Source of the DNA: Spirochaetota bacterium
GTDB lineage: Bacteria > Spirochaetota > UBA4802 > UBA5550
Reading direction: 5' to 3'
Length of the DNA: 64,000 nucleotides
Assembly (NCBI GenBank): GCA_029564515.1
Contig: JAKQPV010000026.1
Coordinates: 38,807 to 102,806, forward strand
Shown here: one piece after another, positions 1-64,000 of the stretch
How the letters are laid out: each line of letters opens with the position of its first letter
Numbering within the stretch: position 1 is the first letter of the stretch
Translations under genes and position numbers: made by a program
Notes under the pieces: model-generated
Seen by the model: the letters and a program-made list of their open reading frames with translations, nothing else
Told to the model about the DNA's origin: nothing
The model's database searches: none

Positions 1-231
1 AGGAACAAGGACCAGCTGAAAGGCATGCCCATGAACGAGGAGATGGAGGGCCGCATCCGTCAGCAGATATTCTCCGAGAAGCTTGAGCTGAAGTCGAACG
101 CGTTCATCATAGACCTCCTCGGCGAGATCAAGGTTAACAAGGAAGGCTTCAAGAAATACATGGAGAAAATCGAAAAAGAGAAAAAGTCCGGGGAAACCAA
201 GTCGCCGGCAGCCGCGGAACCGAAAAAATAG
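1..231 (+). CDS. 3' end of a hypothetical protein (5'-truncated by the window edge)
   Basis: Frame is open from base 1 (RNKDQLKGMPMNEE...AAAEPKK*) and is followed directly by a terminator. Confidence 0.7.
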   Translation, partial: RNKDQLKGMPMNEEMEGRIRQQIFSEKLELKSNAFIIDLLGEIKVNKEGFKKYMEKIEKEKKSGETKSPAAAEPKK

Positions 232-257
232 CGTTCCGACACCCGCAATGACATCTG

Positions 258-286
258 AAAGGCCCCGCTGAAGCGGGGCCTTTTTT
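258..286 (+). terminator. Rho-independent terminator
   Basis: AAAGGCCCCGC-TGAA-GCGGGGCCTTT followed by a T tract. Confidence 0.85.
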
Positions 287-429
287 ACGCCGGGAATCTC
301 CCGGACGATTTTTTGAGTGCCTCGCCCCGCTTTTTTTTATTGACATTATCGGTGAATACGGCAATCTTACAACGATGAGAGCAAGTCTCTGCAGAGGATC
401 GGAGCGGTCCAGACAGACCCGGGTTACGT

Positions 430-547
430 TGTCATCGCGAGCGCGGCGAAGCGCCCTTCGACCTCGCTCAGGGACCAAACGGTTGCCGAGCGGAGTCGAG
501 GCATGCTTCGTCGCCCTCGAAAAAAACGAGGGCTCCTCGCAATGACA
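430..547. repeat. Nested REP/MITE-like palindromic element
   Basis: Outer inverted ends TGTCATCGCGAG / CTCGCAATGACA (11/12 match); inner hairpin CCCTTCGACCTCGCTCAGGGACC-AAAC-GGTTGCCGAGCGGAGTCGAGGC at 454-502. Confidence 0.65.
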
Positions 548-625
548 TGCTATGCGTAGACGGGCAGTGTATTTCATGCAGACTAAAGGGCCCTGCGGCC
601 TTAACGATCACCGAGGAGCATATCC

Positions 626-1183
626 ATGCGAACAATAACGACAACGACGATCATCTTCTGTTCCGCGCTGTTAATCGCCACCTCGTGCGGCACGGCCGGA
701 CCGGTGAAGTACCTGGCGCGACCGATACCCGCCAATTCAGCCGTTGCCGTCATCGTTGACGCGCCGAACAAGGTTAAAAACGTAATCATGGCGCGGTTCT
801 TGCAGCGGGGCTTCGCGGTGAAGGCAGTCAACGCGTCGGACTTCTACTCGATCAACGACGTGTTCGACATCCGCGACTTCAAGAAGGTCTCCTACATCGG
901 CCAGGACGAAAACTTTCTCTCGCTTGAGAAGACCTACAACAACCTGTTTAAAATGCACTATTACAACTACGAGGCCAACAAGGCCGAGGTGCTGGCGGAC
1001 CTGAGAAACAAATGGAACGTGCAGTACCTCATACTCCTGGAAGTGACGGGGGTCGGCGGCGCCTGGGGACGGGCAATCGACCTCAGGACCAATGACATCA
1101 TGTGGATCGAGAACTTCGGCATCGGCGGCGGTGCCGAGCAGATCGTCGACCGCATGATCGACAGCATGACCGGAAAGCGATGA
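626..1183 (+). CDS. Hypothetical lipoprotein
   Basis: GAGGAG RBS; signal peptide with lipobox-like LLIATS|C; ATGA overlap with the next gene. Confidence 0.8.
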   Translation: MRTITTTTIIFCSALLIATSCGTAGPVKYLARPIPANSAVAVIVDAPNKVKNVIMARFLQRGFAVKAVNASDFYSINDVFDIRDFKKVSYIGQDENFLSLEKTYNNLFKMHYYNYEANKAEVLADLRNKWNVQYLILLEVTGVGGAWGRAIDLRTNDIMWIENFGIGGGAEQIVDRMIDSMTGKR

Positions 1184-2208
1184 AGCGGGCCTGCCTACCG
1201 GTCGCGACGCTGCTTCTCGTTATCGGCGTGCTTGCGGCACGGGCCGAAGCGGCGCCGAGCATGGCGTTCGGTTACCTCGTCAATAAATCAAGCGACGCGA
1301 ACTACGATTACCTCGAAACGCTGTTCCCCAACTCGTTCGCCAACGCGCTGCGCAATATTTTCTACGTATCCATTATCAAGCCGGCCCAGATCGACAAGGA
1401 GCTCGGGAAGGACGGCCTCTCTCTGCAGAAACGGTACAAGCCCCACGAACTGATGGAACTGACGGAGAGGATCTCCGCCGATTATTTCATCTACGGGGAA
1501 TTCGACATACTTCCGAACGACCGCATCAGGATCGAGCTGAACCTGTACGGGAGGGGCCTCAACAGGATATTCACCTTTTCGAACGTCGGCGCCATGGAGA
1601 AAGAGATTTTCAGGCTCGTGGACCGGATTACGCTGATAATGATGGATTTCATGGGCAAAAACAATTTCTATCTTTCAAGGATCATCCCCCGGGGATCGAA
1701 GCTCGGCATACTGACCGACCTTGAGGGAGCGGACCTCAACTACCTCTTCTGCTCGTTCCTGAACGCGGGGTACGGCGTCGCGAGTATGCAGGCCAATTAC
1801 CTCGGCAACAGCCTGACCGCGGACATGATCGAAAGATTCAAAACCATTGAGGCGACGGAAACCTCGTACCGGAGGGTCTCGAACCCGGAGGCGGTGCGGT
1901 TCCTGCACGGCACCTGGACCGGAGAGCGGTATTACGAGGAGATAGGCTACACCAGGGAAGCCTACCGGATATACGACACCGGATACCTGGGCACCAGGAG
2001 CGCGGTGCTGAACAGGCTCGTCGCCCGGCACGGCATTGACATGCTGCTGGTCATCGGCTTCAACGCCTCCAGGACCAGGGCATGGGTGCGCTGTCTTGAC
2101 ATTAAAAACAACGACCTCATATGGATGCAGTCGAATATAGGGGGCGGCCTGCCCGGTATATGCTCCGCCATACTTGCCCGCATGAGCACCGAGTTGACCC
2201 GGAAATAG
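1180..2208 (+). CDS. Hypothetical exported protein; C-terminal half similar to the upstream lipoprotein
   Basis: Start moved to MKRACL at 1180 (ATGA coupling); signal peptide ending ARAEA; shared C-terminal motif AW.R..D...ND..W......GGG. Confidence 0.75.
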   Translation: MKRACLPVATLLLVIGVLAARAEAAPSMAFGYLVNKSSDANYDYLETLFPNSFANALRNIFYVSIIKPAQIDKELGKDGLSLQKRYKPHELMELTERISADYFIYGEFDILPNDRIRIELNLYGRGLNRIFTFSNVGAMEKEIFRLVDRITLIMMDFMGKNNFYLSRIIPRGSKLGILTDLEGADLNYLFCSFLNAGYGVASMQANYLGNSLTADMIERFKTIEATETSYRRVSNPEAVRFLHGTWTGERYYEEIGYTREAYRIYDTGYLGTRSAVLNRLVARHGIDMLLVIGFNASRTRAWVRCLDIKNNDLIWMQSNIGGGLPGICSAILARMSTELTRK

Positions 2209-2355
2209 CCTCCGGGCGCTATTGGTGGTTGACAAATAAGAAACCCGGTCGTACATATGGCACGTAAGCGGCCTGCCCGTCGTCAGGCAATAGTATTTTT
2301 GAAACATTATCGCGATCTCGCGTTCAAATAGATATCCATACCAGGGGTTTTCCTG

Positions 2356-2979
2356 ATGAAAGTTTTAAAGCTTGTGGCGCTCATGTTCATTCTCGCGATT
2401 GCCGGCTGCGGTAAAGAAGACGAGGATTCCATCATACCGGGTTACCTGTCGCCGGGCGAATTCCGGCCCAAGGGCATACTCACGGAAAAAGCATATACCC
2501 TGACGGACGGGACCCTGGTGGGATACGGCAACTGTTCCGGCGAAGAATGCCTGGCGGTATACGCGTTGTGGGTCGTCAACAACTACCCGGTAGAAGGGGT
2601 CGCCATCAAGGACGACGATACGGTCGATTCACGGCTGTTTATGAAGATAACGCGCGTCAAGTTCGGGTCCTGGTCGATCAAGCTGACCTTCAATGGTATC
2701 GAATACAACGGGGCTGCGAGCGCCTCCGACATCACGCTGGATATCTGCAACACCGCCACGCCGACCTTCCCGGCCTATCCGGATGTAGATGATAATGGTA
2801 TACCGGACACACCTGATGGGTTCACTGCTTCCGATTCGACCCTGGCGAGGGCCACGCTGACGGTCGTCAACCCCGTCGCGCTGCAGACCGACGATAAAAC
2901 CGGGACGATCAATCTCAATCCGGGAGACGAGATAGTAGCCCATGCCTTCAACGGGTTTTCAACGTCAACCTGCCCGTAG
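2356..2979 (+). CDS. Hypothetical lipoprotein
   Basis: MKVLKLVALMFILAIAG|C lipobox; TTGACA at 2229 upstream. Confidence 0.75.
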   Translation: MKVLKLVALMFILAIAGCGKEDEDSIIPGYLSPGEFRPKGILTEKAYTLTDGTLVGYGNCSGEECLAVYALWVVNNYPVEGVAIKDDDTVDSRLFMKITRVKFGSWSIKLTFNGIEYNGAASASDITLDICNTATPTFPAYPDVDDNGIPDTPDGFTASDSTLARATLTVVNPVALQTDDKTGTINLNPGDEIVAHAFNGFSTSTCP

Positions 2980-3068
2980 CAGGCCGCCCGGGTGTTTCCC
3001 CGGACCGGTACCGGCAGCGGTACAGTGGCCGGGAGAGACGGCCCGCCCATTACGATATGAGCACCGCC

Positions 3069-3704
3069 ATGAAAAATAACAGATTCACACTGTTGCTCGC
3101 CGCAGCGCTCGCCCTGACGTTCACGCTCCGAAAGCCGGCAGACGCCAGGATCTACAAGCGGGTGATGCCGGACGGCACGATCGAGTACTACAATAAAAAC
3201 GAGGGCGCGCCGGCCCGCGGCCGCACGATGAGCCGCACCGTCGCGAGCAGGTTCGACGGGCTCATCGAGCGGGTATCCGCAGTGCACGGCATTGACCCGC
3301 AGCTCATCAAGTGCCTCATCAAGGTCGAGTCGGACTTCAACCCGGAGGCGGTATCCTCGGCCGGCGCAATGGGGCTGATGCAGATCATGCAGGAAACGGC
3401 CGGTTACTACTACCTCGAAAATCCATTCGACCCGGAGAAGAACGTCGAAACCGGCGTCCGCCACCTGAAATCGCTCCTTGACTATTTTAAAAACGACGTG
3501 CCCCTTGCCCTGGCCGCTTATCACGCCGGCATAGGGAGGGTTAAGAAGAGGATGGCTCTGCCGCCGATACAATCAACGATCGACTATGTCAACACGATCA
3601 TGTATCTCTGGACGGGCGAGAAAAAAAGTTATTCGGAAACCGCGGTACGGAGGCTGTACAGGAGAATAGAGAGCGACGGTACGATCGTGATCTACAGCAA
3701 GTAG
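3069..3704 (+). CDS. Soluble lytic transglycosylase (SLT domain) with DUF4124-like motifs
   Basis: SLT motifs IKVESDFNP, AMGLMQIM and LALAAYHAG; signal peptide; alternative start at 3057. Confidence 0.9.
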   Translation: MKNNRFTLLLAAALALTFTLRKPADARIYKRVMPDGTIEYYNKNEGAPARGRTMSRTVASRFDGLIERVSAVHGIDPQLIKCLIKVESDFNPEAVSSAGAMGLMQIMQETAGYYYLENPFDPEKNVETGVRHLKSLLDYFKNDVPLALAAYHAGIGRVKKRMALPPIQSTIDYVNTIMYLWTGEKKSYSETAVRRLYRRIESDGTIVIYSK

Positions 3705-3714
3705 TGTTCCGCGG

Positions 3715-4725
3715 TCACTTGACCAGCTCGTCCCCGCCTTTCAGATCGATAATGCCGTTGTCGTCCAGGTTTCTCATGATCGCGACGATCTTGTTGCGGC
3801 TGTCATTAACCTCCGAGCGCCGTACCGCCCCCATGGCGTTCATATCTGACAGGATGTCGGTCGCCCGGTTCTGGCTCATGTTACGCAGGAACTTGAAGCG
3901 CACGTCGTCCTCCGCACCCTTGAGTGCCGTCGCGATCAGGCGGTCGTCGCCGATCTCGTCTATCAGTATGCGCATCTCGTTGTTGGTAAGATGGGCCGCG
4001 TTCTCAAAGGCGAATATCTTGTCCCTGATCTGTTCGGAAACGCTCGGCATCTCGATTTCCAGATCCTCGACGATCTTCTTCTCATCGTCGCCGGGCATAT
4101 GCCTCAGGATGCCGATCAGCGTGTCAAGCCCGCCGGCGCTGAGCCCCTGGTTCTTCTGCCGGTATTCCTGGTATTTCTTCTTGATGGTGCGCACGATCCC
4201 GGCGACCGCCTCCGGCATGACCCGGTCCATCCGCGCCATCCTGAGCGCCGTTTCCTTTGTCGCCTCGGGCGAGAGAGACTTCATTACCGCGGCCGCCTTT
4301 TCCGGCGCAAGGAAGGACATTGCCACCGCGATGGTCTGCGGGTGCTCGTCTTTCAGGAACGCGATGAGCGCCGCATCCTCGATCTCGTTCAGCGCGGCAA
4401 ATTCCTTGTCCACGTCGATATTTTCGCACTTCCTTAATATTTCGTCCGCCCTGGTCTCGCCGTAGGTCTTGGTGAGTATTGCGCGCGCGGTCTCCTGCCC
4501 GCCCCGCAGGCGCCTCTTCTCCTTGCGGAGGTCGATCAGGAATTCGCCGATCAGCTCTTCCCGCTCGACGGGCGAGAGGCGGTCTATCTTCGCTATGGCC
4601 GCGGTCAGCTTTTCGATGCTCTCCTCGTCCAGATGCTTCATGATCTCCGCGGCCACCTTCGGCCCCAGGGCGACCAGGAGGGCCGCGGCACGCTCCACGC
4701 CGCTCATGTCGAATATATCTTTCAT
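3715..4725 (-). CDS. fliG: Flagellar motor switch protein FliG (stand-alone paralog)
   Basis: RAAALLVALG, EHPQTIAV and LKGA...FLRNMSQ...GAVR motifs; 336 aa. Confidence 0.9.
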   Translation of the reverse strand: MKDIFDMSGVERAAALLVALGPKVAAEIMKHLDEESIEKLTAAIAKIDRLSPVEREELIGEFLIDLRKEKRRLRGGQETARAILTKTYGETRADEILRKCENIDVDKEFAALNEIEDAALIAFLKDEHPQTIAVAMSFLAPEKAAAVMKSLSPEATKETALRMARMDRVMPEAVAGIVRTIKKKYQEYRQKNQGLSAGGLDTLIGILRHMPGDDEKKIVEDLEIEMPSVSEQIRDKIFAFENAAHLTNNEMRILIDEIGDDRLIATALKGAEDDVRFKFLRNMSQNRATDILSDMNAMGAVRRSEVNDSRNKIVAIMRNLDDNGIIDLKGGDELVK

Positions 4726-4744
4726 CGGTTAACCCTCAAAAATC

Positions 4745-4986
4745 TCTCGCAGAGGCACAGAGACGCAGAGTTTGATAATCATGACCCTAAATATACATCA
4801 AACGGTTTGTGTTGCAATAATAATATTCTTAAAATTAATGATTATTAATTCCTTGTTGCGGTGCAAAGATGAAGAATTTGCCGATCCACTTACTTTAAAA
4901 TATATGAAACATTTAGTACCTGAAACAAATAAGTTGCCGGTAAAAGCCAACCCTCGTTTCCTCTGCGCCTCGGCGACTCCGCGAGA
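4745..4986. repeat. Imperfect 26-bp inverted repeats enclosing an AT-rich spacer (MITE-like)
   Basis: TCTCGCAGAGGCACAGAGACGCAGAG (4745-4770) vs CTCTGCGCCTCGGCGACTCCGCGAGA (4961-4986), 21/26 inverted match. Confidence 0.6.
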
Positions 4987-4994
4987 ACATTTTT

Positions 4995-5915
4995 TTAAAC
5001 TTTCTCGCTTACAGGAGATTGTTCTTTTTTACTCCCTGACTTTTCCAGGTATTTCTTCGACTTCTCAAGCGGATTGATGACCGGCACCGGACAGACGTAC
5101 ACGCACCGGTAGCACTGTATGCAGATATCGTAATCTATGTGCGCGCAGAAATTCGTCACCGTAATGGCGGGTACGATCGTCGCAGGGTCCGTGCCGGGAG
5201 ACCGGGCGGCGAGCGCCTCGCGGCACGCCTTCTCGCAGAGCTTGCAGGCTATGCAGCCGACCGAGCACCCCTGCTTCATGACCGGCGCCTTTTCCTCGTT
5301 GATGCACATCACGTAAATGTCGTTGTCGCGCGGCGTGAGGCTTATGATGGCGCGGGGGCATGCCGCCACGCAGAGGCCGCACCCGGTGCAGAGCCCGGCA
5401 TTGACCACCGGAAGACCGTTGGCGCTCATGGTAATCGCTCCGAAGGGGCAGGCCCTCTCGCAGTCGCCGAAACCCAGGCAGCCGTACCGGCAGGTCTTGA
5501 ACCCGCCCATGGTGCCGTTAGCCGCACCGCAGTCGCGCGGGCCGCTGTATTCGAAGCGGTTCGTCGTCTCGGCCCTGCCGCCGCGGCAGTGAACGCGGGC
5601 CGTGAGCGGCATCATGCCGCCGCCATACGCCACCTCCATGACATCGGCGATTTTCCGCGCCACGTCATCCCCCCCGACCGGGCATAAATTGATCGCGAAC
5701 TTGTCCTCGACAATGCGGGTCGCGTACGCCGAGCACCCGGGCATGCCGCAGGCGCCGCAGTTGGCGCCCGGGAGCGCCTCGAGCACTCGCTCAACGCGGG
5801 GGTCTTTTTTTACCCGCAGCAGCCGCAGCGCGACGGACAGCAGCAGTCCGAACAGCAGGGCGAGCGCCGTCACCAGAGCCACCGCAGGTATTGAGGGGAA
5901 TATCGTTTCGATCAT
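4995..5915 (-). CDS. rnfB: Rnf electron transport complex subunit B-like polyferredoxin
   Basis: N-terminal TM helix; LPGANCGACGMPGC...CPVGG; CRYGCLGFGDCERACPF; further CxxCxxCxxxCP motifs. Confidence 0.85.
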   Translation of the reverse strand: MIETIFPSIPAVALVTALALLFGLLLSVALRLLRVKKDPRVERVLEALPGANCGACGMPGCSAYATRIVEDKFAINLCPVGGDDVARKIADVMEVAYGGGMMPLTARVHCRGGRAETTNRFEYSGPRDCGAANGTMGGFKTCRYGCLGFGDCERACPFGAITMSANGLPVVNAGLCTGCGLCVAACPRAIISLTPRDNDIYVMCINEEKAPVMKQGCSVGCIACKLCEKACREALAARSPGTDPATIVPAITVTNFCAHIDYDICIQCYRCVYVCPVPVINPLEKSKKYLEKSGSKKEQSPVSEKV

Positions 5916-6047
5916 GGTGGTGTCTTAAAAAGGCCTTTATTAACGGATAAGGGTAATTTATGCTTGAAAAAAATCAATTATTTATTTTTTTATATAGAAT
6001 CCGCCGCACGCGGCATCCGATTCTATAATTGTACGCACGGGACCCCT

Positions 6048-6704
6048 ATGCTGAAGCATGATATTGAAAAAACCTATCGGACCGAGATCATAACCGCGAT
6101 CAAGAACAGGAGCGACCTGGTGTTTATCACCTACTCGGGCCTGGAGGACACGGAGGAGAAGATCAAGTTCGCCCTCGCGAAAATACTCGAGCGGTCCAGG
6201 AAGGAAGAGCTGTTCACCCCCATCATTTCATGCATAAAAGAGCTGATCGCCAACGCCACCAAGGCGAACGCGAAGATGATACTCATAAATGAGGGAAAAA
6301 TCAAACAACTGGACAACCCTATCGAGGTGGTCAGGCAGATCAGGATGGTTCTGAACGAGGAAGCGCTTCTCGAATACGGGATAAAGGCGAAAATGAACAA
6401 GCTGTCGACCAGGACCTACCTGAAGGTGCACGGCAACAACCTGATGATCGAGGTCATCAATAACGTGCCCCTGTCCGAAAAGGAGCAGAAAAAGATCAAC
6501 GAGAGGATCGAGGTTTCCTCGAAATACGATAATATCGCCGAATTTTACATGGAAAACCCGGACCCCGAGGCGGAGGGAATGGGACTGGGACTGTCCATGG
6601 TCGTTATTCTTCTTAAAAACATAAACATTTCCCATAAGAACTTCATCGTGACTACCGACGGGAAGAGCAAGACATACGCGTCGATCCTCGTCCCGCTTAT
6701 CTAA
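6048..6704 (+). CDS. Histidine-kinase-like ATPase (HATPase/anti-sigma-like) domain protein
   Basis: N-box KELIANATKAN and G-box EGMGLGL; no HisKA segment; start uncertain (track gives 5964). Confidence 0.65.
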   Translation: MLKHDIEKTYRTEIITAIKNRSDLVFITYSGLEDTEEKIKFALAKILERSRKEELFTPIISCIKELIANATKANAKMILINEGKIKQLDNPIEVVRQIRMVLNEEALLEYGIKAKMNKLSTRTYLKVHGNNLMIEVINNVPLSEKEQKKINERIEVSSKYDNIAEFYMENPDPEAEGMGLGLSMVVILLKNINISHKNFIVTTDGKSKTYASILVPLI

Positions 6705-7645
6705 ACCATGCGGTAAAACTCACCCCGCTCGAGCCGCTCGACCGTGACCATGCCGGCCTCCGTCATGGACGCGAGCGCGGCCCGGAGCTCCTCCCCGGTA
6801 GCTCCCAGCGCGGTCATGAGGTCCTCGATGGTCGACGGCCGCCTCCTCAGAATCGACACGATCTCTTTCACCAGGTTGCCCGTCTTCCCTTCCGCGGGGC
6901 CGCGCGACGCCGGCTTGCCGATTACCTCGACCGGCAACGGCCGGAAAAACTCGGCTATTGCGTCGAGCTCGGCGTGCCCCAGCGGACTGACCCACCCCGC
7001 CGCACCGGGCCGGTCCAGGCTGTTGATCTGGACCATGTCCGGAGCGATCACGACGCAGGCCTCCCTGAGCAGGGCGAGCTCCTCCGGCGTATCGTTCACG
7101 CCCGGCACCACGAATATCTCGAGATAGAGCTTACCCGTGAACTCTTTTCTGAACTCGACGAGCCCCCGGATGACATCCTCCGGCGTGATGCCCGCCCCGG
7201 GCCGGCATATCCGGGCGAAGGCCTGCCTGCTCGCCGCGTCGAGCGAGGGCACGACGATGTCCGCGCGCGCTATGGAGCGCCGCACCGCCGGGTCCCGCAG
7301 CATGGTCCCGTTGGTGAGCACTGCGACGCGGTAGCGCGGGTACCGGTCCTTGATGTGGTCGATGATGCGCCCGATACCCGAATGGAGCGTGGGCTCGCCC
7401 GAGCCGGAGAAGGTGATCACGTCCAGGCGGGGCGACGCGGCGCAGTACCCGTCCAGCTCCGCTATGACCTCGTCGGTGGGAACGTACTCGGCGACGGCGG
7501 AGGTCAGGTCCGTTGTGTCGCCGCACTCGCAGTAGACGCAATTCAGGGAGCAGGTTTTGTACGGGACCAGATCGACCCCGAGCGAGACGCCCAGCCGGCG
7601 CGAATTGACGGGCCCGAAGAGATACTTCATGGCGCGGCCGGTCAC
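6701..7645 (-). CDS. Radical SAM protein (COG0731/TYW1-like Fe-S oxidoreductase) with C-terminal HTH-like region
   Basis: FGPVNSRRLGVSLGVDL, CSLNCVYC and TFSGSGEPTLH. Confidence 0.9.
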   Translation of the reverse strand: MTGRAMKYLFGPVNSRRLGVSLGVDLVPYKTCSLNCVYCECGDTTDLTSAVAEYVPTDEVIAELDGYCAASPRLDVITFSGSGEPTLHSGIGRIIDHIKDRYPRYRVAVLTNGTMLRDPAVRRSIARADIVVPSLDAASRQAFARICRPGAGITPEDVIRGLVEFRKEFTGKLYLEIFVVPGVNDTPEELALLREACVVIAPDMVQINSLDRPGAAGWVSPLGHAELDAIAEFFRPLPVEVIGKPASRGPAEGKTGNLVKEIVSILRRRPSTIEDLMTALGATGEELRAALASMTEAGMVTVERLERGEFYRMV

Positions 7646-9309
7646 TTCCTCTTCATGAGGTTAATGACAATGTCAAGCGTGATGTAATCGTCGATCTTCC
7701 GGCTGACCGCGGAGAGCTCCTGTATCTTGTCGACGAACCCGCCGATCTCCCGGCTCCTGTTACCGTACAACAGTAAAATAGCGCCGAAAAAACTCTCCTT
7801 CTTCAGGGCCGTCAGGAAAAAGACATTTTCACCTATCGTGCGCGGCGCGCCGCCCGAAAGCTGGATCTGCGAGGTTTCCTTTCCCGCCATCGCGGCGGCC
7901 AGCAGCTCCGCGTCGTTTGCCATGTAGAGCCCCCGCTTATCGCGGCTGATGTACGTCTTGCCGCTCTTAGCCCCGTAGTACCAGTAGGCCTTTGAGCCGC
8001 CGATCGTCGCGGTGCCGAACCTCTCGGTCCCCTTGTACTGCTCTTTCAGGTAGGCGGCAGCCTTCTCGAGTATCTTCTCGCTCCGGCCCGCGTCGTTCAT
8101 GGGCAGGTAGAGCGCGTACCCGCTGCCGGCGCCCTTCGGTTCGCCGGTCACCAGGTTCACGACGCCGCTGAACGACGGCACGATGTCCGCCTGGAAGTCG
8201 AGCCCCAGGTCGCTCTTCACCCGCTCCTTGAACGCCGCATACTGGCTGCAGCCCGGTGCGTTGCTCCCGCACAGTTCCTCGATCCTGGCAAAGTCGAGCG
8301 ACGCGAATATCAGGGCCGTCGCGTTTTTGACCGAAAGGGCCCGGCCGTTCAACCCGGTTTTGATCACGTCCAGGTAGGTGTTCACGGTCCCGCTTGTCCT
8401 GTTGAACTTTACGGCAAGGTCGACATCGATGGCGGTCGGTTTGACCGAAGCCCCGAGGAAGGCGTAGTCCATCGCGTTGAAAAGCGAGGGCCCGGAGGAA
8501 AGCCTGTCCCGCTCCGAATCCGCTGCGGCATACCGGAGGCCCTCCGCCGGCGCATTATAGCGCGATACCGGCTTGTCGCTCTTCGGCTCCTTCCTGTCAT
8601 CGGCAGGCTTCGCGCGCTCCTTCATTATCTCCTTTAAGAAATCGCGCGATGCGAACGCGCGCAGGTCATAGTTCTTTCTGTTTTTATCAAGGGAGTCGAT
8701 ATACCCGGGATCCAGGGCGAGGTAGCCCTCGTTCTTCATTTTCGCGTCAATGACGCTCCTGACGATTTCCCCGGTCGAGCCGATGACGAACACGCCGTCA
8801 AGCGCCGTGGTGAAGACGTCGCGCCTGATCTGGTACATCGTGTAATCGCCGTACTGCGTGATGACCGGGTACACGTCGGCCGTCTCGCTCCCGGCCGTCT
8901 TTTTCAGCAGCTCGACGAACTTCAGGGGAAAGGTCTTTTCGTCCATGACCGGCAGGAAAAAAAGCATGCGGTCCTCGCCCCGGCTGCCGCTCTGATACAT
9001 GGCGAAGCTCACCGACCGGCTGACATCGATCCCGGCTTTCTCCAGCGAGGCCACATCGAGTATGTCGAAGCCGGTCCTGTTCTTCATGGCGTCGGTCTTT
9101 TTCTTCATGGCCCCGGCCGTCTCGTCGGAGAGCAGGTTGTCGGACACGAACTTCAGGGAGACCAGGAAGTTCCTGATCCGGGAGGTCTTGAGGAACAGCA
9201 TCACGTTCCTGGGCGTTATCGATTCCACCGTGTCCGCCCGCTCCTGGGGATAGACCCCGGATACGAGGGCAATGGACGCGATAAGTGTGAAAAGCACGAT
9301 CTTTTTCAT
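7642..9309 (-). CDS. Hypothetical exported protein
   Basis: Start moved to MKKIVLF (signal peptide); long ORF coupled to the radical SAM gene. Confidence 0.75.
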   Translation of the reverse strand: MKKIVLFTLIASIALVSGVYPQERADTVESITPRNVMLFLKTSRIRNFLVSLKFVSDNLLSDETAGAMKKKTDAMKNRTGFDILDVASLEKAGIDVSRSVSFAMYQSGSRGEDRMLFFLPVMDEKTFPLKFVELLKKTAGSETADVYPVITQYGDYTMYQIRRDVFTTALDGVFVIGSTGEIVRSVIDAKMKNEGYLALDPGYIDSLDKNRKNYDLRAFASRDFLKEIMKERAKPADDRKEPKSDKPVSRYNAPAEGLRYAAADSERDRLSSGPSLFNAMDYAFLGASVKPTAIDVDLAVKFNRTSGTVNTYLDVIKTGLNGRALSVKNATALIFASLDFARIEELCGSNAPGCSQYAAFKERVKSDLGLDFQADIVPSFSGVVNLVTGEPKGAGSGYALYLPMNDAGRSEKILEKAAAYLKEQYKGTERFGTATIGGSKAYWYYGAKSGKTYISRDKRGLYMANDAELLAAAMAGKETSQIQLSGGAPRTIGENVFFLTALKKESFFGAILLLYGNRSREIGGFVDKIQELSAVSRKIDDYITLDIVINLMKRK

Positions 9310-9541
9310 ATGTATCTCCGGTACAAAATGCGTAATAGGGAGCGTGGCGCTCAAGCCGGTCTATTTATACAGAAAGGCCGGCCTCATGGCAAGTAAAATA
9401 ATCATCGAATGTTTGACGCCCCGCCCCGGGCCAAAGTTCCCGGGGGAAAAGAAAAAAACAGTTGAACAAATATTCCGGTTTATATGACCATCGTTACACG
9501 GGCGCGACCGGGCGCCCGCACCCATCCAAACGGAGCTGGCC

Positions 9542-10735
9542 ATGAGCGGCGTTGACATAAAGAAAAGCTACGAGGAAATAAACAGCAAAATCAGACAGGG
9601 AAAGGCGGTTGTCGTCACCGCGGACGAGATGCCGGGCATAGTCGCGAGCGAGGGGGTGGACGGCGCGTTCAGGAAAGTCGACGTGGTCACGACCGGCACC
9701 TTCGGCGCCATGTGTTCCTCCGGCGCGTTCATCAATTTCGGCCATACCAGCCCCCGCATGAAGGCCACGAAGGTGTGGCTTAACAACGTTGAGGCATACG
9801 GCGGGATCGCGGCCGTGGACTGCTATATCGGCGCCACCCAGGTTCAGGAGAACGACCCGCTCAACATGGTGCGGCCCGGTACCTTCAAGTACGGCGGCGG
9901 CCACGTTATCGAGGACCTGATATCCCGTAAGCGGGTGAAGCTCCGCGCCGTAGGCTACGGGACCGACTGCTATCCGCTGAAAGAGCACGAAGCGACCGTT
10001 ACGATCGACGATCTCCGGGACGCGATCATGTTCAATCCCCGCAACGCGTACCAGAACTACAACTGCGCGGTCAACCTGTCGCAGAAGACCATTTACACCT
10101 ACATGGGCATCCTGAAGCCGGACATGGCCAACGCCGGCTACTCGAGCGCGGGCCAGCTCTCGCCGCTGCTGAACGACCCCTATTACTGGACCATCGGCGC
10201 GGGCACGCGGATTTTCCTCTGCGGAGCGGCCGGGTCTGTCGCATGGCACGGCACGCAGCACGCGCCCGGATGCAAGCGCGGCCCCAACGGCATGCCGTGC
10301 GAGGGCGGCGGCACGCTCGCCGTCATCGGTGACATGAAGGGGATGGACCCGCGTTTCGTGCGGGGCGCCTCCTTCACCGGGTACGGCTGCTCGATGATGA
10401 TCGGCATCGGCATCCCCATCCCGATACTGAACCCCGACCTGGCCTATTTCACGGGCCAGTCCGACAAGGACCTCCGCTGCCCGGTGGTCGACTACGGAAG
10501 CGACTACCCCGCCATGGTCGGCAGGACGCTCGGCGAAGTGAGCTACGCGGAGCTGAAGAGCGGGAGCATCGAATTCATGGGAAAGACGATCCAGGCCGCT
10601 CCCCTGTCGAGCTACCCGATGGCCAGGAAGATCGCGACGATTCTGAAAGACTGGATACAGGGCGGCTTTGTCCTGGGCGTGCCGCAGACGCCGCTCCCGA
10701 CCGTGCCCTATGGCAGGGACAATGAAGCGCGCTGA
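9542..10735 (+). CDS. L-aspartate semialdehyde sulfurtransferase (homocysteine biosynthesis protein, DUF39/COG1900)
   Basis: VDVVTTGTFGAMCSSGAFINFGH, GGGHVIEDL, PRNAYQNY, AGQLSPLLNDP. Confidence 0.9.
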   Translation: MSGVDIKKSYEEINSKIRQGKAVVVTADEMPGIVASEGVDGAFRKVDVVTTGTFGAMCSSGAFINFGHTSPRMKATKVWLNNVEAYGGIAAVDCYIGATQVQENDPLNMVRPGTFKYGGGHVIEDLISRKRVKLRAVGYGTDCYPLKEHEATVTIDDLRDAIMFNPRNAYQNYNCAVNLSQKTIYTYMGILKPDMANAGYSSAGQLSPLLNDPYYWTIGAGTRIFLCGAAGSVAWHGTQHAPGCKRGPNGMPCEGGGTLAVIGDMKGMDPRFVRGASFTGYGCSMMIGIGIPIPILNPDLAYFTGQSDKDLRCPVVDYGSDYPAMVGRTLGEVSYAELKSGSIEFMGKTIQAAPLSSYPMARKIATILKDWIQGGFVLGVPQTPLPTVPYGRDNEAR

Positions 10736-11438
10736 GCGGTTTTATCGCGATTTCACCGACACGGCGAGATGGAAAAGCTTCCGCGTGAAGGTGGACACCT
10801 CGGACCTCTACATACGGGCTGATAAAGACCTTTCGGCAGTGGCCGAGAAAATCCTCCGCGCGCTGCGTGACCGGCTCTGGGAGCAGATCGACCGCCAGGG
10901 CGAGTTTCACACCGCGCTCGCGCCGGTAGGCCGCCTTGACGGCAGCCCGGAGATCGTGATCATGATGTACAATGCGTCCGAGCGTGCCGGCGTCGGCCCC
11001 ATGGCCGCGGTCGCCGGCGCGGTGGCCGAGCTGACCGGCCGGGCGCTCGCGCCGCAGTGCAGGGAGATCATCGTGGAAAACGGCGGCGACATATGGATGC
11101 AGCTCGAAGAGCCGGCCACGGTGACGATCTACCCGGGCGGGCACTATTTCAATGCCGTCGCGCTGAAGATCGATCCCCGGCACACGCCCTGCGGCGTGTG
11201 CACCTCCTCGGCGCGGATCGGCCCGTCGATCAGCTTCGGCATGGCGGACGCGGCCACGATCATCGCCCCGGATGCCGCGCTGGCGGACGCGATCGCGACG
11301 GACGTGTGCAACCGGGTGAAGAGCGAAGACGACATGGAGGAAGCTGCCGGCCGCGGCATGGAATGCGGCGCGACCGGCGTGGTCATCATATACCGGGACC
11401 GGCTCGTGGCCCGGGGAGAGGTGGAATTAACCAGATAG
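10722..11438 (+). CDS. UPF0280/ApbE-like protein (COG2122)
   Basis: AGVGPMAAVAGAVAE, IVENGGDI, GVCTSSARIGPSISFG, DAALADAIAT. Confidence 0.9.
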   Translation: MKRAERFYRDFTDTARWKSFRVKVDTSDLYIRADKDLSAVAEKILRALRDRLWEQIDRQGEFHTALAPVGRLDGSPEIVIMMYNASERAGVGPMAAVAGAVAELTGRALAPQCREIIVENGGDIWMQLEEPATVTIYPGGHYFNAVALKIDPRHTPCGVCTSSARIGPSISFGMADAATIIAPDAALADAIATDVCNRVKSEDDMEEAAGRGMECGATGVVIIYRDRLVARGEVELTR

Positions 11439-11463
11439 GTCCGCAAGCGCTTGCGGACCTATC
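11434..11463. repeat. Perfect 30-bp palindrome, copy 1
   Basis: GATAGGTCCGCAAGCGCTTGCGGACCTATC; identical copy at 14187-14216. Confidence 0.9.
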
Positions 11464-11488
11464 CCGGGATGTATTACGGAGAACGAAC

Positions 11489-11908
11489 ATGAAATCAAAA
11501 AACGTGCTTTTAATATTCGACAAGAAGATAATGTACAAGCCGCTCATATACAGGCTCGCAAAAGACTTTGATGTCATCTTCAACGTGCTTGAGGCGAAGA
11601 TACTCCCAAAGCTCGAGGGCCGGCTCATCCTTGAGCTTCGCGGCACGGACCAGTCGATCGATTCAAGCATCGCTTACCTGAGCAGCGAGGGCGTCACGGT
11701 CGAGACGCTGGTCGACAAGATACTGCGGGACGAGGAGCGCTGCATCGACTGCGGCGCCTGCACCTCGGTCTGCCGGGTCGACGCGCTCTGCATCGACCGC
11801 ACCACCATGGAGGTCACCTTTGATCACGAAAAGTGCGTGGCGTGCGGGATGTGCAAGCTCGCTTGTCCCGTTGGCGCCATGAGCGGGGCGAGCATCGATC
11901 TGGATTAG
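11489..11908 (+). CDS. NIL domain / 2x[4Fe-4S] ferredoxin (partner of the ASA sulfurtransferase)
   Basis: Start MKSKNV at 11489; NIL-type FNVLEAKI..EGRLILEL; CIDCGACTSVC and CVACGMCKLACP. Confidence 0.9.
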   Translation: MKSKNVLLIFDKKIMYKPLIYRLAKDFDVIFNVLEAKILPKLEGRLILELRGTDQSIDSSIAYLSSEGVTVETLVDKILRDEERCIDCGACTSVCRVDALCIDRTTMEVTFDHEKCVACGMCKLACPVGAMSGASIDLD

Positions 11909-11923
11909 TATAATAAGGAGGAA

Positions 11924-12081
11924 GAGGACGCCGTCCTTGTCCTCCTTTAACCTCCATCTCCTGCCGCTCGCCGCGGGGGCTTCGGGACAAATTCGGTCGC
12001 TCTCGGCCATCCATGGCCTCCGCGACACTCGGCCCTCCTGGCCAGCGCCAATCGGCTTCGCCGAATCCGGCTCAATTGCCC
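11924..12081. repeat. Multi-hairpin REP-like element
   Basis: Hairpins GGCCATCCATGGCC, GGCCCTCCTGGCC and CGGCTTCGCCG; similar hairpin pair at 24468-24507. Confidence 0.45.
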
Positions 12082-12092
12082 TAATGATGAAC

Positions 12093-12161
12093 AAAAAATC
12101 CGCTCCAGATGAGCGGATTTTTTATCCCAAAACTGTTCACTATTCACTATCAACTATTCAC
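12093..12161. terminator. Bidirectional terminator with adjacent heptamer tandem repeats
   Basis: AAAAAATCCGCTC-CAGAT-GAGCGGATTTTTT, then TGTTCAC TATTCAC TATCAAC TATTCAC, between convergent genes. Confidence 0.75.
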
Positions 12162-12165
12162 TGTC

Positions 12166-12825
12166 TTACCACTGGTCATTCTGCTTGCTTCCGCCATGCT
12201 CCTTCACGGTCGCCATCAAATCATCAAGATATATGTATTCCCACTGGGAAGGTTTACCCGTAGATACGGTGGTCCTGTACTGGATGCTCATGATTTTAAT
12301 GGTTTTCTTCTTGTTCTGGAAAGCATTCCCCTGGTTTATCTTATTCGTCAGCAGAACGGTAAACTGCTTCCAGCCCAGAAAGTTGATTACCGGGACAACG
12401 ACAAGCCTGTGGCTGACCTGGTCTGCGTCCTGAAGCATCAGGGAAATCTCTCCGTATGTTTTTTCCCCATACACCCATAACGATATGGATTTGCAATAAT
12501 TCTCCAGTATGATTTCTTTCGGCGGTTTTATGACAAACGTATCGCTGCCCCGCGTTTTAACCTTTATACCAAGGTATTTCTTCGAGTTGGCCGTGGCAGG
12601 GGACTCGTTCCGGATTGAGAGACCAGCCTCCTGGTCGGACGAGACACTATAGGTGATGTCTTTGTTCGAAAATGGTGTTGTTTCAAAATCTTCCAGCATG
12701 ACCTCTTGTAGAACTACCATCGTGCTGGCCGGTTTTTTGTCCTGCTTTTCAATGCCTTTTTCCTGGGTATAAAGGGGCGTCGCCAATGCAAGTGCCGCTA
12801 CTACCATAAGAAGTTTCTTGAACAT
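12166..12825 (-). CDS. flaA: Flagellar filament outer layer (sheath) protein FlaA
   Basis: Signal peptide; LEDFE, KYLGIKV, KSISLWVYG, INFLGWKQF, YIYLDDL and terminal DQW typical of spirochete FlaA; start MFKKLL. Confidence 0.8.
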   Translation of the reverse strand: MFKKLLMVVAALALATPLYTQEKGIEKQDKKPASTMVVLQEVMLEDFETTPFSNKDITYSVSSDQEAGLSIRNESPATANSKKYLGIKVKTRGSDTFVIKPPKEIILENYCKSISLWVYGEKTYGEISLMLQDADQVSHRLVVVPVINFLGWKQFTVLLTNKINQGNAFQNKKKTIKIMSIQYRTTVSTGKPSQWEYIYLDDLMATVKEHGGSKQNDQW

Positions 12826-13033
12826 TGTGAAATCCTCCAAATTTTATTGCTACGCAGACATTCAACAAATACCCTTTTCGTGTCAACACAATCCAATTTT
12901 TTTCTGCACACATGCGAGGATCTTCATTGAATAGTTTAGTTTTACTTAACAGAATTTCTGTTTTTTCCCGCCCTTTGTGTGGAATATCGGGGTTTCGCGC
13001 CAGTCTACAAGGCAGGTGCGCCAAATCGGGGGC

Positions 13034-14164
13034 CTAAAACTTCTTCCCGAAAAACCGATACGTTTTATATATCTTCGCACCCATGTGCACCAGGGCGTTA
13101 TTCATGCTGTGGTTGTTCTCCACGATAAGCGACATGTCGGCCATGGTATAACCGTGCTTTTTCGCCCGCTCGGCCGTCTCCACGTAAAAATAGGCGTCCA
13201 GGCCCCGCATGCGGAACTCCGGCCTGATCCCCATCAATATCGTTTTAAGCCGGTCAACGCTTCTCATGCCCCACAGGATTTTCAGAAGTCCGAAGGGGAA
13301 GAGCCTCCCGTTGGCCGCCTGCAGCGCGGGGTTGACGTCCGGTATCGAGAGAATAAAGCCGGCCGCTTCGCCGTTATACTCGGCAATAAGCACGAACTCC
13401 GGCTTGACGATTTCCCGGAGCTCCTTCACCGTGTGGGCCATCTGTTTCTCGGTCATGGGGTAATGGCCCCAGTTCTCTCCCCATGCCTCGTTGAAAATGG
13501 TGAAGATCTTCGATTTTTCTTCATCGAACTTCTTTAGATTGAGCTCGCGAATCACCAGCCCGTCCTTGTGCGCCGCCAGGTCCTTTTTCACCTTCTCCCA
13601 TATCTTGTAAAAAAGCTTTGGAAAACGCTCTTCCACCGTGAGCTTGTAGGCGTACCAGTCGATATTTTTCCGGAACCCGTAATCCTCGTACAGGCCCGGG
13701 TAATAGGACGGGTTGTAGGCCAGCTCGACCGCGGGGATATTGTCGTAATCGTCCATCAGCACGCCCGGCGTATCATAGAGCGTGAAGTTGAAGGGCCCCT
13801 GCATGTCGGCCATTCCCTCCCCCTTCAGCCATTCCTCGGCGGCGCCGAACAGCGCGCGGGACACACCGGTATCGTTCAATGATTCGAAGAAGCCTACGCA
13901 CCCGCGCTTCTCCCTGAAGTATTCGTTATGACGATTATCGTAATGCGCTATGATCCTTCCGACGATCTCGCCGTCCCGACAGGCAAGGAACGGCTGGATC
14001 ACGCCGACTTCATGGTAGGGCCCGGCACAAATCAGGTTAACCTGGTCGCCGATGAGGGGCGGCACCCAGTACGGATTTCCGCGGTAAAACCGCCAGGCGG
14101 AGGTGACGAATGTTTTTATTTCGGGTTTCGTGCTGCGAAGGGGTTTGATTATTACAGGTGACAT
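13034..14164 (-). CDS. YghO-family double GNAT; bacterial ceramide synthase (bCerS)-like
   Basis: WVPPL, VGRI.A, GFFES, GPFNFT, YNPSYY, FNEAWGENWGH.P, IPDVN, GIRPEFR.RG, KTYR; adjacent to the SPT-like gene. Confidence 0.8.
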   Translation of the reverse strand: MSPVIIKPLRSTKPEIKTFVTSAWRFYRGNPYWVPPLIGDQVNLICAGPYHEVGVIQPFLACRDGEIVGRIIAHYDNRHNEYFREKRGCVGFFESLNDTGVSRALFGAAEEWLKGEGMADMQGPFNFTLYDTPGVLMDDYDNIPAVELAYNPSYYPGLYEDYGFRKNIDWYAYKLTVEERFPKLFYKIWEKVKKDLAAHKDGLVIRELNLKKFDEEKSKIFTIFNEAWGENWGHYPMTEKQMAHTVKELREIVKPEFVLIAEYNGEAAGFILSIPDVNPALQAANGRLFPFGLLKILWGMRSVDRLKTILMGIRPEFRMRGLDAYFYVETAERAKKHGYTMADMSLIVENNHSMNNALVHMGAKIYKTYRFFGKKF

Positions 14165-14184
14165 CAGTTAATACCTTTCACATT

Positions 14185-14218
14185 CCGATAGGTCCGCAAG
14201 CGCTTGCGGACCTATCGG
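14185..14218. repeat. Perfect palindrome, copy 2 (34 bp)
   Basis: CCGATAGGTCCGCAAGCGCTTGCGGACCTATCGG. Confidence 0.9.
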
Positions 14219-14302
14219 TTTTATCGCTCATTCAAGGAGGCGATTTGTTTTCCCCCACCTCCCCTGTTTAGGGGAGAGGCGTCCGCAGGCCGGATGGGCG
14301 TG

Positions 14303-15496
14303 TTATACTATCCCCAGCTTTTTCCCCACTTTCGCGAAGACGTCCATGCTGAAGTCCAGGTCTTCCTTCGTATGGGTGGCCATGACCCCGAGCCGTATCC
14401 GGGACTCGGCGGGCGCGACCGCCGGGTGAACAATAGGAGAGGCGTAGACCCCTTCGTCGAAAATCATCTTGTTAAAGGTCATGGTCTTTTCCACGTCGCG
14501 GATCAGGAGCGGGACCACCGCGGTGCGCGACGGGCCGGTGTCAAACCCGCGCTCCTTGAGGCCGGCCAGGAAGTAGTTGATGTTGTCCCAGAGCTGCTGC
14601 CGCCACTGAGGCTCCTCGTCCAGGAGCTCAAACGACTTGTATACACCGGCTGCCGTCATGGGCGGCAGCGAGGCCGAGAAAATGTACGCCGAGGCCGCGT
14701 GCCGCAGGTGGTCAATGAAATCGGCCGGCCCGGCCACGAACCCGCCGACCGCACCGGCGAACTTGGAAAAGGTCCCGGCCACGACGTCGGCAGCATCCGG
14801 CAGGCCGAACTGGTCCGGCAGGCCGTACCCGCGCTTGCCGAGCACGCCGAGGCTGTGCGCCTCGTCGATCAGGAGCAGCGCGTCATGCTTGTCCTTAAGC
14901 ACCTGCAGCTTCGCCAGGTCTGCCAGGTCGCCGTCCATGCTGTAAACCGAGTCGACCAGAATCAGCATGCGGGCGTACTTTTTCCTGACCCGTTCCAGGA
15001 GCGAGTCCAGATCCTCGGTATCATTGTGGAGCCACATCCGGCGATCGGCCCCGGAGAGGGTTACGCCGTCCACGATGCTCCGATGCACCAGGCTGTCCAT
15101 GAGGGCTACGTCGCCCTTACCGATGGTCGCCTGTATGCCGGCTACGAGGGCCTGGTAGCCGCTCGCGCAGATAACGCACGCTTCTTTCTCGTACACGCGG
15201 GCGATCTTTTCCTGGAGCCGGTAGTGGACCTCAGTGGTGCCGCAGGCGAGCGGCGAACCGCCGATGCCGAGCCCGTATTTCTCTACCCCGGCAAGGACCG
15301 CTTCCTTCACCTTCGGGTGGGTCGAGAATCCGAGGTAATTGTTGGAGATGAAATTTACACGCTCTTTGCCCGCGACCACGATGCGGTTCCGGCAGGCGGA
15401 GGTGACTTCAAGGCTGTATGTGTAGATATTGGCTTTTCGCAGGGTCCCCAGTAAAACGGCTTGCTGCTTCATTGCGTCGCTGATTAATGCACTCAT
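14303..15496 (-). CDS. Alpha-oxoamine synthase family PLP enzyme, probable serine palmitoyltransferase
   Basis: SNNYLG, HND, DSVYSMDGD, IDEAHSLG and GTFSK (PLP lysine); located between the ACP and bCerS-like genes. Confidence 0.8.
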   Translation of the reverse strand: MSALISDAMKQQAVLLGTLRKANIYTYSLEVTSACRNRIVVAGKERVNFISNNYLGFSTHPKVKEAVLAGVEKYGLGIGGSPLACGTTEVHYRLQEKIARVYEKEACVICASGYQALVAGIQATIGKGDVALMDSLVHRSIVDGVTLSGADRRMWLHNDTEDLDSLLERVRKKYARMLILVDSVYSMDGDLADLAKLQVLKDKHDALLLIDEAHSLGVLGKRGYGLPDQFGLPDAADVVAGTFSKFAGAVGGFVAGPADFIDHLRHAASAYIFSASLPPMTAAGVYKSFELLDEEPQWRQQLWDNINYFLAGLKERGFDTGPSRTAVVPLLIRDVEKTMTFNKMIFDEGVYASPIVHPAVAPAESRIRLGVMATHTKEDLDFSMDVFAKVGKKLGIV

Positions 15497-15538
15497 TGAT
15501 AATTCCCCGTTTGAGATAAAATGAAGGCCGGTTACGGC

Positions 15539-15790
15539 CTATGATAGCTTTGTTTCCAGGTAGCGTATGACCTCAGCTACCGTCTGGAGGTCCATGATCT
15601 CGTCTATTTCGGGATCGAAATCGTACAGCTCGGTGATGCGGGATATCGCCTCCATGCTCTTGAGACTGTCGAAGCCCAGGTCGTCGCGGAACCTGTCTTC
15701 GTTCCTGATTTTATCCGCCGCCCTCCCCGACAGCTTCGCCACAATGGCGAGAAAGTCTTTCCTGATCTGCTCGGCCGGTATGCTGCCCAT
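15539..15790 (-). CDS. Acyl carrier protein
   Basis: AGGAGG RBS before MGSIPAEQ; DDLGFDSL phosphopantetheine site; [11 protein letters not shown]. Confidence 0.9.
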
Positions 15791-15910
15791 TGCATCCTCC
15801 TTTAATAATGCGGCCCCGCTCCTGGCGGGGCTTACCGGCGTATTCTGAAACACGCCGGTTTTATTTCAATGAATATTTACGCCGGCTTCCCGGTGCTCCG
15901 CGCGGCCCGT

Positions 15911-17737
15911 CTACCGGGTGAACCGCCTTCTGAAAAGATGAAAATGGCTCATGAGGAAGGTCCGCGCCAGCACCATCATGTTCCTGCTCTTGTTTTCCAG
16001 GAAATTGTCCTCAAGGTATATCTTCTTGCAGAGGATACGCTGGGTCTTGCCGCTCGTGGTCTTCGGAATCGTGCCCTTGGGCACCAGCATGATGTCGTCG
16101 GGCGCGATGCCCAGCCGCGCCAGCACCTCGGCATGGATCTCCTTCCTGATGCGCTCCATCTCATCGCGGCTCTTCTCCGTTGTTTCGCACACGAGCACCA
16201 GGTCCTCGGTCCCCTGGCCCTCGTTGTGAACGTCAAATGCCGCGCAGCAGCCGAGCCGCACGCCTTTCACGGTCGAGGCGATACGCTCGACGTCATACGG
16301 GTAGATGTTCTTCCCTCGCTTGATGATCATCTCCTTCTTGCGGCCCGAGATGAACAGCATGCCGTCGAGGACGAAGCCCATGTCGCCGGTATGGAGCCAG
16401 CCGCCCTTGAGGGTCTGCTTCGAAGCCTCCCGGTTCTTGTAATACCCGGTGGTCATGCTCGGGCTCTTTACCAGGATCTCGCCGACCTCCCGCTCGTGGA
16501 GCGTGGCGCCCGCCTCGTCGGCGATGCGGATCTCCTGGCCCACCAGCGGGTAGCCGACGGAAACCAGGTCGATGTATTCCTTCGAGTTCTCGCTCGTCGA
16601 GTCCACGGCGAGCAGTTGCTCCTCGAGCTTCGCCCGGGAAAAGCGGCGCACCACGGTGGTCTGCAGCAGCGAGGGGAAGGTGGCAGCCAGGCTGTTTTCC
16701 GCCATACCGTACACCGGCAGGAAGATATCGTCCCGGAGGCCGCAGGGCCGGAACTTCTCGAGGAACTTTGTCAGGGTCGAGCGGTCGATCGGCTCCGCAC
16801 CGTTGAGGGCGAGCCGCCACGAGCTCAGGTCCAGTCTGACCACGTCCGCGTTGTCGATACGGGTCACGCAGTAGTGATAGCCGAAATTGGGCGCGACCCC
16901 CATGGTCACGCGGTAGCGCGAGATGTTCTCGAGCCACCAGAAGGGGCGGAAGATGAAGGCCTCGGGCAGCATCAGCACCATGGTCAGGCCCCAGTAGAGG
17001 GTGCTCAGGAAGCCGCCGATGAGGCCCATGTCGTGGTACATCGGGAGCCAGCTGATACCCACGTCGTCGGGCCTCATCTCGCTGGCAAGCCCGATGCCGT
17101 GAATGTTATGCAGGAGGTTGCGGTGCGACAGCATGACGCCCTTCGGCTTTCCGGTCGTCCCCGACGTGTACTGGATCAGGGCCAGGTCGTCCGGATTCAC
17201 CTCTGGCAGGCGGCGGTACTGCTCTGCCGGCACCGCATTGGCGAGGATCTCATCATCGAAGATGAATCCCTTCACCAGGTTCGAGATGTTCATGAGACTT
17301 GCGGCGATGACCTTTATCTTCTCGTACGTGATGAAGTACTTCGCCTCGCAGTCCTGGATTATATGCGTAAGGTTGTCGAGGTACTTGGCAAGGTTGTTGG
17401 TCCCCGCAGGCTGGCTCACCGGCACCGGAACGCCGCCGGCGAAGAGAATGCCGAAATATACATACGCGAAATTCGGACCGGTCGGCAGCATGATAACGAC
17501 CTTGTCGTCTTTTTCAAGCCCGCGGACCGCCAGGTACTGCGCGACTGCCTTTGCACCGGCCAGGACCTGGGGAGCCGAAACCGTCGTCGGCCTGTTTTTA
17601 AGGTCCATGAAAGTCAGGAAATCCGGACGTCCCGCCGCCCTGTTCACGAGTGCCTCGTTCAGCGTATTCGCCTTCAGCTCATACTGCTCGATATTTTTTT
17701 GATGCGCCAGTTTCTTTGTTTGCGAGACTGCTTTCAT
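15911..17737 (-). CDS. Fatty acyl-AMP ligase (FAAL)
   Basis: QYTSGTTGKPKGV, SWLPMYHDMGLIG, GAEPI, YGMAE followed by a FAAL-type insertion, LHTGDMG, IPKTTSGK. Confidence 0.9.
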   Translation of the reverse strand: MKAVSQTKKLAHQKNIEQYELKANTLNEALVNRAAGRPDFLTFMDLKNRPTTVSAPQVLAGAKAVAQYLAVRGLEKDDKVVIMLPTGPNFAYVYFGILFAGGVPVPVSQPAGTNNLAKYLDNLTHIIQDCEAKYFITYEKIKVIAASLMNISNLVKGFIFDDEILANAVPAEQYRRLPEVNPDDLALIQYTSGTTGKPKGVMLSHRNLLHNIHGIGLASEMRPDDVGISWLPMYHDMGLIGGFLSTLYWGLTMVLMLPEAFIFRPFWWLENISRYRVTMGVAPNFGYHYCVTRIDNADVVRLDLSSWRLALNGAEPIDRSTLTKFLEKFRPCGLRDDIFLPVYGMAENSLAATFPSLLQTTVVRRFSRAKLEEQLLAVDSTSENSKEYIDLVSVGYPLVGQEIRIADEAGATLHEREVGEILVKSPSMTTGYYKNREASKQTLKGGWLHTGDMGFVLDGMLFISGRKKEMIIKRGKNIYPYDVERIASTVKGVRLGCCAAFDVHNEGQGTEDLVLVCETTEKSRDEMERIRKEIHAEVLARLGIAPDDIMLVPKGTIPKTTSGKTQRILCKKIYLEDNFLENKSRNMMVLARTFLMSHFHLFRRRFTR

Positions 17738-17935
17738 TTTTTTATCCTTACCTGTTTTTTTTTACGATTATACTATTTCCCTCTTTAAATTAAATTAAAG
17801 ATCACGAACCGGCTTCATTATTCTCTTGATGAATGGAAAAGTCAGAACAATGCTTTTCGTGCTTTCAAGGGAGAAATTGAGACAATCGTTTAGATCTGCT
17901 TTTTTTTCTTTTGTCAGACATTGAATGTAATATAA

Positions 17936-17952
17936 AGCAAGTTCCGTGCCAA
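17936..17952 (-). promoter_or_regulatory. Sigma54 (-24/-12) promoter of the FAAL-ACP-SPT-GNAT operon
   Basis: Minus strand reads TTGGCACGGAACTTGCT, matching YTGGCACG-N4-TTGCW, about 200 bp upstream of the FAAL start. Confidence 0.85.
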
Positions 17953-18232
17953 CTTAATTTTTTATATTTTTTTAATCCCTGATAAATCGAGGGGTTACAC
18001 ATGATATATACAGATGGTTTCTGAATAGGCCGTTTTGCCCGAAAAATTCATACCCTGTATCATATATACAACAGACATAATCCGTTATTTGTCACTTTTC
18101 AGCAAACCGCTCCCGTATTGTTATTACAAGGAATAATCATTGACATCGGGAATCAGCAGGGGCCAATTCTACAACTGCTTTCTGCAGAAGCTCCGCAGCG
18201 CGGGGATAATGATATCGGGAGGAGGACCGGGT

Positions 18233-19075
18233 ATGTCGAAAAGACAGGCGCCCTTTTCAGGAAAAACTGCCATAATATCAGGCGGCTCCAGGGGAATCGG
18301 AAAGGCCGCGGCACTTGAATTCGTTAAAGGCGGCGGCAGCGTCTGTGTCATCGCCCGCAACAAGAAGGATTTGGAGAGGACTGCCGGCGAGCTCGATACG
18401 GCCAGGACCGTCGATAGCCAGAGCGTTACCAGTATCGTGTGTGACGCCACTGACATAAAAAAACTGCGGCCCCGGATCGACGCATTCATCAAAAAAAACG
18501 GCGTTCCGGATTACCTGATGAATTTCGTCGGATATGCCCGTCCCGGCTATGTAAGCGAGCTCTCGCTTGATGACTTCAGGAACAACATGGACGCAAATTA
18601 CTACGGCCAGCTCGTTCCGATTCTTACGGTTCTGCCCCACTTCATGAAGGAGCGCCGGGGCCATATCGTGACCTGCTCCTCGGTACTCGGTTTTCTCGGA
18701 ATGTTCGGGTATTCGGCATATACGCCGACAAAGTTCGCCATCTGCGGCCTCACCGAATCGCTCCGCAGCGAGATGAAGCCGTTCAATATCAGGTTCTCGA
18801 TCCTCTTCCCGCCCGACACCGACACGCCAGGGTTCGCGAAAGAGAACGAGACCAAGCCCGCCGCCGTCATGGTCCTCTCCGAGGGAGGGGGCCTCATGAC
18901 GCCGGAGCAGGTCGCGCAAAAACTCATGCGCGGTGTGCTCGCAGACAAGTTCTACATCCAGATCGGACAGGGACGGCTCCTCTGGGCGATCGTCCGCCAC
19001 TTCCCCAACCTCGCCCACCGGATCCTCGACGGGGAGACGGCAAAGGCGATCAAAAAAGCCGCGAAAAACCGATGA
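18233..19075 (+). CDS. SDR oxidoreductase, 3-ketodihydrosphingosine reductase (KDSR/Tsc10)-like
   Basis: GGAGG RBS; SGGSRGIG; YSAYTPTK (YxxxK); FPPDTDTPGFAKENETKP resembling the human KDSR segment YPPDTDTPGFAEENRTKP (recalled). Confidence 0.8.
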   Translation: MSKRQAPFSGKTAIISGGSRGIGKAAALEFVKGGGSVCVIARNKKDLERTAGELDTARTVDSQSVTSIVCDATDIKKLRPRIDAFIKKNGVPDYLMNFVGYARPGYVSELSLDDFRNNMDANYYGQLVPILTVLPHFMKERRGHIVTCSSVLGFLGMFGYSAYTPTKFAICGLTESLRSEMKPFNIRFSILFPPDTDTPGFAKENETKPAAVMVLSEGGGLMTPEQVAQKLMRGVLADKFYIQIGQGRLLWAIVRHFPNLAHRILDGETAKAIKKAAKNR

Positions 19076-19076
19076 C

Positions 19077-19108
19077 AAAAAAATCCCCCGCCGTCGGCGG
19101 GGGATTTT
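19077..19108. terminator. Bidirectional Rho-independent terminator
   Basis: AAAATCCCCCGCC-GTC-GGCGGGGGATTTT between convergent genes. Confidence 0.85.
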
Positions 19109-19135
19109 CGTATTGTCACTGTTACGGTATAATGC

Positions 19136-20008
19136 TTACTTGAAGTCGTTTATGCGTTCGGCCTTCTTTTCGTCCTGCTCGACTATCTCCTGCATGTGCT
19201 TGTAGTGCGGAGACTCGACGCCGTATTTCAGCTCCACAGCCTGCAGCATGCTCCTGTTTTTCTTGTTTTTGAAGGTGTTGATCTCGTCCTCGTTCGCGTG
19301 CCGGTACTTCGCCAGAACCTTCTCCATGTAGCCGTAGCAGCTCGCCATGTACTTGTATGCCCATATGTCCTTCGCGTTCTTGTCGGAAATCGCTATGTAG
19401 CGCTCAAGTATCGGGATGCAGGGCTTGAAGTTCTGCAGGTCATACTGGGTCGAAACATAGACCTGGAAGAGCCGCGACTGGAAGTTCAGGAACCGGGACT
19501 CCTGCCTGATCTCTACATGCTGTATCTGGTCGAGATAATCAATCGATTTGGTCAGGTAAGTGACGGCCTTCATCTTGGCCTCATACTTTTTCGCTGCAAC
19601 CTGCCGCTGCTCCTGGTTCTTGCGGTCGATCTCCTGCCAGTAAAACCGCTCGTTCAGGTTTTTCTTCTCCTTGTTGCTGGCTTTGATTTTAATAACCTCA
19701 TTTTCCATGTCCTCGAGGATGTCGATGGCAGTGGAGTACTCGTCAATGGCGAGCTTGAGGAGATTGTCGGAATACTCCTTGTTCAGCTTTTCGAGCTCCT
19801 GGATGGCCTTGATATACGGCTTGAAGTCGCGGATCCGCCATCCCGTCACTTCAACATCGCTGAACTCGTCCGCTACGGACGCGCCTTTCTTTTCATCGGC
19901 CTTGGTCTCGCCGGCCTGCTGCGCGGACACCCGGGACTGGAACGCGACCCCGAGGAATACGGCCATTACGAAGATGGCGCTGATTGTGAAAATGTTTCTT
20001 GGTTTCAT
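19136..20008 (-). CDS. fcpA: Flagellar coiling protein FcpA homolog
   Basis: Signal peptide from MKPRN; ERFYWQEIDRK, YDLQNFKPCIPILERYI, YKYMASCY and ELKYGVESPHYKH match Leptospira FcpA as recalled. Confidence 0.8.
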   Translation of the reverse strand: MKPRNIFTISAIFVMAVFLGVAFQSRVSAQQAGETKADEKKGASVADEFSDVEVTGWRIRDFKPYIKAIQELEKLNKEYSDNLLKLAIDEYSTAIDILEDMENEVIKIKASNKEKKNLNERFYWQEIDRKNQEQRQVAAKKYEAKMKAVTYLTKSIDYLDQIQHVEIRQESRFLNFQSRLFQVYVSTQYDLQNFKPCIPILERYIAISDKNAKDIWAYKYMASCYGYMEKVLAKYRHANEDEINTFKNKKNRSMLQAVELKYGVESPHYKHMQEIVEQDEKKAERINDFK

Positions 20009-20083
20009 ATAACAACCCCTCAAGCAATATAGATAACTCGTACTCAAGCCGCGTATCCGCGGCGGTTCAGTATAACAATATCC

Positions 20084-20111
20084 CTATCGGCTTTTTTCCC
20101 TTAAATATTGA
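20084..20111 (-). promoter_or_regulatory. Sigma28 (FliA)-type promoter of fcpA
   Basis: Minus strand TCAA-N16-GCCGATAG about 75 bp upstream of the fcpA start. Confidence 0.6.
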
Positions 20112-20316
20112 TATATTTTTGGCAAATTTACCTTAATAATTAGCCTCCGGCCCGTCTTTCCCCCGCACCGGCCGCACCTTTTCGTAAGATACTCTCTTTT
20201 TCAGCAAAATCCAACCATAAATTCGCCTGCCGGCCGCCGGTCTCCATGCATGGCGGCGTACTATGTCACGTAAATTTTGTTGACATTATCATGCACCTGA
20301 TAAAACCTCAAACCGA

Positions 20317-21141
20317 ATGAAAACACCGATTAAAAACGTGAAAACTGCCGGTACAAAACCCAGGTACTGCGATTACTGCGAGAACACCGGCATTATCCAT
20401 AACCCGCACTTTACCGAGCTTGGCGAGAACGCCATAGTCCCCTGCCCCAAATGCGTCCTGTCGAAATGCATGTGCGGCGGGGAGGATCCCTACTATGTTT
20501 TCAACGGTGACCGGATAGCTGAATGCTTCTGCCGGGAAACCCGGATGAAAATTATGAAAATCAACATGAACTACAACAGTTCGGGCATATATAAAAAATT
20601 CCAGTGGAAGCGCCTGAACAACTTCAAGACACTGAACAAGCAGGGGGAGGACGCGAAAAACTCCGCCTATGAAATAGTCAGGAATTTCCCGGATGTCAAC
20701 AAGGGGCTGTTCCTGTGGGGCAATCCCGGTACGGGCAAAACCCTCCTCGCATCCATTATTCTCACCGAGCTTATCATCCGCCACGCTGTCGAGGGCAGGT
20801 TCATAAGCATCTCGAGGAATTTATTCAAGACCCTCCAGGAGTCTTTCCACGAGGGATCTGAAACCTTCGGGGATTCAGGCAAGATCGAAAAAGAGCTGGC
20901 CGAGGTGGACATCCTGGTCGTGGACGACTTCGGCATTCAGAAAGACACAGAATGGAAACAGGAAACCCTCTACGACCTGGTAGACGCCCGGTACGAGGCG
21001 GAAAAATTCACTATCTTCACATCCAACAACAACCCGCACAAGGCCTTCAAGGACCTGTCGCAGGGCCGGATTCTCTCGCGCATCAAGGAAATGTGCCGCA
21101 TTCTTGAAATAAGCGGCGAAGATTACCGGGACAAGCTGTAG
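20317..21141 (+). CDS. DnaC/IstB-like AAA+ ATPase with Cys-rich N-terminus
   Basis: CxxC...CxxC...CxC...CxC; GLFLWGNPGTGKT; LVVDDFG; LYDLVDARY; TIFTSN; RILSRIKEMC. Confidence 0.85.
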   Translation: MKTPIKNVKTAGTKPRYCDYCENTGIIHNPHFTELGENAIVPCPKCVLSKCMCGGEDPYYVFNGDRIAECFCRETRMKIMKINMNYNSSGIYKKFQWKRLNNFKTLNKQGEDAKNSAYEIVRNFPDVNKGLFLWGNPGTGKTLLASIILTELIIRHAVEGRFISISRNLFKTLQESFHEGSETFGDSGKIEKELAEVDILVVDDFGIQKDTEWKQETLYDLVDARYEAEKFTIFTSNNNPHKAFKDLSQGRILSRIKEMCRILEISGEDYRDKL

Positions 21142-21588
21142 ATGGCCATCGCCTACATTGGACTCGGCTCGAACCTGGGCGACCGGGAAGCCAATCTGCG
21201 GAATGCAGCGTTTCTGGCGGCGTCCCTTCCGCGCGTTTCCGTGCTCCTGAAAAGCTCCATAGCTGAAACCGATCCGGTCGGCTACCGGGACCAGCCCCGG
21301 TTCCTGAACCAGGTCATTTTAATCGAGACAACGCTGTCCCCGCCCGATCTCCTCGCGGCCCTCAAGCGCTGCGAGGTCGAGCTCGGCAGAGAGAAAAGCT
21401 TTCCCAAGGGGCCGCGGAGCATCGACATGGACATACTGCTATATGATGACCTTATACTGAACACGGAAGAACTTACAATACCGCACCCTGAAATACGAAA
21501 CAGGCGGTTCGTCATGGATCACCTGGTCGAGCTGAATCCGGGGCTGAAGGACCCGGTAACGAAGATCCGGTATCGGGAGATGCTATGA
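21142..21588 (+). CDS. folK: 2-amino-4-hydroxy-6-hydroxymethyldihydropteridine diphosphokinase
   Basis: AYIGLGSNLGDR, QPRFLNQV, GPRSIDMDIL, LTIPHP...RRFV. Confidence 0.95.
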   Translation: MAIAYIGLGSNLGDREANLRNAAFLAASLPRVSVLLKSSIAETDPVGYRDQPRFLNQVILIETTLSPPDLLAALKRCEVELGREKSFPKGPRSIDMDILLYDDLILNTEELTIPHPEIRNRRFVMDHLVELNPGLKDPVTKIRYREML

Positions 21589-21699
21589 TTCATTTTTTTA
21601 GTAACACTGCTAACTTTTTGCATGGTATTATTTCTTATTATATATATTATAGCAGGAAAGAATTCACCATGTCCTGAAAACAGGCAGCATCGGTTCGTT

Positions 21700-22260
21700 A
21701 TGACCACGCCATACTATAAAACACCCCTCTTCATGATCATCGTTACACTGGCCTTGATTGTATCCCTCGGTATCATCGATTATTTTACCGGGATCGAGTT
21801 TAACTTTTTCGTTTTTTATTATATCCCCGTATCTATTGCTGCATGGTACGTCGGAAAAAACTGGGCAATTGCCAGTTCGGTCCTTTCAGCCTTAACCTGG
21901 ACTGGTGTCGATATTTTATCAGAGCATGCATATGATCACTGGTCACTTTTTGCATGGAACGGCGGCATCCGCCTCACATCGTTTATCATCCTCGGCATCG
22001 CCCTTCATACGATACGAAAGCTGCTGAATATGGAAAAAGAGCTGAATAAAAATCTTCAAACCACGCTGGATGAAGTGAAGCTGTTAAAAGGATTTCTTCC
22101 CATTTGCGCATCATGCAAAAACATCAGGAATGACCAGGGTTACTGGGAGCAGATCGAACAATACATTTCATCCCATTCTGAGGCGGAATTCACCCATACG
22201 CTGTGCCCGGATTGCATCAAGAAGCTCTATCCCGATCACGATAATAATACCGCCCGGTAG
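21700..22260 (+). CDS. Membrane sensor-like protein (about 4 TM, DUF4118-like) with a C-terminal CxxC...HxxCxxC domain
   Basis: Hydrophobic helices, coiled coil, then GFLPICASCKNIRNDQGYWEQIEQYISSHSEAEFTHTLCPDC. Confidence 0.75.
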   Translation: MTTPYYKTPLFMIIVTLALIVSLGIIDYFTGIEFNFFVFYYIPVSIAAWYVGKNWAIASSVLSALTWTGVDILSEHAYDHWSLFAWNGGIRLTSFIILGIALHTIRKLLNMEKELNKNLQTTLDEVKLLKGFLPICASCKNIRNDQGYWEQIEQYISSHSEAEFTHTLCPDCIKKLYPDHDNNTAR

Positions 22261-22272
22261 CCCCTCATTCTG

Positions 22273-23544
22273 TCACGCCCGCGCCACCGGTATCTCCTTC
22301 CAGTGCGTGGTAAACCTCCCCGAGAGAAAGGCGCGCCGCATCTGCCAGGGCTTCTCGATCCCTTCGGCTGCGAAACGGAGGGTGTGACGGCCCATGGCGC
22401 GGTTGAGCCCGTCCACCGTCCGCATGAGCCGCCGGCCCCGGTCCGTATCGTGGAAGCGGCTGAACAGGTCGAGCTGGGCATCGCCCTGCGGCATGATCTC
22501 GAAGAGCATCACCCCCGCCTTCTTGTAACTGTACCCTTCCCGGTAGATCCGGTCCAGAAGGCCCAGCGCCACCTGGATGAGTCGCGGCGTGTACGCCGAC
22601 GGGACCGGCAGTCGGCAGGTGACGCCGTTTGAATACTGCGGGTCTGTTTCACGGAACCGGTTGGTCGAGATGAACACGGTCATGGAGCCGGCCGCGCTCC
22701 CCTGGGCCCGGAGCTTCTCGGCCGCCCTGCCCGTGTACGCGGCGACCGCCTCGCGGAGCTCGTTCAGCCGCTCCACCGGCCGCCCGAACGAGCGCGAGCT
22801 CACGATCCCCTGCTTCGGCGCGGGCTGCTCGTCCAGCGGTATGCAGGGCACGCCGCGCAGCTCCCACACGGTGCGGAGGCCCGTAATGGTCATGTTCCGC
22901 CGCACCCACGCGTCCGGCGCGTCGCGCAGCTCGCGCGCGGTGCGGATCCCGTAGCGGCGCAGGAGCTCGCGGTACTGCCGGCCCACGCCCCACACATCGC
23001 CCGCGTCGGCCGACTCGAGCGCGCCCTCGGCGCGACCGCGATCGGTGAGGTCGAAGACGCCCCCGCATGCCGGGTCCTTCTTCCCCATCCTGCTGGCCAG
23101 CTTCGCCATGGTCTTTGTGGGCGCGATGCCGACGGTCACCGGGATGCCGGTCCACTGCCGCACGGCCTCCCGCACCTCCCGGCCGTACGCCGCCGGGTCC
23201 CCGGTCATGCCCCGCAGGGAGAGAAACGCCTCGTCGATGGAGTAGACTTCCATCTCCGGGGAAAACCGGGCGAGGCACTCCATGACGCGCCGCGACATGT
23301 CGCCGTACAGGGTATAGTTGGACGAGAATACCGCCACCCCGTTTTTCCTGATGAGCCGCTTCACCTCGAAAAAGGGCGCGCCGAACGGGAGGCCCATCTC
23401 CTTTACCTCGTTCGAAAGGGCCACCACGTTCCCGTCATTGTTGGAGAGCACGACCACAGGGCGCCCCCACAGGGCCGGCCTGAAGACACGCTCGCAGGAA
23501 ACGTAGAAGTTGTTGCAATCGACCAGAAAATAAAGGCTTTTCAT
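22273..23544 (-). CDS. umuC: Y-family DNA polymerase V catalytic subunit
   Basis: [47 protein letters not shown]. Confidence 0.95.
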
Positions 23545-24005
23545 TTCAGGCTGTGTATCACGTGCACCACCACGCCCCAGACCTCGAACTGCGTGTCGCC
23601 GGTCACCTCCATGGGTGCGTAGTCGGGATTTTCCGAGACCAGGCAGACGCGCCCCTTCTCGCGGACAAGGCGCTTCACCGTCAGCTCCCCGTTCAGCGCG
23701 GCGATGATGACGCTCCGGTTGCGGGCGCTCTCCGCCCGGTCCACCACCAGCACGTCGCCGGAATGGATGCCGGCCCCGGTCATGGAATCGCCCGACACGC
23801 GCACGAAGAACGTGGCGGCCGGGTGCCGCACCAGGAGCTCGTTCAGGTCCAGGCTCCCCTCCACGTAATCGTCAGCCGGCGAGGGAAAGCCGGCCGGGAT
23901 CCGCGCCATGAACAGCGGCAGGCGGATCGAGCTGCACACCCCGGGCCGGTGGATTGAGGCAATGGTGTCCGGCGACACCCGTATCGCCGCCGCGCAGGGC
24001 ATCAC
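23541..24005 (-). CDS. umuD: DNA polymerase V autoproteolytic subunit
   Basis: AGFPSPA cleavage site, VSGDSM (Ser), LTVKRL (Lys); ATGA overlap with umuC. Confidence 0.92.
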
Positions 24006-24355
24006 GCCCCCCGCCTGACACTGCTGGTTCCGCGGGCGGCCATCTCGCGGGCGAAGGCTTCGCGCCCCCGTTCACGGATAAGCCGGACGCAGGCGGCGCG
24101 ATCGGACCGGAAGATGAAGCCGAAGACCCGGGCAACCGGATTGTTGAATTTTTTACACTCCCTTGCATCGCTGAAATCCGCGCAGTCCGCGCAGGAGCCC
24201 GCGCCCCGTTCGAGGCAGCAGGTCCTCACGGAACACCAGGAAGCTTTTTCGTTCTCCGCGCAGCCCGGGCACGAGCCTTTTGTGTAGCGCCCGCAGGCGC
24301 CGCAATAGAGCCCGCAACGGGCAATGAGATTCGTATCAACGGTTATCTGGCGCAT
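24002..24355 (-). CDS. DUF3795-like Cys-rich protein
   Basis: AAGGAGG RBS before MRQITV; IARCGLYCGAC...CPGC...C.VRTCC.....SCADC; GTGA overlap with umuD. Confidence 0.8.
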   Translation of the reverse strand: MRQITVDTNLIARCGLYCGACGRYTKGSCPGCAENEKASWCSVRTCCLERGAGSCADCADFSDARECKKFNNPVARVFGFIFRSDRAACVRLIRERGREAFAREMAARGTSSVRRGA

Positions 24356-24567
24356 TATTTCCCCTCCTTTCATTTCATTCAGGCCGGCCCATGGCGGGGA
24401 CCGCGCGCCGCTCCCGCAGCGGCTGTCGTGATTGCAGCCACGATCCGGGGTCAGAGCCCCGATTTTCGCGGCATCCCTGCCGCACGCCGGGACTTCGCCG
24501 TCCTGGCTCAGCTCATGGCGATAGTTATCGCCTGAAAGAGCGGGGTCAGAGCAGCCCACCCGGGGAC

Positions 24568-24596
24568 AATATACCGGGCGGGGCCGGATATGTCAA
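24568..24596 (-). promoter_or_regulatory. Sigma70 promoter for DUF3795-umuD-umuC
   Basis: Minus strand TTGACA-N17-TATATT. Confidence 0.65.
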
Positions 24597-24623
24597 CAAA
24601 TGTTTAGTATTCTATTTTAGCGA

Positions 24624-25286
24624 CTATGCGGGCCTTATGCATTCAGGGGAATCATGTTCCGGCGAGTTAACCAGCGTGCTTACCGGGTATGCTTCCATGG
24701 CGTGATCGGGATACGGCTTGAGGAAGGACAGCGCTTCCTCCGGACCAAGGGATGGATCGAGCCATGCGTCGCGATAGTTATCGCCTAGTATGACCGGCAT
24801 CCGGTCATGGATCTGCTTCATGACCTCGTTGGGCCCGGTTGTAATGATAGCACAGGTGGCGACCTCATCGCCGCCGGGAGAAACCCATGTCTCATGTATG
24901 CCGGCAAAGGTGAAGGGCTGGCCGGAGAGGAGGCGTATATAATAAGGGATTTTAATCCGGCCTTCTTTTTTCCATTCATAGAAACCGCTTGCGGGGATGA
25001 GACAGCGCCGGGCCTTGAAGGCATTTCTGAAACTGGGTTTTTGGGATATGGATTCCGCCCGTGCGTTAATCAGCCCCCTGCCCGCCGCCTGGTCCCTGGC
25101 CCAGCGGGGTATAAGTCCCCACTGGAAATCGACCAGGAGCCGCTTATCGTCTTTTCGTATCAGGGACAGTATCCTGGTGCCGGGGGCTATATTATAACCG
25201 GGAGAAACATCGGTCAGGACATCATCAACGAAATAAGCTTTGATGAGGTCACGGATTGTTTGAAGTTGGGCGAATCTTCCGCACAT
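24624..25286 (-). CDS. SOS response-associated peptidase (SRAP/YedK)
   Basis: MCGRF N-terminus, YNIAP, WGLIP, INARAE, RCLIPASGFYEW, IHDRMPVIL. Confidence 0.95.
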   Translation of the reverse strand: MCGRFAQLQTIRDLIKAYFVDDVLTDVSPGYNIAPGTRILSLIRKDDKRLLVDFQWGLIPRWARDQAAGRGLINARAESISQKPSFRNAFKARRCLIPASGFYEWKKEGRIKIPYYIRLLSGQPFTFAGIHETWVSPGGDEVATCAIITTGPNEVMKQIHDRMPVILGDNYRDAWLDPSLGPEEALSFLKPYPDHAMEAYPVSTLVNSPEHDSPECIRPA

Positions 25287-25424
25287 TATGTCCTCTTCTT
25301 GATCGCTGGTTTACACATCTCTATGATTATGTACATTTTCAATAATTTTTTACTGATTCCCGGTTTTTTATGATTCCCATACAGAGATTCCCCTACAAAA
25401 ATAGTGACAAACTAAAAAAAAGTG

Positions 25425-25451
25425 TAATTTTTCTTCAGTGTTAGCCGATAA
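25425..25451 (+). promoter_or_regulatory. Sigma28-type promoter
   Basis: TAAT-N15-GCCGATAA, 50 bp upstream of the small ORF at 25501. Confidence 0.6.
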
Positions 25452-25500
25452 TTGAACCGGGTAAATAGAAGTTTTTGGGGTAATAATAAAAGAGGATGAT

Positions 25501-25671
25501 ATGAGCACGGTAACCAACGATATTTCCCCCATAATGGACAGCATCCAGAAGAGCAATGATCTTCTCAGGATGATGGCAGCGGCAAAGCTCTCCATTGACG
25601 ATAAGATGATGAAAGCAGATGTTGTTGCTTCTGTTTCCGGCCTGGGAGAAAAAGTAGACATTTCCGCATAA
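25501..25671 (+). CDS. 56-aa YjfB-like putative motility protein (not in the ORF track)
   Basis: AGAGGA RBS; MSTVTNDISPIMDSIQKSNDLLRMMAAAKLSIDDKMMKADVVASVSGLGEKVDISA*; C-terminal LGxxVDIxA motif. Confidence 0.65.
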   Translation: MSTVTNDISPIMDSIQKSNDLLRMMAAAKLSIDDKMMKADVVASVSGLGEKVDISA

Positions 25672-25725
25672 AGAAAACAGACTGACCCTCCCGGCCAGCC
25701 TGCTCCCCGCGGAAAAATTCTTCCC

Positions 25726-26097
25726 TTATTGAACTGTAACTGGTATCTTCCTCGGTTTCACCGCTTCATGTTTCTGTAAGACAAGGGTCAGTACGCCGTT
25801 TTCAAACGTCGCGCTTATTTTATTCCTGTCAATGTCATTGCCCACGCTGAACGTCCTGTAATAATTATTGTGCGTGAACTCGGAATATTTCAGCTCCTTG
25901 TTCTCCGGTTTGAATCCATTTACCGTGCCCCTGATTTCAAGTTCGTTGTTTTCAATCAATATATCCAGGCTCTCCCGGGTAACTCCCGGCATCTCAAGCT
26001 TGAGAGTATACTGGTCAGGGGTCTCGTAAATATCCGTGAGCGGTACAATCACCCTTTCATTATTGGCGAATCCATTGGTTATCGTTGCTTCCGACAT
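25726..26097 (-). CDS. Hsp20/alpha-crystallin small heat shock protein
   Basis: PLTDIYET, EMPGV, ISATFENGVLTL.L.K, KPRKI. Confidence 0.92.
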   Translation of the reverse strand: MSEATITNGFANNERVIVPLTDIYETPDQYTLKLEMPGVTRESLDILIENNELEIRGTVNGFKPENKELKYSEFTHNNYYRTFSVGNDIDRNKISATFENGVLTLVLQKHEAVKPRKIPVTVQ

Positions 26098-26108
26098 GGT
26101 CCTGCCTC

Positions 26109-26516
26109 CTATTTGATCTCGATTTTCTTGGGTTTCGCTTCTTCGCTTTTCTTGAGCCTGATATGCAATATACCGTTCGCCAGTTCCGCTGCAATGCTGT
26201 TCGCGTCCACCCGATACGGTAATTTTACCGACTTCCGGAACTTCCCGAACTGACGCTCCTTGCGGATATACGGGTTGTCGGCGTAATCGTTCATCTTCTC
26301 CCCTTCTATAAGCAGGCTGTCATTGACAAGCTGGATGTCCAGGTTGTCCGATTTTACCCCGGGCATCAATGCCCTGACCTCGAGCTCGTCCCTGCCCTCG
26401 TATATCTCAAGGTATGGAAACTCCCTGCTTCTCCACTTGCCATAATTCTCGCTGAAAAATGAATTAACTACATCCCTGAGATTGAGCATATCATCAAAAA
26501 TATCGTACGTATACAT
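26109..26516 (-). CDS. Hsp20/alpha-crystallin small heat shock protein
   Basis: ERQFGKFRKSVKLP, AELANGILHIRL, KPKKIEI. Confidence 0.92.
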   Translation of the reverse strand: MYTYDIFDDMLNLRDVVNSFFSENYGKWRSREFPYLEIYEGRDELEVRALMPGVKSDNLDIQLVNDSLLIEGEKMNDYADNPYIRKERQFGKFRKSVKLPYRVDANSIAAELANGILHIRLKKSEEAKPKKIEIK

Positions 26517-26527
26517 GTCGCTCCTCC

Positions 26528-26983
26528 TTATTTGATGCTGATTTTGACTTTTTTTGGTTCTTCTGTTTTTTCCTTTGGAATGCCAATAGACAGAACGCCA
26601 TTTTTGAAATTTGCCGTAATGCCTTCTGAATTGATGCTGTCCGGGAGCCTGATTGATCTCTGGAAGGCCCCGTACTTTCGTTCCATGATAAGGACCTTTT
26701 TGTTCTTTTCTTCACGCTTCTCTTCGCTTTTCTCTCCCTTGATTGTAAGAATGTTGTTTTCGATGTTAACAGACAGGTTCTTTTCATCAATACCGGGAAT
26801 GTCAGCCTTAACATAGATGTTCTTATCATCTTCCTTTACATCAACAGCCGGCACATAATCCGACTCATACAGGCTTCCATGACTGATCGAAAAAAAGTCC
26901 TCAAATAAATCCGAGATGCTTTTTCTGAAGTGATCAATATCAGAAACAAAAGCATCGTCGCGCTTCTTAATACCGAATTTCAT
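26528..26983 (-). CDS. Hsp20/alpha-crystallin small heat shock protein
   Basis: PAVDVKE, ADIPG, ERKYGAFQRSIRLP, FKNGVLSI.IPK. Confidence 0.95.
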   Translation of the reverse strand: MKFGIKKRDDAFVSDIDHFRKSISDLFEDFFSISHGSLYESDYVPAVDVKEDDKNIYVKADIPGIDEKNLSVNIENNILTIKGEKSEEKREEKNKKVLIMERKYGAFQRSIRLPDSINSEGITANFKNGVLSIGIPKEKTEEPKKVKISIK

Positions 26984-27013
26984 CGAGCACCTCCTCTATT
27001 TGCTTAATTATTG

Positions 27014-27040
27014 TTAGCACTCATCTTTATTGAGTGCTAA
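27014..27040. promoter_or_regulatory. CIRCE element (HrcA operator)
   Basis: TTAGCACTC-N9-GAGTGCTAA exact consensus; arms extend to 27008-27046; directly upstream of the hsp20 operon. Confidence 0.95.
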
Positions 27041-27280
27041 CAATAATATACATAAAAATTGTAAAATCGGCAATATTTCACTTACATTTTTTTTAAAAAA
27101 TTTTTTGGGGGCTATGATAATTAATCAAAAAAATGAGCCAAAATAGTGAAATTTTGAGAATCACAGCAAAGAGTCTGGAATGATTAAGGTGTCAGAGTAA
27201 TTTCTGTTTAGATTGTTTTCACCAGCAACGGGATCAGAGCAAATTGCAACTGTAATCAAATGCTCAGGACGCCTGAAGCG

Positions 27281-28321
27281 TTATTTATACACAGGAGCTA
27301 TTATGTAGGAATATTCTTTATTATTGAATGAGATAACCAGCTTCACGATCCTGTTCAGCGGGATAAAGATCTCTTTCATTTTAGGCTGGCGTATATTGTT
27401 CTCCCTGTCGTATCTCCCCTTACCGGGATTCAGCAGCCAGCGCTCTAGCCTGACCTGGTGGTACCGGTTCGGCTCGAGCATCAGCTTCATCTCGCGGGCC
27501 AGACCTGCCGGACCGGAATCGGTCCTGCCGCTTTCCACGCCGTCTATTATCACCTTGTAGAATATCATTTCCCTTTCTTCCTGCTCCGCTCCCCTGTCGT
27601 CAACGGCCTGTATGACCACGTTATACCCGTCCGGCTCCAGGAACTCGTAATCGGTCGCATACTGGTAAAGGCTCTTCCCGGTGCGTATGTCAATTACCTC
27701 GGTTTCCTCACCCGAGGTTACCAGCACCAGTCTCCTGTCAAGAACCTCGCGGATGCGAAGGGGCGCGTCAGCCCGCAGCGCCAGCGGTACGCTTATTTCA
27801 TTCAAGATTACCCGCGGACCGGAACCCGTCTTTGTCAGGATGAAACAATCCGCGCCATCAGAATAAAAATCGACAATATTCTCGACCCGGGACACCTCGC
27901 CGGGAGCCGCAGTGACCCTGAACAGCTCCCCTGCCGCGTCCGGCTCGTTCGGGGGAAGTGCAAGCAGATACCCGGCGCCGTCTCCGGCCATGAGTCTCGC
28001 CACGGTCCGTTCTGAACCACGGAACGGCAGCTTCCGCTCGAAACCGATCGATCCGGATTGGTATTCGATAAATCCAAGGTAGATGTCCCCATCCCCCTTT
28101 TCACTATGCACGGCGCAGTAATAGAGGCCGGAGGCTGCCTCGGCAGTGCGCAGAATCCTGCCCTCGACCGGGACCCTCTTCGCAGAATCGCCCCGGTACA
28201 AAAGCACCGCCCCCTCCTCGACCGCATGGCACATGTCACTGCCGTCCGCGGCGTATGTCACCGCCGACAGGGCCGAGAGACAGAGGCAGAGAACGACAGG
28301 AATGGTCTTATGCTTTTTCAA
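27281..28321 (-). CDS. Hypothetical exported protein
   Basis: Signal peptide (MKKHKTIPVVLCLCLSALSAVTYA); overlaps the end of the decarboxylase gene. Confidence 0.75.
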   Translation of the reverse strand: MKKHKTIPVVLCLCLSALSAVTYAADGSDMCHAVEEGAVLLYRGDSAKRVPVEGRILRTAEAASGLYYCAVHSEKGDGDIYLGFIEYQSGSIGFERKLPFRGSERTVARLMAGDGAGYLLALPPNEPDAAGELFRVTAAPGEVSRVENIVDFYSDGADCFILTKTGSGPRVILNEISVPLALRADAPLRIREVLDRRLVLVTSGEETEVIDIRTGKSLYQYATDYEFLEPDGYNVVIQAVDDRGAEQEEREMIFYKVIIDGVESGRTDSGPAGLAREMKLMLEPNRYHQVRLERWLLNPGKGRYDRENNIRQPKMKEIFIPLNRIVKLVISFNNKEYSYIIAPVYK

Positions 28322-30035
28322 GGCGGCTTTCGAACTGTGCTTTGTAGATTTTCTTGCCGAGAGTATTCTGGAGATCGAGGATCTCCCTGAGTATCTCGGG
28401 GGTCGTGAGCGGGTTGATGGTTATGGCCCGCAGTACGACGATGTCCTGGTAGAAGTAGAACGGAGCGTCAATCATTGTCCGTGAAACGAACGTATTATCA
28501 TCCTCGCGGAGTTCCTTGTGCAGCTCGATATTGAGGTCATTGAGCAGCAGGTTAATGTGATGGAGGCGCTGCAGCCACTTGTTCCGGGCCTGGTGGCCTG
28601 GCCCCTCGGGATTGACGCCGCTGATCTTCAACAATAACTTCTCGATTTTTTCCCGCACATCCTTGGGCACGAAACGATATATGAAAATAAACAGCTCGGG
28701 CTGGTTCATGGGCTCAAAGTTGCAGTGCACTTCAACCAGTCCGCGCAGGGCCGAGGTCAGCCCGAAGGCATGCTCGAAAAGCACCCGGAACCCATCGGTG
28801 CCGAGGATTTTCAGCGTGGCCCAGGGTTTCAGCGCAGCGAAGGGGCGCGAGCCCTCCACAGTGAACCGGCCGAGGTCCACGGAGTCCTGCCTGATGATAT
28901 AGTTGGAGAAGTGCTTCAGGTTGTTCAGGTCGGTTTCATTCCGGAAGAGCACCATGCCCATCGATGCCGGAGAATAGAGGAGCTTGTGCGCATCAACGGT
29001 GACCGAATCCGCATCCTGTATGCCGTTGAACAGGTATCGGAGCTGGTCTATAATGAGTACCGACCCGCCCCACGCCGCGTCCACGTGGAAATGGGCGCCG
29101 CACTGGTCGGCTATGCGCCTCATTTCCTGGAGATTGTCGATGTTCCCCGTCTCGGTCGTGCCGGCAATGCCGACAATGGCGATGATCTTGATCCTGTCCC
29201 TGCCGCGCTCGTTATGCTCCCTGATCTGGCGGCAGACATTCGCGAGCTCGTTGATGTCTATCTTGTTCTTGTTATTTACCGGTACCTTAATGACATTATC
29301 GTTTCCGATGCCGATGATCCGCGCCACCTTGTCTATCGAGTAATGGCCCCGCTTCGACACGATGATCACCGCTTTCCGGTAGCCGTAATGGAGCAATGCT
29401 TCATGGATACCGGCCTTGCGTATGCCCGGAAAATCCCCGTCAGGGGGAAAGGCCTTGTTGCGGGCGACCAGGAGCGCGGTAAGGTTGGCCATGGTGCCGT
29501 CGGTGGTGACGTTGCCGAGGGCCACTTCCCACTTCTGCATGAATGACTTGTAAAAACCGCTGCTCTTGTTGAATATGAGACGGTGCATCCACCCTATCAG
29601 CTCGCGCTCTACAAACGACGATGCCTTCGCGGACTCGATCTTGACCTGGTTCTGGTTCAACGCGGCGATGATCATCTCGAGAAGGATCATGAAATAGGGC
29701 ACGGCGCTTGTCATGTGCCCGATATAATACGGATTGCCGACTTTAACTGAGTGGGCAATGATCTTCTTTTTTATCTCGATGAGAACGTCTTTCAAGAGTT
29801 GCGGCCGTTTGGGGATGTTAACGTTTGAGAATAACTTCTCGAGTTCGGTGAGGGGTATGGAGCTGTGAATCCCTCCTTTTTCGGTAAAAAAATTATGGAT
29901 CAGGTCCAGCAGCTCGGAACCGAACTCGAGGAACTTGTCAGGCGAATCCGGCATGATGAACAGCTTTTTCAGCTGGTTCATATCGGGGATAATTATTCGT
30001 TTATCACCTGCTTTCTTTTTTATAAAGGTATACAT
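28308..30035 (-). CDS. panP: Group II PLP-dependent decarboxylase, PanP-like aspartate 1-decarboxylase
   Basis: YIGHMTSA, ALNQNQVKIESAKA, AGTTETG, HVDAAWGG, DAHK (PLP Lys), EGSRP; start uncertain (30035 has a GAGG RBS). Confidence 0.7.
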   Translation of the reverse strand: MYTFIKKKAGDKRIIIPDMNQLKKLFIMPDSPDKFLEFGSELLDLIHNFFTEKGGIHSSIPLTELEKLFSNVNIPKRPQLLKDVLIEIKKKIIAHSVKVGNPYYIGHMTSAVPYFMILLEMIIAALNQNQVKIESAKASSFVERELIGWMHRLIFNKSSGFYKSFMQKWEVALGNVTTDGTMANLTALLVARNKAFPPDGDFPGIRKAGIHEALLHYGYRKAVIIVSKRGHYSIDKVARIIGIGNDNVIKVPVNNKNKIDINELANVCRQIREHNERGRDRIKIIAIVGIAGTTETGNIDNLQEMRRIADQCGAHFHVDAAWGGSVLIIDQLRYLFNGIQDADSVTVDAHKLLYSPASMGMVLFRNETDLNNLKHFSNYIIRQDSVDLGRFTVEGSRPFAALKPWATLKILGTDGFRVLFEHAFGLTSALRGLVEVHCNFEPMNQPELFIFIYRFVPKDVREKIEKLLLKISGVNPEGPGHQARNKWLQRLHHINLLLNDLNIELHKELREDDNTFVSRTMIDAPFYFYQDIVVLRAITINPLTTPEILREILDLQNTLGKKIYKAQFESRLEKA

Positions 30036-30308
30036 TGCCCTCGTCTGTCCGTAAAGTATAACCAGATAGTTATCGGTAAAGCCATTTATCAAGCATTTAT
30101 TTGACCCTTTAATTCTTAATACAAACATTTTAATATGTAAATTTATATTGTCATATAATTAACTATTGAATATTTATTGAATCTTCAATGTAACAATAAT
30201 TTCGCCATGAATTCATAATACTGACTTTTTTCTATCCGGTTTTGGCATTTGTGACGATATGATTAATGTGGATTCGTACGGCCATACAACAAGGATGGAG
30301 TTGCAATC

Positions 30309-30611
30309 ATGGATGATATAAAAAACTGGAAATTTTCAAAAAGCGTTAGCCCCGAGGAAGTATCAGGATACCTGGAGCAATTAATGCTCCTTACGCCGGG
30401 CACATCAGTGACGTTCGACCTGAGTGACACCGTAAACATCCACTCGCATGTTATCGGCTTCCTAATCCACGCAAAGCACCATATGGAAAAAATCGGCGGG
30501 AAACTCACCATTATCCTGTCATTGACGGTCGAGAAAATACTAATCATGCTCAATATCAGGGAATATTTTTCACCTGATATCATGATGGCCCTCAACCGGA
30601 AAACAGCCTGA
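30309..30611 (+). CDS. STAS-like anti-sigma-factor antagonist
   Basis: FDLSDTVNIHSHVIGFLI...GGKLTI...VEKILIML matches the STAS pattern; GGAG RBS. Confidence 0.65.
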   Translation: MDDIKNWKFSKSVSPEEVSGYLEQLMLLTPGTSVTFDLSDTVNIHSHVIGFLIHAKHHMEKIGGKLTIILSLTVEKILIMLNIREYFSPDIMMALNRKTA

Positions 30612-30760
30612 CCGGAACGGTTCCTGGCCGGTGTATTCCCTGGTGTGACGGGAAATCCGTTGAGTTTGATCACGTTACCCGCCCCCCAATAAAATCATTG
30701 ACATGCTGCGGGTACATGAGAGTATAGTAAAATACTTAAATTCCAAATGCAGGTCACGCC

Positions 30761-31045
30761 ATGAAATTCAACGAACAACAGGTAGAAATGGTAACCGAGC
30801 TGATGAAATCCATCGCTCACCCCATTAGAATGAAAATCCTCTGCTTTCTCATGGATGGAGAAAAAAACGTCGGAGAAATCGAACAGCAATTCGGGTCCAC
30901 CATCTCCAACATTTCCCAGCACCTTACCGTCCTCAGGAAAGCCAATATCATTGATCGCAGAAAAGAAGCCAATTTCATGTTCTATTCCCTGAAGGACAAC
31001 AACATCCTGAAATTGATGGAGACATTAAAAAACAATTTTTGTTAG
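30761..31045 (+). CDS. ArsR/SmtB-family transcriptional regulator
   Basis: KSIAHPIRMKILCFL, EKNVGEI, SNISQHLTVLR, FYSL. Confidence 0.92.
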   Translation: MKFNEQQVEMVTELMKSIAHPIRMKILCFLMDGEKNVGEIEQQFGSTISNISQHLTVLRKANIIDRRKEANFMFYSLKDNNILKLMETLKNNFC

Positions 31046-32851
31046 ATGCGCAAACGCAATATTCTATTAATCGTTCTCCTGCTGCTTATCACGATAACCG
31101 CGTATCCCCAGCAGCGCTCACTGCAAATATCAGGCTTACGGAACTACACGGAGGACGAGCTCTTCGAAGCACTCAACCTTTACAGGTATGAGGACGGAGT
31201 CATGTCCGCGAAGGAGGTTGTCGACTCGATTATCTCTTTTTACGGCACTTCGGGATATACCCTTATCAAGGTATATGTGATCGAGAAAACCGACACCAGC
31301 CTCGAAATCTTCGTGGACGAGGGGGCGCTCGGAAAGATATTATTCCTCAACATGGATGATTTCACCACGATATACCTGAAAATCGCGTTCAGACTCAAAA
31401 ACAAGATATTCAACATCAACACTGTCACGGAGAACATTGAAAAGCTCAAGAAGGGAAAGCGCTGGAAGGAGATAACCTATGAACTGAAACCGGTGAGGGA
31501 GTACAACACGTCGTTATTCCAGCTGGACCGCGAGCTTAACCTGCCGCTTATCGGCAAAAAGCAGCTTCCCATATTCGACAAGTACCCCCCGAGATTCGAC
31601 CTGGTGGTGATTTTCTCGAAAAGCAACATTCCTGACAGCATCGATGACGACTCTCCTGACAGCAACAGAAAGGCCGATCTCGACAAGGCCATCCGGCAGA
31701 AGGAAGAGACCAAGGGCAAGAAGCTCATCCTGAATAAATTCGATTACGGCCTGAAACTGCATTTCTACAAGGGCTTCATTCCTTACCTCAAGTACTACCA
31801 GCTCGGCCTGTTGTCAAAAAGCGATTTCCTGATGGCGGAAACGTCCCTCGGCGTGATGTACGGTATCGACAGCAAGTTCAACAAGCCCCCGCGCATCACT
31901 TATTACAACCTGAACACGAACTACTTTTTCCCGCCGACCTTCAAGGACTTCTTCACACCGCACCTGAAGTTTGACCTCTTTTATTCCAAATCGGCCCGGC
32001 CCGACCTCGGCCTTCAGGAATATAATTTCCTGATCCTCAACGGCATGCTTGCTCCGGGGATAACACTGCTCAGGAAATTCAACATATACACAGGCTTCGG
32101 TGTTGAAACAGCCTTCCTGTTCAAGAACAAGGCATTTGACCTGAGCCTTCTCCAGAAAACGATCGAATTCATGTCTCTTACCATAAATCCGTATCCGCTG
32201 TTCAGCGGTAAGATCAAACAGGATGATATTCGGAACTACAGGGACCTGATGGAGGCAAAGTTCGGGAAAGACGAATGGCGCACCGATGTGTATAATTATC
32301 TGGAGGCGGGGATCATATACGATTTCAGCAAAAGAGGAAGATCGGTCTATGAACTCCGGAAAAACAGGCTCAAAAAAGAGATCGCGCTGGTATATAACTT
32401 CTATTTTCTGGAGAAAACATTCAACCAGCTACGGCTCCTTGGATACTTTGACCATGAATTCAAGGACCGGAGCATCTATTCCGGCGCCATATCTTACCAG
32501 CTGACCTTTTACAACCCGCCCTTTTACCAGGAAGGCTCCGTCAGCGGACCGGCCTTCAAGGGGTTCTACGGCATGTCCTATTTTTCGAAGAACGTGCTCG
32601 CAGTATCAAACGAGTACCGGATATCGGTATACCGTGATTTTCTGTATATCGGGGCATATTTTGACATGACCCTGTTCGACGGGTCAAAGCGGGACCTCAC
32701 CGGGGCGCAGTTCGGGTTCGTGGGCGGACCGACGATACGCGTTCTGCTGCTGGATCATTTCGAGCTATATCTTCAGTACGGTTGGGACTACCTGCTCTCC
32801 ACGAAGAAAAACCACGGGTACCTGTATTTCAACATATACAACAAGTGGTGA
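31046..32851 (+). CDS. POTRA-containing outer-membrane beta-barrel protein (Omp85/TpsB-like)
   Basis: Signal peptide; FYGTSGY...LEIFVDEG POTRA pattern; alternating aromatic strands; ends YFNIYNKW. Confidence 0.6.
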   Translation: MRKRNILLIVLLLLITITAYPQQRSLQISGLRNYTEDELFEALNLYRYEDGVMSAKEVVDSIISFYGTSGYTLIKVYVIEKTDTSLEIFVDEGALGKILFLNMDDFTTIYLKIAFRLKNKIFNINTVTENIEKLKKGKRWKEITYELKPVREYNTSLFQLDRELNLPLIGKKQLPIFDKYPPRFDLVVIFSKSNIPDSIDDDSPDSNRKADLDKAIRQKEETKGKKLILNKFDYGLKLHFYKGFIPYLKYYQLGLLSKSDFLMAETSLGVMYGIDSKFNKPPRITYYNLNTNYFFPPTFKDFFTPHLKFDLFYSKSARPDLGLQEYNFLILNGMLAPGITLLRKFNIYTGFGVETAFLFKNKAFDLSLLQKTIEFMSLTINPYPLFSGKIKQDDIRNYRDLMEAKFGKDEWRTDVYNYLEAGIIYDFSKRGRSVYELRKNRLKKEIALVYNFYFLEKTFNQLRLLGYFDHEFKDRSIYSGAISYQLTFYNPPFYQEGSVSGPAFKGFYGMSYFSKNVLAVSNEYRISVYRDFLYIGAYFDMTLFDGSKRDLTGAQFGFVGGPTIRVLLLDHFELYLQYGWDYLLSTKKNHGYLYFNIYNKW

Positions 32852-32857
32852 CGCGTG

Positions 32858-33679
32858 CTACCGGGGTTCTATGATGCGGTCCATTTTGAAATATCTCGTT
32901 TCCCCGCGAAGATAACAATAAGCAAGGACATAGACGTCTTCACCGACGGTAATGAATTCGCGCGGCTGAATCTTCCGAGTGGTAACCTTCCCCGCAGTGT
33001 CCATGTAGGTGATATCCACGGCCTCGCCAAGCTCTATCCCCCGTATCTTTTTACCCTTTATGTTGATCCGCTTCATCCGCTTGCCACCGCTCATCCGGAC
33101 AAAATCGCCATGATATTTTCTGAGGTCCGAGAGGCTCCAGCGGTTGTCCGGGTCTTCGCGGTGGATGACGTCGTTGAATATCGTCATGCAGCCACGCGCG
33201 TCCGGGCTTGCCCGGTGGTGCATGATCTCGTATCTCAGGAACCCGCATACCGTGTCAAGACGGTAATTGGGGAGGCCGGGGTATGCACGGCGCGAGAGCC
33301 TGACCGTATCAACAGAGATCATCTCGGGCACCGGCATGTCGTTCTTCCTGAACGCCTCCCTCAGAAACGATATATCGAACTCAGGGCAGTGGATTATCAG
33401 AAGCGAGCCCCGGATGAACTCGGCGATGTCGCCCAGGATGTCGCCGATCGGCGGGGATCCCTGCACCATCTCGTCCGTGATGCCGTGGATCCCGATCGTT
33501 TCCTGGGGGATCTTCATGCCCGGGTTCACCAGCGATTCAAAGGTGTCACGGGTCGCGTCACGCGTAAATCGTATGATTCCGACTTCGACGATCTCGTGAA
33601 AAGCCGGGTTGGTCCCGGTCGTTTCCAGGTCAAGCGCGCAGAACGTCATGTCGGATAATTTTTTTGACGAGTATTCCAT
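32858..33679 (-). CDS. DEDDh 3'-5' exonuclease (DnaQ-like) fused to a C-terminal WYL domain
   Basis: ALDLETTG, IHGIT, H...FD, HHRA..DA; then ITY...G.VTTRKIQP...YVLAYCYLRGETRYFKMDRI. Confidence 0.85.
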   Translation of the reverse strand: MEYSSKKLSDMTFCALDLETTGTNPAFHEIVEVGIIRFTRDATRDTFESLVNPGMKIPQETIGIHGITDEMVQGSPPIGDILGDIAEFIRGSLLIIHCPEFDISFLREAFRKNDMPVPEMISVDTVRLSRRAYPGLPNYRLDTVCGFLRYEIMHHRASPDARGCMTIFNDVIHREDPDNRWSLSDLRKYHGDFVRMSGGKRMKRINIKGKKIRGIELGEAVDITYMDTAGKVTTRKIQPREFITVGEDVYVLAYCYLRGETRYFKMDRIIEPR

Positions 33680-33684
33680 GCGAA

Positions 33685-34617
33685 TTAAAACGAACCGATC
33701 ATTTTTACTTCCGTCTCCAGCTCAATCCCGAATTTCTTCTGCACTGTTTCACGCACCAGGTCTATGAGCTCCCGTACGTCGCGGGACGTTGCGTTGTCAA
33801 TATTTATAATGAAATTCGTGTGCAGGGTGGATACCGCGGCGCCGCCGATCCGCGCGCCCTTGAGCCCCGCCTCGTCGATCAGCTTCCACGATGAATGGCC
33901 GTCCGGGTTTTTAAACACCGATCCGGCCGATGGATATTCGAGCGGGTGCTTCCCTTTCCGGTCCGCAAGGATATCCTCGACCCGTTCCCGGACCCTGCCG
34001 GGGTCCTCGGTGCGCGCCAGCCTGAAGCGGGCGCCGGTAACTATCGCCCCGGCGTCGATGTTCATATGACGGTACGAGGACATCGACCTGTCGATCTTCA
34101 CGGTGCGGGCATTCCCCTCGGCATCGACGATGTCTGCGTCGATGAGAATATCTACAAAGGACCCCATGTAGGTGCCCGCGTTCATCATGATCCCGCCGCC
34201 CATGCAGCCGGGTATCCCGGCCATGAACTCGACGCTACCGAAGCCGGAAGTTATGGCGAATTCAATGAACCGGTCCTTGCCCGCAATCGCATCCGTGTAC
34301 ACGCTTCCATCATCGAGAACCGATATCACTGCCGGACGCGCATCGTCCTCACACAGCCGCATGACTATACCGGCTATGCCGCGATCGCCCACAAGCAGGT
34401 TCGATCCGCCGCCGATGACTGTGAGGGGCACCCGCGCCTCCCGTGCGACGGACACGATACGGGCGACGCTCCGGTTGTCGCTCGGCATAACAAGCACATC
34501 GGCCGGTCCGCCGGTACGGAAGGTCGTGTGGCCCTTCAGGGGCTCGTGTTCAAAAACGCGCCCCCACTCGGACAGGGCGTCGATTATAGTGCGGGGTACT
34601 GCAGCGGTCTGCTCCAT
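33685..34617 (-). CDS. murB: UDP-N-acetylenolpyruvoylglucosamine reductase
   Basis: HTTFRTGGPA, GGGSNLLV, GIPG..GG...MNAG, PSAGSVFKNP, LETEV. Confidence 0.95.
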   Translation of the reverse strand: MEQTAAVPRTIIDALSEWGRVFEHEPLKGHTTFRTGGPADVLVMPSDNRSVARIVSVAREARVPLTVIGGGSNLLVGDRGIAGIVMRLCEDDARPAVISVLDDGSVYTDAIAGKDRFIEFAITSGFGSVEFMAGIPGCMGGGIMMNAGTYMGSFVDILIDADIVDAEGNARTVKIDRSMSSYRHMNIDAGAIVTGARFRLARTEDPGRVRERVEDILADRKGKHPLEYPSAGSVFKNPDGHSSWKLIDEAGLKGARIGGAAVSTLHTNFIINIDNATSRDVRELIDLVRETVQKKFGIELETEVKMIGSF

Positions 34618-34927
34618 GATAGGACCATATCCTTTCTCGCTCGTCGATGACGGATCTGCCGGGCTGTCCGAACCCCCGGGTGCCCCGGGGCTCCCGGAAT
34701 CCGTTTAAAATGAATTGACAGCCGTATAAAACTGTTTCATTTATTTGAAAACATCATCCAATGTCAATTATATTATCGTCAGGGGTGCGGCCCGTTCTGC
34801 TACCCCGTTATGGCACATCCCGGATGATGATTTTTCCGGACCAGCAAGCGGCAATCGCCATTTTAGGGCTGAAAATCGGTGAGTTTAGTGCCGATATTGT
34901 ATGTAAGAACAAATACGCGCAACCATT

Positions 34928-35452
34928 ATGAAAAAGACATCAAAGAAAGCCATAATTCCGGACCTTGCAGAGTACACGGATGAAGAGGGGAAAAAGTGGA
35001 TACAGACCTCCACCGATGACCTTTTTTCGATCAAAGAGCTCAACGAGATTCTCGAATCCATCGACAAGGGCGGCGATTCGGATGAAATAATCCTCGCACG
35101 CATCGACTTTCAGAAAGTAAACAAGGAATATTACGAGACAGCCATCAGGCTCCAGAAGAAGCTCAAACAGCAGACGGAGCTCCTCAAAAAGGTGGTCACA
35201 GACGCCCGGACGACGATCGAGAGAAAGAACAAAAAGCTCAGGGAGCTTATCGATTACATTAAAAAACTTCACACCCTGCTGGCACACCTGTCAGCAAGCG
35301 AGGACGACCTCCAGAAGCTGAAGGTCTCCCCGGAGATGCTCGTCAGGTCACTGGGAACCGCCTTCACCGACCGCGAAGAGACGGAAGAATCGTTCGAGCA
35401 GGTCGAGGAAATCGTGCTCCCCCTCGAAGCGAAAATCAACAAAATCAAATAG
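34928..35452 (+). CDS. Hypothetical coiled-coil protein
   Basis: 174-aa ORF rich in K/E/L heptads, in an otherwise empty gap. Confidence 0.7.
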   Translation: MKKTSKKAIIPDLAEYTDEEGKKWIQTSTDDLFSIKELNEILESIDKGGDSDEIILARIDFQKVNKEYYETAIRLQKKLKQQTELLKKVVTDARTTIERKNKKLRELIDYIKKLHTLLAHLSASEDDLQKLKVSPEMLVRSLGTAFTDREETEESFEQVEEIVLPLEAKINKIK

Positions 35453-35617
35453 ACCCCTTTTTTTCTCCCGGTAAAAAATGTTTGACAACAATCGCGGCTG
35501 ACAAATCACTACTCGTATCGGTTCTGCGGGCCGGCAACGGTCGGTGCAGGGCGTTTCGATAATCCATTCACGGTTCGGTCCCGGCACGGCGGCAGCATCC
35601 CGGGCAAGGAAGCGATA

Positions 35618-37048
35618 ATGACCCTACGAATTCACAACACACTCACGGGAATGGCGGAAGAAATCATTCCGGGCGGCGCGCACAGGGACAGTCCGGCCGA
35701 CTATCCTCCGGTTACCATATACTCCTGCGGTCCCACCGTGTACGGGTACGCGCATATCGGGAATTTCCGCACCTTTGTCTTCAACGACTTCCTGCGCCGG
35801 TACCTGAAATTCAGGGGATACAGGGTCGACCATGCGATGAACATCACCGATGTCGATGACAAGACCATCGCGGGAGCCAACAGCGAGAACATCACCCTCG
35901 CCGAGTATACCGCGCGCTACACCGCAATTTTCCTGGAGGATTTAAAGAAGCTCAACATCGAGCCTGTAGAACACATGCCGAGGGCGACCGAATCGATTGA
36001 CGCGATGATCGATATCATAGCCAGGCTCAAGGAAAAGGGCTTCGTGTATGACAAGGACGGCTCGCTCTATTTCAGCATTGCGCGGTTTGATGACTACGGC
36101 AAACTATCCCGCCTGGACGCGCGGGAGATCAAGACCGGCCTCCGGTACGATACCGACAATTATGAAAAGGACGACGTGCGCGACTTCGCACTCTGGAAAG
36201 CGCCGAAGGAGGGCGAGTTATCCTGGGACACGCCCTTCGGCGCCGGGAGGCCCGGGTGGCATATCGAATGCTCGGCAATGATCAGGAAAATATTCGGGAC
36301 GACCATTGACATCCATACGGGCGGCGTGGACCTTATCTTCCCTCACCATGAGAACGAGATCGCCCAGAGCGAGGCGGCCTACGGGGAGAAGTTCGTCAGG
36401 CATTGGATCCACGCCGAGCACCTCCTGGTAAACGGGTCTAAGATGTCGAAGTCGCTCGGAAACTTCTACACACTGCGCGACCTCCTGGACAAAGGACACT
36501 CGCCGCGCTCAATCCGCTATCTCCTCGTCTCCGCGCATTACCGGAAACAATACAACTTCACGCTCGAGGGGATCGGACAGGCCGACCAGGCCCTTGCCCG
36601 CATCGACAACCTGATCGTCAGGCTCAGGGACGTGAAAAAAGTCGGCCCGCTCGACCCGGCGATTCGGGACATGGCAGACAAAATGATCGCCGACTTCACC
36701 GAGGCGGTCGACGACGACCTGAACATTTCCCGCGGCCTGGGCGTTTTCTTCGAATTCGTCCATGACGTAAACACCCTTATCAATGAGGACAGGATCACCC
36801 GCACCGGCTGCGACGCCGTGCTTGACACGATGAAATCGCTCGACGCAGTGCTGGGCGTCATCTTTTTCGATGACCCCGCGGCCAAAGCGATCGATGGCTC
36901 ATGGGTGGAATCCATGATAGCCGAGCGCATAGCCGCAAAGAAGGACAAGAATTTCGCCCGGGCGGACGGTATACGGAAGCAGCTACTCGAGAAAGGCGTG
37001 GTACTCGAAGACACCAAAGAGGGAACGAGGTGGAAGACAAAGAACTGA
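35618..37048 (+). CDS. cysS: Cysteinyl-tRNA synthetase
   Basis: CGPTVY..AHIGN, DFALWK, GRPGWHIECS, FPHHENE, KMSKS. Confidence 0.97.
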   Translation: MTLRIHNTLTGMAEEIIPGGAHRDSPADYPPVTIYSCGPTVYGYAHIGNFRTFVFNDFLRRYLKFRGYRVDHAMNITDVDDKTIAGANSENITLAEYTARYTAIFLEDLKKLNIEPVEHMPRATESIDAMIDIIARLKEKGFVYDKDGSLYFSIARFDDYGKLSRLDAREIKTGLRYDTDNYEKDDVRDFALWKAPKEGELSWDTPFGAGRPGWHIECSAMIRKIFGTTIDIHTGGVDLIFPHHENEIAQSEAAYGEKFVRHWIHAEHLLVNGSKMSKSLGNFYTLRDLLDKGHSPRSIRYLLVSAHYRKQYNFTLEGIGQADQALARIDNLIVRLRDVKKVGPLDPAIRDMADKMIADFTEAVDDDLNISRGLGVFFEFVHDVNTLINEDRITRTGCDAVLDTMKSLDAVLGVIFFDDPAAKAIDGSWVESMIAERIAAKKDKNFARADGIRKQLLEKGVVLEDTKEGTRWKTKN

Positions 37049-37773
37049 TCTTCGGCCGCAACCCCGTGCTGGAATACCTGCGCGGCGCCGAACCGGGAGC
37101 GCCCTATCTGCTGTTCATCTCCGACAGCGCGCACGGAAAGATAATCGACACTATCACAGGCGAGGCGAAAGCAAAAAAGATACCGGTTCGCCGCGAGGAG
37201 AAGGACTTCTTCTCCCGGCTCGGTCCCTCGTCGCATCACCAGGGCGTCGCCCTGAAAGTGCCGCAGGCCGCGCGCGGGCACGTTCCCGGCATGGAGCACC
37301 TCCTCGAGAGGGCGCGGGAACGGAAGGGCGTGCTGGTCCTCCTGGATCATCTTACCGATCCCCAGAACATCGGCTCGATCATTCGCACTGCCGAAGCGCT
37401 CGGGTGCTCGGGGATCGTGATGCCGCGGGCGCACGCGGCCGGCATAACCCCGGCCGTGGTCAAGGCATCAGCCGGTGCCACCGCCCATATTGAGATCCTC
37501 ACCGTCAGCAACGTCGTCATGTTCATCGAGGCCGCGAAAGAGGCCGGCTTCTGGATCGTGGGCACATCGGACAGGGGAACCGAGCCGCCGTCGCGGCTAC
37601 GCGGCTACCGGCCCGCCGTCGTGGTGATCGGGAGCGAGGGAGAGGGAATGAGGCACCTCACCGGGGAATCCTGCGACCTGGTCGTGCGAATCCCCCTCCG
37701 GGGCAGCGTATCGTCGCTGAACGCGTCCGTTGCCGCCGGCATCGTTCTCCACGAGCTGCTGCGCGAGGATTAG
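37030..37773 (+). CDS. rlmB: 23S rRNA (G2251)-2'-O-methyltransferase
   Basis: GTG start at 37030; IFGRNPV, HQGV, DPQNIGSI.R, GSEGEG, SLNASVA; cysS-rlmB synteny. Confidence 0.92.
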   Translation: MEDKELIFGRNPVLEYLRGAEPGAPYLLFISDSAHGKIIDTITGEAKAKKIPVRREEKDFFSRLGPSSHHQGVALKVPQAARGHVPGMEHLLERARERKGVLVLLDHLTDPQNIGSIIRTAEALGCSGIVMPRAHAAGITPAVVKASAGATAHIEILTVSNVVMFIEAAKEAGFWIVGTSDRGTEPPSRLRGYRPAVVVIGSEGEGMRHLTGESCDLVVRIPLRGSVSSLNASVAAGIVLHELLRED

Positions 37774-37859
37774 CGCCCTGGCCGCCGTTTAAAAAAATAC
37801 TTGCCAATTATCGCACCCTGAAACTATCTACACACATACGACCCTGAACGAAGAGAGCC

Positions 37860-39656
37860 ATGGACCTTAACCATATCCGGAATTTCTCCATCATCGCGCA
37901 TATCGACCACGGAAAATCAACGCTGGCCGACCGCATCATCGAAAAGTGCCGGCTTGTAGACCCGCGCAACCACCGCGACCAGATGCTTGACACCATGGAC
38001 CTGGAGCGGGAGCGCGGCATCACCATCAAGTCGAACGCGATCACGCTGAGCTACACCGCGCGAGACGGGAAGGACTACGTCTTCAACCTGATCGACACAC
38101 CCGGGCACGTGGATTTCACCTACGAGGTCTCCCGCGCTCTCGCGGCCTGCGACGGCGTACTCCTGGTCGTTGACGCCTCGCAGGGGGTCGAGGCGCAGAC
38201 GATTGCCAACCTCTACCTGGCCCTGGACAACGACCTCGAGATACTCCCGGTGATCAATAAAATCGACATGCCTGCCGCGGACATCACGCGCACGAAGGAA
38301 GGGATAGAAAAAACCCTCGGGCTGGACGCCGACCTGGCGGTCCTGACCTCCGCGAAGGAGGGGACCGGGATAGACGACCTCATGGAAAAGATCATCGAAG
38401 TGATCCCTCCCCCGAAGGGAAACCCTGACGCGCCGCTGCGGGCCCTTATCTTCGACTCGTTCTTTGACAATTACCAGGGTGCGATCATGAAGGTACGGAT
38501 CTTCGACGGCACTGTGCAGAAGGGCGATACCATTGTGTTCTTCTCGACAGGCAATAAATACGAAGTCACCGAGGTGGGCGCATTCAAGCTCAATCTTGAA
38601 AAACGCGACAGGCTACAGCCGGGCGACGTGGGCTATATCGTGGCAGGGATCAAATCCGTGGTGGACACCAAGATTGGAGACACGGTGACCCGGGCCGATA
38701 AACCTACGCCCGAGCCACTGAAGGGTTTCCGCGATGCCAAGCCGATGGTATTCTCCGGGCTTTACCCCATGTACAGCGACGATTATGAGGACCTGAAAGA
38801 CGCACTATACAAGCTCCGGCTCAATGACGCATCGCTCATCTTCGAGCCGGATAATTCCTACGCGCTGGGCTTCGGGTTCCGTTGCGGCTACCTGGGCCTG
38901 CTCCACATGGAGATCGTGCAGGAGCGTCTCGAGCGGGAATTCAACCTGGCGCTCATCACGACGGCGCCGAGCGTCGTGTACCGGGTCCACATGATCAACG
39001 GGCCCATGCTGACCATCGACAACCCGGTGAAGATGCCTGACCCCTCGCTTATCGATCATATCGAGGAGCCATTCGTCAACGCCACCATCATCACGCCTAC
39101 CGAGTACATCGGGAACATCATGGCGCTGGTAACAGAATGCCGGGGCATCCACAAGGACATGCAGTACATCGACAAGGAGCGCGTCCAGCTCCACTACGAC
39201 CTGCCCCTCTCCGAAATCGTGTTCAATTTTTACGATAAGCTCAAGTCGATATCGCGGGGCTACGCTTCGTTCGATTACGAAATGAAGGACTTCAGGGAGT
39301 CCAAGATGGTGAAGGTTGACATTTTAGTCAACGCCGAGCCGGTTGACGCCCTCTCCTTCATCGTGCATCAGGACAAGGCGCGTTTGCGGGGAAAGGACAT
39401 CATCAGCAAGCTGAAAGACATCATCCCGCGCCAGCAGTTCAAGATCCCGCTCCAGGCTGCCATCGGCGCTGCAATTATCGCGCGTGAAAACATTTCCGCC
39501 GTGCGCAAGGACGTTACCGCGAAATGCTACGGTGGGGACATTACCCGGAAGCGCAAGCTCCTGGAAAAGCAAAAAGAAGGGAAGAAGCGCATGAAGCAGA
39601 TCGGCTCCGTCGAGGTGCCGCAGGAAGCCTTCATGACGATACTCAAGATAGACTAG
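37860..39656 (+). CDS. lepA: Translation elongation factor 4
   Basis: [51 protein letters not shown]. Confidence 0.98.
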
Positions 39657-39711
39657 ATCCCATACCCCCTGCCCCGCCGACGGAAAAGGGGGACGGAGGG
39701 ATGGGGCGCAC

Positions 39712-40368
39712 ATGACACCTGACGAGCAAATCATCATCGACCGCGCTGCAACCTTCGCGAAGGAGCGCATGGCCCGGCTCCATTCCAGCCATGGATGGGA
39801 CCACGTGGAGCGTGTCGTCGCCATGGCGGAGCATATCGCCTCTACGGAAAAGGACGCAGACCCTTTTATCGTGATGGCCGCCGCCATACTTCACGACATC
39901 GCGCGTATCGACGAAGTGGAGAGCGCCGGGAGCCTGTGCCATGCCGAGCTCGGGAGCAGGATGGCGCACGACTTCCTTGCCGTGAACGGCCTGGACGCTG
40001 TCCGGGCCGACATTATCCGCCGCTGCATCCTGTCGCACCGTTACCGCAATGACCACGAGCCTGACACAATCGAGGCGAAGATTCTTTACGACGCGGACAA
40101 GCTGGATTCGACCGGCGCCATCGGTGTCGGCCGCGCCTTCCTCTTTTCCGGCGAGGTGGGAGCCCGCCTCCACGACCCGGACATCGACGTGGACCTCACC
40201 CGGGCCTACAGCAAGGAAGACACGGCCTACCGCGAATACCTGGTGAAAATGCGCTATATCCACGAAAAAATGCTTACTGCCGAAGGCAGGCGCATTGCCT
40301 CCGAACGCCATCGCTTCATGACCGACTTCTTTACACGTCTCCAGGACGAGGCACGAGGGGTACGATAA
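39712..40368 (+). CDS. HD-domain phosphohydrolase (YedJ/YpgQ-like)
   Basis: HGWDHVERV, AAILHDI, HAELG, DADKLD..GAIG. Confidence 0.9.
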   Translation: MTPDEQIIIDRAATFAKERMARLHSSHGWDHVERVVAMAEHIASTEKDADPFIVMAAAILHDIARIDEVESAGSLCHAELGSRMAHDFLAVNGLDAVRADIIRRCILSHRYRNDHEPDTIEAKILYDADKLDSTGAIGVGRAFLFSGEVGARLHDPDIDVDLTRAYSKEDTAYREYLVKMRYIHEKMLTAEGRRIASERHRFMTDFFTRLQDEARGVR

Positions 40369-40372
40369 TGCG

Positions 40373-40463
40373 GTTAATTGTTGATAGTGTATGGTGAATA
40401 GTTTTTAAAAAACCGCTTGGCGCGGTTTTTTTCATTGTGAACGATAAACTATGCGTTATTCAT
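40373..40463. repeat. Terminator hairpin flanked by heptamer repeats
   Basis: GTTAATT GTTGATA GTGTATG GTGAATA, then AAAAAACCGC-TTGGC-GCGGTTTTTT, then degenerate heptamers. Confidence 0.65.
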
Positions 40464-40541
40464 TAATCCCAAAAAACCGATATTAAGAACAGGATGGCAT
40501 GATGCGTCCGAACCGTTGACAGCAATCCGGGGAGGATCGTT

Positions 40542-40676
40542 ATGAAAAAACTTATTCTGATGTTCGTTCTTTGTGGCGGGGGTATTGCAGTCGCACTATC
40601 ATTTTTACTGATGACGATAATGCGGAAGATTGCCCTCTTCCAACTGAACCACACGAAAGCCATTAGCAATGTATAG
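40542..40676 (+). CDS. 44-aa small membrane peptide (not in the ORF track)
   Basis: GGAGG RBS 6 nt before ATG; MKKLILMFVLCGGGIAVALSFLLMTIMRKIALFQLNHTKAISNV*. Confidence 0.5.
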   Translation: MKKLILMFVLCGGGIAVALSFLLMTIMRKIALFQLNHTKAISNV

Positions 40677-40750
40677 TGAATAAAAAAATTCCGCTCGCAG
40701 GGCGGATTTTTTCATTAACTGTTCACTTTTTCACTATACACTGTTAACTG
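40671..40750. terminator. Bidirectional terminator with heptamer arms
   Basis: GTATAGTGAATA-AAAAAATTCCGC-TCGCAGG-GCGGATTTTTT-CATTAAC TGTTCAC TTTTTCAC TATACAC TGTTAAC. Confidence 0.7.
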
Positions 40751-40754
40751 TATT

Positions 40755-43313
40755 TCAAGCCCATGTTACCGAGAGGTCCGGATCGAACTTCCGCACCATG
40801 CAGGGATGACGCGGGATAACCCGTACGGTGAAGCCGAACTGTCCGGACTGGAGGCAGAGCATCTGCCCCTCGAACGCTGCCGTCCCGTTTGCTCCGGTGC
40901 CTGCCGTCCGCATCGGCATGGCGACGCCCTCCACGATCTCCCCATTTTTATCGAGGTTCCCGAAATAGAGCTCTACCTGGACATGCTCCGGCGATATGCC
41001 GCCAAGGTCTACCTCAGCCCTCACCGTGATCCTTGAGCCCACCTTTATCTCTTTTTCCTGGTCTATATCGACTGATTGAATCGAGAGGTTTGCCCATGAG
41101 TCCGAGATTTTTGATTTCCACCCTGCGTATTCCCGCGCCGCCTTGTAGTTTTCACCGCAGAAATCGACGCAATGGCAGTGTGCCGTGCGGTAAAATTTCT
41201 CCGTATAGTCTTTCACCATCCTGTTGGTATTGTATATCGAGGTGATGCTCTTCATCGACTCTTTCATCCGGCCCAGCCATTCGTGCGGCAGGCCGTCCAG
41301 CCCCCTGTTATAAAAGGCGGGCTTTACTTCCTTCTCGAGAATATTGTAAAGGAACAGGCTCTCGACCTCGTCCTGGTAGGCAAGGTCGCCGTATTCCTCG
41401 CCCTTGCCGATGGCCCAGCCGTTGTCGCTGTTGTAGGCTTCGTCCCACCACCCGTCGAGGACGCTGATGTTGATGCCGCCGTTGGGGACAACCTTCATGC
41501 CGCTCGTACCGGACGCTTCCTTTGGACGGATCGGCGTATTGAGCCAGACGTCAACGCCCTGGACCAGATACCGCGCAATGTTCATGCTGTAGTCCTCTAT
41601 GAACACCACGCTGCGGCGAAAACGCTCGCCGCCGGACAGGTGAATGATCTGCCGTATGAGCTCTTTCCCCATGTTATCGCGCGGGTGCGCCTTTCCGGCG
41701 AACACGATCTGCATGGGGCGCTCCCTGTCGTGCAGGAGCTGGGAGAGCTTCTCGATGTTCCTCAAAATGAGTGTTCCCCGCTTGTAGGTCGCGAACCGCC
41801 GGGCGAAACCGATCGTGAGTACGTCGGGGTCGAACACGGAGTTGGCGATCTCCGCCTCCTTGGGGGACACGCCCCGCGCCAGGAGCTGCTCCTTGAGCTT
41901 GCGCCGGACAAATGAAACAAGCCGCTCCCTGAGGCGCTCGCGGCACCGCCACAGCTCCGAATCCGGAATGTTGTCCACGTTCTGCCAGATGCTGTTGTCC
42001 GCCGGGTTGTCGATCCACCGGGGGCCCAGGTAACGGTTTAAAAGCCGCATCATCTCGTCGGACGTCCAGGAAAGCGTCTGGACACCGTTGGTTATATGAT
42101 CGATGGGCACCTCGTGGACCGGGAGCTGAGGCCATATGCGCTTCCACATGTTCCGGGAAACGCTGCCGTGCAGCTTCGATACGCCGTTGCATCCGGCCGC
42201 CGTCTTGAGTGCGAGCACAGTCATGCAAAATAGTTCCTTTTTATCATGCGGGTCTTCACGCCCCAGCGAGAGAAACTGTTCCGGGGTGAGGCCCATTGAC
42301 TTCAAATAGTCGCCGAAGTAGGCTTCTATCATCTTGGGCTCGAACCGGTCATTTCCCGCCGGAACCGGCGTATGCGTCGTGAATACGTTGCTCGCGGTGA
42401 CGAACGCGAGGGCTTCCGGGTAGGAGAGCTTGCGCTCGACCATGGCCTCCCTGATCCGCTCAATAGCCAGGAACGCAGCGTGCCCCTCGTTCATGTGGTA
42501 CACGGTAATAGTGCGCTGCAGGGCCTTCAGCGCCCGTATCCCGCCGATTCCCAGGACCATCTCCTGCCTGATACGCATGTCGGTGTCTCCGCCATACAGC
42601 TCGTCCGTGATCGCCCGGTCCTCGATGCCGTTTTTGTCGATGTTCGTGTCCAGGAGGTAAACCGTGATCTTGCCCACCATGATCTCCCATATCTGCGCGT
42701 ACACGATGCGACCGGGCATCTCGATATGAACCAGGACCGGCGTACCGCCCTCGCCCGTTACGAGACGGGCCGGCATATTATAAAAATCAACCTCGGGAAA
42801 GCTCTCCTGCTGCCACCCGTCCAGGTTCAGGTACTGGTGGAAATAACCGAGCCGGTAACACAGGCCGACGCCGACGAGGGGCAGTCCGAGCTCGCTCGCC
42901 GACTTCAGATGATCACCCGCCAGCATTCCCAGGCCGCCGGAATACATCGGGAGGCTTTCATGTATGCCGAACTCCGCCGAGAAGTAAGCAATGCCCGCGT
43001 TATCAAAGCCCTTCCGGTTCTCGTCATACCATGTCTTTCGGGTGAGGTGCCAATCAAGCTCCTTCTCGACCTTCTCCATGTGTGCAAGAAAGCTTTCGGA
43101 AGCAGCGGCCTCATCAAGGAGCTTCTGGGATATGGAGCCGAGCATCTTGATCGGGTTATGGCTGACCTCGCGCCACAGCTCAACATCGAGCCGGCGGAAC
43201 AGCTCAATCGCCTCGAAGTTCCAGACCCACCACATGTTCGAAGCTATCTTTAACAGGGGCTTGATCCTGTCGGGCAGGTTCGGTACGACTTTGAATTTTT
43301 TTACTAGTGCCAT
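40755..43313 (-). CDS. glgP: Alpha-glucan (glycogen) phosphorylase
   Basis: AYFSAEFG, YSGGLG.LAGDH, HMNEGH, ARRFATYKR, EASGTSGMK, LDGWW.E. Confidence 0.95.
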   Translation of the reverse strand: MALVKKFKVVPNLPDRIKPLLKIASNMWWVWNFEAIELFRRLDVELWREVSHNPIKMLGSISQKLLDEAAASESFLAHMEKVEKELDWHLTRKTWYDENRKGFDNAGIAYFSAEFGIHESLPMYSGGLGMLAGDHLKSASELGLPLVGVGLCYRLGYFHQYLNLDGWQQESFPEVDFYNMPARLVTGEGGTPVLVHIEMPGRIVYAQIWEIMVGKITVYLLDTNIDKNGIEDRAITDELYGGDTDMRIRQEMVLGIGGIRALKALQRTITVYHMNEGHAAFLAIERIREAMVERKLSYPEALAFVTASNVFTTHTPVPAGNDRFEPKMIEAYFGDYLKSMGLTPEQFLSLGREDPHDKKELFCMTVLALKTAAGCNGVSKLHGSVSRNMWKRIWPQLPVHEVPIDHITNGVQTLSWTSDEMMRLLNRYLGPRWIDNPADNSIWQNVDNIPDSELWRCRERLRERLVSFVRRKLKEQLLARGVSPKEAEIANSVFDPDVLTIGFARRFATYKRGTLILRNIEKLSQLLHDRERPMQIVFAGKAHPRDNMGKELIRQIIHLSGGERFRRSVVFIEDYSMNIARYLVQGVDVWLNTPIRPKEASGTSGMKVVPNGGINISVLDGWWDEAYNSDNGWAIGKGEEYGDLAYQDEVESLFLYNILEKEVKPAFYNRGLDGLPHEWLGRMKESMKSITSIYNTNRMVKDYTEKFYRTAHCHCVDFCGENYKAAREYAGWKSKISDSWANLSIQSVDIDQEKEIKVGSRITVRAEVDLGGISPEHVQVELYFGNLDKNGEIVEGVAMPMRTAGTGANGTAAFEGQMLCLQSGQFGFTVRVIPRHPCMVRKFDPDLSVTWA

Positions 43314-43386
43314 TTTTACCTCTGGATTATTTCATTGCATGGTATGCGTGCCGCCGTACCGCCACATCGGCCGGGACCGACGGCGG

Positions 43387-44835
43387 TTACTGCGCCACGG
43401 GCAGGTACAGTATGAATGTCGAGCCCCTTCCGGGAGCAGACCTGACGTCAATATATCCGTGATGGCGCTTGATGATGGCGTAGCTTGTGGCGAGTCCCAT
43501 GCCGCTTGCCATCTCCTTCGTCGTGTAGTAGGGATCGAATATGTTGTTGATCTCCTCCGGCGGTATGCCCATCCCCTTATCGCTGATCGAGATCCGCACG
43601 AATTTTCCCGGCTGGAGGGATAGCTCGTGGCGCGACTCTTCCTGTTCTACAACGATATTTTCAACGGCGATGGAGATATGCCCGGGCGGGGACATCGCCT
43701 CGACCGCGTTGTTCAGTATATACGTGATGACCTGCCCGATCTGGAACTCGTCGATGTCCACCTTCCACAGGTCCTTGTGGATGAGGACCTCGTACGTCCC
43801 CGCGTAACCGGCAAGCACCGTGCTGGCAATCGACCTGACAGTGTCCGTGCAATCGACCACGCTGCGCTCCGGCTTGCCGCCGCGCGCGAAGGTTGAGAGC
43901 CTCCTGGTCAGGTCCACAGCTTTCATCGACGCCATCTCCGCGTCGTTCAGGTACTCCATCATGCTGGCATTGGCCGGGTCCGCTTCCATTTTGGCAAGGG
44001 AAATATTTCCCAGTACGGCAGTGAGCGCGTTATTGTAATCGTGAGCGATGCCTCCGGCCATTATGCCGATCGCCTCGAGCTTGCGGGCCCGGAGGAGCTC
44101 CTTCTCGATCCTGTTCTTGTCAGAAAGGTCGCGTAAAATTCCGCGGAACCCTCGTATGGCCCCTGTTTCATCCCTGATCGGCGAGATGGAGCCTTCTATG
44201 CTTTTCCTGGTACCGCTCTTGGTTATGCCCTTGAAATTAATCAGCCGCGCCGGCGTGCCGGTGACAAATACCTCATGGTAAAGAGCGTAAATCTGTTTCA
44301 CGTCTTCCGGGGAGTAAAAGGATACATAGTTTTTGCCGACGAGTTCGTCGCCCTCGTATCCGGTAATGCGGTGCATCGCGCCGTTGGAAACGGTAAACGT
44401 GCCATTCAGGTCACACTCGTAATAACCGTCCTCGAGGCTTTCCACGATTGCGCGCCATTCGCCCGCGCCCGATCCGTCGCGGTAACGTGTAACATCATGC
44501 AGGACAAAAACAATGACCGGATCGGCTCCGGCACCCTTAAGCGTCGCGGCACTGCACGAGAATACCCGCTGTTCTCCCGATCCCGCCTGTACGGCAAGCT
44601 CCCTGAAGGCGTTTTTTCCTTCCCGTACGGCCGCAGACAGCATCCCCTCGAGCTCAGGCGAAATATCCGATATTTTTTTCAAACCGGCGCCGCCCTCACC
44701 ACCGCGGCCGAGCAATCCGGGCAGAGATGCGCTCATGTACGTAATGACCCCGTCAAGACCGCATGCGCAGAATGCGATGCCGGAAAGTTCCGCAATCCCC
44801 TCGATGAAGGGTGCGATATCCTTCCATTCGGTCAT
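43387..44835 (-). CDS. Cytoplasmic PAS-domain sensor histidine kinase
   Basis: PAS/PAC; AGGIAHDYNN H-box; NAVEAM; D.GMGI; FDPYYTTK; GMGLA; no receiver domain. Confidence 0.92.
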   Translation of the reverse strand: MTEWKDIAPFIEGIAELSGIAFCACGLDGVITYMSASLPGLLGRGGEGGAGLKKISDISPELEGMLSAAVREGKNAFRELAVQAGSGEQRVFSCSAATLKGAGADPVIVFVLHDVTRYRDGSGAGEWRAIVESLEDGYYECDLNGTFTVSNGAMHRITGYEGDELVGKNYVSFYSPEDVKQIYALYHEVFVTGTPARLINFKGITKSGTRKSIEGSISPIRDETGAIRGFRGILRDLSDKNRIEKELLRARKLEAIGIMAGGIAHDYNNALTAVLGNISLAKMEADPANASMMEYLNDAEMASMKAVDLTRRLSTFARGGKPERSVVDCTDTVRSIASTVLAGYAGTYEVLIHKDLWKVDIDEFQIGQVITYILNNAVEAMSPPGHISIAVENIVVEQEESRHELSLQPGKFVRISISDKGMGIPPEEINNIFDPYYTTKEMASGMGLATSYAIIKRHHGYIDVRSAPGRGSTFILYLPVAQ

Positions 44836-44848
44836 AGTCCCCTCCCCC

Positions 44849-46381
44849 CTAGCCTAATACTTCCAGGCCTATGATGACCATATCGTCCTCGATCCGTATT
44901 CCCTCGCTGAAACGCGATACCTCGTCAAGTATATAATCGAGGGATCCTCCCAGGTCCAGGCCGCCGGAACGCCCGATGATAGACTCAAGTCCCTCCGGGC
45001 CGACCATGGTTTGTTTGCCGTCACGCGCCTCGATGATTCCATCGGTATAAAGGAATATCCTGTCCCCCGGCTTCATAGCCACCTCTACTTGCTGGAACAC
45101 GGCATCGGGAGACAGACCGACAGGCATGCCTCCCGAAGACAATATCCTGACCGATCCGGTGGAGCGCTCGTGCAGGACCGGAGGAGTGTGCCCGCCCTTG
45201 GCAAAACGGAAGACGGTTCCTTCACCCGAAAAATCAAAATATCCATACAACGCGGTAAGGAACAAAATGACTCTCCAGCCAGCAAGGTCGCCGTTAAGGT
45301 CCTTGATGTAATGCGACGGGCTGTCACCCCTGGTAAAATTCAGCCTTTCGGTAAATGACCGGACCAGCGAGAGAAACAGCGCGGCTGATACCCCATGCCC
45401 GACAACATCGCCAATGAAAACACCGAAGCCGCGATCATGTAAAGTATTAAATGAAAAAAAATCGCCGCCGATCGCCTCCATCGGAACATAGCGAAAATCG
45501 ATTTTCAGGCGGTCGTTTTTCGGCGGGGCCGAAGGAAGGAGGCTCCCGACGACCGCCTGCGCATGAAGGAGGTCTCTCTCCATCTGGCTGTTCTTGCTTC
45601 TGAGCGTCTCTTCGCTGATACGGAGCGCCTCTTCGGCCTTTTTACGCTCCGTGATGTCCTCCTTGATTGCGATATAGTGTGTTATCTCGCCTTTCGCGTT
45701 CATAATGGGTGATATCGATGCGGACTCCCAGTAGGATTCACCGTTCTTTTTTATGTTATGGAACTCTCCCCGCCAATCCCTGCCAGAGCTTATTTCAACC
45801 CACATGTCCCGGTAAAATTCATCCGGTTGTTCACCCGACTTCAGTATCCTCGGGTTCTGGCCCCGCGCCTCGGCAAGCGTGTAACCGGTAAGACTGGTGA
45901 ATTTCGGGTTGACGTATTCGATAGTGCCCTTCCGATCGGTTATGACGACGGTGGAGGGGCTCTGTTCGACGGCAATCGTGAACATGCGGATTTTCTCCTC
46001 CGCTTCAGCCAGAGCGGCGTTGTTCCTGCCGATTATACCCACGGTATGAGCAGCGCCGGAATGCCCCCCGCGGTAGCGCACAGTCCGGTATCCCGGTTCC
46101 GGTCCGTCATTTTTCATGACCGCCACCTCGCAGCGGACCGGCCTGTCGTGACCGTCGCCCGAACAGCGCTCCGCCCGGCCCCGATCCTCCGGAGAAATAA
46201 TAGCGGAATAATGGCTGCCGAGCACTGCATCCGTGCCCAGGCCGGTAATTCGCTCGAAAGCAGGGCTGGCATAGATAAACCTGTCCTCGCTGTCGAGAAC
46301 GTACACACCCATATCAATCTCATCGAAGAGGGAAACGTAGAGCGCATCAACAGCGATGTTTTGGGACCGTGACGATGTCAT
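44849..46381 (-). CDS. PAS-PAS SpoIIE/RsbU-type PP2C phosphatase
   Basis: AVEQSPSTVVITD PAS; IGGDFF, IGDVVGHGV.AAL, LYTDGI.EA, EDDM. Confidence 0.92.
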   Translation of the reverse strand: MTSSRSQNIAVDALYVSLFDEIDMGVYVLDSEDRFIYASPAFERITGLGTDAVLGSHYSAIISPEDRGRAERCSGDGHDRPVRCEVAVMKNDGPEPGYRTVRYRGGHSGAAHTVGIIGRNNAALAEAEEKIRMFTIAVEQSPSTVVITDRKGTIEYVNPKFTSLTGYTLAEARGQNPRILKSGEQPDEFYRDMWVEISSGRDWRGEFHNIKKNGESYWESASISPIMNAKGEITHYIAIKEDITERKKAEEALRISEETLRSKNSQMERDLLHAQAVVGSLLPSAPPKNDRLKIDFRYVPMEAIGGDFFSFNTLHDRGFGVFIGDVVGHGVSAALFLSLVRSFTERLNFTRGDSPSHYIKDLNGDLAGWRVILFLTALYGYFDFSGEGTVFRFAKGGHTPPVLHERSTGSVRILSSGGMPVGLSPDAVFQQVEVAMKPGDRIFLYTDGIIEARDGKQTMVGPEGLESIIGRSGGLDLGGSLDYILDEVSRFSEGIRIEDDMVIIGLEVLG

Positions 46382-46456
46382 GGGATAAATATATAGAAAG
46401 AAACAATGATGACAATTAAATTTTTTCTTTATGCAATTAAAGATCGTGCAGAGGAA

Positions 46457-47251
46457 TCATCCGGCCACGGCCACCCGGAACCCGTAATAAGGACTTCGCG
46501 CCGTAGGGCATTTCCTTAGTCTGAACTCCCGGTTGCGCTGGACCGGTTCACTGAGGACCGAACCGCCTCTCAATACCTTGTATACCGTCCCGAAATCCCG
46601 GTGATCGCCTCCTCCGGGATATCGGTCGTACCAGTCCTCCGTCCATTCCCACAGGAGCCCGGGAGGAGATATTTCACCAGCCGATGCCCCGATCACCGCA
46701 TTAAGAAATTCTTCCTGGTCCGTTATTCCCGGTGCGCTCAAGGCAGACCTCCCGAATTCCGGAACACCTGCGATCCGCGCGAAGGCCTCCCATTCCGCTT
46801 CGCGCGGCAGCCGGGCCAGCAGGCCACGGGACGAAGAGAGCCATCGGCAGTAGGAGGCGGCGTCATTCCAGCTCACCTGCATCACCGGCACGCGTCCGTC
46901 AGAAGCATACAGTTCATCTCCGGGGCCGGCGAACGGCCTTCTCCAGCAGACGCCGTCTCTCTTCCGCCATTGTCCATCCACTGAAATCCAGCCCCATCCG
47001 CCTATTTCAGCTTCGGTCAGGTACCCGGTAGAAGCGGCGAACCGGTTGAATTCGGCGCGAGACACCAGCCGCTTCGATATCATCACGCGCCGAATCTCCT
47101 CGTTGTGAGCCGGGCATGACGCGTACAGGAATTCCTTCTTTACGGCATGAGATCCCGCGCCGTCCCAGTTCCGGTCGACGGCTTCACGCTCAAGCCCGAT
47201 CGTATAGCTCCCTTCCGGGATTATGACATATGATTGTTCGTTGTCAATCAT
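46457..47251 (-). CDS. SUMF1/EgtB/PvdO (FGE-sulfatase) domain protein, divergent
   Basis: PVMQVSWNDAASYCRW, RLPREAEWE, LWEWTEDWY, VLRGGS, GFRV. Confidence 0.85.
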   Translation of the reverse strand: MIDNEQSYVIIPEGSYTIGLEREAVDRNWDGAGSHAVKKEFLYASCPAHNEEIRRVMISKRLVSRAEFNRFAASTGYLTEAEIGGWGWISVDGQWRKRDGVCWRRPFAGPGDELYASDGRVPVMQVSWNDAASYCRWLSSSRGLLARLPREAEWEAFARIAGVPEFGRSALSAPGITDQEEFLNAVIGASAGEISPPGLLWEWTEDWYDRYPGGGDHRDFGTVYKVLRGGSVLSEPVQRNREFRLRKCPTARSPYYGFRVAVAG

Positions 47252-47337
47252 CGTTCAATCTCGACGAAGTTGAATAATTGAACCGTGCACGCATTGCAAC
47301 CGGCCGCAGGACCGGGCGACCCCGCAGCGTACTCACT

Positions 47338-49155
47338 TTAATTTACGGCATCGACCAGACTGAAGCTGTCCTTGCCGTCCAGGGGAAACTCGGCATTCAG
47401 GAACGTTACAAGCAGCTGCACGTCCCTCGAACTGTATGCGTGGGTCATCTCGTTACAGATGGCGTTTGCGAGCGGCACGGCGTACTTCTTGTCCTTGCCG
47501 GGCAGGACAATCAGAATTTTATTCCTGTCATATCTCACCGAAAAATCCCTGTCGCTCAACCGCGTTTTGATGAATTTTTCGAAGTACGCAAACATGCCCT
47601 TTGTCTTCTCATGACCGAACAGGGCATGGAAGCGTTTATAGTTCTTGATGGACATCAGCACGAGCGATACGGGTATGTTGAGGTCCCGTGCGTTCCGGAT
47701 CTCGTCCTCGATCCGGTTGTACACGCCTTCGATCGTATCTATATAGCTGCCGCGGCGGTACTCGATCCCGCGTAAAATCGAAATATAGGGAAATATGAAG
47801 TCCGTGAACTTCATGATACGCGCATGCACGGTATCGATATGTGCCGTTTCCGCCAGGTCGAAGAGCATGATGAACCCCAGCAGGTTTCCGCCGAGCTTGA
47901 ACATGAAGATTTCGGACATTGACATGCTTCTCAGTTGCCGTTCGGTAAAAATTTCGATAAGTGTTTTAGACCGGTAAAAATCATTGAAAATGACCGGGCT
48001 CTCGGCATGCGAAAGCTCCTGGACCAGGCCTGAATTCGCCGAGATCCGGAACTCATGCTCATCCAGCTTCAGGCTGTCCTCCGCATCGGCGACAAACAAG
48101 GGGTAATCTCGCGAGGCTTCGTCAAGGGCGAAGATGGCAAATTTCTCAATGCCGAGCTGTTTGAACTCGTCGCGGATAATGTCACGTATCCGCAGGGCCT
48201 GGCCTGCCGTCTCAATGTCGCGCCTGACCTTGTCGACTGCCACGATATGCGATCCCGGGCCGGAGCCGGTTTCCGTCAGCTCTTTATACCGTATCGAACG
48301 GAAGGAAAAAGCCGAGTATTCCGCAATGACATTGAAAAATCCCTTCTCTTCTCCCGTGTAGTCGGCCGAGTTCAGCTTGTTACCAAGGATAATGACGCCG
48401 AGCACCTCTTCGTTGAAAATGATCGGCACCAGCAATCGAGCATCAATCGATATGTAGGTGTAATAATCGTCGCTGAAAGCAGTGTCGCTCTTGTAATCTT
48501 CAACATCTATGATCTCTTTGTTAGTTATGAGCTCCCTGAGGATGCCGGCGGCCGGGCTGAAATCCAACTCATCCCGGTTGACGCTCACGCCCCGCGACTC
48601 GACGATTTCCCACATTTCCGTGTTCTCATAGTTCGGCAGCATGATGGAGGCGGAGGACACGCCGATCTGTCCCATGATTGAAAAAAGAATGACATCAAAC
48701 AGCTCTGACGTGTTGCCTGCCCGGAGGATGTCCTTGCTCATCTCGTACAATACTATGTTATCGAGAAGGACGCCGCTTTCTTCCCAGCCCGCCGCGGGCT
48801 GCGCCGTTTCCCGTCTTTCTGCCCCGTCTCCGTCATCTGGCCTTATCGTAAACCTGGGTTTGCGTGCAGCCTCTTCATCGTCCCCGCCCGCTTCCGATTC
48901 CGCTGTCAAAGGCCCGGTTGGAGCCGGTGTGGCTGGTTCTGCTCCTTCATGCGCCTCGTCCTCAACCGAAACGAGGTCTTCGCTGCCAAGGTACAGGATA
49001 TCATCGTCCGGAAGAATGGGGTCAGAATTTCCGACCATCCCCTCCTGATACGGCGCACCGGTCTGGGCCGGTCCGGTAATTCGGTCCATAATCGTCTTCT
49101 GGCCCCTGCCGGCCATGTCGTTCTTATAGTGTAATGCCTTTTCGAGTAATCCCAT
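47338..49155 (-). CDS. GAF-domain protein with a degenerate GGDEF domain
   Basis: Acidic linker; GAF (LLVPII...LGVIILG); C-terminal IKNYKRFH..FGH..., with VRYDRNKILIVLP in place of RxGGDEF. Confidence 0.7.
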   Translation of the reverse strand: MGLLEKALHYKNDMAGRGQKTIMDRITGPAQTGAPYQEGMVGNSDPILPDDDILYLGSEDLVSVEDEAHEGAEPATPAPTGPLTAESEAGGDDEEAARKPRFTIRPDDGDGAERRETAQPAAGWEESGVLLDNIVLYEMSKDILRAGNTSELFDVILFSIMGQIGVSSASIMLPNYENTEMWEIVESRGVSVNRDELDFSPAAGILRELITNKEIIDVEDYKSDTAFSDDYYTYISIDARLLVPIIFNEEVLGVIILGNKLNSADYTGEEKGFFNVIAEYSAFSFRSIRYKELTETGSGPGSHIVAVDKVRRDIETAGQALRIRDIIRDEFKQLGIEKFAIFALDEASRDYPLFVADAEDSLKLDEHEFRISANSGLVQELSHAESPVIFNDFYRSKTLIEIFTERQLRSMSMSEIFMFKLGGNLLGFIMLFDLAETAHIDTVHARIMKFTDFIFPYISILRGIEYRRGSYIDTIEGVYNRIEDEIRNARDLNIPVSLVLMSIKNYKRFHALFGHEKTKGMFAYFEKFIKTRLSDRDFSVRYDRNKILIVLPGKDKKYAVPLANAICNEMTHAYSSRDVQLLVTFLNAEFPLDGKDSFSLVDAVN

Positions 49156-49157
49156 GG

Positions 49158-51266
49158 TTACACACCCAGTTCATTAAGTACTTTCAGGTACAGGTTGAAG
49201 TAATCGGAGCTTGCGAACTTTCTGATGATCTCTTCCGGCAGCCGTTCAAACAGGCCGTCAAGATACTTGAGCAGAGTCTTGATGTTGACCTGTTTCTGCT
49301 CCGGAAAGGTTTTGACAAAGCGCTCGACGTCAGCCTGGTCTTCAAGTATGACGACTCGGTCCGTGATGTCGCGGATCGGATCTGCTACCGGCGTAACCGC
49401 CGCGGGCTCATGCACCTCGGGCGCGGAGGGCGTGACCACCGGCTCCGCCATGGCGGATTTTATCACCTCCGGAGCGGCCGCCTCCTGCGCGCTTTCTTTC
49501 TCCTCATTCCAGGCGAATGAGCGCTCAACGAGCGCAACGACCTCGACGTCCGTCTTTCCCGTCCGCTTCTTCAGCTGCTCCCGTATGTGCTGTACATCCT
49601 CTTCGAAAATCAGAGCGCTCGAGGCGGAAACATCGTTCTCAATAGAATCCCGCTCGACATCAATAAGGCTTCCTTCCGCCGGAAGAAGATACCGGTAGCG
49701 CCGGTCTTCTTTGGCGCCGACGCGGGTCTCCCTGTCAAATTCATACAGGTGGTACCGGTCGTAGAGATTGACGTCCCGGTACTCTCCTTTAAAGAGCATG
49801 TCTTCAATTGAATCGAATTCATCGGCAGTCAGCCCCAGCAGCTCAAGCCGCGTTGATACGGTTTTCCCGCCCCTGGTACCGAAGAACTCGTCAATCTCGC
49901 GTATGTAGCTGCTGTAGTCCTCCTCGACTATAGCAGTATGGATGTAATCCATCTCCTCATCGCCATACTTGTAATCAAGGTCTTCGAACATTTCCTCATA
50001 CGCCGGCCGAAAGTCGTCGGTTACGGTCGCAATCCGCTTCCGGTCTTCTTCCGCATCCGCTTCCCTGAGCAGATAGGAAGATCCTTCGTCCACCTGTACG
50101 ATCCCGCTTATGATCTTTTCGAGTTTATTCTCTTCGAACACCCCCTCGACAACGGGTTCACCTGACTGCATTTCATCGATAAACACCGCCCGTGCGGCCG
50201 GCCTTCCATCCTGAACCTCAGGCATTATTTCATCAGGCGAAGGCCTCCTGGTTTTCTTCAGAGCCGAGAGATGAACGTCTGCTGCGCGGTCGGGCAGCGG
50301 GGCATCAGGCTCCCTGATCGTTGTGATTTCTTTCTTCAGAGGCGCGGCATCCGTGTGTTTCTCTGCCACCGCGAACGACTTCTCTTTCTCCGCTGCCGGC
50401 GGCATCACGATCCGCTCCTCCGGTTTCTGTACCGGCTCGGCGATGACGGCCTCGCTGTCCGGCATGTTCCATATCATGTATTCATCATTAATGCCAACAT
50501 ATCCTTCCGGCACAGGAGCTGCCTGCTCTTTTACGGTAGTCGGCGCATCTTTCGCGGATACTACCGGCTCCTCTTTTACTGCACCAGCCGGTTCGGGTTC
50601 AGTGGCAGGCGCCGGCCGGGAGATTTCATCGGATGCGAGATCATCCAGCGACATCACCCTGCCTTTATCCATGCCTGCGGTTTCGTCTTCCGTCAGCTCG
50701 CTTATGCGTTCTCCCGGAGTTTCTTCCTCTGTTTCCGCCCGGCTAATTTCCTCAGTAACGGACCCTGCCGCGGGCTGTTCTTCGACCGTAATTTTATGAA
50801 GGGGCACCCACGTGCGTCCCTCTTCGTCAATATTGTCAAGATCTTCAATCGATATCCATGACCTGCCGTCGTCTACGACTTCTTCATGTCGCCGTGCAGG
50901 AGGTTCAACCACCGGGGCACTGACAGGTTTTTCTTCTATTTTATCTGCAATAACGGCATGCTCGCGCTTCTGCGTTGAAACCACAGGCCGGACACCGGCC
51001 TTCGCGGCGGTGCCACGACCTGCCGCGTCTTCGGCCGATTTTACATCTTCTTTGAGGGGAATCAGGTCAAAATCTTCAAGACCTTCTATGAGGTCGTTCT
51101 CGTTCAGGAGCAGAACGCTTTCGTTTGCTACAGCCTCCGCCTCGACAAGGTCAATATTGCCGATAGCGCCGATATCAAAATCCTTCGGCAGGTTTTTTTT
51201 CACACCTTCCGGCAGTTCAATTGTGAAGCCTTTCGGGGCCCCCTTGCTGCTTGAATCCCTGGTCAT
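49158..51266 (-). CDS. Large acidic, largely disordered hypothetical protein with a conserved spirochetal C-terminal helix bundle
   Basis: D/E/P/A-rich; C-terminus LLKYLDGLFERLPEEIIRKFASSDYFNLYLKVLNELGV. Confidence 0.75.
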   Translation of the reverse strand: MTRDSSSKGAPKGFTIELPEGVKKNLPKDFDIGAIGNIDLVEAEAVANESVLLLNENDLIEGLEDFDLIPLKEDVKSAEDAAGRGTAAKAGVRPVVSTQKREHAVIADKIEEKPVSAPVVEPPARRHEEVVDDGRSWISIEDLDNIDEEGRTWVPLHKITVEEQPAAGSVTEEISRAETEEETPGERISELTEDETAGMDKGRVMSLDDLASDEISRPAPATEPEPAGAVKEEPVVSAKDAPTTVKEQAAPVPEGYVGINDEYMIWNMPDSEAVIAEPVQKPEERIVMPPAAEKEKSFAVAEKHTDAAPLKKEITTIREPDAPLPDRAADVHLSALKKTRRPSPDEIMPEVQDGRPAARAVFIDEMQSGEPVVEGVFEENKLEKIISGIVQVDEGSSYLLREADAEEDRKRIATVTDDFRPAYEEMFEDLDYKYGDEEMDYIHTAIVEEDYSSYIREIDEFFGTRGGKTVSTRLELLGLTADEFDSIEDMLFKGEYRDVNLYDRYHLYEFDRETRVGAKEDRRYRYLLPAEGSLIDVERDSIENDVSASSALIFEEDVQHIREQLKKRTGKTDVEVVALVERSFAWNEEKESAQEAAAPEVIKSAMAEPVVTPSAPEVHEPAAVTPVADPIRDITDRVVILEDQADVERFVKTFPEQKQVNIKTLLKYLDGLFERLPEEIIRKFASSDYFNLYLKVLNELGV

Positions 51267-51529
51267 ATCGTACTCTGGATGGTTCCCTGTTATCGTTTAT
51301 TAATATTTGGAAACTTTTATTAACAATTGTTAAGATTTCCTGGTTGCACATCATCATTAGCATTACTTTTTATAAATGCCGATGATGCGACATAATTTGT
51401 ATTCCCTGCCTGTCCAACCGGGAGAATACCCTGTATATAATATCGTGTATAGGGCAAAATAAATCAAGATTTTTAAATTTACGCCGGCAGAGTGCCGGTA
51501 CAACGGGGTTTTGACACGCACCAGAAACA

Positions 51530-51557
51530 AAAAGGATGGCATTTCTGCCATCCTTTT
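51530..51557 (-). terminator. Terminator of the atp operon
   Basis: AAAAGGATGGCA-TTTC-TGCCATCCTTTT just downstream of atpC. Confidence 0.85.
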
Positions 51558-51578
51558 AAGTTTAATATATCCGAAATG

Positions 51579-51983
51579 TTATCTGCTGGCAACCTTCAGC
51601 CTGGCCTTGATCCTTCTCTCCGTGTCCTGGAGGCGTATCCAGTCGCTTGAGAAAGCCTTTATCTCTTGCTGCTTCTGGTCTTGAAGGGCTTTCAGCTTTT
51701 CCTCGAGTTCCTTCTTGTTAAGATCATCTTTCTTCGCGGCGGTTTCCGCGAGAATGATAAGCTTGTTGTCCCGGATTTCTACGACACCGCCCTCTACCAC
51801 AAAATATTCGGTTGTTTTTCCGTCCCTCAGGCGGACTTCTCCATACCCGAGCTCTGAAATGAGCGGCGCATGGTCAACGAGGAAACCAAGCTCACCATTA
51901 TGGGCCTGTACGACGCCGAATGCTATCTCGCCCTCGAACAGGTACCGGTCAGGCGTTAATATGCTGCATTTGATTTTCTTCAT
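51579..51983 (-). CDS. atpC: ATP synthase F1 epsilon subunit
   Basis: ILTPDR, GELGFLVDHAPLISEL, VEGGVVEI; operon position. Confidence 0.95.
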   Translation of the reverse strand: MKKIKCSILTPDRYLFEGEIAFGVVQAHNGELGFLVDHAPLISELGYGEVRLRDGKTTEYFVVEGGVVEIRDNKLIILAETAAKKDDLNKKELEEKLKALQDQKQQEIKAFSSDWIRLQDTERRIKARLKVASR

Positions 51984-51989
51984 CGGTTA

Positions 51990-53417
<1,428 letters not shown>

Positions 53418-53445
53418 CTATAGTATCTATCATTGAAAACTTCTG

Positions 53446-54327
53446 TTATTTGAGAGCCGCGGCTCCACCGACAATCTCCGAAATCTCTTTCGTAATTTTG
53501 GCCTGGCGCACCCTGTTATACGTAATCGTAAGATCCCTGATCATTTCCGACGAAGCGTCGCTCGCGTTCTTCATGGCGACCCTGCGCGCAAATTGCTCTG
53601 AATATGAAGATTCGAGGAAGCATGTGTAAATCTTCACTTTCAGATAGAGCTGTATCAGGTACGCGAATATCCTGGTCGGGTTCGGCTCGAAGTAAAACTC
53701 GAGCTGGGCTCCGGGATACATGTCCTTGATTTCCTCTTCTTCCAGAAGGATCGGCAGAAGCCGTATCAACGCGGGCTTCTGGGACGTATTCGATTTGACC
53801 TTCGTGTACGAGATGTAAACTTCATGGAACTCGCCGCTAAGGAAAAGGCTTCTCAGATCGCTGCCGATCTTGGCGGCCTCGTCGAATGTAAGTTTGTCTT
53901 CCGGATTCATCATAGACTTGAAAGTGGGGATCTTCATGAAATTCATGAATGCCGCCCCCTTCTTGCCTACGTTGAAAATCTGCGCGTCTCTCCCCTCTCC
54001 GGCGAGCTTGTCCTTGAAATTCAGGGACGTTTCTATAATATTGTTGTTGAAGCTTCCGCACAGGCCCCTGTTGCCGGTTATCTGGAATATAAGCACCCGG
54101 GACGGATCATCTGCTTCCCTGAAGTGAGGATCTTCCGAAACCGATACGCCCGAGTTGACCAGGTTGGCAAGGATCTCGTTAACCTTTACGTCATACGGTT
54201 TCGACATCTCAAGCCGCTGCTGCATTTTTTTCATCTTTGCAGTCGAGACCATTTCCATGGTGCTCGTGATCTTCCGTGTATTGGATACGGATTTAATTCG
54301 CTTTTTTATATCCCTTTGAGTGGCCAC
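53446..54327 (-). CDS. atpG: ATP synthase F1 gamma subunit
   Basis: KITSTMEMVS, RGLCGSFN, NRVRQAKITKEISEIVGGA. Confidence 0.97.
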   Translation of the reverse strand: MATQRDIKKRIKSVSNTRKITSTMEMVSTAKMKKMQQRLEMSKPYDVKVNEILANLVNSGVSVSEDPHFREADDPSRVLIFQITGNRGLCGSFNNNIIETSLNFKDKLAGEGRDAQIFNVGKKGAAFMNFMKIPTFKSMMNPEDKLTFDEAAKIGSDLRSLFLSGEFHEVYISYTKVKSNTSQKPALIRLLPILLEEEEIKDMYPGAQLEFYFEPNPTRIFAYLIQLYLKVKIYTCFLESSYSEQFARRVAMKNASDASSEMIRDLTITYNRVRQAKITKEISEIVGGAAALK

Positions 54328-54346
54328 GGTCTAATCCCTTCGTAAA

Positions 54347-56423
<2,077 letters not shown>

Positions 56424-56470
56424 GTCACTACCCTGTCCTGATTTAATAATAGGACAGTCCAGTAATTAAA

Positions 56471-56980
56471 TTACTGAACTGTCCCCATTTTATTCAAGGC
56501 CTCTTCGACGAGAGCCTTCTGATCTTCCGCTTTTATATTCTTATTAATGATCTTTGACGCGATTTCAGTCGAAAGAACAACGACTTCCGTTTTAATATCG
56601 ATGATCGCCTTGTCCTTCGCGAGTTCGATCTCCTTTTTGGCGCGGTCAGCTATCGTCCTCGACTCGGCACTGGCTTTCTCAACGATCTCGTTTTTCATCC
56701 GTTCCGCCTCTTCCCGGCCCTTCGCTATGATCTGGGCAGCTTCGTTACGAGAGTTGTCCATCATCGCTTTATGCTGGGCAAGCAGCTTCTCGGCTTCCTG
56801 ACGAGTACGTTCAGCGTTGTCGATTTCAAAGCGGACTTTTTCAGCCCTGGCATCCATCGCATCGACGATAGGTCTCCACGCCACCTTCCATAGAATGCCC
56901 ATCATAACCAGAAACGTTATGACAGTCCACAGGAGAAGACCCGGATCGACTCTCAGCAGTCCTTCTTTTAAGAAATCCAT
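56471..56980 (-). CDS. atpF: ATP synthase Fo subunit b
   Basis: PGLLLWTVITF TM, AWRPI...DAR, long coiled coil. Confidence 0.95.
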   Translation of the reverse strand: MDFLKEGLLRVDPGLLLWTVITFLVMMGILWKVAWRPIVDAMDARAEKVRFEIDNAERTRQEAEKLLAQHKAMMDNSRNEAAQIIAKGREEAERMKNEIVEKASAESRTIADRAKKEIELAKDKAIIDIKTEVVVLSTEIASKIINKNIKAEDQKALVEEALNKMGTVQ

Positions 56981-57051
56981 ATACGTTACCTTCTAAAAGA
57001 GATAAAAACTCTACGAAGCAAGGCGCATCGCAAAAAACGATGCGTTTTACT

Positions 57052-57345
57052 TTACTTCTTTACTTCTTCCGCTGCCGCAGGTTCGGCCTTCTCAACGTTA
57101 ACAGGCGTCTGCTGCTTCTGAATGGCGAGCATGAAGGTGATAACCAGAGCGAAGAACGTAAAACCTTCGATCAGAGCAGCAGCGATGATCATCGCCGTCC
57201 GCAGGTCGCCGCTCAATTCAGGCTGGCGAGCCATACCTTCGATAGCGCCAGAAGCCAACCGGCCAATACCCATTGCCGCGCCGATAACGACCAGACCAGC
57301 ACCCAGACCAGCTCCCAGATACGATAAACCTAAATATTCCATCAT
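57052..57345 (-). CDS. atpE: ATP synthase Fo subunit c
   Basis: GAGL...GAAMGIG, ARQPE, AALIEG. Confidence 0.97.
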   Translation of the reverse strand: MMEYLGLSYLGAGLGAGLVVIGAAMGIGRLASGAIEGMARQPELSGDLRTAMIIAAALIEGFTFFALVITFMLAIQKQQTPVNVEKAEPAAAEEVKK

Positions 57346-57435
57346 TTCCTCCTAGTTAGTAATACTTAATCTTTCACCTTTATCTTAAACTAATTCATCT
57401 AGAATTAGCTTATGTGCAAAACGAGAAACCCCGCA

Positions 57436-58395
57436 TCAATGTGCGTGTAATGAAGACCCGATAAACATCGCTGACAGGACCGTGAAGATGAAGGCCTGCA
57501 GCCAGGCAACCAGGAGCATCTCAAGAGCGTATATCATCAATGCTCCCACGACAGAGCCGATCCCCACGAAATATGATTGGAACATCATGGTAAGAAAAAG
57601 GAAGATCAGTACGACAACGTGTCCCGCGGTCATGTTGGCAAAGAGACGAACGGTCAGTGAAAACGGCCGGATCAGCAGGCCGATGAGCTCTATCGGCCAC
57701 AGGAGGCAGAGACCGAGGATGAACGGAACGCCATGCGGCACAGTGCCCTTGTAAATCCAGAGGGGGCCCTGCTTGATGAAACCGACGGCAATGATCAGGA
57801 TAAGGGTAAGTATTGCAAGCCCGCCTGTGACGGCCAGGTTACCGGTCGCGGTGGCCATGCCGGGCAGCATACCGAGGTAATTACAGAATAATATAAAGAA
57901 GAAAAGACTCAGGAAATACGGAACGGCTCTCCTCGCGTACTTGCCTTCGAAATTCGGCTCTACCATTTCTTCGAAGACCCACTGGATGATCGATTCCCAC
58001 CAGTTGACCCAGCGTGATTCCGAACCCTTATCGGCTTTTTTAATCTTGAACGCAAGGGGTATAAAAATGCAGAGTATCAGGAACGCCGCGAGCCACATCA
58101 TCATGACCCACTTGGTGATTCTCATATCAAAAATACCGAAGAGCTTTTTGCTCAGCGGTCCTTCGTTGACATGCGCGATAGCATTATTGATTGATTTGAG
58201 GGACGAAAAGAGAATATTTTCACCAGGGCTCGTATGGGAAGGAGTGATGACATGGTCGGTAAGGTGGCCGTTTACAAGCTCACCGACATCCATAGTCTCG
58301 TGATGAGCGCCGCCGGGAGCAAACATGAATATAAGGAACAGCACATATGCGAGAACTACAACAACTCCAAGAACAAGCGGTACTATCCGTTTCAC
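57436..58395 (-). CDS. atpB: ATP synthase Fo subunit a
   Basis: RPFSLTVRLFANMTAGH, LQAFIFTVL. Confidence 0.97.
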   Translation of the reverse strand: MKRIVPLVLGVVVVLAYVLFLIFMFAPGGAHHETMDVGELVNGHLTDHVITPSHTSPGENILFSSLKSINNAIAHVNEGPLSKKLFGIFDMRITKWVMMMWLAAFLILCIFIPLAFKIKKADKGSESRWVNWWESIIQWVFEEMVEPNFEGKYARRAVPYFLSLFFFILFCNYLGMLPGMATATGNLAVTGGLAILTLILIIAVGFIKQGPLWIYKGTVPHGVPFILGLCLLWPIELIGLLIRPFSLTVRLFANMTAGHVVVLIFLFLTMMFQSYFVGIGSVVGALMIYALEMLLVAWLQAFIFTVLSAMFIGSSLHAH

Positions 58396-58543
58396 GGGAA
58401 ATCTCCTACACCAATTGTTTACTCAGTTATTCTTTTCTTCCGCATCGGTGCGATGATAATCAATCGCACCGTCCCATCATGCCGCCTTTGTCACTTGCTG
58501 TGACCATTTAAAAAAACGAGTGTTAAAAATCAAGATAATTTCA

Positions 58544-58810
58544 TCAGAGCCATTTAATTCTTTTCTCATTTCCGGCATTTTTTTCTTTTTCCTGCTTCTC
58601 GATTTTCTCGATATTTTTCAGCACCTTGATTAAATGATAGAATCCGATCGCCATGCCGAGAAATGCTCCGAGGCTCGTGAAGACAGGCGAACTATCGTAG
58701 CGTGTATCGAGCCAATAACCTCCCAGGATAAACAGCGTTACCGTGGCGGCAAGCTGTATGCCCATTGACGAATAGGTAACGATTGACCGGCTTAAGCCTC
58801 TATCACCCAT
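58544..58810 (-). CDS. AtpZ/AtpI-family protein
   Basis: GIQLAA...GGYWLD..Y.SSP.F...G..LG; first gene of the atp operon. Confidence 0.85.
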   Translation of the reverse strand: MGDRGLSRSIVTYSSMGIQLAATVTLFILGGYWLDTRYDSSPVFTSLGAFLGMAIGFYHLIKVLKNIEKIEKQEKEKNAGNEKRIKWL

Positions 58811-58955
58811 TACTATCAGTCAGTCCCCTGTGTAATTACTTAACATCCTCTATCCACTTGTCAGCATTTTTTTTATTAGGGTCATTGTCAAGGTTTTTTC
58901 ATTATACAATCTTTGTTTTTTGGTTGTAAATCGATTAATAACAATTTTCGGGGAT

Positions 58956-59126
58956 GGACTGCTCCCACAAGTCGGTGATTTCACACTCTCCGAGAGCCTG
59001 ATTTATGGTTGTGCGCCGTAATACAAGATTTTGCTCGCACTGATACCTGCATCATCCTGATAAGGCCCTGCTCCGTTATACACGCGTCATTCCCCATGCC
59101 TGCCGACGGCTTCTAAGAACAGTTCC
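58956..59126 (-). ncRNA. ssrS: Probable 6S RNA (ssrS-like)
   Basis: About 170-nt rod: 5' GGAACUGUUCUUAGAAG..GUCGG pairs with 3' CCGACUUGUGGGAGCAGUCC (G-U pairs favour the minus strand); inner stems AGGGCCU/AGGCUCU and GUGCG/CGCAC with a central bubble; no ORF. Confidence 0.6.
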
Positions 59127-59300
59127 GTTACCGGATCACGCTATTTTTCACGCAGAATAAATTAAAGAATACTCCCGAAATATTAAGCATGGAGAGATTC
59201 TTGACGATAATAAAAAAGTCAGCGCCGCGGTCAAACGATCCCGGTGCGGTAATTACCGGTCTCATGGTTTCTCTATACCGGCTTGTACAAAGGACCCTGT

Positions 59301-59555
59301 ATGAAATTATCTATTAAAATAATCCAGAGCCATGACGAAATTATCGCGAATTGCCCCGAGCTTGACATCAATTGCTACGGTTCCGACAGGGATGAAGCGG
59401 TACGGAGGATAAAAAAGGTTATAGATTTTTACGTAGATTCCGCCAAGGAGCTGGGTCTTGACGTGGAATCCCTCTCCGAGATATCGGTTGAAGGCGAGAT
59501 AAACCACGGCCTTGCCGACAGTTACGCCAGTGCCCATCCGGACAGCATCAATTAA
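59301..59555 (+). CDS. HicB-like (RNase H-fold antitoxin domain) protein, no adjacent HicA
   Basis: IANCPELDINCYGSDRDEAVRRIKKVIDFYV; AAGGA RBS. Confidence 0.7.
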   Translation: MKLSIKIIQSHDEIIANCPELDINCYGSDRDEAVRRIKKVIDFYVDSAKELGLDVESLSEISVEGEINHGLADSYASAHPDSIN

Positions 59556-59561
59556 AAAAAC

Positions 59562-59583
59562 AAAGGCCCCTTGCGGGGCCTTT
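59562..59583. terminator. Bidirectional terminator
   Basis: AAAGGCCCC-TTGC-GGGGCCTTT between convergent genes. Confidence 0.8.
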
Positions 59584-59599
59584 CACATCATCAGCACAA

Positions 59600-60991
59600 T
59601 CACTTGCCTTCCAGTTCGTCGTCATCAATCTTGAACTTGTTGCTGCTGAGCAGTTCCTCGACCCAGGACTTCCGCTTATCCGATCGCTTGATATCGTGAA
59701 GCCTGCGCTCGATGCTCGGCCGCACCTCTGCGAACGGGATCACTTTCTTCACATTTTTACCGCCCTCGTTTGAGGTCCTGGTGTACATCCGGTCTTTGTT
59801 CTTGTTATAATAATCCTGCACATCCTGCGGAGTTACCGTTATGCCGCCGAGAATGACGTCTGACTCGTATGTCGACGAGAGATTGTAATCCAGGAATATC
59901 TTCAGCTCTTTCACGAATTTTTCTTCCTTGTCAATGCCCCGCTTGACGGCTTCGCGCATCATGACATCTTCCCTTAATATTTTCTTTGCCAGCTCACGCC
60001 TCATCTTGTCCTCGACCTTCATGTCGGAGCGTCCCATCATCTTTCTCTTCGACATCACGAAGTCTATCAGCTTGTTCAGATCGGCGACGGTAAATTCGGT
60101 TTTCCCGAGCCTATACACAATGGCGGCCGGGTTGGTCAGAACCACTGTCTCTGTATTATTCTCAACGTCCTTCGCCTTGATGAGCTTTTCCTGGAGCCGC
60201 AAGGCCGCGTTGTAGGTCAGCCTGCGCTTCATGCCTGCCTGCTGGGCCTTGTCCTCGATGACATCATCGATATTGTCTTCGTTGATCTCCACGGACTCTT
60301 CCGCCTTGATGATATAGACCGCATTGCCGACCCTGACCGGCTCCTTTGTGTAGGTGCCGCTTTTCACGGCAAACACTGCCTTCGAAAAATCCTGGCCGCG
60401 CATCCCCTCGAGAACGAACCCGATGTCGCCGCCCTTTCTCTTGGAAAAATCATCGGAGTATTTCTTCGCTGCCTCATCGAACGCCAGGCCGCCGTCAAGC
60501 TCCTTGATGACCGTTCGCGCCTTGTCCTCTTTCTCTTTAAGGGCCGTCTCAAGCTCGGCCGGCGTCAGCTTCTCTCGCCTGTTCTGTACAATCTTGAAAT
60601 TCTTTACCGCAAACTTGATAATGCTGGCCTTGACGGCTTTCTCACTGAACGATCCCTCCGAGCTCATCTGTCTGCCAAGGTACTGGGAATAGAAATTCCT
60701 CGTTGCGAGTTTTCTCAAAAACTGAAAATCCTCTTTCTTGTCAAACCCGGCCTTGACGGCCTCCCGCACGACAAACCTCTCGACAGCGAAACGCTCGAGG
60801 TGTGTTTTCTGCTGCTGCTTCTTCTTTAAAATTGCATCTTTCGCCATCCGACGGGCGTCCATCCAGTCGTAGAACTCCCCCCTCGTAATAGTGCCGCCGT
60901 TATATGTGGCAAGGACATCTCCTGCCCTTTTACACGAGGCCGCTGAAAAAGCTACGGCTGCAACTATGGTGAAAATCATCATCTTTTTCAT
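59600..60991 (-). CDS. Parvulin (PpiC-type) peptidyl-prolyl isomerase lipoprotein, PrsA/SurA-like
   Basis: Start MKKMMIF with lipobox-like SAAS|C; FDEAAKKYSDD....GGDIGF. Confidence 0.85.
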   Translation of the reverse strand: MKKMMIFTIVAAVAFSAASCKRAGDVLATYNGGTITRGEFYDWMDARRMAKDAILKKKQQQKTHLERFAVERFVVREAVKAGFDKKEDFQFLRKLATRNFYSQYLGRQMSSEGSFSEKAVKASIIKFAVKNFKIVQNRREKLTPAELETALKEKEDKARTVIKELDGGLAFDEAAKKYSDDFSKRKGGDIGFVLEGMRGQDFSKAVFAVKSGTYTKEPVRVGNAVYIIKAEESVEINEDNIDDVIEDKAQQAGMKRRLTYNAALRLQEKLIKAKDVENNTETVVLTNPAAIVYRLGKTEFTVADLNKLIDFVMSKRKMMGRSDMKVEDKMRRELAKKILREDVMMREAVKRGIDKEEKFVKELKIFLDYNLSSTYESDVILGGITVTPQDVQDYYNKNKDRMYTRTSNEGGKNVKKVIPFAEVRPSIERRLHDIKRSDKRKSWVEELLSSNKFKIDDDELEGK

Positions 60992-61242
60992 TCTGCTTTC
61001 CCACTCCTGTACATGTTTACTGATATATTGAAGAGCATCACGCGGGATGCCGGGTATTCCGCAGTACGGGGATATAGTTTCCATTACCCGGGAAATGCCC
61101 CTGACGAAAGGACCGCATTACAAGCGGGTAACGCAGTGCGAATTTCGGTCAAACCAGTATGAACACAGCACTATTATTCTGTTACAAATTGTCAATTTAA
61201 TTTCAGAGGACGGCCCTTTTTTACATCTGCCGTGCCGTGGGA

Positions 61243-62292
61243 TCAGAACTGCAGGCGGGTTCCCAACTGGAGGTTGATGTCTTTGCCATTACTGATATTA
61301 ACCATCGTTTCAGCAGTTATTTTCAATACCCAGATATTGATTTCAAGTCCGGCGATATACAGGCCCATAAATCCGCGGGGATAATACTTGTATCGTGCAA
61401 ACGCCATGACCATGCCCAGGCTGGTGCCCAGCGAAGGAATGGCCGCCAGGCCGACACCGCTCGCATCGAGGCTGTTATACCCCCATGTCATGGCCATTCC
61501 GAAACCGGTATAAATATCAAACAGCCAGAAGAGGTTGAAATAGACGATGGCTTGCGCGTTGGCGGAGAGCATCGCGTATTTCATGCTGAAATTGTAGTAC
61601 GCATCCAGTGCAAGGGTGTAGTTCCCGGCCGCGGGTGCGGGCGGACTTGGAACAGAAATACCGGCCATGGTATATTTATACTGGCCGTTGATGCTCATTA
61701 TACCGTCCATGAAATCAGCGCCTGCGCTGAGAGTAAAACCGCCGAACCCGAAGATAAACGGCAGTATTGTTTTCTTGGGTATCGCATTCCAACGGAGCTT
61801 CCCTCCACCTGAATATACGTTGAACTTGTCCAGGGTGGCCGATTTCTGATTCAGGGGCGGACGGTACATGGCGTCACTGAACAGCATTATCTTGAACATG
61901 ATGTCAACGCCCTTTGAAATGCCGAACCCCATATATATCACCGGGTTGGGTGCATAGGCCGGGTACACGCTTTTCTCCCGCGGCACGTCCTCGTCCCAGT
62001 ACTTCATGTTGGAGCATCCGATGGCTGCCGAAACCCCGAAAAACATGTGCGGGAAATTGCCGATGTAGGCGTCTCCGATCGGATATCCGCCCACATTGGC
62101 CATGGCAAACGCCGCGGGATAATTCTTGAAATTTGACGAAACAAGCTTGTCGATGTTATAGATAACATCTGTCAGGCTGGAGATATCAAGCCCGGTCGTT
62201 CCAGGATCAATATAGACCCATGCGAAGGCCGATGTTGATAAAAAACTGGCAAACGCGAAGGCGATGACGGCTGTCAGGAACTTTCTCTTCAT
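61243..62292 (-). CDS. Putative outer-membrane beta-barrel protein
   Basis: Start MKRKFL with signal peptide (AFA|W); amphipathic strands; C-terminal beta-signal LQLGTRLQF. Confidence 0.7.
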   Translation of the reverse strand: MKRKFLTAVIAFAFASFLSTSAFAWVYIDPGTTGLDISSLTDVIYNIDKLVSSNFKNYPAAFAMANVGGYPIGDAYIGNFPHMFFGVSAAIGCSNMKYWDEDVPREKSVYPAYAPNPVIYMGFGISKGVDIMFKIMLFSDAMYRPPLNQKSATLDKFNVYSGGGKLRWNAIPKKTILPFIFGFGGFTLSAGADFMDGIMSINGQYKYTMAGISVPSPPAPAAGNYTLALDAYYNFSMKYAMLSANAQAIVYFNLFWLFDIYTGFGMAMTWGYNSLDASGVGLAAIPSLGTSLGMVMAFARYKYYPRGFMGLYIAGLEINIWVLKITAETMVNISNGKDINLQLGTRLQF

Positions 62293-62456
62293 AGGTGACC
62301 CGAGTTTAATACCTCTATTGTCGGCAAAAGTGTAATCGGAATATAGCCCCACGGGCCACGATTTCCACCTTTTCCTAATAGTACTGACCGAAACGTTTTT
62401 TGTCAACGAATTACTTAAAACAGTGCGAGATACGGAGCGGACCTTTTACGGAGGCA

Positions 62457-63218
62457 TCAATGCTCAGTTAAAACAAGGGGGCCGTTTTCAGTGACCGCGA
62501 TGGTGTGCTCAAAATGTGCCGAAAGACCATCGTCCGCCGTCACCGCCGTCCATCCGTCGCCCAGGAGCTTAACCGCATGACCGCCCTCATTGATCATCGG
62601 CTCCACGGCAAGCACCATGCCCGGCTCAAGGAGAACCCCCATCCCCTTTTTTCCGTAATGGGGAACGACCGGCGGCTCATGCAGAGCAAAACCGACGCCG
62701 TGGCCCGTATAGTTTCGGACCACGCTGAAGCCGCGGGACTCGGCATGCTGCTGGATCGCGTGACCGATGTCGCTGATACGGTTCCCCGGCACCATGACGC
62801 GGATGGCCCGCTGGAGGCAGTCGCTCGTTGTTTCAATCAGGTCTCGCGACTTACCGGTGACCTTTCCGGCGGTAAAGGTACGGCAGGCATCCGAAAAATA
62901 TCCGTTCAGGACAACGCCAGTATCGATTTTCACCAGGTCCCCGCCCGCGATCTTCCGCTTTTTAGAAGGAATGCCGTGCACGACCTCATTGTTGATGGAA
63001 ATGCAGGAAGCGGCGCTGTAACCGGGAACGGTTTTAAATGCAGGTCTCGCTTTCTCTTTGACGATCATCGATTCAATGAGCCGGTCAATATCCCAGGTGG
63101 AAAGCCCGGCAAGCGAGAGCCGGGCCAGCTTGCGGAATATTCCGGCAATGATAACACCGGATTCCCGGATCCGCTGTATCTCCTCGGGTGACTTGAGACG
63201 AACGGTTGCTCTTCTCAT
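62457..63218 (-). CDS. map: Methionine aminopeptidase type I
   Basis: CISINNEVVHGIP, GHGVG..LHE.P, AVEPMIN, SAHFEHT. Confidence 0.96.
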   Translation of the reverse strand: MRRATVRLKSPEEIQRIRESGVIIAGIFRKLARLSLAGLSTWDIDRLIESMIVKEKARPAFKTVPGYSAASCISINNEVVHGIPSKKRKIAGGDLVKIDTGVVLNGYFSDACRTFTAGKVTGKSRDLIETTSDCLQRAIRVMVPGNRISDIGHAIQQHAESRGFSVVRNYTGHGVGFALHEPPVVPHYGKKGMGVLLEPGMVLAVEPMINEGGHAVKLLGDGWTAVTADDGLSAHFEHTIAVTENGPLVLTEH

Positions 63219-63270
63219 GTCACCCGCGGGTTCGGCGGAGCGATTTCGGGAGGATGCTCATGCCCCCTGA

Positions 63271-64000
63271 TTACGCCTCGGCCGCCCTGGAGCCTTCGGC
63301 GGATTTTTCACTCTCTTTAGGGGCAAGCGTAAGCCCGGCCGCCACCTTTATCTTCGCCTCGATTTCCTGCACGGTAGCCGGGTTGTCGGCGAGGTACTTT
63401 TTCGCGTTTTCCCTGCCCTGCCCGATCCGCTCTTCCCCGTAGGAAAACCAGGTGCCGGACTTCTTGATGATTTCATATTTCACACCGAGGTCGAGTATAC
63501 CACCCTCGCGGGAAATGCCGCGATCGAACATGATGTCAAACTCGGCCTGTTTAAAGGGCGGCGCGACCTTGTTCTTCACCACTTTGACCCGAACCCGGTT
63601 GCCGATCGGGTCTTCGCCCGTTTTCAGCGTTTCAACCCGCCGGATGTCCAGGCGGACCGATGAGTAAAATTTCAGGGCGTTGCCGCCGGTCGTGGTCTCG
63701 GGCGAACCGAACATCACGCCGATCTTCATGCGTATCTGGTTTATGAAAATGACACAGGTCTTCGACTTGGAGATGACCGCGGTAAGCTTCCGGAGCGCCT
63801 GGCTCATGAGCCGCGCCTGCAGGCCCATATGTGAATCGCCCATATCGCCGTCGATCTCCGCCTTGGGCACGAGGGCGGCCACGGAGTCGATGACGATGAT
63901 ATCCACAGCGCCGGAGCGGACCAGCGCCTCCACGATCTCAAGGGCCTCTTCGCCGGTGTCCGGTTGCGATACCAGGAGCTCATCGGTTTTCACGCCGAGC
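63271..64000 (-). CDS. recA: Recombinase RecA (5' part lies outside the window)
   Basis: [50 protein letters not shown]. Confidence 0.98.

Follow-up and report, generated by a model that had tools for sequence, protein, structure and literature searches.

A compact spirochete gene cluster with a eukaryotic-type reductase and a probable role in the synthesis of a sphingolipid-like membrane lipid

A compact gene cluster in an uncultured wastewater spirochete, the genome of which is 85% complete, most likely yields a sphingolipid-like membrane lipid and combines a bacterial fatty-acid feed with a eukaryotic-type reductase. The window analyzed here is a stretch of 64,000 nucleotides. Its open reading frame list places five genes exactly where a preliminary description, made from the sequence alone, had put them: a tandem GNAT of the YghO/bCerS family, an alpha-oxoamine synthase (AONS), an acyl carrier protein (ACP), a fatty acyl-AMP ligase (FAAL), and a divergent classical SDR. 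The identities proposed there were also correct. Four of the genes are homologs of the Rhodobacteria-type AasR, AcpR, Spt, and YghO/bCerS genes, and a KDSR-family reductase stands in place of CerR, which bears out the idea of a hybrid system. Judging from sequence, it is rather probable that the locus makes a sphingoid long-chain base, which in this genome would be converted to an N-acyl, dihydroceramide-like derivative.

The FAAL, ACP, and alpha-oxoamine synthase genes

The FAAL gene (15911-17737, minus strand) encodes an AasR-like acyl-ACP synthetase of 608 aa. An AMP-binding domain was detected with Pfam (E 1.7e-71), and among NCBIfam models that of the "fatty acyl-AMP ligase" subfamily scores highest (443 bits, under its cut-off of 600). 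Homology to the E. coli AasR homolog (34% identity over 545 aa, E 2e-99) places the protein among the FAAL-family acyl-ACP synthetases, and the loading of an ACP is predicted on this basis. The dedicated ACP is encoded directly upstream of the AONS (15539-15853, minus strand). It is 104 aa long from a GTG codon, and an alternative ATG start at 15790 would give 83 aa. The PP-binding domain (Pfam, E 6.7e-12) contains a DSL motif in which the phosphopantetheine serine is residue 63 (codon 15665-15667), and E. coli AcpR is a weak yet significant match (25% identity, E 3e-06). In all 14 related loci with upstream sequence, FAAL and ACP precede the AONS.

The AONS (14303-15496, minus strand; 397 aa) is a Spt-like enzyme with a Pfam Aminotran_1_2 domain (E 4.3e-55) and a PLP lysine, K245, in the motif GTFSK (codon 14762-14764). 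It is 34% identical to E. coli Spt. The best match in the PDB is the Sphingobacterium SPT (296.9 bits), with lower scores for Kbl (254.8), CapB (224), CFAT (202), ALAS (198), BioF (190), and CqsA (92); the Sphingomonas SPT, at 207 bits, falls below Kbl (255). Among NCBIfam models the highest scores are those of SPT-CFB (367.9 bits), bioF (353.3), and Kbl (344.5), every one under its own cut-off, and the protein lies under all three SPT cut-offs.

The near equality of these model scores would fit a housekeeping BioF or Kbl with functionally unrelated neighbors, as would the public annotation of homologs as "8-amino-7-oxononanoate synthase" or "glycine C-acetyltransferase" and the finding of a single AONS in the 85%-complete genome. 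This explanation is nevertheless highly improbable. The scores of 353 and 344.5 bits are to be compared with cut-offs of 426.45 for bioF and 460 for Kbl, and the gene is fixed beside FAAL and ACP at every one of the 14 loci. Moreover, two relatives (G208 and G213) carry both the window-type AONS and a separate paralog that groups with E. coli BioF (support 100). The phylogeny proposed in the preliminary description also sets the AONS apart from E. coli BioF and Kbl: in a tree of 55 rows, obtained by a quick search with three named references only and several long branches, a 38-row clade of its own (SH-aLRT 97) and the SPT group (95) lie inside a 51-row clade (94) that excludes both E. coli enzymes.

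The AONS thus forms a separate clade beside the known SPTs, outside the characterized SPT clade, and for this reason its use of serine is given here as a prediction. The earlier caution that the amino-acid substrate is not revealed by the sequence was well placed. The same enzyme logic could act on another head group, in which case 1-deoxy- or 1-desoxymethyl-sphingoid bases would arise from alanine or glycine, or capnine and sulfonolipid from cysteate; the SDR would again be the 3-keto reductase and the GNAT the N-acyltransferase. Such a product is possible but rather unlikely. It would be consistent with the separate AONS clade, of which the nearest non-spirochete relatives are Desulfobacterales proteins (about 64% identity), and abundant 1-deoxyceramides have been tied to Desulfobacterota and/or Bacteroidota (PMC11334938). 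The sulfonolipid route relies on enzymes of these three types, and homology to KDSR led to the SDRs that serve as its reductases (PMC11211663). However, the CapB and CFAT scores both fall below that of the Sphingobacterium SPT, and a search of the 85%-complete genome for cysteate synthase gave nothing above cut-off (best 60 against 325 bits, with an archaeal-type model that may miss a bacterial enzyme). Toward alanine or glycine, the sequence is neutral.

The KDSR-family reductase and the absence of CerR

The open reading frame of the SDR begins at a TTG at 18140. Since the homologs are 280 aa long and the ribosome-binding site GGAGGAGG precedes the ATG at 18233, the gene is taken as 18233-19075 (plus strand), encoding 280 aa. 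The window protein shares the residues G17, G18, S19, G21, G23, N122, S149/S150, Y163, and K167 with all 19 homologs compared, and it accordingly has the cofactor and catalytic residues of a classical SDR (the glycine motif G17-G23 and N-S-Y-K), in common with the eukaryotic enzyme (KDSR/FVT1/Tsc10).

By its sequence, the reductase belongs to the KDSR family and not to CerR. The best PDB match is the fungal Tsc10 (8jat; E 3.9e-31, 111.7 bits), and the next single-domain match reaches 81.8 bits. In a control with the nearest SDR paralog of the same genome, the best match was FabG (108 bits) and Tsc10 came sixth (84.4). Identity to the Acanthamoeba KDSR is 38% over 238 aa (E 2e-54), including the PPDTDTP stretch. 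The segment quoted in the preliminary description as resembling the eukaryotic enzymes, PPDTDTPGFAKENETKP (18809-18859; residues 193-209), does align with the matching stretch of the Cryptococcus Tsc10 and with that of the Acanthamoeba KDSR (YPPDTDTP). Among 89,560 matches, the clusters named as eukaryotic KDSR are 41st and 49th in rank; ten clusters of eukaryote-like length were looked up, and the two that carry names are both eukaryotic KDSR. Many close homologs bear the JGI label "3-dehydrosphinganine reductase". The protein is therefore closer to characterized KDSRs than to other SDR families, as had been proposed.

Eukaryotic KDSR has transmembrane anchors. The spirochete enzyme lacks the N- and C-terminal membrane-anchor extensions: its Rossmann motif starts from residue 16, and matches of eukaryotic length (320-350 aa) begin to align with it at about their own residues 20-42. 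No signal peptide was found in the SDR. In the tree, the eukaryotic sequences (13 rows, support 99) and the spirochete and Asgard sequences (25 rows, support 99) form two distinct clades, which the tree does not resolve as a sister pair. Outside the spirochetes, the closest relatives are Lokiarchaeia/Promethearchaeota MAG proteins, some of them encoded in operons with SPT-like genes.

Linkage of the SDR family to such genes was also surveyed in 76 non-spirochete metagenome loci, 46 of which had at least 1300 bp downstream. An AONS follows the SDR on the same strand in 8 of these 46 loci, and the other 38 have no adjacent AONS. One linked AONS (L075) scores 428.6 bits to the Sphingobacterium SPT and 310 to the Sphingomonas SPT, against 285 to BioF/Kbl.

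CerR is an NDUFA9-like reductase of the NAD-dependent epimerase family. The cluster contains no CerR-like gene, as the preliminary description had stated, and no convincing CerR homolog was found anywhere in the 85%-complete genome, where the sequence most similar to the E. coli protein (27% identity, E 1.2e-15) lies within a 660-aa frame.

The N-acyltransferase and conservation of the cluster

The last gene of the operon (13034-14164, minus strand) encodes a tandem-GNAT N-acyltransferase of 376 aa. Pfam Acetyltransf_1 matches the C-terminal half only (E 4.9e-07), and the AF2 model (pLDDT 90.7) contains two GNAT-like halves for which tandem GNATs are the best fold matches. The alignment with E. 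coli YghO runs end to end (32% identity over 373 aa, E 4e-67), so that the "YghO-type" label is justified by full-length homology and by the fold. The gene yghO is given in PMC9386255 as the counterpart of aca (CC_1154). Because E. coli YghO is a long-branch outgroup in the GNAT tree, the protein is assigned to the YghO family only, and its orthology to bCerS is putative. The family is broad, with a member in 136 of 401 Spirochaetota genomes; among members of about 40% identity, an AONS is nearby at 1 of 11 loci.

Conservation of the gene set is uneven. The window-type AONS is present in 13/13 genomes of the genus and 23/61 of the family. The SDR is divergent and adjoins FAAL in 11 of 13 loci, and a GNAT ortholog follows the AONS in 5 of the 14 loci with downstream sequence. 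Of the self-contained five-gene pathway and its expected synteny in relatives, the FAAL-ACP-AONS core therefore held as a co-conserved unit, and the five genes as one unit did not. The same gene order was seen in L004-L006 and L048-L050; there are duplicates among these loci, since some contigs were retrieved along two routes. The linked SDR is absent in two genera (G253/G364; L035/L038), and the unlinked SDR of G253 (39%) groups with a paralog, not with the linked clade. Five GNAT-less genomes were inspected; four have only a paralog of 34-36% identity, and one has none.

A fixed core with variable SDR and GNAT linkage might also be read as the source of a diffusible amino-ketone or amino-alcohol that would serve as a secondary metabolite or signal, in the manner of CAI-1/LAI-1 or the PKS-type sphingoids, with the SDR and GNAT as optional tailoring enzymes and no membrane lipid. 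A limited occurrence, here in only 23 of 61 family genomes, is common for accessory pathways, and in Pseudomonas fluorescens MYb115, where an AONS cluster that includes a KDSR-like SDR makes sphingolipids, these have been classed as secondary metabolites (PMC12134224). On the other hand, CqsA is the weakest AONS match but one, four of the genes match the membrane-ceramide cluster of E. coli and Caulobacter, and the cluster occurs in every genome of the genus. A diffusible product is thus considered improbable beside the sphingolipid-like membrane lipid.

Two intergenic elements were noted. AONS and GNAT are 138 nt apart, and this gap contains a perfect 15-bp palindromic hairpin (14185-14218), a putative terminator found by a terminator-like scan; the corresponding gaps of relatives are much shorter. 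The AT-rich region between the divergent FAAL and SDR genes (17738-18232) may hold promoters; sigma-70-like matches within it are weak, lie on both strands, and do not exceed those of shuffled sequences, and an Rfam search of the region gave no match.

Proposed pathway and comparison with known systems

From these homologies, we infer a route of four steps. The FAAL would turn a free fatty acid into acyl-AMP and load the cluster ACP, as suggested by homology to AasR and AcpR. The Spt-like AONS would then join the acyl-ACP with a small amino acid, most likely L-serine and possibly alanine, to form a 3-keto base. The cytoplasmic KDSR-family SDR may reduce the 3-keto group with NAD(P)H, as its family membership and the linkage of the SDR family to SPT genes suggest, and the GNAT may finally N-acylate the base. 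N-acylation is probably not a prerequisite for reduction, because the SDR is linked also in GNAT-less genomes and lacks a signal peptide.

Caulobacter crescentus and E. coli B/BL21 have a five-gene ceramide cluster (spt, acpR, aasR, epi/cerR, and aca/bcerS = yghO) that is among the closest known systems and was described for E. coli in PMC9386255. The ACP, FAAL, Spt-type AONS, and GNAT are common to both, as full-length homologs of 25-34% identity, and so is the predicted route from free fatty acid through acyl-ACP to the AONS. In the spirochete, however, a KDSR-family classical SDR replaces the NDUFA9-like CerR, the AONS falls in another clade than E. coli Spt, and the genes form one FAAL-ACP-AONS-GNAT operon with a divergent reductase; the GNAT is also dispensable in many spirochete relatives.

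KDSR-like SDRs in bacterial sphingolipid clusters have a published precedent, PfSgaAB(C) of P. fluorescens MYb115, in which PfSgaC is the KDSR-like enzyme; the authors of that study call the KDSR-like reduction a eukaryote-like step (PMC12134224). Going by the description there, both systems have an AONS, with SPT activity in PfSga, and an SDR that is a homolog of eukaryotic KDSR. In PfSga an iterative type I PKS supplies the acyl chain, which here would come from FAAL and a free-standing ACP; the spirochete cluster has a YghO-type GNAT, whereas the account drawn on describes none for PfSga. Other bacterial SDRs act on similar substrates. BT_0972 of Bacteroides thetaiotaomicron is an SDR-type 3-KDS reductase (PMC9278070), and the 3-ketocapnine reductases of sulfonolipid synthesis are classical SDRs reported to reduce 3-keto capnoid bases (PMC11211663). 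According to these descriptions, such enzymes are about 16-30% identical to eukaryotic KDSR and are not clustered with SPT or CFAT, whereas the spirochete SDR is much closer to KDSR and adjoins its own AONS.

In Caulobacter, acylation comes first and is followed by reduction by the periplasmic CerR, according to PMC11087976. In the spirochete, reduction likely precedes acylation, so that the order of steps would probably be the eukaryotic one rather than that of Caulobacter. On the evidence of its gene set, the cluster would most likely supply these bacteria with a sphinganine-type base, which would be N-acylated in those genomes that have the GNAT.

Organization and conservation of the cluster

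The five genes that the preliminary description had placed at 13034-19075 were all recovered in the list of open reading frames (ORFs). Four lie on the reverse strand: the GNAT, a tandem acyltransferase of the YghO/bCerS family (13034-14164; 376 aa), with a Pfam GNAT domain in residues 219-342 only; the alpha-oxoamine synthase (AONS; 14303-15496; 397 aa), with an Aminotran_1_2 domain (E 4.3e-55), a GTFSK motif and the PLP lysine K245; an acyl carrier protein (ACP; 15539-15853), with the DSL serine present; and the fatty acyl-AMP ligase (FAAL; 15911-17737; 608 aa), an AMP-binding protein whose top NCBIfam model was a fatty acyl-AMP ligase subfamily, sub-threshold at 443 bits (cut-off 600). The reductase (SDR) is divergent, on the forward strand at 18233-19075. 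Its ORF opens with a TTG at 18140; the gene start was set at the ATG at 18233 because a GGAGGAGG site lies upstream and homologues are 280 aa long.

The FAAL-SDR gap is AT-rich and about 495 nt long. Its region holds 6 promoter-like sites against a shuffle mean of 4.0, which is not above the shuffles, and Rfam gave two sub-threshold, chance-level matches only, both outside the intergenic region. The 138-nt spacer between AONS and GNAT contains a perfect 15-bp palindromic hairpin at 14185-14218, which may be an attenuator or a leftover of the insertion of the GNAT gene; the spacers of relatives measure about 3-85 nt. FlaA2-like and FcpA-like genes of the periplasmic-flagellum sheath bracket the cluster (12166-12840 and 19136-20047), and the FcpA-like gene still adjoins it in most relatives. 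Such flanks agree with the nearest relatives being uncultured Spirochaetota/Leptospirales MAGs. Positions 9542-11908 hold an HcyBio-family gene (E 5.3e-150) and, after it, a NIL-domain/4Fe-4S ferredoxin gene, the pair with which methanogens and some anaerobic bacteria make homocysteine.

Synteny was counted over 17 named loci that a search with the AONS had recovered; three were reached twice by different routes (L004/L027, L006/L026 and L003/L040). The preliminary description had expected the five genes to be conserved together. That expectation stood for the core, since FAAL and ACP lie upstream of AONS in all 14 loci with upstream sequence, and mostly for the SDR, which is divergent beside FAAL in 11 of the 13 loci that extend 3 kb or more upstream. 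It failed for the GNAT: of the 14 loci that continue beyond AONS on the downstream side, 5 have the gene there. At two loci (L031, L035) the genes after AONS are on the opposite strand. Two genomes (G253, G364) carry FAAL-ACP-AONS-GNAT without the SDR, and another (G213) has the three-gene core alone, with a 61% identical GNAT elsewhere. In G400 the SDR sits beside FcpA at a contig end and the cluster begins another contig, so that the gene order is probably the same as in the window. The cluster on an uncultured Leptospirales MAG contig (L028, 5-10.5 kb) looks degraded or badly assembled: the SDR is reduced to two short matches, and FAAL and GNAT are each split in two. Window-type AONS genes were found in all 13 genomes of the genus, 23 of the 61 of the family (source genome plus 60) and 7 of its 25 genera.

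Activated sludge, wastewater and anaerobic digesters are the sources of the DNA runs in which the window was found near-intact; 15 runs contain at least half of its sampled words. RNA libraries of two studies yielded contigs (X17; X18 with X20) that match AONS, FAAL and the FAAL 5' region with a likeness of at least 99%; at 158-277 nt they are short, DNA carry-over is possible, and the parts they leave uncovered are uninformative. A further match (X19) is probably DNA.

Identity of the reductase, synthase and acyltransferase

Among all PDB sequences, the top match of the SDR was Cryptococcus Tsc10 (8jat; 111.7 bits, E 3.9e-31), aligned over residues 41-275 of the long ORF, including the KDSR-like motif of the preliminary description; the next single-domain match scored 81.8 bits. 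As a control, the closest paralogue of this SDR in the source genome was searched in turn; it matched FabG first (108 bits) and Tsc10 sixth (84.4 bits). The Tsc10-first result is thus specific for the cluster SDR, with a moderate margin. In a phmmer search of 1.84 billion representatives, 89,560 matches were obtained at E<=0.001 and 530 at <=1e-30. Lengths of 320-350 aa are frequent among the best 150, with alignments that begin at residue 20-42 of the matched protein. Ten of these eukaryote-length matches were looked up, and the two with names are both eukaryotic KDSRs, from Orbicella (rank 41) and Acanthamoeba (rank 49); a cluster look-up of ten representatives of about 280 aa returned no names. 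Identity to the Acanthamoeba KDSR is 38% over 238 aa (E 2e-54), YPPDTDTP included, and many close homologues carry the JGI pipeline label '3-dehydrosphinganine reductase'. Across 19 homologues the cofactor and catalytic residues do not vary. Judged by sequence, the cluster reductase is a member of the KDSR family. It has no N-terminal extension or signal peptide and therefore should be cytoplasmic.

The AONS matched Sphingobacterium SPT best in the PDB (296.9 bits), followed by Coxiella Kbl (254.8), Thermus BioF/Kbl (254), CapB (224), Sphingomonas SPT (207), CFAT (202), ALAS (198) and BioF (190). An autoinducer synthase of CqsA type was rejected at 92 bits only. All NCBIfam models fell below their own cut-offs and were almost tied. 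A quick tree of 55 rows, rooted on E. coli BioF, was limited by long branches and few named references; in the AONS and GNAT trees these were E. coli Spt, BioF, Kbl and YghO, the rest being unnamed proteins. The window AONS falls in a 38-row clade (support 97) of spirochete, Desulfobacterales (about 64% identity), Myxococcota and Acidobacteriota proteins. This clade joins an SPT group (support 95) of E. coli Spt and SDR-linked SPTs in a 51-row clade (support 94), which leaves E. coli Kbl and BioF outside, so that the grouping with BioF/Kbl that would have counted against a sphingolipid enzyme did not appear. Two relatives (G208, G213) hold a window-type AONS (79% and 74% identity) together with a separate paralogue that groups with BioF (support 100). 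An assignment to BioF/Kbl was rejected on the sub-threshold NCBIfam scores, the tree and this paralogue.

A contig scan with the AONS alone gave close spirochete relatives only, and a tblastn search of plasmids reached at most 38.5% identity, with generic names; these matches were kept out of the tree. Some genomes of the same genus hold a second AONS, 34-38% identical to that of the window. One (L137, G298:C2:942685-943815) groups with E. coli Spt and another (L138, G208:C58:3608-4786) with the AONS of metagenome contig L121; no CerR, YghO, FAAL or SDR gene was found near either within the fetched flanks.

For the GNAT, a confident AlphaFold2 model from a 22-sequence alignment (pLDDT 90.7) has two GNAT-like halves, and the Foldseek leaders were the clavulanic-acid tandem GNAT, MAB_4324, a glucosamine N-acetyltransferase and MshD. 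The modelled fold fits an N-acyltransferase without indicating the acceptor. A PDB sequence search gave nothing meaningful (best E 0.8), and a protein atlas search gave generic GNAT clusters only. YghO-family members occur in 136 of 401 sampled Spirochaetota genomes. The source genome has a second (L022, G000:C104:6697-7767), 38% identical to the first and with no AONS nearby; among 11 loci with members of about 40% identity, one has an AONS nearby. Five GNAT-less relatives were searched: in four the sole family member was a 34-36% identical paralogue of the L022 type, and in one nothing was found. The GNAT tree has E. coli YghO as outgroup on a long branch, and the AONS-linked GNATs form a subclade of a 17-row clade (support 100).

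Padilla-Gomez et al. (PMC9386255) describe a five-gene set, spt, acpR, aasR, epi and aca, in C. crescentus and E. coli B/BL21, where epi is the gene elsewhere called cerR and aca is given as 'yghO ECD_02850' alongside CC_1154; AasR acylates its own AcpR only, and Spt prefers acyl-AcpR as substrate. PGAP annotates the E. coli chromosome cluster as spt, acyl carrier protein, NAD-dependent epimerase/dehydratase, fatty acyl-AMP ligase and a divergent yghO; in E. coli K-12, yghO is interrupted by IS5. Four of the five genes have counterparts in the window: GNAT and YghO are 32% identical over 373 aa (E 4e-67), AONS and Spt 34% over 363 aa (E 6e-68), FAAL and the AasR homologue 34% over 545 aa (E 2e-99), and ACP and AcpR 25% over 59 aa (E 3e-06). 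No counterpart of the epimerase-type reductase was found in the source genome, which is 85% complete; the best match genome-wide was 27% identical (E 1.2e-15). At the E. coli locus (L024, from NZ_CP128592.1), LptF and LptG paralogues (2318-4464 of the locus) directly adjoin the spt cluster; the flanks of the spirochete cluster have no such genes. The E. coli arrangement fits a 2026 preprint that reportedly describes Lpt-like sphingolipid transport in Caulobacter.

Asgard-type relatives of the reductase

The named close homologues of the SDR outside the spirochetes were seven proteins (48-54% identity), all from Promethearchaeota/Lokiarchaeota MAGs. A metagenome profile scan gave 80 loci, four of them spirochete-type; at the remaining 76 the SDR shares 47-100% identity with those Asgard-labelled proteins. 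Around the Asgard-type SDR (loci L058-L127; e.g. L078, 6131-16979, and L081, 5916-17275) the usual neighbours form a conserved set of additional FabG-like SDRs (one or two), a 135-aa protein that matches no Pfam family, a methyltransferase, an NAD-kinase/DAG-kinase-like protein, an aldehyde:ferredoxin oxidoreductase and an Fe-ADH. This common neighbourhood does not point to sphingolipids.

Downstream of the SDR, 46 loci extend for 1300 bp or more, and in eight of them (L053, L054, L075, L077, L087, L121, L123 and L125) a same-strand, SPT-like AONS follows, with a gap under about 100 nt in seven. The SDRs of these contigs are 47-65% identical to Promethearchaeota/Lokiarchaeota MAG proteins. The AONS of L075 scored 428.6 bits with Sphingobacterium SPT, about 310 with Sphingomonas SPT and 285 with BioF/Kbl, and a PlsC-type acyltransferase (4774-5676) precedes the SDR-AONS pair there. 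With G+C contents of 31-64% in the five of eight measured, the contigs come from several organisms, not all of which need be archaeal.

In a quick SDR tree of 64 rows, a 25-row clade (support 99) of Asgard-labelled and SPT-linked sequences also contains the spirochete SDRs (7 rows, support 90). The eukaryotic KDSRs are grouped apart from it (13 rows, support 99), and both clades fall within a 53-row group (support 91) whose inner order is unresolved. This prokaryotic KDSR clade appears to be common almost only to these spirochetes and Lokiarchaeia/Promethearchaeota. The nesting of the spirochete SDRs in the Asgard-labelled set therefore suggests transfer between Asgard archaea and sludge/sediment spirochetes, in either direction.

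Proposed pathway and its place in the host

All chemical steps of the pathway we infer from sequence. The FAAL would put a free fatty acid onto the cluster ACP, and the AONS would condense the acyl-ACP with serine, possibly alanine. The main rival keeps the same enzyme logic with a different amino acid. In the sphingolipid pathway proposed here, the cytoplasmic KDSR-type SDR would then reduce the 3-keto base, and the GNAT would N-acylate the reduced base. The SDR is kept where the GNAT is missing, and reduction would therefore not need an N-acylated substrate. According to PMC11087976, it is disputed whether reduction or N-acylation comes first in bacterial ceramide synthesis, and CerR of Caulobacter is periplasmic, in contrast to the predicted cytoplasmic location of the spirochete SDR.

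Precedents for an SDR-type reductase are BT_0972 (PMC9278070) and the enzymes of sulfonolipid synthesis (PMC11211663), in both cases unclustered with their AONS. Ding et al. (PMC11334938) predicted Spt-like genes in 38 phyla, and 'spirochaet' is absent from the main text. Among titles and the beginnings of abstracts, no description of sphingolipid synthesis in spirochetes was found. New here are the host phylum, the pairing of FAAL/ACP feeding with a reductase of KDSR type, and the affinity of the latter to Asgard sequences.

LpxC was found in one of the 61 family genomes, on a 900-base contig of G203, and LpxA above cut-off in none, with one sub-cut-off match in G400; controls with E. coli, Caulobacter, Synechococcus and Bacteroides were positive. 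The host family is therefore probably without lipid A and looks LPS-less, as Treponema and Borrelia are. The cluster lipid may hence stand in for LPS in the outer membrane, a part that glycosphingolipids play in Sphingomonas; a general replacement across the family is impossible because only 23 of the 61 genomes have the cluster. That all parts hold together, namely an Asgard-spirochete transfer of the SDR, a prokaryotic reduce-first route and a lipid replacing LPS in the outer membrane, is considered rather unlikely.

If the reading is true, the KDSR-SPT operons on metagenome contigs of 31-64% G+C would represent a reduce-first, acylate-second route in prokaryotes, possibly including Asgard archaea, and this would bear on the origin of the eukaryotes' pathway. 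A 2026 Nature paper (PMC12872458) reports an Asgard association of eukaryotic sphingolipid metabolism. The cluster provides a genomic context for a prokaryotic KDSR family that Asgard archaea also have. It is also a natural experiment on the order of steps, joining acyl-ACP feeding of the Caulobacter/E. coli type to a cytoplasmic KDSR-type reductase, with no periplasmic CerR. A role of its product in the envelope would be open to test, the host family apparently lacking lipid A genes. Confirmation of the product would add Spirochaetota to the phyla with sphingolipid synthesis, through an uncultured lineage that is abundant in activated sludge and digesters.
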